A stretch of 63,592 nucleotides of DNA from Clostridia bacterium (GTDB lineage: Bacteria > Bacillota > Clostridia > TANB77 > CAG-508). The stretch lies in assembly GCA_900753245.1 (NCBI GenBank), contig CAADYJ010000013.1:1-63592 (forward strand). The letters run 5' to 3'. Both the position numbers and the translations under genes were made by a program. The notes beneath the pieces were generated by a model, which worked only from the letters and a program-made list of their open reading frames with translations, had not been told where the DNA came from and made no database searches. Numbering within the stretch: position 1 is the stretch's first letter; every line of letters begins with the position of its first letter. Of this stretch, positions 1 to 63,592 are shown one piece after another.

Positions 1-26
1 AACTAAATCGGCCCGTCCCTAATAGT
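1..26 (-). repeat. GGGAC-core intergenic repeat, family B copy (read on the minus strand: AAACTATTAGGGACGGGCCGATTTAGTT), just 3' of the engB stop
   Basis: Near-identical to 41867..41895 (AAACTAATAGGGACGGGGCGATTCAGTTT), which sits just 3' of the alaS stop. GC-rich island in AT-rich spacer. Confidence 0.6.
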
Positions 27-623
27 TTAATTAATTTTGTTGCATATAAATTTTTCAATTTCTTCCCAAGCGTTATCTGTATAAATTTTTCTTTCGGCAG
101 AGAAAGGAATAAAAGTTAAATCTTTTAAAGGATTTAATTTATCCTGTAAAAGAGCAACTTGGGCATCTACTTTAGTTACAGCAATTTTATCTGCCTTATT
201 TGCAATAATAATGCAAGGTCTTTGGCTATCAATAATGTATCTATACATTAATTTATCGTTTTCACTAGGGTCATGTCTAATATCTATTAAAAATACAATC
301 AGTGCAATATCTTTGCTATTATTTAAATATTGTTCAATAAATTGACCAACTCTATCTTGTTCTTTTTTAGACATTTTACTATAACCATAACCAGGTAAAT
401 CTACAAAATAAAATTTATTATCCATATTATAAAAATTAATTTGTCTTGTTTTTCCAGGTTCACTACTTGTTCTAGCAAGTTTTTTTCTATTAACCATAGT
501 ATTTATAAAAGAAGATTTACCAACATTAGACTTACCAACTAAAACAATTTGAGGTAAGTTATCATCTGGATATTGTGCAGGTGAAACTGCTGATATTTTA
601 AATTCTGGATTTTTAATTAACAT
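27..623 (-). CDS. engB: Ribosome-biogenesis GTP-binding protein EngB/YsxC
   Basis: 198-aa ORF with GKSNVGKSS P-loop, DLPGYG and NKADK GTPase motifs. Its start overlaps the serS stop by 7 nt. Confidence 0.9.
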   Translation of the reverse strand: MLIKNPEFKISAVSPAQYPDDNLPQIVLVGKSNVGKSSFINTMVNRKKLARTSSEPGKTRQINFYNMDNKFYFVDLPGYGYSKMSKKEQDRVGQFIEQYLNNSKDIALIVFLIDIRHDPSENDKLMYRYIIDSQRPCIIIANKADKIAVTKVDAQVALLQDKLNPLKDLTFIPFSAERKIYTDNAWEEIEKFICNKIN

Positions 624-1897
624 ATAATTTTTTCCTTTCCACCCATGTATGGTCTTAAAACTTCTGGAACTGTAATGCTTCCATCTTCATTATAGTTATT
701 TTCTATAACAGCAATTAATCCTCTAGGTGTTGCAACAACAGTATTGTTTAAAGTATGAGGATAGTAATTTCCTTTTTCTCCTTTTACACGAATACCTAAT
801 CTACGTGCTTGAGCATCTCCTAAAGTTGAACAGCTACATACCTCAAAGTATTTTTGTTGTCTTGGACTCCATGCTTCAATATCACAAGATTTTACTTTTA
901 AGTCGGCTAAATCTCCACTACAACAATCTAGTTGTCTTACTGGAACATTCCAACTTCTAAATAAATCTACACTTAATTTCCACATTTTATTATACCAATT
1001 CATAGAATCTTCAGGTTCGCATAAAACTATCATTTCTTGTTTTTCAAATTGATGTACACGGTATAGTCCTCTTTCTTCTAGTCCATGAGAACCAATTTCT
1101 TTTCTAAAACATGGAGAATATGATGTCATACTAATTGGAAGTTCATCTTTCTTTATAATTTGGTCTTTAAATTTACCTATCATAGAATGTTCAGAGGTAC
1201 CAATTAAATATAAATCTTCTCCTTCTATTTTATACATCATAGCATCCATTTCTTCAAAACTCATAACACCAGTTACGACATCACTACGAATCATGAAAGG
1301 TGGAATTGCATAAGTGAAACCATTATCTATCATATAATCACGTGCATAAGCAAGCATTGCTTCATGAAGTCTTGCAATATCTCCTATTAAATAATAGAAA
1401 CCTACACCACTTGTACGACCTGCAGATTCTTTATCCATACCATGAACTTTTTCAATAATATCAGCATGATGTGGAATTTCGAAAGAAGGAACAGTAGGCT
1501 CACCAAATCTTTGAACTTCAACATTTTCTGAATCATCTTTTCCAATAGGAACAGATGGATCAATTATGTTAGGAATTTTCATCATTCTTTCTTTTATCTC
1601 AGCAGAATATTGTTCTTCTAATTTTTCATTTTCTACTAATTCATCATTAATTTTCTTAACTTGCAATTTGATTTCTTCAGCTTCATCTTTTTTACCAGAT
1701 TTCATTAGCATGCCTATTTGGCTACTTAAAGTATTTCTAGAAGCACGAAGCTCATCACCTTTTAATTTAACTTCACGATTTTTTAAATCTAAATCAATAA
1801 CTTCGTCAACTAAACAAAGTTTATGATCTTGGAATTTGTTTTTGATGTTTTGTTTAACAACATCTGGATTTTCTCTTAAAAATTTAATGTCAATCAT
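617..1897 (-). CDS. serS: Seryl-tRNA synthetase
   Basis: 426 aa. N-terminal coiled-coil arm followed by a class II core (e.g. FRKEIGSHG, GLYRVHQFEKQE). Preceded by a Ser-specific T-box leader. Confidence 0.95.
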   Translation of the reverse strand: MIDIKFLRENPDVVKQNIKNKFQDHKLCLVDEVIDLDLKNREVKLKGDELRASRNTLSSQIGMLMKSGKKDEAEEIKLQVKKINDELVENEKLEEQYSAEIKERMMKIPNIIDPSVPIGKDDSENVEVQRFGEPTVPSFEIPHHADIIEKVHGMDKESAGRTSGVGFYYLIGDIARLHEAMLAYARDYMIDNGFTYAIPPFMIRSDVVTGVMSFEEMDAMMYKIEGEDLYLIGTSEHSMIGKFKDQIIKKDELPISMTSYSPCFRKEIGSHGLEERGLYRVHQFEKQEMIVLCEPEDSMNWYNKMWKLSVDLFRSWNVPVRQLDCCSGDLADLKVKSCDIEAWSPRQQKYFEVCSCSTLGDAQARRLGIRVKGEKGNYYPHTLNNTVVATPRGLIAVIENNYNEDGSITVPEVLRPYMGGKEKIIC

Positions 1898-1924
1898 ATT
1901 TTACCTCCTATGTTTTTAGACGAA

Positions 1925-2140
1925 AATAAACGTCTTTGTTAGTTCAAAAAAGCCCTTATGCTAAATTGCATAAGGACGATATTACTCGCGGTGCCACCTT
2001 AATTACTATAAATATAGTATCTTAAAATGCTTATAACCTAGCATAACTCGGTTTCGTTTTACGAAATGCAATAAAAGTAGATTCCTAAAGTATTTTATCC
2101 TACTTGCACCAACCGTAGGCTCTCTAAGTAAAATTTAAAT
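1925..2140 (-). promoter_or_regulatory. T-box riboswitch leader (Ser specifier UCU) with terminator/antiterminator, controlling serS-engB
   Basis: Minus strand shows an AGAGAG stem I motif, an AGTA box and a specifier loop GAA-UCU-A (about 2079..2081). The T-box sequence AATTAAGGTGGCACCGCGAG lies at about 1981..2005, followed by the terminator hairpin CGTCCTTATGC..GCATAAGGGC plus a T-run (about 1943..1975). Confidence 0.8.
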
Positions 2141-2297
2141 TAGTACTAGTCTTTTATTATAGCTCTTATTAATGTATATAGTTTAACACAGAAATAATAA
2201 AAATACAACAAATTTTGAAAAAAATTAATAAGAACTATTAGAATGTATTAAAAGGAATAAATAGGAAATAATAGGATAGGTAAAAGGAGATAGATAT

Positions 2298-3128
2298 ATG
2301 TTTATAGAAATATTAAAATTTTTTATATATTCAATATTAATAGTGATAATTTCAAAATATGTTTTAGTAAAATTGCTTAGAAATTTTGCATTAAGTTTAA
2401 ATTTGTCTGCAAGAACAGTAGGAAGTATAGCGGGAGTAGCAACGTCCATGCCAGAATTACTTACAGTTTCATTTTCAGCTGTTGCAGGACTTTTGTCTAC
2501 AAGTGTATTTAATATTATAAGTTCTAATATTATAAATTTGTGCCAGTATATATTAGCTGTATTTTTAAATAAGAATCAGAAACAAATAAAAAATAGAGGG
2601 TTACAAATAGAACTTTTTATTGTAGTACTTACTATATTAATTCCTATTTTTATTTTGATATTTGATATAGATTTTAAAATTCAAATTGTTCCTATTTTTA
2701 TACTTTTGTTTATTTTCTTTTATTATATAAATTCAAATTTGCATAAATTATATTTCAAAACAAAAGAAGATAAAACAAAAAGTAATGAAAGAAAAATAAA
2801 GAGTAATTCAAAAATATTTATAGTATTAAAATATACAATATATCTACTAATTACATCAATATTATTATATTGGATAGGAAACAAATTAAGTGATGTTTTA
2901 GAGGAATTGGCTAGAATTTTTTTTATATCTGAAATTATTCTTGGAATTGCTTTGGGGTTTATAACAAGTTTGCCAGAACTTATAACTTTTTTTGAATCAC
3001 AAAAACATCATAAAGAAGAAAAAGAAGAGGGAATAGTTGAAGCAACTAATAATTTATTAGCTTCTAATATGTTGAATTTGTTTATAATACAAAGCATAGG
3101 AATAGTAATTTCAAGATTTGTATTATAA
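2298..3128 (+). CDS. Ca2+/cation antiporter (CaCA, YrbG-like) family membrane protein
   Basis: 276-aa polytopic ORF with two alpha-repeat-like motifs (GVATSMPELLTV and GFITSLPELITFF) separated by a charged loop. Confidence 0.6.
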   Translation: MFIEILKFFIYSILIVIISKYVLVKLLRNFALSLNLSARTVGSIAGVATSMPELLTVSFSAVAGLLSTSVFNIISSNIINLCQYILAVFLNKNQKQIKNRGLQIELFIVVLTILIPIFILIFDIDFKIQIVPIFILLFIFFYYINSNLHKLYFKTKEDKTKSNERKIKSNSKIFIVLKYTIYLLITSILLYWIGNKLSDVLEELARIFFISEIILGIALGFITSLPELITFFESQKHHKEEKEEGIVEATNNLLASNMLNLFIIQSIGIVISRFVL

Positions 3129-3189
3129 ATAGAATAATTTGGAAATATAAGCATATAATAGAAATGAGTGTTAAAAAGAGGTGTAAGTA

Positions 3190-3462
3190 ATGAATGAGTA
3201 TATTAAAGAAAATAAAATTATTGAAAAGAATGAAAGTGAGAAAGATTTAGATTTAATTATAAGTATAATAAAAGTAAAGAAAGAATTAGAAGAAGCAAAT
3301 AAAAATTTTGAATTTGCAGAAGGTGACTTGATTGATTATTATACTTATCAAATAAAAGCTAATAGAGCAAAATTTGATTATTTATTAAAAAAAGCAAAAG
3401 AAAATGGAATTGTAATAGATATGATAGATCAAATAGATATTACTTTTAATCAAGCTATATAG
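3190..3462 (+). CDS. yaaL: YaaL-like small protein (DUF2508)
   Basis: 90 aa, helical and charged. Lies immediately upstream of bofA, as in the B. subtilis recR-yaaL-bofA arrangement. Confidence 0.55.
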   Translation: MNEYIKENKIIEKNESEKDLDLIISIIKVKKELEEANKNFEFAEGDLIDYYTYQIKANRAKFDYLLKKAKENGIVIDMIDQIDITFNQAI

Positions 3463-3517
3463 TAATATTTGTCCAAAAACAATCATACAAATAAAATATA
3501 TCATAAAAAAGAAAAAG

Positions 3518-3796
3518 GTGATTGTTTTGAGTTTTAATACAATTATTGTATATTTAGCATGTATTATTTTTTTATTTTTGTTAGGGAGAATTTTTATTTT
3601 GCCTTTAAAGAGTATAATTAAATTAATAGGGAATTCTATATTAGGAGGAATACTAATTTACGTGGTAAATATGCTTGGAAGTTTATATAATTTTCATATT
3701 GGGTTAAATGTTGGCACAGCTATTACAACTGGAATATTAGGAATACCGCGGAGTTATACTTCTAATAGTATTAAAAATTTTTTTAGGGTAATGTAA
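3518..3796 (+). CDS. bofA: Pro-sigma-K processing inhibitor BofA; the conserved C-terminus is reached only after a +1 shift at CGG 3749..3751 (shifted reading ends at 3791)
   Basis: 2-TM small protein (..GLNVGTAITTGILGIP). In frame 0 the tail is RSYTSNSIKNFFRVM. Skipping C3749 gives GVILLIVLKIFLG*, a typical hydrophobic BofA end. The real start may be TTG 3527, downstream of an AAGGTG RBS. Confidence 0.7.
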   Translation: MIVLSFNTIIVYLACIIFLFLLGRIFILPLKSIIKLIGNSILGGILIYVVNMLGSLYNFHIGLNVGTAITTGILGIPRSYTSNSIKNFFRVM

Positions 3797-3869
3797 ATAT
3801 GATACATATTTACATTATTGGAATAATATGTTATAATAAAGTATACGCTATTTTTTTAGGGAGGACAAT

Positions 3870-4340
3870 ATGATGAAAAGAAGACAGCAGATTTTAGCAA
3901 TTTTATTAATAACAGTAGTAAGTTCTTTGTTATTAGTAGAATCATCACATGCAACGTCATGTGAAAGTTCCAAAGTAAACATTCCAAAATTTGATTACCA
4001 AGAGGATTGCACATTTTGTGATAGTAATGAATTAACTATGAAAGAAAAATGTGAAGAACTTGTGGTAAAAGCTTTAACAGATGAAAAGAATTTGTTAGAT
4101 GATGGAATAATTACAAAAGAAGTTTATAAGTTACAATGTGAGCCATTTGAGAAAATTTTTGATGAATTGGAATATTCCTCTGAAGAGCAGATACTTGAAA
4201 CTTATGAACAGATATTACTTTATCACTTTGACCAACTTTCAGAATATGAAGCTTGTGGAGAAGAAATAGATGAAGAATTTTGGAACTATATTATAGAAGA
4301 AATTGATACTTTAGAAAGAAATGGTGAGATTATTCTATAA
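3870..4340 (+). CDS. Hypothetical secreted acidic protein
   Basis: 156 aa with an N-terminal signal peptide (MMKRRQQILAILLITVVSSLLLVESSHA), a GGGAGG RBS and a downstream terminator. No family recognised. Confidence 0.5.
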   Translation: MMKRRQQILAILLITVVSSLLLVESSHATSCESSKVNIPKFDYQEDCTFCDSNELTMKEKCEELVVKALTDEKNLLDDGIITKEVYKLQCEPFEKIFDELEYSSEEQILETYEQILLYHFDQLSEYEACGEEIDEEFWNYIIEEIDTLERNGEIIL

Positions 4341-4345
4341 TAACG

Positions 4346-4378
4346 AAAAAGATACAGATAATTTCTGTATCTTTTTTG
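4346..4378. terminator. Bidirectional rho-independent terminator between convergent genes
   Basis: AAAAAGATACAGA-TAATTT-CTGTATCTTTTTT hairpin flanked by an A-run and a T-run. Confidence 0.7.
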
Positions 4379-4381
4379 TTA

Positions 4382-6226
4382 TTATTCTACAGTTACAGAT
4401 TTTGCTAAATTTCTAGGTTTGTCAACATCTAATCCCTTTTCTTTTGCAATATAATAAGATAAAAGTTGTAGTGGAATAATAGAAATTATAGGTGAAATTA
4501 ATGGATTTGTATTAGGAATAGAAAATACAAAATCAAAATCACTTTGTGTAATTTCTTGATTTGTAATAATTAAAGTTTTAGCTCCTCTAGTTATTACTTC
4601 TTGAATATTACTTATACTTTTAGCTATTAAATTAGGATCTGTTAAAATACCTACAACAAAAGTACCTTTTTCAATTAATGCAATAGGTCCATGTTTTAAT
4701 TCACCAGCAGGATATGCTTCAGAATGAATATAAGATATTTCTTTTAATTTTAAGGAACCTTCTAAAGCAATATTATAATCATTCCCTCTACCCAAAAAAA
4801 ACATGTCTTTATTATTATAAATCCTTTGAGCAACATCTCTTATATAATCTGAATCTTTTAGTATTTTGGTTACTTTATTGGGTAATTCTAAGATTTCAGC
4901 TTTTAAATTTTCTAATAAAATTGAATTATACCTTTCAAGTAGTTCTGAAAAATATATACTAAGCAATGTTATAAGTACAACTTGACTAGTATAAGCTTTG
5001 GTAGATGCAACAGCAATTTCAGGGCCAGCATGAGTATAAATTGTTTTATGAGCCTCTCTTGTAATTGAACTACCTATAACATTTGATATTGCAAGAGTTT
5101 TAGCACCTTTTTCTTTAGCAAGTTTAAGTGCTGCAATAGTATCCGCAGTTTCACCAGATTGGGTAATATATATACATAAGGTATGTTCATTGATTAGTGG
5201 ATTTCTATATCTAAATTCAGATGCAATTTCTACCGTAACAGGAATAGAGCACAATTTTTCTATTAAATTTTTGCCTACTAGACCTGCATGCATAGCAGTA
5301 CCACAAGCTACAATATATATTTGATTTATAGACTCTAAAAAGCTTTTTGAATATTCTAAGTCACTAAAGTCACAAATCTCTCCTAATTTTAATCTAGAGC
5401 CTATAGTGTTTTTTATTGTTTCTGGTTGTTCAAAAATTTCTTTTAACATATAATCTTCATAACCACGTTTATCACTAGATGAAGAACTTAAGTCTAATTC
5501 TTTTAAAATTTTTTCATGTTTAGATAAATTTTTATCAAAAAAATCAATAGAATCCTTTTTGATAACTGCAAATTCATTGTCATCTAAAAAATAAAAATCT
5601 TTAGTGTAAGGTAAAATTGCAGGGATGTCTGAAGCAACAAAATTCTCACCAATACCTTTACCAATAACCAAAGGACTATCTTTTCTTACAACTATTTCTA
5701 TATTTGGAGAATATTTGCAAATTACTTCTAAAGCATAGCTTCCTTTCAAATTTTTACAAGCTAAATTAACAGCTTTCAAAAATTTTAATTCAGAATCTTT
5801 TTCTGTACTGTTTGAATAATGATAATGAATTAAATTAGGAATTATTTCAGTATCTGTTTTTGTATAAAATTTATATCCTTCATCAGATAAAAAAGATTTT
5901 AATTCTTCATAATTTTCAATAATTCCATTATGTACAACTGCAAAAGATTTGCTATTATCTGTATGAGGATGAGCATTTAATTTTGATGGTTTTCCGTGAG
6001 TGGCCCATCTAGTATGAGCTATACCAACAGTAGCAGATAAATTAGAGTCATTGGTTAACTTAATTAAATTACTTACTCTACCTTTTTGCTTAAATACTTT
6101 TATATTATTTTCTTCTAAAACTGCTATTCCAGAAGAATCATAACCTCTATATTCTAACTTTAATAAACCTTGTATTAAAATAGGAGTACATTTTCTTTCT
6201 CCTACATAACCAACAATTCCGCACAT
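4382..6226 (-). CDS. glmS: Glutamine--fructose-6-phosphate aminotransferase
   Basis: 614 aa. N-terminal catalytic Cys (MCGIVGY), two SIS domains and a C-terminal ..KSVTVE. Confidence 0.95.
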   Translation of the reverse strand: MCGIVGYVGERKCTPILIQGLLKLEYRGYDSSGIAVLEENNIKVFKQKGRVSNLIKLTNDSNLSATVGIAHTRWATHGKPSKLNAHPHTDNSKSFAVVHNGIIENYEELKSFLSDEGYKFYTKTDTEIIPNLIHYHYSNSTEKDSELKFLKAVNLACKNLKGSYALEVICKYSPNIEIVVRKDSPLVIGKGIGENFVASDIPAILPYTKDFYFLDDNEFAVIKKDSIDFFDKNLSKHEKILKELDLSSSSSDKRGYEDYMLKEIFEQPETIKNTIGSRLKLGEICDFSDLEYSKSFLESINQIYIVACGTAMHAGLVGKNLIEKLCSIPVTVEIASEFRYRNPLINEHTLCIYITQSGETADTIAALKLAKEKGAKTLAISNVIGSSITREAHKTIYTHAGPEIAVASTKAYTSQVVLITLLSIYFSELLERYNSILLENLKAEILELPNKVTKILKDSDYIRDVAQRIYNNKDMFFLGRGNDYNIALEGSLKLKEISYIHSEAYPAGELKHGPIALIEKGTFVVGILTDPNLIAKSISNIQEVITRGAKTLIITNQEITQSDFDFVFSIPNTNPLISPIISIIPLQLLSYYIAKEKGLDVDKPRNLAKSVTVE

Positions 6227-6438
6227 ACAAAGTTACCTCCTTTTTAGGTAAGACCTTTTTATTTGCATAACTTTTTAGATATTGATAGTATATTACACCA
6301 TTAATAAAAATGTTTCAAGTTTTATTAAAAATTTAAAAGAATTATTGTAATATGCTAGCATATAATGTATAATACAAAAAGAATTCTAAAGTTATAATTA
6401 TAATTTTAGTTACCACCAATTAAAAAAGGGGTAGTATT

Positions 6439-7722
6439 ATGAAAAAATTTTTATCAAATTACAAATCAACAATAATTCTTCTTGTTGCGCTTATTGTTGG
6501 TGCGGCCGTAGGGCTAATTTTCAAAGAAAAAGCAACAGTACTTAAGCCATTAGGCGATATCTTTTTAAATCTTTTATTAGTCATAATTGTTCCACTAATA
6601 TTTTTAACAATAACTACATCAGTAGCAAAAATGAAACAACCTAAACGTTTAGGAAAAATTATAGGAAGTATAATTCTTATGTTTGTTATTACATCTATAA
6701 TTGCAGTGTTGATAGGTTTTGTAAGTACATATTTTGTAAAACTTGTAAATCCTGAAGATTCAAGTAAAATAATGGAAACGTTTAAAGATGAAGAACAAAC
6801 AGAAGATACAGAAGAATTAACAATTGCAGAGAGAACGGTAGATCTTCTTACTGTAAATGACTTCTCTAAATTACTTTCTAGAAATAATATAATTGCATTA
6901 CTAGTATTCTCAGTAATATTTGGTATAGCAATGAATATGTCAAAAGAAAAAGCAGAGCCAGTTTTAAACTTTTTAAATTCTGCAAATGAAATAGTAAATA
7001 ATATTATAAAAATAATTATGTATTATGCACCAGTTGGACTTGGATGTTATTTTGCAACAGTAATAGGAAGTCTAGGTTCATCAATTGCTGTAGGGTATTT
7101 AAAAACTTTTGTAGTATACTTTATAGTAGCAATACTATTTTATATAATAATGTATTCAATATATGCGTTTGTAGCAGGTGGAACAAAAGGAGTAAAAGCA
7201 TATTGGAGAAACATAATTCCATCAACATTAACATCACTTGCAACATGCTCAAGTGCAGCATGTATACCAGTTAATATAGAAGGAGCAAAAAAAATAGGAG
7301 TTCCAGCAGATATAGCAGAAACAACAATACCACTTGGAACAAGTTTCCACAAAGATGGTTCTATAATAGGTTCAGTATTTAAAATAATGTTTTTATTATG
7401 TTTATTTGGAACAAGTGTAGCAACAGCAGGAGAAATTTTTGGAGTTTTAGGAATAGCACTTTTAGCGACACTTTTAGTTACAGCAGTTCCAATAGGTGGA
7501 GGAACAATTTCAGAAATGCTTATAATATCAATGATGGGATATCCAGTAGCAGCACTTCCAATACTTACAATAATAGCAACAATAATAGATGCACCAGCAA
7601 CAATGCTTAATGTTGTAGGAGATACAGCGTCATCAATGATGGTAGCAAGAATAGTAGACGGGAAGGACTGGATGGAAGAAAAGAAAGATTTAAAAGAGAA
7701 AAAAGAAACAGTTAAAGTTTAA
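6439..7722 (+). CDS. Dicarboxylate/amino acid:cation symporter (DAACS, GltP/SstT-like)
   Basis: 427-aa polytopic protein with DAACS-type motifs (e.g. SSAACIPV, PLGTSFHKDGS, DAPATMLNVVGD). Confidence 0.85.
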   Translation: MKKFLSNYKSTIILLVALIVGAAVGLIFKEKATVLKPLGDIFLNLLLVIIVPLIFLTITTSVAKMKQPKRLGKIIGSIILMFVITSIIAVLIGFVSTYFVKLVNPEDSSKIMETFKDEEQTEDTEELTIAERTVDLLTVNDFSKLLSRNNIIALLVFSVIFGIAMNMSKEKAEPVLNFLNSANEIVNNIIKIIMYYAPVGLGCYFATVIGSLGSSIAVGYLKTFVVYFIVAILFYIIMYSIYAFVAGGTKGVKAYWRNIIPSTLTSLATCSSAACIPVNIEGAKKIGVPADIAETTIPLGTSFHKDGSIIGSVFKIMFLLCLFGTSVATAGEIFGVLGIALLATLLVTAVPIGGGTISEMLIISMMGYPVAALPILTIIATIIDAPATMLNVVGDTASSMMVARIVDGKDWMEEKKDLKEKKETVKV

Positions 7723-7770
7723 AAAATAATGAAATAATAAAGAAAAACTAATAAAAAGATATATAAAGAT

Positions 7771-7803
7771 AACGAAACTCTAATTTAGGAGTTTCGTTTT
7801 TTT
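7771..7803 (+). terminator. Rho-independent terminator of the symporter gene
   Basis: AACGAAACTC-TAATTTA-GGAGTTTCGTT followed by TTTTTT. Confidence 0.75.
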
Positions 7804-7805
7804 AA

Positions 7806-7845
7806 AGGACATTTGGGGACGGGTCACTTTTGTCCTTTACATAAA
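7806..7845 (+). repeat. Family A repeat unit (AGGACATTTGGGGACGGGTCACTTTTGTCCTTTACATAAA)
   Basis: About 40-bp unit also present at 34144..34183, inverted at 34218..34256, and at 63480..63519. Always intergenic and located after a terminator. Confidence 0.85.
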
Positions 7846-7855
7846 AATATATGAC

Positions 7856-7884
7856 TTGACACTAATTTAAAGAAAGAGTATAAT
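7856..7884 (+). promoter_or_regulatory. Consensus sigma-A promoter (TTGACA-17-TATAAT)
   Basis: TTGACA, a 17-nt spacer, then TATAAT. Lies about 35 nt upstream of ATG 7920. Confidence 0.7.
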
Positions 7885-7919
7885 TATGTCGAAAAATAAT
7901 ATTATAGGAGGTAACTAGC

Positions 7920-8150
7920 ATGGATAATTCCCGGCAAGTAATACAAACGTCCAAACCATATGAATATGGTATGGAGAAACCTTTAAAAACAAAGGAAGAA
8001 GCAATGGAAGAAATACAAAAACTGGAGCAAAAAGTAAAAACAGATATCGCATTAAAGAAAATTTATGAATTTTCTGAAGTGAAAATAATTGAAGGTCCAG
8101 GTGCTATACAATTAGTTGTAACAACGATTGTACCAAAAGTAATGAATTAA
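7920..8150 (+). CDS. Hypothetical small protein
   Basis: 76-aa ORF with an AGGAGG RBS, its own consensus promoter and a terminator. Contains an in-frame CGG at 7932..7934. No family recognised. Confidence 0.5.
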   Translation: MDNSRQVIQTSKPYEYGMEKPLKTKEEAMEEIQKLEQKVKTDIALKKIYEFSEVKIIEGPGAIQLVVTTIVPKVMN

Positions 8151-8196
8151 AAAAAGTAGAACTTAGATAGAAAAAAATCTAAGTTCTACTTTTTTA
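8151..8196 (+). terminator. Rho-independent terminator
   Basis: GTAGAACTTAGAT..ATCTAAGTTCTAC hairpin plus a T-run. Confidence 0.75.
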
Positions 8197-8244
8197 TTTT
8201 ATAAATAAATGATATAATAAATATGAATTTGAAAGGAAAATGAT

Positions 8245-10059
8245 ATGTTTGATATAGAAGCAGAATTAAAGAAATTACCACATAAACCAGGGGTATATAT
8301 AATGCATGATAAAGATGACAAAATAATATATGTGGGGAAAGCAATTTCTTTAAAAAATAGAGTAACTCAATATTTTAGAAAAAATAAGAAAACAAAACGT
8401 ATTCAAAATATGGTCTCTTTAGTTGACCATTTTGAATACATAGTTGTAGAAAATGAGGCAGAAGCCCTTATTTTAGAGTGCAATTTAATAAAAAAGAATA
8501 AACCAAAATTCAATGTATTATTAAAAGATGATAAAACATATCCTTATATAAAAATAAATTTAAAAGATGAATATCCTAATATTTATATAACAAGAAGAAT
8601 ATTAAATGATGGAGCAAAGTATTTTGGACCTTATGCAAGTGCTGGAGCTGCAAAAGAAATGGTAGATTTTATAAAAGACAAATTTAAAATAAGGCAATGT
8701 AGAAATTTTAAATATAAAGATAGACCTTGCTTAAATTATCATATAAAAAAATGTTTAGCACCTTGTATGGGATATGTATCAAAAGAAGAATATTTAAAAC
8801 AGATTAATGAAGTTATATATTTACTAGAAGGAAAAACTGATAAAATTTTAAGAGAATTAGAAAATCAAATGAAAGAAGCTTCTAAAAAGATGGAGTTTGA
8901 AAAGGCTGCATACATAAGAGATAAAATTATAGCCATAGAAAGAATTTCGGAAAAGCAAAGAGTATCAAATATAACAGAAAATAATATAGATGTTATAGGT
9001 TTAGCGAGAAATGATATAGAAGTATGTATAGAAGTATTTTTTATAAGAAAGAGCAAAATGATTGGAAGAGAAAACTTTTTTTTACAAAATTTAGCAGATG
9101 AAACAGATAAACAAATTTTATCGGAATTTGTAAAGCAATATTACGTAGGTAGAGAAATATTACCAAATAAAATAATGATAAAAGAAGATATAGATGAAAG
9201 AGAATTACTAGAAGAATGGCTTTCAAAAGAAGCTGGAAGAAAAGTAGAAATAAAAACTCCACAAAAAGGGGAAAAGTTGCGTTTAGTAGAAATGGCAGAA
9301 AGAAATGCATTAATTACTTTAGAAAATAAAAATAAAGAAAAATATAGTGTCTTAGCAGAATTAAAAGAAGTACTAAAAATGGACAAACTCCCAAGAAAAA
9401 TAGAATGTTTTGACATATCTAATCTTTCAGGAACAAATATGGTTGCAGGAATGTGCGTAATGCAAGATGGAAAAATAAATAAAAATTTGTCTAGGAGATT
9501 TAGAATAAAAGAAGTTATAGGCCAAGACGATGTTGCATGTATGAAAGAAGTAGTGATAAGAAGATTAAAGCATTCTATGGAAAAGGAAGATGGAAACTTT
9601 GGGAGATTACCAGATGTAATTTTTGCAGATGGTGGAATTACACAAATAAGAGCAATAAAAGAAGCAATAAATGAAGTGTTATCAACAACAAATGCAGAAA
9701 GTGTGGATAAACTTACGCAAATAAAGGTATTTGGAATGGTTAAAAATGACAAACATCAAACAAGAGCTTTGATGGATGAAAATAGAAAAGAACTAAAAAT
9801 ATCTGAAGAACTAAAAAATTTGATTACATTATTCCAAGATACAGTACATGACACAGCAATAGGATATCACAAAAAATTAAGAGATAAAGAAATAACAAAA
9901 TCAGAATTGGATGAAATAGAAGGAATAGGACCTGCAAAGAAAAAGGCTTTATTAGAGACTTTTGGAAGTGTTGAAAGAATAAAGAATGCCGATATTGAAG
10001 AACTAACAAAGGTAAAAGGAATAACGAAAGATTTAGCAGAAAGAATTAAAAAAATATAA
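8245..10059 (+). CDS. uvrC: Excinuclease ABC subunit C
   Basis: 604 aa. GIY-YIG N-terminus (GVYIMHDKDDKIIYVGKA), a UVR domain (FEKAAYIRDKI) and a C-terminal HhH pair. Confidence 0.95.
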   Translation: MFDIEAELKKLPHKPGVYIMHDKDDKIIYVGKAISLKNRVTQYFRKNKKTKRIQNMVSLVDHFEYIVVENEAEALILECNLIKKNKPKFNVLLKDDKTYPYIKINLKDEYPNIYITRRILNDGAKYFGPYASAGAAKEMVDFIKDKFKIRQCRNFKYKDRPCLNYHIKKCLAPCMGYVSKEEYLKQINEVIYLLEGKTDKILRELENQMKEASKKMEFEKAAYIRDKIIAIERISEKQRVSNITENNIDVIGLARNDIEVCIEVFFIRKSKMIGRENFFLQNLADETDKQILSEFVKQYYVGREILPNKIMIKEDIDERELLEEWLSKEAGRKVEIKTPQKGEKLRLVEMAERNALITLENKNKEKYSVLAELKEVLKMDKLPRKIECFDISNLSGTNMVAGMCVMQDGKINKNLSRRFRIKEVIGQDDVACMKEVVIRRLKHSMEKEDGNFGRLPDVIFADGGITQIRAIKEAINEVLSTTNAESVDKLTQIKVFGMVKNDKHQTRALMDENRKELKISEELKNLITLFQDTVHDTAIGYHKKLRDKEITKSELDEIEGIGPAKKKALLETFGSVERIKNADIEELTKVKGITKDLAERIKKI

Positions 10060-10139
10060 TTACTTTAAAACTACAAAAAGGATAAGTTATTTTTGATAAA
10101 AAGTAAAAAAAGCGAGGAACCAAAGAGAGGAAGGGAAAA

Positions 10140-10667
10140 ATGCCAGAACCAATTGAAGTTACAAATATGAAAAAAAATTGTGCAGATAGAGAATATGTAT
10201 TAAAAACAGTAAAAGAAAATGGAAAATTATTAGAGTTTGCATCAGAAAATTTAAAAGATGATAGAGAAATTGCATTAGAAGCGGTACTAAATAACCCAGA
10301 GGCATTAGAATTTGTTTCAGATAGATTAAAAGAAGATAGAGAAATTGTATACCAATCTGTAAGTAAGCTAGGTTGGACATATTGTTATGCTAGAGGAAAA
10401 ATATTAGAAGATAGAGAACTTTTAATTAGTGGGTTGAAAATTAATGGGCAAATATTATATTATTCAATTCCAGAAATGAGAGATGATAAAGAAGTTGTAA
10501 AACTTGCTGTAGAAAATAAACCAATTATAATAAAATATGCAAGTAGTAGACTAAAAAACGATAAGGAAATAGGATTAATTGCAGTGCAAAAGGATAAAAG
10601 CTCTTTTAAATTTTTAGGAGAAGAACTAAAGCAAGATGAAGAAATAAAAGAAATAATAAATAATTAA
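10140..10667 (+). CDS. DUF4116 repeat protein
   Basis: 175 aa made of repeated ..LKDDREIALEAV..NPEAL.. / LKEDREIV / MRDDKEVVKLAV / LKNDKEIGLIAV units, typical of DUF4116. Confidence 0.6.
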   Translation: MPEPIEVTNMKKNCADREYVLKTVKENGKLLEFASENLKDDREIALEAVLNNPEALEFVSDRLKEDREIVYQSVSKLGWTYCYARGKILEDRELLISGLKINGQILYYSIPEMRDDKEVVKLAVENKPIIIKYASSRLKNDKEIGLIAVQKDKSSFKFLGEELKQDEEIKEIINN

Positions 10668-10674
10668 GAAGAAA

Positions 10675-10754
10675 AAACGTGGCAAAAGGGCCAGAGGAAT
10701 TTACCACACTCTTGAAAAAATGTGGTAAATTCCTCTGGCCCTTTTGCCACGTTT
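10675..10754. repeat. Perfect 34-bp-arm palindrome (hairpin), relatively GC-rich, single copy in this window
   Basis: AAACGTGGCAAAAGGGCCAGAGGAATTTACCACA - 12-nt loop - TGTGGTAAATTCCTCTGGCCCTTTTGCCACGTTT, with no mismatch. Lies between the DUF4116 gene and gatC. Confidence 0.8.
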
Positions 10755-10856
10755 AAAAATTTAATTCAAACTATTGTAATATTATAAAAAAAAGGGTATA
10801 ATAAAACCCAAAGTTACTTAGGGAAAGTTAAATTAACAAAGAATGGAGAGGATAAA

Positions 10857-11144
10857 ATGAAAGTAAGTAAAGAAGAATTATTACACATTGCAAAACTTGC
10901 AAATTTAAACATAAAAGATGAAGAAATAGATAAGTACTTATTAAATTTACAAGATATTTTAAATTTTGCTAATATAGTAAATAATGCACCAGTAGAAGGA
11001 TTGACAGAATCTTTTGGAGTTAACGAGAATTATAATGTATTTAGAAAAGATGAGATAAAAGTATTTGAAGATAATGAAGCTCTTTTAGCTAATGCACCAG
11101 AAAAAGAAAGAAATATGTTCAAAATACCAAAAGTAATTCAGTAA
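10857..11144 (+). CDS. gatC: Asp/Glu-tRNA amidotransferase subunit C
   Basis: 95 aa, typical GatC (..HIAKLANLNI.DEE..). Confidence 0.9.
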   Translation: MKVSKEELLHIAKLANLNIKDEEIDKYLLNLQDILNFANIVNNAPVEGLTESFGVNENYNVFRKDEIKVFEDNEALLANAPEKERNMFKIPKVIQ

Positions 11145-11257
11145 ATAAATGCCTAGCAATACTTGCTTTTGCTTTGGTTGAAAAAGAGATTAAAACTTGG
11201 AAAGAGTAAATAATATTTTGGATAAAATATTAAATTCCAAATAAAGGAGGAAAACAG

Positions 11258-12721
11258 ATGGAAATTATAGAACTTACAGTACATGAGCTAAAAGAAAAAT
11301 TAGCAAAAAAAGAACTTACAGTGCAAGAAGTAACAAAAGCATATGTAGATAGAATAAATGATAAAGAAAAAGATGTTGGAGCATTTGTTACAACATTATG
11401 TGATGAAGCTTTAGAAGAAGCTAAAAGTATACAAGAAAAAATAGATGCGGGAGAAATAAAAGGAGAATTAGCAGGTATTCCAATAGGAATAAAAGACAAC
11501 ATGTGTACTAAAGGAATAAAAACAACTTGTAGTTCAAAAATGTTAGAAAACTTTGTATCTCCATATGATGCAACAGTTGTTGAAAAACTAAAAGAACAAC
11601 ATATGATAGATTTAGGAAAATTAAATATGGACGAGTTTGCTATGGGTGCTTCTACAGAATATTCAGCATTCCATGTAACAAGAAATCCATGGAACCTAAA
11701 TACAGTACCAGGAGGTTCTTCAGGAGGATCTGCAGCGGCAGTTGCAGCTAACTTAGTGCCTTGGGCTTTAGGTTCAGATACAGGTGGATCAATTCGTCAA
11801 CCAGCAGCATTTTGTGGTGTTGTAGGATTAAAACCAACATATGGTTTAGTTTCACGTTATGGACTAGTAGCATTTGCGTCATCTTTAGACCAAATAGGTC
11901 CAATTACAAAAGACGTTGAAGATGCAGCAATGCTTTTAAATGTAATTGCAGGACATGATGAAAGAGATACTACTTCAGAAAATAGAGAAAAAATTGATTA
12001 TACAAAATGCTTAAAAAATGATGTAAAAGGATTAAAAATAGGAGTTCCAAAAGAATTCTTTGGAGAAGGAATAAATGAAGAAGTAAAAGTAAAACTTAAA
12101 GAAGCAATAGAAAAGTACAAAGAAATGGGAGCAGAAGTAGAAGAATTTTCACTAGATATTGCAAACTATGCATTAGCAACATATTATATAATCGCTTGTG
12201 CTGAAGCAAGTTCAAACTTAGGAAGATTTGATGGAATTAGATATGGATATAGAACAGAGAACTTTACAAACTTAAAAGAGATTTACAAAAATTCAAGAAG
12301 TGAAGGTTTTGGAGATGAAGTAAAAAGAAGAATAATACTTGGAACATATGTATTATCTTCAGGATACTATGATGCATATTACAAAAAAGCACAACAAGTT
12401 CGTACATTAGTTAGAAAAGAATTTGATAAAGCTTTTGAAAAATATGATGTTTTATTAACACCAACATCACCAACAGTTGCATTTGAAATTGGTACAAGAT
12501 CTTCAAATCCATTAGAAATGTATTTAGCAGATATTTGTACAGTTTCTATAAATATAGCAGGTCTACCAGGAATTTCAGTTCCATGTGGAGTAGATAGCAA
12601 TGGTATGCCAGTTGGAATGCAATTAATAGGAAATAGATTTGACGAAGAGAAAATATTAAATGCAGCTTATACTTATGAACAAGCTACAAAATTTAGAGAA
12701 AAATATAAACCTGAACACTAG
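11258..12721 (+). CDS. gatA: Asp/Glu-tRNA amidotransferase subunit A
   Basis: 487 aa with the amidase signature ([25 protein letters not shown]). Confidence 0.95.
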
Positions 12722-12772
12722 GGACGGTCCTTTTCGTTCCAAAATCGGAACAAGAGGGACACTCCTTATTAA
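12719..12772 (+). repeat. GGGAC-core repeat inside the gatA-gatB spacer (TAGGGACGGTCC...GAGGGACACTCC)
   Basis: The gatA stop TAG is the first 3 nt of TAGGGACGG. The 92-nt spacer is GC-enriched relative to its surroundings. Confidence 0.5.
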
Positions 12773-12813
12773 GTAAAAGAACAGAAACCAGATAGGAGTT
12801 AAAGGAGGAAAAA

Positions 12814-14256
12814 ATGGCAAGAGATGATTATGAAATAGTAATGGGACTAGAAGTTCATGCTGAACTTTCAACAAAAACAAAAATATTCTGTAGTTGTCCT
12901 ACAGAATTTGGAGCAGATCCAAACACACATGTATGCCCAGTATGTATGGCAATGCCAGGAGCACTACCAGTATTAAACGAAAAAGTAGTAGAATATGCAG
13001 TAAAAGCAGGTTTAGCTACTAATTGTGAAATAGCAATGGATAGCAAAAATGATAGAAAAAATTATTTTTATCCAGACCTTCCAAAATCATATCAAATATC
13101 ACAATTTGACAAACCACTTTGTGAACGCGGATATGTAGAAATAGAAGATGAAGAAGGAAATAAGAAAAAAATTAGATTAACACGTATTCACATAGAAGAG
13201 GATGCAGGTAAATTAAACCACAATGAATTTGGTGGAGGAAGTTTAGTTGACTTAAACAGAGCTGGAGTTCCTTTAATAGAAATAGTTTCAGAGCCAGATC
13301 TAAGATCAGCAAAAGAAGCAGAAGAATATTTGAAAAAACTAAAGTCAATACTTGAATATATAGAAGTATCAGATTGTAAAATGCAAGAAGGTTCATTAAG
13401 AGCAGATGTAAACGTTTCTGTTAGAAAAAAGGGAGCAACAGAATATGGAACTCGTACAGAAATGAAAAACATGAATTCTTTTAGAAGTATAGTAAGAGCT
13501 ATAGAATATGAAGCAGACAGACAAATAGATGTATTAGAAGATGGCGGAAAAATAGAACAAGAAACATTAAGATGGGATGATGTATCTGGAAGAACATTCC
13601 CTATGAGAGATAAAGAAGATGCACAAGATTATCGTTATTTTCCAGACCCAGATTTAGTAGCCATTCGTTTATCTAAAGAATATATTGAAAACATAAAAAA
13701 TAATTTACCAGAGTTACCAGAGAGTAGAAAACAAAGATATTTAAATGAATTTGGTTTATCTGAAAAAGATAGTAATATGCTTACAGCTTCAAAATATTTA
13801 TCTAACTTATTTGAAGGAGCAGAAAAAATTTGTAAAAACGCAAAAGCTGTTGCAAACTGGTTATTATCAGATGTTTCAAAAATCTTAAATGAAAAAGAAA
13901 TGGAAGCAGACCAAATACCATTTACAGCAGAACAACTTGCTAAAATGATTGTTTTAATAGATAAAGGAACAATAAGCAGTGCAATAGGTAAAAAAGTTTT
14001 AGTAGAATTATTTGAAAATCCAAAAGATCCAGAAGAAATAATTAAAGAAAAAGGTTGGATTCAAATATCAGACGAAGGAGCAATAAAAGAAGTTGTACTT
14101 AAAATATTAGAAGCAAATCCTCAATCTGTAGCAGACTTTAAAGCAGGAAAAGATAAGGCAATTGGATTCTTAGTAGGTCAAGCAATGAAAGAAACAAAAG
14201 GAAAAGCAAATCCACAAATGCTTAATAAAATGTTCTTAGAAGAATTAAAGAAATAG
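12814..14256 (+). CDS. gatB: Asp/Glu-tRNA amidotransferase subunit B
   Basis: 480 aa, a typical GatB/GatE core plus a YqeY-like tail. Confidence 0.95.
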   Translation: MARDDYEIVMGLEVHAELSTKTKIFCSCPTEFGADPNTHVCPVCMAMPGALPVLNEKVVEYAVKAGLATNCEIAMDSKNDRKNYFYPDLPKSYQISQFDKPLCERGYVEIEDEEGNKKKIRLTRIHIEEDAGKLNHNEFGGGSLVDLNRAGVPLIEIVSEPDLRSAKEAEEYLKKLKSILEYIEVSDCKMQEGSLRADVNVSVRKKGATEYGTRTEMKNMNSFRSIVRAIEYEADRQIDVLEDGGKIEQETLRWDDVSGRTFPMRDKEDAQDYRYFPDPDLVAIRLSKEYIENIKNNLPELPESRKQRYLNEFGLSEKDSNMLTASKYLSNLFEGAEKICKNAKAVANWLLSDVSKILNEKEMEADQIPFTAEQLAKMIVLIDKGTISSAIGKKVLVELFENPKDPEEIIKEKGWIQISDEGAIKEVVLKILEANPQSVADFKAGKDKAIGFLVGQAMKETKGKANPQMLNKMFLEELKK

Positions 14257-14266
14257 ATTAACAAAT

Positions 14267-14303
14267 AAAAACAGGTCATATTGTAAAAATAGACCTGTTT
14301 TTT
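14267..14303. terminator. Bidirectional terminator after gatB
   Basis: AAAA-ACAGGTC..GACCTGT-TTTTTT. Confidence 0.7.
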
Positions 14304-14306
14304 ACT

Positions 14307-14567
14307 TTATAAACTAATTTCTTTTTTTATAGTATCAAAACTTATTCCACCAATAAAAAAGCTACATGCAAATATTAAACTACTTCTAAGTAATGAGATA
14401 CCTGAATAAAACAAAGGAGGAAATTTATAAAAATATTCATATGTAAAAAGTAAAATAGTAGCCAATATGCATAAATTAAAAGAAATGATAAAGCCTACAC
14501 ACATAATTTTTTTTAATTTGTGATCCAAATTTTTTATTTTAGTAATTAAAGTATTAATTATATTCAT
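14307..14567 (-). CDS. Hypothetical small membrane protein
   Basis: 86 aa with 2 predicted TM segments and a GAGG RBS. No family recognised. Confidence 0.4.
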   Translation of the reverse strand: MNIINTLITKIKNLDHKLKKIMCVGFIISFNLCILATILLFTYEYFYKFPPLFYSGISLLRSSLIFACSFFIGGISFDTIKKEISL

Positions 14568-14739
14568 AAAAGAACCTCAACTTTCTATTCATTCTAAATA
14601 TATATTAACATAAAAATACAAAGAAAATCAAAGGAAATATATTCCAATGTTGATAAATACTATTTTGACAATTGGTAACATAAATGCTATAATAAAATGT
14701 ATAATAACCTTTATGGTGTAAAAAGAAAGGAAAAACAAT

Positions 14740-15036
14740 ATGACGAAAAGGCGGATTTTTACAACAATTGTATTAGTAGCAATGTTCCTAATAGGAATGG
14801 TAACATATCCAGAAAATGAGATTTTTTCTTTAGAATTTTGGATATGGCTAACATTATTACTTGGAGGAACAATTGTAGTTGCAAATGTATTATTGTTAGA
14901 ACATCAAATGGAATTGTTTGAACAATTCTCAAGAGAAAACTTTAAAAAGGCCCCTATCTTTGGAATTATAGGATTACCTTTCTTGATTAGCTTAATAGCT
15001 ACATCAATTAAATGGTTAGACATATATATTTTCTAA
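14740..15036 (+). CDS. Hypothetical membrane protein
   Basis: 98 aa with 3 hydrophobic segments. In-frame CGG at 14752..14754 (MTKRR..). Confidence 0.4.
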   Translation: MTKRRIFTTIVLVAMFLIGMVTYPENEIFSLEFWIWLTLLLGGTIVVANVLLLEHQMELFEQFSRENFKKAPIFGIIGLPFLISLIATSIKWLDIYIF

Positions 15037-15040
15037 CCAT

Positions 15041-15081
15041 AAAAAAATTGTAGAGAAATATTTTTTCTCTACAATTTTTTT
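15041..15081. terminator. Bidirectional terminator
   Basis: AAAAAAATTGTAGAGAAA..TTTCTCTACAATTTTTTT. Confidence 0.75.
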
Positions 15082-15114
15082 AAAATAAAAAACTGTGCAC
15101 AATTTTTTATTTAA

Positions 15115-15381
15115 CTATGCTTTTATAGCATTTAATTTTTTAGCCATATTAGATTTTTTTCTAGCAGCTGTATTTTTTACAATAACACCTTTACTGCAAG
15201 CTTGATCTAATTTTTTAGTAGCTTCTGAGAATAATTTAGTAGCTTCATCTAAATTTCCAGCTTCGGCAGCTTGTTCGAATTTTTTTACAGCAGTTCTATA
15301 ACCTGATTTAATCATATTATTTCTTAATGTTTTCTTTTCAATAACACTAACACGTTTGATTGCTGATTTAATATTTGGCAT
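15115..15381 (-). CDS. rpsT: 30S ribosomal protein S20
   Basis: [11 protein letters not shown].. N-terminus. ATG 15381 lies behind a GGGAGGTG RBS, and the ORF-track GTG start falls inside that RBS. Confidence 0.9.
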
Positions 15382-15600
15382 ATTTTGCACCTCCCTTTAT
15401 GTTACTATTCATATATAGCAAATAAAATTCTACCATAAAAACCTAAATTTGGCAATAGTTTATTGATAAAAGTTTATAAAAGTTTGATAAAATTGTGAAA
15501 TTTATAAAAAAATGGTAAAAATGTTTGAAAAAAATATATAAACAAGGTATAATAAAAATATAACATTATATAAAGAACAAAAGTGAAAGGAGCGATTTTT

Positions 15601-16137
15601 ATGAACATAAAAATTACAGGAAAAGATTTAAAAGCGACAGAATCAATTAAAGACTATATTGAAAGAAAAATGGAAAGATTAGTTAAGTACTTTGGAGATG
15701 AATTTGAAGTACTTGCTACAATTAAAACAGAAGGAAATGAACAAGTAGCAGAGTTGCATGTAAAAGTAGATGGGGAAACATTTAGAGCAGTAACTGCACA
15801 TCGTGACTTATATGCTTCTATAGATAAAGATGTTGATATCTTAGAAGGACAAATTCGTAAAATGAAAACTAAAAAAGATAAACAAAATATGACTGAGTCT
15901 ATAAGACTAAAAGAATCAGTTTCTTCAGCAGAAGAAGTTCATGAAATAGAAGATGAAATTATAAAAACTATCTACTATGACATTAAGCCAATGGCACCAG
16001 AAGATGCAAAATTAGAATTAAAAGAAAAAGTAAGAAATAATTTTTTAGTGTTTATTAATATAGAAACACAAAAAGTAAATGTAATTTATCGTTTAAAAGA
16101 TAGCAAGAATTTTGGTTTAGTTGAACCAGAAGCATAA
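15601..16137 (+). CDS. hpf: Ribosome hibernation promoting factor (long form)
   Basis: MNIKITGKDL.. S30AE N-domain plus a C-terminal dimerisation domain. AAAGGAG RBS before ATG 15601. Confidence 0.9.
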   Translation: MNIKITGKDLKATESIKDYIERKMERLVKYFGDEFEVLATIKTEGNEQVAELHVKVDGETFRAVTAHRDLYASIDKDVDILEGQIRKMKTKKDKQNMTESIRLKESVSSAEEVHEIEDEIIKTIYYDIKPMAPEDAKLELKEKVRNNFLVFINIETQKVNVIYRLKDSKNFGLVEPEA

Positions 16138-16150
16138 AAATAGTTTAATA

Positions 16151-16190
16151 AAAAAATTTCTAGCAAAAAATAATTGCTAGAAATTTTTTT
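16151..16190. terminator. Bidirectional terminator between hpf and the SASP gene
   Basis: AAATTTCTAGCAA..TTGCTAGAAATTT flanked by A/T runs. Confidence 0.75.
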
Positions 16191-16192
16191 AA

Positions 16193-16387
16193 CTATTTCA
16201 TTTGATCTTCAGCTTGTTTTATTAATTTTTTAACCATGTTACCACCGATTCTACCAGCATCTCTTGCAGATATATTTCCGTTATAACCATCTTTTAAATT
16301 AACACCAACTTCACTAGCTACTTCATATTTGAATTTATTTAAAGCTTCTTTAGCTTCTGGAACTACTTTTGAATTTGAATTTGTCAT
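16193..16387 (-). CDS. Small acid-soluble spore protein, alpha/beta type
   Basis: ..EALNKFKYEVASEVGV.. and ..ARDAGRIGGNMVKKLI.. signatures. ATG 16387 lies after an AGGAGGTG RBS. Confidence 0.9.
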   Translation of the reverse strand: MTNSNSKVVPEAKEALNKFKYEVASEVGVNLKDGYNGNISARDAGRIGGNMVKKLIKQAEDQMK

Positions 16388-16425
16388 TTTCTTCACCTCC
16401 TGAAAATTTTGTTTTCATTATTATA

Positions 16426-16453
16426 ATGTACAAAAATAGAAAAAATAAACTGG
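16426..16453 (-). promoter_or_regulatory. Putative forespore (sigma-G/F-type) promoter of SASP gene 1
   Basis: Minus strand reads CCAGTTTA-17 nt-CATTATA. The same architecture and flanks are conserved upstream of the second SASP gene. Confidence 0.4.
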
Positions 16454-16490
16454 AAAAAAACACCAAAGTTATAAATTGAGTTATACAACA

Positions 16491-16519
16491 AAAAGACAGG
16501 AACTTAATTCCTGTCTTTT
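16491..16519 (-). terminator. Terminator of the second SASP gene
   Basis: AAAAGACAGGAA-CTTAA-TTCCTGTCTTTT. Confidence 0.65.
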
Positions 16520-16567
16520 ATGTATAAAGGCAAAAACTAAATTCCTATCTAAAAATTTATTTAATAA

Positions 16568-16744
16568 CTATTTGTTAGCCATTTGTTTTTCTGCTGTTTC
16601 GATTAATTTCTTAACCATGTTACCACCAACTCTACCAGCATCTCTTGAAGATAAATCTCCATTATAACCTTGTTTTAGGTTAACACCAACTTCATTGGCT
16701 ACTTCATATTTGAATTTATTTAAAGCTTCTTTTGAGTTTGTCAT
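16568..16744 (-). CDS. Small acid-soluble spore protein, alpha/beta type (second copy, below the ORF-track size cutoff)
   Basis: My translation: MTNSKEALNKFKYEVANEVGVNLKQGYNGDLSSRDAGRVGGNMVKKLIETAEKQMANK (58 aa). GGGAGGTGA RBS. The listed + ORF 16476..16667 is its antisense. Confidence 0.85.
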   Translation of the reverse strand: MTNSKEALNKFKYEVANEVGVNLKQGYNGDLSSRDAGRVGGNMVKKLIETAEKQMANK

Positions 16745-16800
16745 TTTTTTTCACCTCCCAATTGGAATATTAATTTGAAATAAACAATAAATGTTTTTTT

Positions 16801-16839
16801 CATTATTTATGATGTACAATAAAAAATAAAATAAACTGG
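16801..16839 (-). promoter_or_regulatory. Putative forespore (sigma-G/F-type) promoter of SASP gene 2
   Basis: Minus strand reads CCAGTTTA-17 nt-CATCATA and shares the TTGTACAT.ATAA..TAATGAAAA context with 16426..16453. Confidence 0.4.
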
Positions 16840-16959
16840 AAATTTTATGAAAAATACACTAAAAAGTCGAAAAAATATCAATTTTTTATTTTAATATTAT
16901 CTTGTATAAAAATAAAACAAATGGTAGAATATTACTAATAATAAACAGGGAGAAAAAAT

Positions 16960-17838
16960 ATGTATAAATTAATTGCAATAGATTTAGATGGTACCTTATT
17001 AAATTCATATGGAGAAGTTTCAAATAGAAATAAAAAAGCGATAGAAGAAACATTAAAAAAAGATGTAGAAGTTGTTTTAACTTCTGGCAGACCAATAATG
17101 TCTGTTTTAAACTTAGCAAATGAACTTGGTGCAAATAATTATATAATTTGTGGAAATGGTGCAATAACATATGATATAAAAAAACAAAAGACTATATATG
17201 ATAGATTTTTAGAAAAATCAAAAGTTTTACAAATAATAAAAATTTGTGAAGAAAATAGCATTTATTATAATGTATACACTAAAAATAATATATTAACTAA
17301 AAATTTAAGTTACAATATCTTATTTTATAATCAAGAAAATGCAAATAAACCAGATGAAAAAAAGACAAGAATAACAGTTATGGATAATATTTATAATTAT
17401 ATATTAGAAAGAGAAGAACAAGATTATTTAAAAATAACAATATGTGATAGTAGTAAAGTAGTATTTTCTAGTATAATAAAAAAATTAAGAACAATAAAAG
17501 ATGTGGAAGTATTAGATGTTGCACATATGTCTAGAAAAATGATAAAAGATGGAACTGATAGAGTTTCTTTAGAATATTATTATACAGAAATAACTAATAC
17601 AAATGTTGATAAATGGGATGCGTTAAGTTATTTAGCAAAAATGCTAAAAATAGAAGAAAACGAAATAGTTGCAATAGGCGATAATGTAAATGATTTGAAT
17701 ATGGTAAAAAATGCAGGATTAGGTATTATAATGCAAAATAGCGCACCTTATATAAAAGAACAAGCTGATGTTGTTGTAAAAGATAATGATAATGATGGAG
17801 TAGCACAAGCATTAGAAGAATATATTATAAAAGAATAA
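16960..17838 (+). CDS. Cof-type HAD-IIB phosphatase
   Basis: 292 aa with DLDGTLL motif I, TSGR motif II and GDNVNDLNM motif IV. Confidence 0.85.
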   Translation: MYKLIAIDLDGTLLNSYGEVSNRNKKAIEETLKKDVEVVLTSGRPIMSVLNLANELGANNYIICGNGAITYDIKKQKTIYDRFLEKSKVLQIIKICEENSIYYNVYTKNNILTKNLSYNILFYNQENANKPDEKKTRITVMDNIYNYILEREEQDYLKITICDSSKVVFSSIIKKLRTIKDVEVLDVAHMSRKMIKDGTDRVSLEYYYTEITNTNVDKWDALSYLAKMLKIEENEIVAIGDNVNDLNMVKNAGLGIIMQNSAPYIKEQADVVVKDNDNDGVAQALEEYIIKE

Positions 17839-17905
17839 AAATATAGAAGAATGTACAAACTAAAATAAAAGGTTTTTACATTTTTTTGTAGAAAGGAATT
17901 ATATA

Positions 17906-18070
17906 ATGAAAAATAGGAAAAGAGAAATAGATAAAAGCGAAAGCTTACTTGAAGAAGATTCAACAAAATATGGGGAATTTGTTACTTCATATTTTGCATG
18001 GATACCATTAGATAAACAAAAGAAAAAGGCAGAACAGTTGGATCAAATGACAAAAACAAAAGAGCCTTAA
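17906..18070 (+). CDS. Possible 54-aa hypothetical protein
   Basis: ATG after GAAAGGA. My translation: MKNRKREIDKSESLLEEDSTKYGEFVTSYFAWIPLDKQKKKAEQLDQMTKTKEP. The stop is embedded in a terminator hairpin (AGAGCCTT..AAGGCTCTTTTT). Weak call. Confidence 0.3.
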   Translation: MKNRKREIDKSESLLEEDSTKYGEFVTSYFAWIPLDKQKKKAEQLDQMTKTKEP

Positions 18071-18218
18071 ATTTCAAGGCTCTTTTTGTGAGATTAAAGT
18101 CGGGTCAAATCACTGTTCCCATTAGTATGGAATAAAAATTTTTTCAAACTAAAACCTCCTTTACAAATAGTAAAGCATTTAAAATATAACATAAAAACAA
18201 AAAAAGTTAAATAAATTA

Positions 18219-18246
18219 TTGACATTATGTAAAAAGATGTTATAAT
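18219..18246 (+). promoter_or_regulatory. Sigma-A promoter of the ctsR operon
   Basis: TTGACA, a 16-nt spacer, then TATAAT. Confidence 0.7.
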
Positions 18247-18253
18247 AGATTGT

Positions 18254-18277
18254 AGGTCAAAGAAAGTCAAAGTCAAA
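18254..18277 (+). promoter_or_regulatory. CtsR operator (heptad direct repeat)
   Basis: GGTCAAA-GAA-AGTCAAA-GTCAAA matches the CtsR box A/GGTCAAANANA/GGTCAAA. Lies just downstream of the -10 element. Confidence 0.8.
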
Positions 18278-18301
18278 TGTAAAATAAGAGGTGGTAACAA
18301 A

Positions 18302-18751
18302 ATGAGAGTATCAGATATGATAGAAGAATTTATAAAAGAATTATTTACACAAGATGAAGATTATGTAGAAATACAAAGAAATGAATTAGCAGAACATTTT
18401 AATTGTGTACCATCACAAATAAACTATGTAATACAAACAAGGTTTAAGCCATCACAGGGGTATTATGTAGAAAGCAAACGTGGTGGTGGAGGCCACATAA
18501 AAATAAAAAAAGTAAATATTACAAAAAGTAATTATTTTATGCATATTATTAATAGTGTTGGAAATACATTAACTAATCAAGAAGTAGATATATTTATTAG
18601 TAATTTCTTATCATATCAAATGGTTTCTAGCATTGAAGCAAAATTAATAAAAATTGCTACAAGTGATAATGTGCTTAAGTTGCCACAACCAACAAGAGAT
18701 GAAATAAGAGCTAATATATTTAAAAATATGCTAGTAAATTTAATTGAATAG
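18302..18751 (+). CDS. ctsR: Class III stress gene repressor CtsR
   Basis: 149 aa, ..SKRGGGGHIKI.. glycine-rich loop, first gene of ctsR-mcsA-mcsB-clpC. Confidence 0.9.
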   Translation: MRVSDMIEEFIKELFTQDEDYVEIQRNELAEHFNCVPSQINYVIQTRFKPSQGYYVESKRGGGGHIKIKKVNITKSNYFMHIINSVGNTLTNQEVDIFISNFLSYQMVSSIEAKLIKIATSDNVLKLPQPTRDEIRANIFKNMLVNLIE

Positions 18752-18809
18752 CAATTAGGGACAGTCCCTAATTGAGAAAAAGTAACAATTGGGGACTGTC
18801 CCAAATTGG
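18752..18809. repeat. Two family C palindromes (CAATTAGGGACAGTCCCTAATTG and CAATTGGGGACTGTCCCAAATTGG) in the ctsR-mcsA spacer
   Basis: AATT(A/G)GGGAC-N-GTCCC(T/A)AATT palindromes. Related copies lie at 23876, 49977 and 57851/57892. Confidence 0.8.
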
Positions 18810-18834
18810 GTAATTTGTAAAGGAGTTGATTAAT

Positions 18835-19395
18835 ATGTTATGTGAAAATTGTGGAAATAATGAAGCAACTGTGAGATATACTCAAATTATTAACGGAGTA
18901 AAGAAACAAATGAATCTATGTCATAAATGTGCTGAAAGTTTAGGAATTGATAATATATCTTTTAATATGCCAATTCAATTCTCTAATTTTTTAGGAGATA
19001 TGTTTGATGATGGTATGAATGATTTTTTACCAAGTTTAATAAAGCAAGATACATTACTTTGTGATAAGTGTAAGATGAGTTATGAAGATTTTATTGAAAC
19101 AGGTAAGTTTGGATGTGATGAATGTTACAATACTTTTTCAAATAAAGTAGATGTTTTACTAAAAAATATACATGGTGTTAATCGTCATGTTGGAAGAAAT
19201 GGAAGGTTAGTATCAAATAGACAAAAAGATAGACCTACAGAAGAAATTACTAAAGAACAGGATAATATTTCAGATAATTCTATTGAAGGTAAATTATTGA
19301 AATTAAAAGAAAAATTAAAAAATGAAGTAAAAGAAGAACGTTATGAAGATGCTGCTAAAACAAGAGATGAAATAAAAAAGTTAAGCAAAGAGTAA
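18835..19395 (+). CDS. mcsA: McsA (zinc-finger/UVR protein, activator of McsB)
   Basis: MLCENCG.., four CxxC pairs, and a C-terminal UVR motif (YEDAAKTRDEI). ATG 18835 follows AAAGGAG. Confidence 0.85.
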   Translation: MLCENCGNNEATVRYTQIINGVKKQMNLCHKCAESLGIDNISFNMPIQFSNFLGDMFDDGMNDFLPSLIKQDTLLCDKCKMSYEDFIETGKFGCDECYNTFSNKVDVLLKNIHGVNRHVGRNGRLVSNRQKDRPTEEITKEQDNISDNSIEGKLLKLKEKLKNEVKEERYEDAAKTRDEIKKLSKE

Positions 19396-19410
19396 AAGTA
19401 GGAGGAAAAT

Positions 19411-31154: not shown

Positions 31155-31289
31155 TTATTTTTTAGGTTTAGATTTTGAATAATAAGCACAATTGTTATTT
31201 GGACTTACTTTTTGTTCTGAAATGCATTCCAAAGAGCATTTACCGTCTTTTTGATAAATACAATTTGAAGAACAATTTATATTAGTCAA
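31155..31289 (-). CDS. Possible 44-aa cysteine-rich protein (DUF1540-like pattern)
   Basis: TTG start 5-6 nt after AGAGGTGG. My translation: (M)TNINCSSNCIYQKDGKCSLECISEQKVSPNNNCAYYSKSKPKK. Lies 28 nt downstream of nth on the same strand. Confidence 0.35.
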   Translation of the reverse strand: MTNINCSSNCIYQKDGKCSLECISEQKVSPNNNCAYYSKSKPKK

Positions 31290-31317
31290 TCATACCACCT
31301 CTTTATAGGTTATTATG

Positions 31318-31959
31318 CTAATATGTAGAAAAAATATACTGAAATCTGCAAAATTTAGATATAGGGCAAATGCTACATTTTGGATTTCTGGCAGTACAAA
31401 TATTTCTTCCGTGCCACATAAATATATGATTAACATCTCTATAATATTCTTTTGGAATTTGTTTTAATAAATCTTGTTCGACTCTTTCAGGTCTATATTC
31501 AAAAGAAAGACCAAGTCTATATGAAATTCTTCTACAATGAGTATCAACAGCTATTCCTTGTGGAGAATTAAAAGCCTCTAACATAATTACATTAGCACTT
31601 TTTCTTCCAATTCCAGGAAGCAAAACTAATTCTTCAATTGTATTTGGAACTTTACCATTAAATTTATCAACAAGAATTTTTGAAGTATTTTTTATATTTT
31701 TTGCTTTTACTTTGTAAAAACCACAAGGATGTATTAAATTTTCCAAAACAGATAATTCAATATTGTTAAAGTCTTCAGGAGTAGAATAATTTTTGAATAT
31801 ATTTGGAGTTGTTTTATTAACTCGTTCATCTGTACATTGTGCAGAAAGCATTACAGCTACTAACAATTCAAATGGGGTAGAGAAATTTAAACTACATTTT
31901 GCATCTGGATAATAATTTTTTAGAATATTAATGACAGTTATTACATCTTTTTTTTCCAT
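31318..31959 (-). CDS. nth: Endonuclease III
   Basis: 213 aa with an HhH-GPD motif (LPGIGRKSANV) and a 4Fe-4S cluster loop CTARNPKCSICPISKFC. Confidence 0.9.
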   Translation of the reverse strand: MEKKDVITVINILKNYYPDAKCSLNFSTPFELLVAVMLSAQCTDERVNKTTPNIFKNYSTPEDFNNIELSVLENLIHPCGFYKVKAKNIKNTSKILVDKFNGKVPNTIEELVLLPGIGRKSANVIMLEAFNSPQGIAVDTHCRRISYRLGLSFEYRPERVEQDLLKQIPKEYYRDVNHIFMWHGRNICTARNPKCSICPISKFCRFQYIFSTY

Positions 31960-32084
31960 TAAAATCTCCTTTAAAAAATATATATTTATTAAGTTTATTA
32001 AAACATAATGAGTTTATTTTTTCAAGTAATATAGTAACAAAATTAATATAAAAAAATATAATATAACAAAGGAGGTAATAGATT

Positions 32085-32234
32085 ATGTTGTGTGCATTAA
32101 AGAAAACAATAGGAGTATGCTTAATAGGAATAGGTCTAGGGGTATTGTTAGTTTTATTACTTCCTATTACAGGTTGGCTATTTCTAGTAGGAGCAGCAGT
32201 GCTAGCCATTGGTTTAATGTGGTTATTTTGTTAA
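32085..32234 (+). CDS. Possible 49-aa membrane peptide
   Basis: AAGGAGG RBS. My translation: MLCALKKTIGVCLIGIGLGVLLVLLLPITGWLFLVGAAVLAIGLMWLFC. Confidence 0.35.
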   Translation: MLCALKKTIGVCLIGIGLGVLLVLLLPITGWLFLVGAAVLAIGLMWLFC

Positions 32235-32260
32235 ATAAAAATAAAGGAGAGTGTGAAGAT

Positions 32261-32338
32261 ATGACAATTGTTGTGAAAAAAGTTCCAAAATTTTTAAGAG
32301 GATTTGTAAAATTGATATTTGGGATTAAAGAAAAATAA
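32261..32338 (+). CDS. spoVM: Stage V sporulation protein M (25 aa)
   Basis: MTIVVKKVPKFLRGFVKLIFGIKEK resembles B. subtilis SpoVM (MKFYTIKLPKFLGGIVRAMLGSFRKD, recalled from memory). AAAGGAG RBS. Adjacent to rpmB, as in B. subtilis. Confidence 0.7.
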   Translation: MTIVVKKVPKFLRGFVKLIFGIKEK

Positions 32339-32362
32339 AAACTACATAAGAAAAACAAAAAT

Positions 32363-32414
32363 AAAATAGGTCAAATCAAAAGAATTAGAAATTCTTCTCA
32401 TTTGACCTATTTTA
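32363..32414. terminator. Bidirectional terminator between spoVM and rpmB
   Basis: AAAATAGGTCAAAT..ATTTGACCTATTTT. Confidence 0.7.
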
Positions 32415-32484
32415 TTTTACTATTTCTTAAGAAAATTTAGTATTAAAAAGTAGTATGCATCCTACTTTAATATATATTCACTAA

Positions 32485-32682
32485 TTAAGCTCTATTTACT
32501 TTTCCAGAACGTAAACATTTTGAACATACAGACATTTTCTTTACTTGTCCGTCTACAACTGCTTTAACGCTTCTTACGTTTGGTTTAAATGTTCTAGTTG
32601 CTCTTCTACTAACGTGTGAACGTGCAATACTAATTTTATTTCCATGAGATAGTGTTTTTTCGCAAATTTCACATTTTGCCAT
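32485..32682 (-). CDS. rpmB: 50S ribosomal protein L28
   Basis: MAKCEICEKT..; ATG follows an AGGAGGTG RBS. Confidence 0.9.
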   Translation of the reverse strand: MAKCEICEKTLSHGNKISIARSHVSRRATRTFKPNVRSVKAVVDGQVKKMSVCSKCLRSGKVNRA

Positions 32683-32933
32683 TTTTAGCACCTCCTATTA
32701 GTTTTAATAAAATTGACTATTTATAATATTAACACACAATGGAAATAAAATCAAGTATTTTGACAAAAATATTTACTATAACTATTGAATTGTATAATTT
32801 GAGATAAACTTATTAGAAAAATAAAAAAGTTTGAAAAAAACATGTTTTAAGTATAATATATAGGTAACATTAAATTTTTTTAAAATTTATAGGAAAAAGA
32901 GCAAAAAAGACTTAAAATGAGGCAAATTTAATC

Positions 32934-32961
32934 TTGCAAAACTGTAAAAATATGTTATAAT
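32934..32961 (+). promoter_or_regulatory. Strong sigma-A promoter with extended -10 (TTGCAA-16-TGtTATAAT)
   Basis: Read directly from the sequence. It drives the roughly 600-nt untranslated region that precedes 33573. Confidence 0.65.
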
Positions 32962-32967
32962 ACAACT

Positions 32968-33555
32968 GATGGTGCATTATTCTAGTAGCATACATCTGCT
33001 GTGAGGGTGGGGCTAAAAATCCACTAAAGGGCACATCGATGAAGTTTCTTATTTTTGCGCGAAATGCCAGTTTTGTGTGAATGTAGGGAGTAAAGAATTT
33101 AGGGTAATATATAATGGCATATATAGACCCCCTATTTTCGCGGAGGCTTAGAAAAAGTTCTAACGAAGGCTTTTAGAACAACCTTTAAGTAAAACCTATG
33201 TTGAGTGCCAAGACACAAAATACATAGAGTAGCCTGTCTTGAGTGATAATATCGGGATTGTTTAAACATGAAATTATTATTGCAAAAGAGACTAGCAATA
33301 GATTTATAGTATGCAGAAGGAAAACTTCTAGAATGTTTGCTTTAAATTATAAGCAAGGAAATCTGTGGATTAAGGTACGGATTTGAGTGGCGATCTGGTT
33401 TCTACTTGTTACTTTTTAATATAGTAATGAGAAGATATTTTCTTTAAATGGAAACGGCTAAACAGTAATGTTTAGTAGAAAATAGAGAAATTCTTCTAGA
33501 CCTAAACCGTAAAATTTACATAGATTTTTACCATCTAAATATTTTTTTAGAACAA
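32968..33555 (+). ncRNA. Large structured ncRNA, candidate OLE (ornate, large, extremophilic) RNA
   Basis: About 590 nt with no credible ORF and higher GC than its surroundings. Nested long-range helices: 32979..32985/33328..33334, 32988..32993/33309..33314 and 33071..33077/33214..33220. Local hairpin at 33157..33179. Immediately upstream of an OapA-like 4-TM gene. Confidence 0.55.
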
Positions 33556-33572
33556 AAGGAGCAATTTTAAAT

Positions 33573-34127
33573 ATGGCAAATAAGAAAAAAAATAAAAAAG
33601 ATGATTCGGAACTGAGATGGTTTATAATAGTAGTTATAATCACTTTTATTTTATCTGTAATTTTTTCATATATCTGCACAAATGCAATATCTAGTTTAGA
33701 GTTATTTCCTGCATTGATAATTTTGATATTAACAATATTTATAGGAATAGTGTTTGATATAATAGGAGTTGCAGTTACAGTTGCAAAAGAAGAAGAACTT
33801 CATGCTAAAGCTAGCAAAAAAATAAAAGGTGCGAAAACATCAATAAAACTTATAAGGAATTCATCTAAGGTCTCTAATATTTGTGCAGACGTAATAGGAG
33901 ATATATGTGGAGTAATAAGTGGTTCTATAGCAGCGCTTATTACAATAAAAATAACAGAGAAATATAATTTAAACTTTGATTTACAATTCATTATCAGTGC
34001 GATAGTTGCTTCACTTACAGTAGGTGGGAAAGCTTTAGGAAAAGGCATAGCAAAAAGGAATTCAACAAAAATTGTACATATGGTAGGATTAGTACTTGGA
34101 AAGTTTAATTTTAAAGAAAGAGCCTAA
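33573..34127 (+). CDS. oapA: OLE-associated membrane protein OapA-like (4 TM, DxxxD motif)
   Basis: 184 aa with a basic N-terminus, four TM helices and a conserved-looking ADVIGDICG (D106/D110) motif. Positioned directly 3' of the large ncRNA. Confidence 0.55.
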   Translation: MANKKKNKKDDSELRWFIIVVIITFILSVIFSYICTNAISSLELFPALIILILTIFIGIVFDIIGVAVTVAKEEELHAKASKKIKGAKTSIKLIRNSSKVSNICADVIGDICGVISGSIAALITIKITEKYNLNFDLQFIISAIVASLTVGGKALGKGIAKRNSTKIVHMVGLVLGKFNFKERA

Positions 34128-34143
34128 CAGCTCTTTTTTTTGT

Positions 34144-34256
34144 AGGACATTTGGGGACGGGTCAATTTTGCCCTTTACATAAAGTGTAAAATTAAACAAA
34201 AACATATCAATTTAAAATTTTGTAAAGGACAAAATTGACCCGTCCCCAAATGTCCT
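34144..34256. repeat. Inverted pair of family A units flanking a 34-nt AT-rich core (MITE-like, about 113 bp)
   Basis: The left unit AGGACATTTGGGGACGGGTCAATTTTGCCCTTTACA and the right unit TGTAAAGGACAAAATTGACCCGTCCCCAAATGTCCT are reverse complements with one mismatch. Confidence 0.85.
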
Positions 34257-34395
34257 TGGATAATAAAAAACAAAACAAAAATTTGCAAAATTTTAAATGT
34301 TCGCTTGTTTTTTGCATAGCAATGTTATATAGTATGGAACATAGAGAATGAGAATAAGCAGATGTGGTTTGCCTCCATAAAGGAGGTGAGGCGTA

Positions 34396-34515
34396 TGATA
34401 GAAACAGAATTACTAAGTATTATATACATATTGTTTTATGGATTACTAGGGATGACTATCATTACCTTTGCCTTAGTTATAGCGTTAGCAATAATTTTGA
34501 GCAAAAACAAATAAG
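34396..34515 (+). CDS. 39-aa hydrophobic peptide, type I toxin-like
   Basis: AAGGAGGTGA RBS. My translation: MIETELLSIIYILFYGLLGMTIITFALVIALAIILSKNK (single TM, basic tail). The SD can pair with the upstream CCTCC (34372..34388). Confidence 0.5.
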
Positions 34516-34519
34516 CCAA

Positions 34520-34603
34520 TAAAAAAACACATCTGTTCACTTGGCGGTGTAGATGTGTTAAATTTTACACTGGCAAACCACATTTGTGGTTTCTAATTTT
34601 CTA
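34520..34603 (-). ncRNA. Candidate convergent small RNA (about 80 nt), possible antitoxin or regulator
   Basis: On the minus strand a consensus promoter (34610..34638) is followed by the AAACCACAAATGTGGTTT hairpin. Then comes the terminator AACACATCT..AGATGTGTT plus TTTTTTT, a T-run found only on the minus strand. It ends about 5 nt from the stop of the peptide ORF. Confidence 0.45.
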
Positions 34604-34609
34604 CATTTA

Positions 34610-34638
34610 TTATATAATTTTTATAAAAGATTGTCAAT
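34610..34638 (-). promoter_or_regulatory. Consensus sigma-A promoter on the minus strand (TTGACA-17-TATAAT)
   Basis: Minus strand reads GTTATTGACAATCTTTTATAAAAATTATATAATAAATG. It points away from ruvA and toward the small ORF. Confidence 0.55.
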
Positions 34639-34654
34639 AACAAAGGAGAGAATT

Positions 34655-35248
34655 ATGTACGCATATATAAAAGGAAGTTTAGAAGTAAAAACAAGAGGTT
34701 ATATTGTAATAGATGTAAATGGAATAGGTTATAAAATATTTATGTCAGAAACAGCAATAGCAGAGCTAGGAGAAATAGGACAAGTAGTAAAAGTACATAC
34801 ATATTTAAAAGTTAAAGAAGATGAAATGAGCTTATACGGATTTAATACAAATGAAGAACTTCGCATGTTTGAACTATTGTTATCTGTAAGTGGAATAGGT
34901 GCAAAATCAGCAATAAATATATTATCTAATATTACTCCATCAAGTTTTGCATTAGCTGTAATTACAAATGATGTTGCTAAAATAAAGGCACTTCCAGGAA
35001 TTGGTCCAAAAGGAGCGCAAAGAATAATATTAGAACTAAAAGATAAATTAAATAAAGAGCAAGATATAGAAGAAGTAGAAAAGAAAGCAGAAAAAGTAAT
35101 AGATACACAAAAATATAATGAAGCAATTTCAGCACTTCAAGTATTAGGATACAGTAAAAAAGAAATAGAAAAAGCACTTCAAGGAATAAATGAAGAATTA
35201 ACAGTAGAGGAAATAATAAAATTAGGATTAAAAAATTTAGCAAGATAA
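34655..35248 (+). CDS. ruvA: Holliday junction DNA helicase subunit RuvA
   Basis: MYAYIKGSLE.. start after AAAGGAGAG, HhH motifs (GIGAKSA, GIGPKGAQRI) and C-terminal domain III. The ORF-track GTG 34586 extension is discounted. Confidence 0.9.
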   Translation: MYAYIKGSLEVKTRGYIVIDVNGIGYKIFMSETAIAELGEIGQVVKVHTYLKVKEDEMSLYGFNTNEELRMFELLLSVSGIGAKSAINILSNITPSSFALAVITNDVAKIKALPGIGPKGAQRIILELKDKLNKEQDIEEVEKKAEKVIDTQKYNEAISALQVLGYSKKEIEKALQGINEELTVEEIIKLGLKNLAR

Positions 35249-35335
35249 ATTTTTTAAGACAAAATTGAAAATAGAAAAATAGTTTTATAAATTTTTAAGT
35301 TTGTTTTTGAAATTTAGAATTGAAAGGAAGAAAAA

Positions 35336-36580
35336 ATGACAGATTTTAGTAAGCCATTGGCGTACAGAATGAGACCTAAAAATTTAGAAGAATATGTTGG
35401 TCAAAAACATATTTTAGGTCAAGATAAAATTTTATATCGTACAATAAAAGCAGATAGATTATCTAGTATTATTTTATGGGGGCCTCCAGGGTGTGGAAAG
35501 ACATCATTAGCAAGGGTAATAAGCGAAACTACAAAATATAAATTTACAAGAATAAATGCTGTAACAGCAGGAGTAGGAGATATTAAAAATGCAATTACAG
35601 AAGCTAGTAATTTACTTTTAAATCCTACAGGAAAATGTATATTGTTTATAGATGAAATTCATCGCTTTAATAAATTACAACAAGATGCACTTTTACCATA
35701 TGTAGAAAATGGAACAGTAATTTTAATTGGAGCAACTACAGAAAATCCTTATTTTGAGGTAAACAAAGCTTTAATATCTCGTTCTATGGTCGTAAAATTA
35801 GAACCTTTAACAATAGAAAATATATATACAGTATTAAAAAGAGCATTAATAGAACCAGAAGGGCTAGGAAGTTATAAAATAAAAATAGAAGATGAAACAT
35901 TAAGGAAAATTGCTGAGGTTGCAAATGGAGATGTACGTACAGCTTTAAATGGTTTAGAAGTAGCAGTCCTTACTACGAAAGTAAATGGAGAGGGTGTTAT
36001 TGAAATTACACCTGAAATAGCGGCAGATAGTGTACAAAACAGAAAAGCAATTTTTGATAAAAATGGAGATAGCCATTATGACAATATCAGTGCATTTATA
36101 AAATCAATGAGAGGTTCAGATCCAGATGCTGCGGTATTTTATTTAGCAAGAGCTATAAATGGTGGTGAAGACCCTATGTTTTTAGCAAGAAGAATTGTTA
36201 TATGTGCATCTGAAGATGTAGGACTCGCAAATCCAAATGCGCTAGTGGTTGCAAATTCTGCAATGCAAGCAGTTCATATGGTAGGAATGCCAGAAGCAAG
36301 AATAATTTTATCTGAAGCGGCTTTATATGTTGCATTATCACCGAAATCAAATTGTTCCTACAATGCAATAAATAAGGCATTAGAAGATGTAAAAAATAAA
36401 GATACAGGTGATGTTCCTATGCATATAAGAAATGCACCTGCGGAGGGAATGGAACAATTGGGTTATCATGAAGGTTATAAATACCCACATGATTACCCAG
36501 GTCATGTAGTAGAACAACAATACTTGCCAGATAAAATGTTAGGAACAAAATATTATATAAAAGATGACACAATTGAATAA
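35336..36580 (+). CDS. rarA: Replication-associated recombination protein A (RarA/MgsA AAA+ ATPase)
   Basis: 414 aa: ..MRPKNLEEYVGQKHILG.., Walker A GPPGCGKTS, Walker B FIDEIHRFN, and a MgsA C-terminal domain. Confidence 0.9.
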   Translation: MTDFSKPLAYRMRPKNLEEYVGQKHILGQDKILYRTIKADRLSSIILWGPPGCGKTSLARVISETTKYKFTRINAVTAGVGDIKNAITEASNLLLNPTGKCILFIDEIHRFNKLQQDALLPYVENGTVILIGATTENPYFEVNKALISRSMVVKLEPLTIENIYTVLKRALIEPEGLGSYKIKIEDETLRKIAEVANGDVRTALNGLEVAVLTTKVNGEGVIEITPEIAADSVQNRKAIFDKNGDSHYDNISAFIKSMRGSDPDAAVFYLARAINGGEDPMFLARRIVICASEDVGLANPNALVVANSAMQAVHMVGMPEARIILSEAALYVALSPKSNCSYNAINKALEDVKNKDTGDVPMHIRNAPAEGMEQLGYHEGYKYPHDYPGHVVEQQYLPDKMLGTKYYIKDDTIE

Positions 36581-36704
36581 AATATGTATTAAACTATAGA
36601 TTAGTAAAAATATTCTTTAAAGATTATTCTAAATAGAAAATAAAAAGAATTTCTAACAAGACTTAATGCTAGAAATTCTTTTTTTATTACATATTTAATT
36701 TTTA

Positions 36705-37634
36705 TTATTCCTTATCTTTTTTTGAAGATTTTTTATCATCTTTTACAACTTCTTTAATAGCTCCTAAACTACCTAAAGCTGTTGTAGCATCAAATGGAAT
36801 AAATACTTTATTTGCTTCCCCATTTGCGACTTCTTTTAATGCTTCTAATGATTTTAATTGTACTAATTTATCATCAGGATTTGCCTTCATCATTGCATCA
36901 TATACCATATGTATTTCTTCAGCTTTTGCTTCAGCAACTTTCTTAATAGCTTCGGCTTCACCGGCTGCTCTTCTTATTTTAGATTCTTTATCAGCTTCAG
37001 CTTCTAATATAGCAGCTTCTTTTTTACCTTCTGCAAGAGTTATAGCAGATTGTCTTTCACCTTCTGCTTGTAAAATTAAAGCTCTTTTATTTCTTTCTGC
37101 ATTCATTTGTTTTTCCATTGCATCTCTAATATCTGCAGGTGGAGTAATATCTTTAATTTCAACTCTGTCTATTTTACAACCCCATTGATCTGTTGCTTCA
37201 TCTAAGATTACTCTTAATTTATCATTAATAGCATCTCTAGAACTAAATGTTTCATCTAAATCCATTTTACCAACGATATCACGAATAGTTGTAATAGCTA
37301 AGTATTCAATACCTTTCTTTAAACTTTGAATTTCATATACTGCTTTGGCAGGGTCTGTAATTTTGTAGAATACAACTGTGTCAATTGTAATTGTAACATT
37401 ATCTTTTGTGATAACTCCTTGAGGTGGAATGTCCATAGTTTGTTGTTTTAAACTTACAACACTACGTACATGATCGAAAAATGGTATTATAATTGTTAAA
37501 CCAGCATCAGCTATTTTGTGAAATTTACCAAGTCTTTCAATAATATACACCTCAGATTGTCTTACTATTTTAATAGTTTTAAATGCAATAATAAATATAA
37601 TGACAAGAATAATAATTAAAAATCCTATTCCCAT
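36705..37634 (-). CDS. SPFH/band-7 (stomatin-like) membrane protein
   Basis: N-terminal TM plus an SPFH domain and a coiled-coil A/E-rich tail. Start at MGIGFLII after an AGGAGGAAAA RBS. Confidence 0.85.
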   Translation of the reverse strand: MGIGFLIIILVIIFIIAFKTIKIVRQSEVYIIERLGKFHKIADAGLTIIIPFFDHVRSVVSLKQQTMDIPPQGVITKDNVTITIDTVVFYKITDPAKAVYEIQSLKKGIEYLAITTIRDIVGKMDLDETFSSRDAINDKLRVILDEATDQWGCKIDRVEIKDITPPADIRDAMEKQMNAERNKRALILQAEGERQSAITLAEGKKEAAILEAEADKESKIRRAAGEAEAIKKVAEAKAEEIHMVYDAMMKANPDDKLVQLKSLEALKEVANGEANKVFIPFDATTALGSLGAIKEVVKDDKKSSKKDKE

Positions 37635-37704
37635 ATATTTTCCTCCTTTTATTTTGTTTTTATAAAAATACAACTTTTATTTTAGTTGTATAAATATCTA
37701 AAAA

Positions 37705-38154
37705 TTATTTTATAGTAGATTCTTTTTTTATAGGTTCTACTATAGCTTTTACTCCGTCTATTTTTATAATTTTAATTTGAGTTCCTTTTTCTATAACTGA
37801 GTTATCTGTAGTTTTAGCAGACCATGTTTCGCCAGATACTTTTATTTGTCCAATACCATGAGTAGGGTTTATATCTTGAGTAACAATACCTGTTTTGTCA
37901 ATTATTGAAAAAGCATTAGTTTTTAGCTTAATATCTGATTTTGTAATTTTTTTTACAAGAGGCTTTGTAAGAAAAATAAGCAATGTAGAAGAAATTACAA
38001 ATACAGCAGATTGTAAAGCTATATTTCCTGGACATATAAAGCTTACTAACATTGCAATTAATGCACCTATGCCAAACCAAAATACAAAAAATCCTACAGT
38101 AATCATTTCAGCAATAAAGAAGAATCCTGCAATAATTAACCATATATGCCACAT
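37705..38154 (-). CDS. NfeD-family membrane protein (partner of the SPFH protein)
   Basis: 149 aa with 3 TM and a C-terminal OB-fold-like NfeD domain. Lies upstream of the SPFH gene in the same operon. Confidence 0.8.
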   Translation of the reverse strand: MWHIWLIIAGFFFIAEMITVGFFVFWFGIGALIAMLVSFICPGNIALQSAVFVISSTLLIFLTKPLVKKITKSDIKLKTNAFSIIDKTGIVTQDINPTHGIGQIKVSGETWSAKTTDNSVIEKGTQIKIIKIDGVKAIVEPIKKESTIK

Positions 38155-38259
38155 AAAAAAACCTCCTAAATTATAATCATATTTAAATTATACTACAAAT
38201 ATTGGAAAAAATAAATAGATTTGATAAAAATACTTAAAAACAAAAGAAAAAGGAGCAAA

Positions 38260-38526
38260 TTATGCTCCTTTCTCCATAATTAAGGAAATTTTCTCTTCCA
38301 ACTCCTTATATTTTCTTGAATACTTAGCAAGATCTTCATAAGCCTCAAGCCTTGTATCCATATCAGGGGAATCAGGAATTCTAGGAGCAGGTCCTAAAAC
38401 ATCCCGCGGAGAAAATTTTTCACCGGTTTTTCGATATGCTTCATAGCACTCAAAAAATCGAGGTGCAATAGGATTTTTGTATTCCTGTGCCTCGTGTGTG
38501 TAACATACTAATGTAGTATCAGTCAT
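38260..38526 (-). CDS. Hypothetical 88-aa protein, compositionally atypical (higher GC)
   Basis: AGGAGGA RBS and its own terminator hairpin overlapping the stop. Uses CCG/CGG/GCC codons that are rare elsewhere, including an in-frame CGG at 38404..38406. No family recognised. Confidence 0.5.
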   Translation of the reverse strand: MTDTTLVCYTHEAQEYKNPIAPRFFECYEAYRKTGEKFSPRDVLGPAPRIPDSPDMDTRLEAYEDLAKYSRKYKELEEKISLIMEKGA

Positions 38527-38727
38527 AAAATAATCCTCCTTAAATGTAAAATATTAATAGATAAATAAATTATAACATAAATTAACATAAAAGTCAAAAA
38601 CAACGGAAAATAACTTTGGTTTTGCATGTTTTTTAGAAAATGTTATTAGAAATTCAAAATATACACTTTAAAAAGTAGTTTAAATATGATAAAATAAATC
38701 GAATGAAAAAAGAAACGAGGAATAAAC

Positions 38728-40050
38728 ATGGAGAAAACAGTAGCATTTTGCACTTTGGGTTGTAAAGTAAATCAATACGAAACAAATGCAATGATAGAAC
38801 AATTTATAAAAAAGAAATATACAATAAAAGAATTTAACGAAGAAGCGGATATATATATAATAAATACATGTACAGTAACGAATATGGCAGATAGAAAATC
38901 AAGGCAAATGCTAAGACGTGCAAAAGAATTAAATCCAAATTCTATAATAGTAGCTTGTGGATGTTATGCGCAAGTGGCAAAAGAAGAATTAGCAAAAATA
39001 CCAGAAATAGACTTAATATATGGTACAAATGAAAAAAACAAAATAGCTGATTTAATTGAAGAAAAAATGACAGAAGAAGTACTAAAAACAAAAAAAGATG
39101 GCAAAGAGAAAGAAACAAAAGTAACAGATGTAATGTACCAAAAAGAATTTTTAGATTTTGGAGTTACAGATTATACAGAAAAAACGAGAGCCGTTATAAA
39201 GGTACAAGATGGATGTGATAGATTTTGTTCATATTGCATAATTCCATATGCAAGAGGACATGTTAGAAGTAGGAAAATTCAAAATGTAGTAGAAGAAATA
39301 AAAAATATTGCTCAAAAAGGAATTAAAGAAGTTGTAATTACAGGAATTCATTTGGCTTCATATGGTAAAGATTTTAAACCACATGCGCAACTTATAGATT
39401 TATTAGAAGAAATAAATAAAATAGATGGAATTGAAAGAATTAGATTAGGTTCTTTGGAACCAACTTTAATTACTGTAGAATTTTTAGATAGATTATCAAA
39501 ATTAGAAAAAATTTGTGATCATTTTCATTTATCACTTCAAAGTGGATGTGATGAAACTTTGAAAAGAATGAATAGAAGATATACAACTAAAGAGTTTGAA
39601 GAAGGAGTAGAACTTATTAGAAAATATTATAAAAATGTTGCGCTTACTACAGATATAATAGTAGGTTTCCCTGGAGAAACAGATGAAGAATTTAATAAAA
39701 CATATGAGTTCTTAAAGAAAATAAACTTTTATCAAATGCATATTTTTAAATATTCTCCAAGAAAAGGAACAAAAGCAGCTGTAATGCCAAATCAAATAGA
39801 CGGAAATATAAAAGAACAAAGAAGTACAAAATTAATAGAATTATCGCATAATAATGAAATTAAATATAATGAAAAAGAAGTTGGAAAAGAATTAGAAGTA
39901 TTATGGGAAGAAAAAGAAGGAGATTACATTAAGGGGCATACAAAAAATTATAAAGTAGTAAAAATACCATATAAAAATATAGAAAATACAATATCAAAAG
40001 CTAAAATAGAAAAAGTAGAAAAATTAGAGTTAATAGGTGTTGAAAGTTAA
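38728..40050 (+). CDS. mtaB: tRNA methylthiotransferase MtaB (radical SAM MTTase)
   Basis: 440 aa: N-terminal MTTase Cys triad (C11/C47/C76-like), radical-SAM CDRFCSYC, and a TRAM-like C-terminus. Confidence 0.8.
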   Translation: MEKTVAFCTLGCKVNQYETNAMIEQFIKKKYTIKEFNEEADIYIINTCTVTNMADRKSRQMLRRAKELNPNSIIVACGCYAQVAKEELAKIPEIDLIYGTNEKNKIADLIEEKMTEEVLKTKKDGKEKETKVTDVMYQKEFLDFGVTDYTEKTRAVIKVQDGCDRFCSYCIIPYARGHVRSRKIQNVVEEIKNIAQKGIKEVVITGIHLASYGKDFKPHAQLIDLLEEINKIDGIERIRLGSLEPTLITVEFLDRLSKLEKICDHFHLSLQSGCDETLKRMNRRYTTKEFEEGVELIRKYYKNVALTTDIIVGFPGETDEEFNKTYEFLKKINFYQMHIFKYSPRKGTKAAVMPNQIDGNIKEQRSTKLIELSHNNEIKYNEKEVGKELEVLWEEKEGDYIKGHTKNYKVVKIPYKNIENTISKAKIEKVEKLELIGVES

Positions 40051-40107
40051 GCAAAATTAGTATATAATTAGACACGTTAAGAAGAGAAAATTAGAGGAGA
40101 GATAAGA

Positions 40108-41868
40108 ATGGAAAAAATAGACTTAAAAGATAAATATTTAAAATTTTTTGAAAGTAAAGGACACAAAATAATACCAAGTGCGCCATTAATACCAGAAAAC
40201 GATCCAAGTGTATTATTTAATACAGCAGGAATGCAACCACTTGTACCATATTTAATGGGACAACCACATCCATTAGGAACAAGACTTACAGATGTTCAGA
40301 AATGTGTCAGATTAACAGATTTAGAAGGAATAGGAGATAAGACTCACCATACATTTTTTGAAATGCTCGGAAATTGGAGCTTAGGAGACTATTTCAAAAA
40401 AGAAGCTATTTCATGGAGCTTTGAATTTTTAACTAAAGTATTAAATATTCCAGTAGAAAAATTAGCAGTAACAGTATTTGAAGGAGATGAAACAATTCCA
40501 AGAGATGAAGAATCTGCATCAGTTTGGAAAGAAGTAGGTATTCCAGAAGAAAGAATCAGTTATTTGGACAAAAATAATAACTTTTGGATTGCAGGAGAAG
40601 CGGGACCATGTGGACCAGATACAGAAATATTTTATTGGAGATCAGATGATCCAGTTCCAGTAAAACATGATCCAGAAGATGAAAGATGGGTAGAAATTTG
40701 GAACAATGTATTTATGCAATATGAAAAACATTCAGATGGTACAATTTCTGAACTTCCAAAGAAAAATGTAGATACAGGAATGGGAGTTGAAAGAACAGTT
40801 GCAATATTAGAAGGTGTAGATGATAATTACTTAACATCAATTTGGAAAGATGTAATAGATAGAATTGAAGAAATGTCAAATACAACTTATAAAGAAAATC
40901 CAGAAAGTATAAGAATAATTGCAGATCATATTAGAACAGCAGTATTTATTAGTGCAGACTATTCTGGAATAAAACCTTCAAATACAGATCAAGGTTATAT
41001 TTTAAGAAGATTAATTCGTAGAATGATTAGACATGCTAAAAAAATAGAAATTGACTTAAATAGTGGATTTGAAAGAGAATTAGCAAGTATGATTATTGAT
41101 AAATATAAAGATTATTATAAAGAATTAACAGATAACAAAGAAGTAGTTTTGGATGTATTAACAAACGAACTTAATAAATTCAATAAGACATTAGAAAAAG
41201 GTTTAAGAGAATTCGAAAAAATAGTTTCTCATTTAGATGGAAATATGTTAAATAAAGATTTAGCATTTAAACTATATGATACTTATGGATTCCCACTAGA
41301 ATTAACAGTAGAGCTTGCAAATGAAAAAGGAATAAAAGTTGATGAAGAAGGATTTAATCAAAAATTCAAAGAACATCAAGAAAAATCCAGAGCTGGTTCA
41401 GAACAAAAATTTAAAGGAGGACTAGCAGGTGATAGTGAAATAGAAACAAGATATCATACAGCAACACACCTTTTAAATGCAGCATTAAAACAAGTAATAG
41501 GAAAAAATACACACCAAAGAGGTTCAAATATAACAGATGAAAGAATGAGATTTGACTTTAACTGCGACCATAAATTAACAGACGAAGAAAAACAAAAAGC
41601 AGAAGACTTAGTAAATGAATGGATAAAAGAAGCTTTACCTGTTACAGTAGAAGAAATGAGCAAAGAAGAGGCTGTAAAATCTGGAGCAGAATGTATGTTT
41701 ATAGAAAAATATCCAGATATAGTTACAGTATATACAATAGGAAATGTATCTAAAGAATTATGTGGAGGACCTCACGTAAAAAATACATCAGAATTAGGAC
41801 ATTTCAAAATTAAAAAAGAAGAAGCAAGTTCAGCAGGGGTAAGACGTATAAAAGCAATTTTAGAGTAA
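40108..41868 (+). CDS. alaS: Alanine--tRNA ligase, short form (catalytic and editing domains, no C-Ala domain)
   Basis: 586 aa: FNTAGMQPLVPY, ADHIRT..F, editing-site HTATHLLNAAL and CGGPHV. The protein ends right after GVRRIKAILE, about 280 aa shorter than canonical AlaRS. Confidence 0.8.
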   Translation: MEKIDLKDKYLKFFESKGHKIIPSAPLIPENDPSVLFNTAGMQPLVPYLMGQPHPLGTRLTDVQKCVRLTDLEGIGDKTHHTFFEMLGNWSLGDYFKKEAISWSFEFLTKVLNIPVEKLAVTVFEGDETIPRDEESASVWKEVGIPEERISYLDKNNNFWIAGEAGPCGPDTEIFYWRSDDPVPVKHDPEDERWVEIWNNVFMQYEKHSDGTISELPKKNVDTGMGVERTVAILEGVDDNYLTSIWKDVIDRIEEMSNTTYKENPESIRIIADHIRTAVFISADYSGIKPSNTDQGYILRRLIRRMIRHAKKIEIDLNSGFERELASMIIDKYKDYYKELTDNKEVVLDVLTNELNKFNKTLEKGLREFEKIVSHLDGNMLNKDLAFKLYDTYGFPLELTVELANEKGIKVDEEGFNQKFKEHQEKSRAGSEQKFKGGLAGDSEIETRYHTATHLLNAALKQVIGKNTHQRGSNITDERMRFDFNCDHKLTDEEKQKAEDLVNEWIKEALPVTVEEMSKEEAVKSGAECMFIEKYPDIVTVYTIGNVSKELCGGPHVKNTSELGHFKIKKEEASSAGVRRIKAILE

Positions 41869-41895
41869 ACTAATAGGGACGGGGCGATTCAGTTT
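41867..41895 (+). repeat. Family B repeat (AAACTAATAGGGACGGGGCGATTCAGTTT), overlapping the alaS stop
   Basis: Matches the reverse complement of 1..26. Confidence 0.6.
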
Positions 41896-41904
41896 AGCAA
41901 ATAA

Positions 41905-42324
<420 letters not shown>

Positions 42325-42409
42325 ATTATCAAAAATTTGCTAAAAATGTAGAAAAAATATCCTCACTATGGTATAATAGAATTAGTTATATACTAAGGAG
42401 GATATTTTT

Positions 42410-43087
42410 ATGTTTGAAAGTAAATATTCAAAATTATTAACAGTATTGTTAATAGGTGGAATAATTATAATAGTCGGAGCTTTAATGTTTTTTGGAGTTC
42501 AATTAGTTAGAAATTATTATATAAATAAAGATGCTGCAGATGCAGTAGAAAGATTTGAAGGAGACGGTAAGAACGAAAATAAAAATACAAATACAGAAAA
42601 AAATGTAGTTACAAATACTGTAGCACCTGTATTAGGTTTAGAAAATATAATTTCAGGAGATGGATCTTCTTCAGATGAAAATAAAAAAATGTATAAAGGA
42701 TTTCCAATGGTTGGTACAATCGAAATACCTGCTATTAATTTAAAATATCCTGTATTAGAAGAAGCAAGTAAATCTGCAATTGAAGTAGCAGTGGCAGTAT
42801 ATTATGGACCAGGATTAAATGAAGTAGGAAATACTACAATAGTAGGTCATAACTACAGAAATGGAACATTTTTTTCTAACAATAAAAAATTGGTAGAAGG
42901 AGATAAAGTATATATTACAGATAATTCTGGAAATAAAATAACATATGTAATTTATAAAACATATACAACAGCACCAGAAGATTCAGACTATTTAGATAGA
43001 GATACTCAAGGAAAAAGAGAGATTTCTTTATTAACTTGTACAGATGATACAAAAAGTAGATTAATTATATGGGCAAGAGAACAATAG
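42410..43087 (+). CDS. Sortase-family transpeptidase (copy 1)
   Basis: N-terminal TM anchor, catalytic His (VGHNYRNG), LLTCT Cys motif and a C-terminal ..IWARE. Confidence 0.8.
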   Translation: MFESKYSKLLTVLLIGGIIIIVGALMFFGVQLVRNYYINKDAADAVERFEGDGKNENKNTNTEKNVVTNTVAPVLGLENIISGDGSSSDENKKMYKGFPMVGTIEIPAINLKYPVLEEASKSAIEVAVAVYYGPGLNEVGNTTIVGHNYRNGTFFSNNKKLVEGDKVYITDNSGNKITYVIYKTYTTAPEDSDYLDRDTQGKREISLLTCTDDTKSRLIIWAREQ

Positions 43088-43108
43088 TATAAAGAAAGGA
43101 AAATATTA

Positions 43109-43777
43109 ATGAATAAAGGTAAAAGAGCTTTTTCAATTATAATTGGAATATTAATTGTAATTATATTGGGAATAGTTGGATTTTTAGCATATTACTTTAT
43201 AACAAACTATTTAGTGTTAAAAGAAGCGGAAGAAGCAGTTGATTCATTTGAAGAAATAGTAGAAGAATTGCCAAAAGAAAATGTAATTGAAAATACAGTA
43301 GTAGAGCCACAAAATAATCAAACTGTAGCTACAACACAAAATAAAACTACAACGAGTGGAACAAGAAGAACAACAAGTTCTTATCGAGGTTATAATATGA
43401 TAGGAACAATACAGATACCAAAAACAAAAGTAAAAGCACCAGTAGTAGATAAAGTAACAGTAAAATCAATTTCAGCAGCGGTTGGAATACTTTATGGACC
43501 AGGATTAAATGAAGTAGGAAATACAGTTCTAGTAGCGCATAATTACAGAAATGGAACATTTTTTTCAAATAACAAAAAATTAGTAATAGGAGATAAAATA
43601 TATATTACTGATGCAACTGGAAGAAAAATAGAATATAATGTATACAATACATATACAACATCAGATATGGATTTTTCTTATGCTACTAGAGATACAAATG
43701 GAAAAAGAGAAATATCACTTTCTACTTGTACTACAGATGCATCAAAAAGATTAGTTATTTGGGCAAGAGAAAATTAA
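43109..43777 (+). CDS. Sortase-family transpeptidase (copy 2, tandem paralog)
   Basis: Same architecture. The catalytic half is very similar to copy 1 (YGPGLNEVGNT..HNYRNGTFFSNNKKLV.GDK.YITD..GKREISL.TCT). Confidence 0.8.
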   Translation: MNKGKRAFSIIIGILIVIILGIVGFLAYYFITNYLVLKEAEEAVDSFEEIVEELPKENVIENTVVEPQNNQTVATTQNKTTTSGTRRTTSSYRGYNMIGTIQIPKTKVKAPVVDKVTVKSISAAVGILYGPGLNEVGNTVLVAHNYRNGTFFSNNKKLVIGDKIYITDATGRKIEYNVYNTYTTSDMDFSYATRDTNGKREISLSTCTTDASKRLVIWAREN

Positions 43778-43783
43778 AAATAC

Positions 43784-43812
43784 AAAACCTGAAATTAAAA
43801 ATTCAGGTTTTT
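43784..43812 (+). terminator. Rho-independent terminator
   Basis: AAAACCTGAA-ATTAAAAA-TTCAGGTTTTT. Confidence 0.75.
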
Positions 43813-43884
43813 ATTATGTATAATAATGAAAAGAACTACAGAAAAAATAAACATAAAAAAATTAAAAAATTATTGGTAAATCTT

Positions 43885-43913
43885 TTGACTTTTACCAAAA
43901 ATTGTAGTATAAT
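43885..43913 (+). promoter_or_regulatory. Sigma-A promoter (TTGACT-17-TATAAT)
   Basis: Read directly from the sequence. Lies about 80 nt upstream of the carD-like start. Confidence 0.6.
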
Positions 43914-43995
43914 ATAAATGTAGTTAAAAAAGAGAATCGAAACCTTTATTGACTTACCTATAACAAAAAAATAGCTTAGAAGGGAAGTGTCTTAC

Positions 43996-44568
43996 ATGTT
44001 TAATGTAGGTGATAAAATAGTATATCCAATGCATGGAGCAGGAACAATTGATGCAATAGAAGAAAAAGATATTTTAGGAGAAAAACAAGCCTATTATATT
44101 ATTAAAATGCCTGGAGAAGTTAAAGTAATGGTTCCAACTGCTAAAGCAGAAGAAATAGGGGTAAGAAATATAATAGATAAAGAAAGTGCTGGAAAAGTAA
44201 TTCAAATATTAGAAGAGAATGAAACAGAAATGTCTAATAATTGGAATAAAAGATACAGAGATAACATGGAAAAAATGAAGAGTGGAGATATCTATGAAGT
44301 AGCAGATGTTGTTAGAAATTTAGCATTTAAACAAAAAGAAAAAGGTTTATCAACAGGAGAAAAGAAGATGTTAAATAATGCAAAGCAAATTCTTGTTAGT
44401 GAGTTAGTACTAGCAGAACATGCTTCTCAAGATGATGTTGAAAAATTGATAGATAACAAAATAAATGTATCTTTTGAAGAATATAAAACAGTAAATGAAG
44501 TTCCAAATGAAATAGGAAAAGATATAGTTAAAAAATTTATTCCATTTGATGGAACAACAAATTTATAA
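43996..44568 (+). CDS. CarD/CdnL-family RNA polymerase-binding regulator
   Basis: MFNVGDKIVYPMHGAGTI.. Tudor-like CarD_CdnL_TRCF N-domain plus a helical C-domain. Confidence 0.8.
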   Translation: MFNVGDKIVYPMHGAGTIDAIEEKDILGEKQAYYIIKMPGEVKVMVPTAKAEEIGVRNIIDKESAGKVIQILEENETEMSNNWNKRYRDNMEKMKSGDIYEVADVVRNLAFKQKEKGLSTGEKKMLNNAKQILVSELVLAEHASQDDVEKLIDNKINVSFEEYKTVNEVPNEIGKDIVKKFIPFDGTTNL

Positions 44569-44581
44569 AATAGGATTACTT

Positions 44582-44609
44582 AAAAAACGACTTAAAAAAG
44601 TCGTTTTTT
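44582..44609 (+). terminator. Rho-independent terminator
   Basis: AAAAAACGACTT-AAAAAA-GTCGTTTTTT. Confidence 0.75.
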
Positions 44610-44722
44610 CGATGTATATAAGAAATAAAAAATTAGAAAAAAGTCATTTTACATAATATAAAAGAAGGATTTACACTCCTTTTGTCGAATAATATATTTA
44701 TGATAAAGAAAGGTAACCAAAA

Positions 44723-46504
44723 ATGGTACGATATAGTGATGAATTAATTGATGAAATAAGAAATAGAAATGACATTGTTGATGTTATATCTCAATATGTT
44801 GTGTTAAAAAGAAGTGGTAGAAACTTTTTTGGATTGTGTCCATTCCATAAAGAAAAATCACCTTCTTTTTCTGTCTCACCAGATAAGCAAATCTTTCATT
44901 GCTTTGGTTGTGGAGTAGGTGGAAATGTATTTCATTTTGTTAGCAAAATAGAGAATCTTAGCTTTAGAGAAACAATAGAAATGCTTGCAGAAAAATCTGG
45001 GGTTGAGTTACCAACTTTAGAAGGACAAGAAGATACAAAATTACTTCAATTAAAATCTAAAGTATATGAAATTAATAAAATTACTGCCGAATTTTATCAT
45101 GAAAATTTATATAAACCTACAGCTAAACCAGCACAGGAATATGTAAAAAAGAGAAAACTAGATAATAATACATTAAAGAACTTTTTAATAGGTTACTCAG
45201 GAAATTACAATGAATTATATACAATGCTAAAACAAAAGGGATTTACAGAAGAAGAAATTCTAGCATCAAGTTTAGTCAATAAAACGCAAGACGGAAAATT
45301 TATAGATAGATTTAGAGGAAGACTAATGTTTCCTATACAAGATACTAGAAATAGAGTTATTGCATTTGGAGGTAGAGTTTTAGATGATAGTAAACCTAAA
45401 TATATTAATTCTCCAGAAAATATTGTATATAGTAAAGGAAGACATTTATTTGGTTTAAATGTAGCTAAAAAAGGTGATTTAAAGAGGATTATTATAGTTG
45501 AAGGATATATGGATGCAATATCATTACACCAAAGAGGTATAAGTTATGCAGTTGCTTCCCTTGGAACTGCTATGACAGAAGCACAAGGAAGATTACTTAG
45601 AAAAAGTAGTCAGCAAGTAATAATTGGGTACGATTCAGATGGAGCAGGACAAGCAGCCACGATGCGAGGATTAGAAATTTTACAAGGATTAGGTTGTGAT
45701 GTTAGAATTTTACAAATAGAGGGAGCAAAGGATCCAGATGAATTTGTTATAAAATATGGACCTGAAAGATTTGAAAAACAAGTGGATAAAGCAATATCTT
45801 TGGTTGAATATAAAGTAAAAGTATTGAAAAATGTACTGAACATAGAACATCCAAATGATAAAATTAAATTTTTAAAAGAAATAGCAAAAGTACTTTCAAA
45901 AATAGATAATGAAATAGAAAGAGAAGTATATGCACAAAAGATATCTTCTGAATATCAAGTTTCGAAAGAGGCTATATATGCAGAAATTAGTAAGTTAGAA
46001 AATACTTCTGTAACGAATAAAAGAGTATTAGAAAGTGCAAAACCAAGATTACAAGTAAAAGAAGAATCAAAAGTCGAAGAACAAGTATTAAAAAGAGAGA
46101 AACTTATAATATATCTCCTTATAAATTACCCAGAAGAAAGCTATAATAGAATAAAAAATGTAATAAGAGTAGAAGATATAAAAGATGAAACAAATAAACA
46201 AATAATAAAAAAATTGTATGATGAATTGGAAAAAGGAAATAGTAATACTAGCAATGTTTTAGATTGGTTTGAAGAAGAAAAAATTATTAATGAAATTTCA
46301 TGGATATTAGCATACGATTTTGAAATTACAGAAGTTGAAAAATGCATAGATGATATTTTAGGAATATATGAAAAAGAAAAAGTTATTCAAGAAAGAAATG
46401 ACATAATAAATCAATTGGATTCTGATGACTTAACTAAAGAACAGATTGATGTATTAGAAAGTAGACTAAATGAAATAATAATTCAATTGGCAAAAATGAA
46501 ATAG
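44723..46504 (+). CDS. dnaG: DNA primase
   Basis: 593 aa: zinc ribbon (CPFHKEKSPSF..CFGCG), TOPRIM (EGYMD, DSDGAG), and a C-terminal helicase-binding domain. Confidence 0.9.
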   Translation: MVRYSDELIDEIRNRNDIVDVISQYVVLKRSGRNFFGLCPFHKEKSPSFSVSPDKQIFHCFGCGVGGNVFHFVSKIENLSFRETIEMLAEKSGVELPTLEGQEDTKLLQLKSKVYEINKITAEFYHENLYKPTAKPAQEYVKKRKLDNNTLKNFLIGYSGNYNELYTMLKQKGFTEEEILASSLVNKTQDGKFIDRFRGRLMFPIQDTRNRVIAFGGRVLDDSKPKYINSPENIVYSKGRHLFGLNVAKKGDLKRIIIVEGYMDAISLHQRGISYAVASLGTAMTEAQGRLLRKSSQQVIIGYDSDGAGQAATMRGLEILQGLGCDVRILQIEGAKDPDEFVIKYGPERFEKQVDKAISLVEYKVKVLKNVLNIEHPNDKIKFLKEIAKVLSKIDNEIEREVYAQKISSEYQVSKEAIYAEISKLENTSVTNKRVLESAKPRLQVKEESKVEEQVLKREKLIIYLLINYPEESYNRIKNVIRVEDIKDETNKQIIKKLYDELEKGNSNTSNVLDWFEEEKIINEISWILAYDFEITEVEKCIDDILGIYEKEKVIQERNDIINQLDSDDLTKEQIDVLESRLNEIIIQLAKMK

Positions 46505-46516
46505 GGGGTAGTGTCA

Positions 46517-47782
46517 GTGAAGAAAACTGAAAAAGCAGAAGAATTAGAAGAAATTAAAGTAAATAATAAAACTAAATCTTCTAAGAAAGAGGAAAAAACA
46601 GAAACAAAAAAAGAAGAAAAACTAAAAAAAGTAAAAACAGAAATAAAAGAAGCGAGTAAAGAAAAAGCAGATAAAAAAGAAAAGAAACAAGAAGAAAATA
46701 GCGAAGAAGAAAATAATAAAGTGAAACAAATAATAGAAAAAGTTAAATCAAAAGGAAAAATAACTTATGGAGAACTTGCTAGTGAATTAGATGATGCAAA
46801 CTCAGAACAAATAGATAAAGTATTTGATGCTTTTGAAGACTTAGGAGTAGATGTTTTACAAGAAGATTTAGAAGAACCAAATATAGAAGACTTACAAGAA
46901 GTAGAAGATATAAAATTAGAAGAAATAGATTTGAACTCTGCTATGGATGGAGTTAATGTAGATGACCCAGTAAGAATGTATTTGAGAGAAATAGGAAGAA
47001 TTCCGCTTTTAACATATGATCAAGAATTAGAACTTGCAAAAAAAGTTTTAGAGGGCGATGAAGAAGCAAAACAAAAATTAGCTGAATCAAACTTAAGATT
47101 AGTAGTTAGTATAGCAAAAAAATATGTAGGAAGAGGAATGCTATTCTTAGATTTAATTCAAGAAGGAAATATGGGATTAATAAAGGCAGTAGAAAAATTT
47201 GATTACACAAAAGGATTTAAATTTAGCACATATGCTACATGGTGGATTAGACAAGCTATTACAAGAGCTATTGCTGACCAAGCAAGAACAATACGTATTC
47301 CAGTTCATATGGTAGAAACAATTAATAAATTAATTCGTACATCTAGACATTTACTTCAACAATTAGGAAGAGAACCTACCCAAGAAGAAATAGCAAAAGA
47401 ATTGGAAATTCCTGTTGAAAAAGTAATGGAAATACAAAAAATAGCTCAAGACCCAGTGTCATTAGAAACTCCAATTGGAGAAGAAGATGATAGCCATTTA
47501 GGTGATTTTATACAAGATGATGATAGTCCAGCACCACAAGATTCAGCAGCATACACATTACTTAAAGAACAATTAGAAGAAGTAATGCAAACATTAACTC
47601 CAAGAGAAGCAAAAGTATTAAAATTAAGGTTTGGTTTAGAAGATGGAAAAGCTCGTACACTAGAAGAAGTAGGAAAAGAGTTCATGGTAACAAGAGAAAG
47701 AATTCGCCAAATAGAAGCAAAAGCATTAAGAAAATTAAGACATCCATCACGTTCTAAAAAATTAAGAGACTATATGAATTAA
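46517..47782 (+). CDS. sigA: RNA polymerase primary sigma factor
   Basis: Lys/Glu-rich N-terminus, region 2 ([15 protein letters not shown]) and region 4.2 ([20 protein letters not shown]). GTG 46517 is preferred over 46511 because of GGGGG RBS spacing. Confidence 0.9.
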
Positions 47783-47812
47783 AAGAAGGTTTTTTAAAAT
47801 CTTCTTTTTATT
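47781..47812 (+). terminator. Rho-independent terminator after sigA
   Basis: AAAAGAAGGTTTT..AAAATCTTCTTTTT. Confidence 0.65.
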
Positions 47813-47879
47813 TATGTTTTGAGGAAGGAAAAAAATTGTAAAATATACAAAATAAAAGAGTATTTGTAAAAATACTCTT

Positions 47880-47956
47880 TGGTAGCGAAGATGTGATTCG
47901 AACACATGACCTGCCGGGTATGAACCGGATGCTCTAGCCAACTGAGCTACTTCGCC
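47880..47956 (-). tRNA. tRNA-Met (anticodon CAU; elongator-like, although an Ile2/lysidine tRNA cannot be excluded)
   Basis: Minus strand: GGCGAAG-TA-GCTC..GAGC-A-TCCGG-TTCATAC-CCGGC-AGGTC-ATGTG-TTCGAAT-CACAT-CTTCGCT-ACCA. Cloverleaf with an encoded CCA. The listed ORF 47762..48007 is its spurious translation. Confidence 0.85.
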
Positions 47957-47978
47957 ATGTCTAAATAAGACAAGTATT

Positions 47979-48007
47979 ATTATAATAGTAAATTTAAATT
48001 TTGTCAA
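47979..48007 (-). promoter_or_regulatory. Consensus sigma-A promoter (TTGACA-17-TATAAT) for the tRNA
   Basis: Minus strand reads CTTGACAAAATTTAAATTTACTATTATAATAATAC, about 22 nt upstream of the tRNA 5' end. Confidence 0.65.
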
Positions 48008-48042
48008 GAAAAAAAGAACAATTTTTACAAATTTGTTCTTTT

Positions 48043-48402
48043 TTATATTTCTCTTTCTGAATCATCTATTGATTTTGATAAATAAATATTACTTTTTGTA
48101 TGTTTAGAAATTGTAGGATTAACTCTTGTAGCAGTAGTTTTTGACTCAGAGTGTATTTGTTTTTTAATTGGTTGTTTAGAGTGAACTGTTTGATTAACAG
48201 TCTTTTCATAATCAATCTTATTTAAACTTTTTAATAATTCTCTTGAAATTTTTTGTTCTTCGGCAGAACCATTAGTTTCAAAATCTTCTAAAGTATCTTT
48301 TGAATTTTCAGAATCTGCATTAAAAATAGAAAGAAGTCTTTTTAGTTCTTCTTGTACTTTTAAAAATCTTTTATTCGATTGATTAGTTGCTATATTTTTC
48401 AT
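48043..48402 (-). CDS. Hypothetical protein
   Basis: 119-aa hydrophilic ORF with no recognisable family and a weak RBS. Confidence 0.35.
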   Translation of the reverse strand: MKNIATNQSNKRFLKVQEELKRLLSIFNADSENSKDTLEDFETNGSAEEQKISRELLKSLNKIDYEKTVNQTVHSKQPIKKQIHSESKTTATRVNPTISKHTKSNIYLSKSIDDSEREI

Positions 48403-48533
48403 ATCAATTTTCTTAGTAGAACAGTACTAAGAAGACCTCCTTTTCTATAAATTCTTTTTCAACACAATATAATAATAACACAAATTATACTTAAAATCAA
48501 GTATTTTTTAGAAAATAGGCAAAAAGAGTAGTA

Positions 48534-48779
48534 CTAATCTACTCTTCTGTCATTTCTTGAATCCTTAGAAGATAACTTTTCGTATTCTTTACATTTCATT
48601 TTATACTCTAAAGCTTGAGTTAAATACCTATAATACATATATCCTTGCTCATACTGAAACATAGGATTGAAAAAATTAGATTCTGGAGAAGAAGTAGGGT
48701 CAATATTTTCATAAGGAGAATATTGAGGTGGGTATCCACCAAAACCATAAAAATTATTATAATCTATATTTTTTTCCAT
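48534..48779 (-). CDS. Hypothetical Tyr/Pro-rich small protein (possibly spore-associated)
   Basis: 81 aa (..NNFYGFGGYPPQYSPYENIDP..MYYRYL..). No family recognised. Confidence 0.4.
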   Translation of the reverse strand: MEKNIDYNNFYGFGGYPPQYSPYENIDPTSSPESNFFNPMFQYEQGYMYYRYLTQALEYKMKCKEYEKLSSKDSRNDRRVD

Positions 48780-48851
48780 AACACATCAACCTTCTTATTT
48801 AATAATTTCTAAAATAATTATATTCAAAAAAAGTATATATATGACTATATA

Positions 48852-63592: not shown

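Follow-up and report, generated by a model that had tools for sequence, protein, structure and literature searches.

A cassette of about 300 bases upstream of ruvA, in a 63,592-nucleotide stretch of DNA from a Clostridia bacterium (contig CAADYJ010000013.1, the window), is likely to be a chromosomal type I toxin-antitoxin-like module. It combines a predicted membrane peptide of 39 residues with a predicted small antisense RNA (sRNA) transcribed convergently, and its reading as a folded toxin mRNA with a 3'-overlapping sRNA is supported by both the architecture and the comparison with homologues. Every sequence element is present in the window (Table 1), and the conservation and covariation of the elements were observed directly. 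The first-pass annotation had suggested such a module from the window alone. All the elements that it listed were found, most of its coordinates being 1 nt too high, and the suggestion is supported by the conservation of the elements in about 140 distinct homologous cassettes, by covariation and by multicopy contexts. Since both promoters, the leader, the ORF, the minus-strand terminator and the 3' block are all retained in these copies, a chance origin of the elements was dismissed. The cassette represents a new, unannotated family of a kind of system that is already known, with no match of the peptide in Pfam or NCBIfam and none of the RNAs in Rfam. For 34300-34650 no Rfam family reached the gathering score, and a scan at permissive threshold returned only noise.

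Table 1. Elements of the cassette and the adjoining ruvA gene (positions in the window; transcripts and promoters are predicted)
Feature	Position	Strand	Details
Putative toxin-mRNA promoter	34305..34333	+	-35 TTGTTT 34305-34310, 17-nt spacer, -10 TATAGT 34328-34333; predicted start near 34340
Toxin-mRNA 5' leader	34340..34394	+	5' arm of long-range helix 34342-34373; anti-SD, loop and SD
Anti-SD hairpin	34371-34376 / 34382-34387	+	GCCTCC, loop ATAAA, SD GGAGGT
RBS of the 39-aa ORF	34380-34389	+	AAGGAGGTGA
Peptide ORF	34395..34514 (with stop)	+	39 aa, MIETELLSIIYILFYGLLGMTIITFALVIALAIILSKNK
sRNA intrinsic terminator	34521..34566	-	Stem arms 34526-34534 / 34551-34559; A7 34521-34527 is the minus-strand U-run
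Toxin-mRNA 3' block	34572..34603	+	GGCAAACCACATTTGTGGTTTCTAATTTTCTA; pairs with leader 34342-34373; holds local hairpin 34575-34592
Predicted antisense sRNA (antitoxin candidate)	34519..34602	-	About 82 nt, from promoter and terminator
Antisense-RNA promoter	34609..34637	-	-35 TTGACA 34637..34632, 17-nt spacer, -10 TATAAT 34614..34609
ruvA (context, outside the cassette)	34655..35248	+	Pfam RuvA_N, HHH_5, RuvA_C

The hydrophobic 39-residue ORF had been placed at 34396..34515; it is present at the position in Table 1, behind the perfect RBS described for it. Acidic at its N-terminus and ending in a basic SKNK, the peptide forms one long helix and has a hydrophobic core of 30 residues; AlphaFold2 gave a single helix over residues 2-38 with pLDDT 96. 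Type I toxins are described as hydrophobic peptides of less than 60 aa that cross the membrane with one helix and carry charged C-terminal residues (PMC6563280, PMC2887945), and this small single-helix peptide with its charged C-terminus fits that description. The codon-position entropies (0.84 / 0.41 / 0.78) show the pattern of an ORF coding for a hydrophobic peptide. Within the family the start is invariant, Glu3 is near-invariant and a TII core is kept. An in-frame ATG at 34362 was rejected as the start, the frame being broken in homologues, the ATG lacking a Shine-Dalgarno sequence (SD) and M12 being invariant. The 50-residue in-frame extension, where used as query in place of the 39-residue form, therefore represents translated leader plus peptide. 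Scans of the peptide and its distant relatives against Pfam, NCBIfam and PADLOC gave 0 matches; in particular, Hol_Tox (PF16935) was matched neither by the window peptide (E up to 1) nor by 4 other family members (E up to 10). The APxxxG motif of Fst/Ldr (PMC8309996) is absent from the consensus of 29 aligned members, of which all but two lack proline, as does the window peptide. A full-text literature search with the peptide motifs found no paper.

On the plus strand, the hexamers of the toxin promoter are conserved in 89 aligned cassettes (TTGTTT/TAGACA/TTGATT followed by TATAGT/TATAAT/TATACT), with a mean consensus score of 8.7/12 and a spacer of variable sequence that is 17 nt long in 77 of the 89. 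A conserved TGTTCGC upstream of its -35 box was considered as a LexA box and rejected as a half-site only. The leader is the best-conserved part of the cassette (entropy 0.29 vs 0.68 for the ORF). Pairing of the SD with a CCTCC lying 5 nt upstream, as first described from the window, was confirmed in the sequence, and the two sides covary in homologues, as CTTCC/GGAAG in L006 and as CCACC/GGTGG in L009, L026 and L062.

On the minus strand, the perfect TTGACA-17-TATAAT promoter that had been reported is indeed there; it matches the consensus at 12/12 positions and is the sole perfect match in the 2 kb scanned. An equivalent promoter (TTGAC[AT] or TTTACA, 16-18 nt, TATAAT or TAAAAT) was found in 138 of 139 unique full-length cassettes, its spacer being highly variable (entropy 1.34 vs 0.30 and 0.46 for the hexamers). 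Because the hexamers are conserved around fixed-length but variable spacers, both promoters behave as genuine promoters would. The mean score of the antisense promoter is 11.5/12 and exceeds that of the toxin promoter in 111 of 112 copies compared. The sRNA is predicted to start near 34602, about 7 nt past the -10 box, and to end in the U-run at about 34519-34523, 5-9 nt from the ORF stop. The terminator hairpin carries its T-run on the minus strand only in the window, in agreement with the first description; its plus-strand side lies within the toxin 3' UTR and has a poor tail, AAATTTTACA, after the stem. The minus-strand U-run (an A-run upstream of the hairpin) was present in 128/128 unique cassettes and a plus-strand T-run in 83/128. 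Covariation is seen in the terminator stem, where A-U has been replaced by G-C in 4 sequences, for example; the apical loop and linker make up the most variable part of the cassette and differ among tandem copies. Folding of an 89-nt minus-strand RNA gave z = -4.4. At the level of sequence and conservation there appears to be a cis antisense gene with its own promoter and terminator, as is generic for type I systems.

The two ends of the predicted mRNA are complementary. The first-pass annotation had paired the leader segment GATGTGGTTTGCC (34361-34373) with GGCAAACCACATT (34572-34584), and this pairing lies within a longer inverted repeat of 32 nt (34342-34373 / 34572-34603, 78% complementary); a second complementarity that it had noted, of CAGATGTGGTTT at 34359-34370 with 34524-34535, was also recovered. 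It had further proposed folding of about 34340..34600. For the plus-strand RNA 34338-34603 the predicted folding energy is -80 kcal/mol (z = -6.0 vs shuffles), in a structure with both the 5'-3' helix and the sequestered SD, and the long-range helix is present in the minimum free energy structure of 134 of 143 cassettes. Type I toxin mRNAs are generally marked by a sequestered SD, by long-distance pairing between their 5' and 3' parts, or by both (PMC8594479), and the folded RNA here shows both. In an AT-rich DNA, a lone perfect promoter or a lone 13-mer repeat could arise by chance.

Comparison among homologues also points to pairing within the plus-strand RNA. For the 5'-3' and anti-SD helices, the fraction of paired cells is 95.5%, vs 41-53% when the partners are slid by 1-3 columns. 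Double changes occur at 12 pairs vs 4.1 +/- 1.4 expected from shuffles, with 0/500 shuffles reaching 12, these counts coming from sequences that are not phylogenetically independent; in alignment A3, 85 of the 89 sequences were gathered by an exact leader 18-mer, and this leaves the inner helix invariant on one side. Between leader and 3' block (entropy 0.36), G-C is replaced by A-U in a compensatory manner in 12-18 sequences, and in L009, L010, L013 and L014 each side lacks one base to match the other (UU with AA). G.U wobbles in the inner helix fall on the plus strand in 238 cells and on the minus strand in 1. Because this asymmetry favours plus-strand pairing, the 3' block belongs to the plus-strand RNA, and sequence mimicry, in which the sRNA 5' end would copy the mRNA 5' end with no pairing, was rejected for the inverted repeat. 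The complement of the 3' block forms the 5' domain of the sRNA. There is also a short direct repeat, leader GTGGTTTGCCTCC vs 3' GTGGTTTCTCC, by which the sRNA 5' end is partly complementary to the leader; a possible trans pairing of 7-8 bp upstream of the SD would result in the window. For the whole transcript RNAalifold favours a structure in which leader CAGAUGUG binds the 5' terminator arm and the local hairpin forms, and this fold is possibly a co-transcriptional alternative of the anti-termination kind. No clear plus-strand terminator was seen after the 3' block. With a plus-strand T-run at the first hairpin in 65% of cassettes, some toxin transcripts may end before the 3' block.

About 200 species-level genomes carry the family, almost all of them belonging to uncultured Clostridia of gut and rumen samples. 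A word-indexed search gave 36 peptide homologues, a profile search 196 cluster representatives among 1.84 billion proteins, and the species-representative genome collection holds 213 loci encoding relatives; the exact leader 18-mer is found in at least 119 genome stretches. Cassettes stand in unrelated genomic contexts, form tandem arrays of 2-3 (three copies at locus L180) and are present as two or three copies on separate contigs in several MAGs. Orphan sRNA genes adjoin full cassettes; the one at L132 718-843, for example, has a promoter of its own and a terminator hairpin that differs. Copies with a dead ORF that retain the sRNA are clear in L060 and L041, several other copies called by pattern being GTG starts or SD variants. 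Conversely, an intact ORF without the sRNA block was found in only about 3 copies (L002, L006, L083), and toxin and sRNA were lost jointly in at least 2 independent deletions among close relatives. A blastn search against phage and plasmid collections gave no match, and no member of the peptide family was found in viral contigs.

For the working of the cassette we infer two transcripts, an effect of the sRNA on the mRNA and a toxic peptide. The moderate plus-strand promoter would give an mRNA of about 265 nt encoding the single-helix membrane peptide, which would read through the hairpin behind the ORF to about 34603. This mRNA would be closed by pairing of its first ~32 nt with its last ~32 nt, and the CCUCC 5 nt upstream would hold the SD in a 6-bp hairpin, so that little peptide is made. 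The near-consensus convergent promoter would yield the antisense RNA, about 82 nt long, which would be complementary throughout to the toxin 3' UTR and stop just before the stop codon. By binding the 3' UTR the sRNA would strip the 3' block off the leader, and the released leader bases UUG would then join the 6-bp anti-SD helix, which at 8 bp would shut translation further; the long duplex would probably also target the mRNA for decay by RNase III. If the sRNA dropped, the closed and stable mRNA would be translated at a low rate and the peptide would insert in the membrane. When the 3' UTR was masked in the folding model to mimic bound sRNA, the SD helix grew from 6 to 8 bp and the median unpaired probability of the SD was 0.005, vs 0.14 in the free mRNA (about 30-fold, in silico); in 126 of 138 cassettes the SD was more accessible in the free than in the masked form.

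The same RNA circuitry could serve a non-lethal role, the peptide being an antisense-regulated small membrane protein, for example a modulator of a membrane complex. The conservation of the peptide (invariant start, near-invariant Glu3, TII core) would suit a specific partner. The peptide has no match among toxin families, the sRNA is missing from a few copies, and some candidate type I peptides are harmless on overproduction, YhzE-2 among them (PMC2887945). We nevertheless consider this reading unlikely. Tandem arrays, multiple copies in shifting contexts, orphan sRNA genes, the joint loss of toxin and sRNA, the double block on peptide expression by a sequestered SD and a closed mRNA, the bias towards the antisense promoter and the presence of a Hol_Tox peptide on the same scaffold (see below) are typical of an addictive or toxic cargo and not of a housekeeping one.

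A regulatory role towards ruvA had been offered as the alternative to a toxin-antitoxin module, on the ground that no separate ruvA promoter was evident. That ground holds between the oapA terminator (a terminator-like hairpin at 34113-34140) and ruvA, where no plus-strand promoter was found besides the toxin promoter of the cassette; 34500-34655 holds no plus-strand promoter-like site, and a ruvA promoter inside the 3' block was rejected, the best -35 candidate matching 2/6. The ruvA RBS begins 8 nt past the -35 box of the sRNA promoter. Deletion has left the toxin promoter and the first 35-45 nt of the leader fused straight to the ruvA RBS in L223, L225 and L226. Because these derivatives keep the fusion and no other plus-strand promoter is present, ruvA is probably also read from the toxin promoter in the present genome. 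A cis-regulatory leader, acting on ruvA or another downstream gene by termination or antisense interference with the small ORF as leader peptide, would account for these features, but as the primary role of the cassette it is not supported and we regard it as very improbable. The cassette stands at only 9 of 80 RuvA loci fetched, most copies lying away from ruvA, and its ORF/sRNA core is absent in relatives that share the oapA-ruvA-mgsA order and whose RuvA is 94-98% identical. Elsewhere it precedes unrelated genes, 20 on the minus and 15 on the plus strand, and tandem arrays would make no sense for a leader. Of the alternative first offered, a probable read-through into ruvA is kept and the dedicated antisense-controlled leader is not.

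A miniature mobile element, with the 32-nt inverted repeat as the terminal repeats of a transposase and the ORF and promoters incidental, would explain a repeat at both ends, many copies per genome at variable sites and the transposases and group II intron reverse transcriptases near some loci, but it is highly unlikely, the conserved unit reaching past the repeat to take in both promoters, the mismatches being biased to plus-strand G.U as is not expected from recognition at the DNA level, and codon periodicity with SD/anti-SD covariation indicating selection on translation control.

A further possibility concerns what is conserved in the family. At least 3 kinds of peptide are carried on the scaffold: the 39-aa family, a 33-aa '..IMWTNKE' family and a Hol_Tox peptide. 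The last is from the viral contig L140, the only one in which the leader pattern was found. It has an identical 18-nt leader core and the same layout of promoter, anti-SD, terminator and antisense promoter; its RNA folds at z = -9.0, and its peptide of 29 aa passes Pfam Hol_Tox (24.7 bits vs cut-off 23.3). Tentatively, we suggest that what is conserved is a quasi-palindromic RNA chassis (toxin promoter, 5' leader, anti-SD, sRNA terminator, 3' block and strong antisense promoter) rather than a peptide. Such a chassis might be swapped among unrelated hydrophobic peptides and spread and duplicate in gut Clostridia genomes, with the hypervariable terminator loop and linker as an address that keeps paralogous sRNAs cognate, and deletion of its core might leave a domesticated promoter for housekeeping genes such as ruvA.

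[quoted passage not shown] The family described here has precisely defined boundaries, its about 140 natural variants amount to a mutational scan of an RNA switch, and its RNA logic can be compared directly with one well-probed case, bsrG/SR4. It also includes natural cases in which the toxin core was lost and the promoter was kept, driving a DNA-repair gene. Possible uses are the annotation of small genes in gut MAGs, and, for Clostridia, a small antisense-controlled switch of gene expression or a marker for counter-selection.

Among known systems, hok/Sok, TxpA/RatA and BsrG/SR4 had been named as models. With hok/Sok of plasmid R1 the cassette shares the fold-back principle only, a full-length toxin mRNA made inert by 5'-3' pairing and SD sequestration. 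The hok/Sok system is Gram-negative and activated by 3' processing, Sok overlaps the 5' leader and the mok frame and not the 3' UTR, and there is no sequence relationship.

The par system (Fst/RNAI-RNAII, Enterococcus faecalis pAD1) and SprA1/SprA1as resemble the cassette in being convergent with an antisense RNA that overlaps the 3' UTR only (PMC8594479), in the hairpin between the two genes, which is plausibly bidirectional in about 65% of copies here, in an SD held in an intramolecular 5' stem-loop (PMC8309996), and in a short direct repeat, here between leader and 3' part. Unlike in par, the Fst motif APxxxG is absent and the present peptide has no proline; moreover, the main complementarity is an inverted repeat of the mRNA ends, whereas in par direct repeats let RNA I and RNA II pair at the start codon. 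Thus the cassette does not belong to the Fst/Ldr superfamily as marked by APxxxG and start-codon direct repeats.

The closest analogue is bsrG/SR4 of Bacillus subtilis, from the SPbeta prophage and the TxpA/BsrG group. There is no detectable peptide similarity (no Hol_Tox or other Pfam) and no Rfam match of the RNAs, and by peptide profile (Hol_Tox PF16935) the cassette falls outside the TxpA/BsrG and BsrH/BsrE families; the tie to the putative holin-like toxins of Hol_Tox runs via the RNA scaffold of L140 and not via the window peptide. Unlike SR4, the present sRNA of about 82 nt does not overlap the ORF, and its terminator separates the ORF from the 3' strand of the closing helix, with no separate toxin terminator visible. 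The carriers differ too, being uncultured gut and rumen Clostridia, with the peptide family not found in viral contigs. The likeness lies in the peptide (BsrG has 38 aa), in its size, hydrophobicity and basic C-terminus, and in the convergent antisense RNA that would bind the toxin mRNA in its 3' part. The likeness extends to the RNA structure. In the probed bsrG mRNA the helix P1 joins nt 1-35 to nt 232-262 (PMC3834814), as a long helix is predicted to join the 5' and 3' ends of the toxin mRNA here. When SR4 binds and removes the 3' strand of that helix, the bsrG SD helix lengthens from 4 to 8 bp (PMC3834814), and in the folding model the short SD helix of the present cassette likewise grows, from 6 to 8 bp.

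The layout proposed in the first-pass annotation for the cassette upstream of ruvA was recovered with all its elements, while most of its coordinates were 1 nt too high; the positions found here are listed in the table. The small ORF encodes 39 aa and is preceded by the RBS AAGGAGGTGA, whose Shine-Dalgarno sequence (SD), GGAGGT, can pair with the anti-SD GCCTCC across the spacer ATAAA. The noticed complementarity between leader and 3' region belongs to a 32-nt inverted repeat (78% complementary), and that of CAGATGTGGTTT to a second downstream segment was also present. On the minus strand, the TTGACA-17-TATAAT promoter matched at 12/12 positions, and since an A7 run lies 5' of the hairpin, a U-run is provided for the minus-strand transcript only. 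Folding, which had been proposed as a check, gave −80 kcal/mol (z = −6.0) for the 266-nt plus-strand RNA, with the predicted 5'-3' helix stacked onto the anti-SD hairpin, and two predicted hairpins (z = −4.4) for the 89-nt minus-strand RNA. Rfam had no family matching the cassette RNAs, and the window peptide matched no Pfam, NCBIfam or PADLOC model; AlphaFold2 predicted one helix (residues 2–38, pLDDT 96).

Positions of the cassette elements, of neighbouring features and of the compared loci (L-numbers, genome or viral-contig loci)
Feature	Position	Strand	Remark
T-box leader	1969-2169	-	whole-window Rfam scan; RF00230, 99.8 bits
tRNA gene	47883-47956	-	whole-window Rfam scan
OLE (ornate large extremophilic) RNA, full-length	32953-33550	+	Rfam RF01071, 319 bits
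184-aa membrane-protein ORF, oapA position	33573-34127	+	3' of OLE RNA
Terminator-like hairpin after oapA	34113-34140		
Near-perfect palindrome, 113 bp	34144-34256		between oapA terminator and cassette; 39-nt arms, 95% complementary
Single palindrome arms	7807-7832; 63481-63506		after terminators
Conserved TGTTCGC	34298-34304		directly 5' of toxin -35 box
Inverted repeat (leader / 3' block)	34342-34373 / 34572-34603		
CAGATGTGGTTT / complement	34359-34370 / 34524-34535		
Anti-SD / SD	34371-34376 / 34382-34387		
RBS	34380-34389		
39-aa ORF	34395..34514		
Hairpin stem	34526-34534 / 34551-34559		
Antisense promoter	34637..34609	-	
MgsA/RarA-type ATPase gene	35336-36580	+	after ruvA
Deletion derivatives (ruvA-locus alignment A4)	L223 2205-2516; L225 2250-2516; L226 640-806		
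L140 cassette	12660-12950	-	predicted viral contig IMGVR_UViG_3300012155_000004
IMWTNKE/Q-family cassettes	L026 4617-4949; L062 6856-7197; L073 3448-3787	-; -; +	
50-aa peptide cassette	L037 1790-2069	-	
Leader insertion	L005 294-380		
Orphan sRNA gene	L132 718-843		

Searches returned 36 unannotated homologues of the peptide in a protein collection, 213 loci encoding a relative in a species-representative genome collection, and, when 1.84 billion proteins were scanned with a profile, 196 related cluster representatives. With few exceptions, the carriers among the matches listed were MAGs of uncultured Clostridia, sampled from the gut or rumen of humans, mice, rabbits and ruminants. The leader 18-mer CAGATGTGGTTTGCCTCC occurred exactly in at least 119 genome stretches, and all elements initially noticed were kept across alignments of 89 and about 140 distinct cassettes; judged by these alignments, the cassette is a conserved unit and no chance constellation. 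Entropy was 0.29 in the leader, 0.36 in the 3' block and 0.68 in the ORF, where codon positions 1, 2 and 3 gave 0.84, 0.41 and 0.78, as would be expected for a translated hydrophobic peptide. The stretch that many database entries translate before Met12 is conserved leader and not coding, since its frame is broken in several homologues and Met12 is invariant.

The fold-back was examined over the 5'-3' helix, the anti-SD helix and the hairpin in 89 mutually related sequences, 85 of which had been collected through the leader 18-mer, a selection that by design held one strand of the inner helix constant. Paired cells amounted to 95.5%, compared with 41–53% when the partners were slid by 1–3 columns, and 12 pairs carried changes in both partners, where shuffles gave 4.1 ± 1.4 (0/500 shuffles reached 12). 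One compensatory change, ATAGGAAA/TTTCCTAT versus ATAGAAAA/TTTTCTA, turned G-C into A-U in 12–18 sequences; a one-base leader deletion (GUGGUUGCC) was mirrored by a 3'-block deletion (GGCAACCAC) in all four loci having it, and the anti-SD/SD pair covaried as CUUCC/GGAAG and CCACC/GGUGG. Because the non-Watson-Crick cells of the inner helix fit the plus strand (G.U 238 times, the minus-strand equivalent A.C once), the toxin transcript must include the 3' block. By this covariation, the fold-back is genuine and is a structure of the plus-strand RNA. In the MFE fold of the full-length RNA, long-range pairs numbered 20 or more in 134 of 143 unique cassettes and 10 or more in all of them. In L005, L105 and L117, an insertion of about 65 nt with its own hairpin (ATAACGCT...AGCGTTAT) was seen in the leader between GGAAATGAGAAT and AAGCAGATG (columns 1-92 of A3, the alignment of 89 cassettes).

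The antisense promoter was found in 138/139 unique cassettes with a mean score of 11.5/12, and the toxin promoter (TTGTTT or TAGACA, 17 nt, TATAGT) scored 8.7/12 on average. In 111/112 cassettes the antisense promoter exceeded the best promoter-like site of the plus-strand end, the plus-strand scan being partly cut off at the −35. Since conserved hexamers flank a variable spacer of fixed length (entropy 0.30 for the sRNA −35, 0.46 for the −10 and 1.34 for the spacer), the promoters were read as working. All 128 of 128 cassettes had the A-run giving the minus-strand U-tail; only 83 had a plus-strand T-tail. TGTTCGC occupied the same place in many cassettes from unrelated contexts (A3 columns 19-26), with CTAGACAAA instead in another subgroup, and may act as an operator or in the manner of an UP element; as a LexA box (GAAC-N4-GTTC) it was rejected, being a half-site only.

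In one lineage the cassette precedes an rlmI-like methyltransferase gene, rluD, secG and rnr, and its variable upstream flank carries transposases and group II intron reverse transcriptases. Across loci, the downstream genes have either orientation. Tandem arrays of 2 or 3 copies were common (L180, L027/L173, L195, L181, L174, L130), and several MAGs carried 2 or 3 copies on separate contigs. The three copies of the L180 array have near-identical promoters, leader and 3' block, but each has its own terminator loop and linker, which makes the loop and linker a plausible specificity determinant. Orphan sRNA genes adjoin full cassettes; the one in L132, for example, has a promoter of its own, and its terminator hairpin differs. 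Two copies kept the sRNA with a dead ORF (L060, frameshift; L041, stop at codon 5), and an intact ORF without the sRNA block was rare (L002, L006, L083).

The same scaffold also surrounds other peptides. On viral contig L140, the 18-nt leader core recurs with the same arrangement of elements (anti-SD hairpin, A-run then hairpin, the mRNA 5' end repeated in inverted form, and an opposite-strand TTGACA-17-TATAAT) around a 29-aa peptide passing Pfam Hol_Tox (24.7 bits, threshold 23.3), and its RNA closes 5' to 3' in the predicted fold (z = −9.0). Two adjoining ORFs of L140 match PHROGs families of unknown function. A third family of 33–34 aa, ending IMWTNKE/Q, comes with a longer insert in the leader and with CCACC/GGUGG as its anti-SD/SD pair, and L037 carries a 50-aa hydrophobic peptide; neither of these matched a Pfam family.

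The alternative raised in the first-pass annotation, an antisense-controlled leader governing ruvA, had rested on the lack of a separate ruvA promoter, and the sole plus-strand promoter before ruvA is indeed the cassette's own. Given also the hairpin after oapA and the deletion fusions described below, transcription of ruvA in this genome probably starts at the toxin promoter and crosses the cassette. Control of ruvA as the function did not hold, as the cassette is not tied to this gene: it lies directly upstream in 9/80 RuvA loci fetched, and is absent from that position in relatives that share the oapA-ruvA-mgsA order and whose RuvA is 94–98% identical. Three such relatives are deletion derivatives, L223 and L226 without the cassette entirely and L225 with a 70-nt remnant. 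In all three, the toxin promoter and the leader's first 35–45 nt remain and run directly into the ruvA RBS, with at least two different promoter-ruvA junctions, and the ORF, terminator, 3' block and sRNA −10 box have been lost together, which looks like domestication of the toxin promoter for a DNA-repair gene. The probable read-through is a by-product of cassette location and not the cassette's function.

The gene after ruvA encodes a MgsA/RarA-type AAA+ ATPase (Pfam MgsA_C, AAA_assoc_2), not RuvB, an order found in 79 of the 80 fetched RuvA loci, all except a 1.6-kb contig that ends just past ruvA. The OLE-oapA-ruvA-mgsA order is kept in relatives, and L001 shows 98% identity in RuvA against only 78% over the OLE region. 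Single arms of the 113-bp palindrome (AGGACATTTGGGGACGGGTCA..) occur twice more in the window. Since L223 and L224 have the palindrome and L221 lacks it, it was taken as a small repeated element, possibly mobile; weak miRNA-precursor Rfam matches on it were dismissed as noise from a long hairpin.

Taken together, sequence and covariation show that the toxin mRNA is closed and its SD sequestered, and that a strong convergent gene specifies a predicted sRNA, complementary to the whole 3' UTR and stopping 5–9 nt from the ORF stop codon. In the free full-length mRNA model, the leader UUG is taken by the long-range helix, which leaves an anti-SD helix of 6 bp; the window's SD is then unpaired with a probability of 0.107 (family median 0.14). 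With the 3' UTR masked, mimicking bound sRNA, the anti-SD helix has 8 bp (UUGCCUCC/GGAGGUGA) and the probability is 0.003 (family median 0.005), being lower than in the free model in 126/138 cassettes. These models match measurements on bsrG/SR4 of B. subtilis, in which helix P1 joins nt 1–35 to nt 232–262, SR4 binding frees the 5' strand and extends the SD helix from 4 to 8 bp, and the duplex is degraded by RNase III (PMC3834814). By analogy, a two-pronged control would operate in the cassette, combining growth of the SD helix on antisense binding with RNase III decay of the duplex, and the peptide would be harmful to the membrane once the sRNA is lost. An alternative pairing, of leader CAGAUGUG with the hairpin 5' arm, could aid polymerase read-through of the hairpin.

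The type I architecture initially proposed agrees with the features that can be checked in DNA (definitions in PMC6563280, PMC2887945, PMC8594479). No paper containing the cassette motifs was found in the searchable full-text literature, and by peptide or RNA sequence the cassette falls in none of the families bsrG/SR4, Fst/RNAII, SprA1/SprA1as and hok/Sok; so classified, it is a new family of a known, type I toxin-antitoxin-like kind. With hok/Sok only the fold-back principle is in common, with Fst/RNAII and SprA1/SprA1as an antisense RNA overlapping the 3' UTR and not the ORF, while in its modelled working the closest likeness is to bsrG/SR4.
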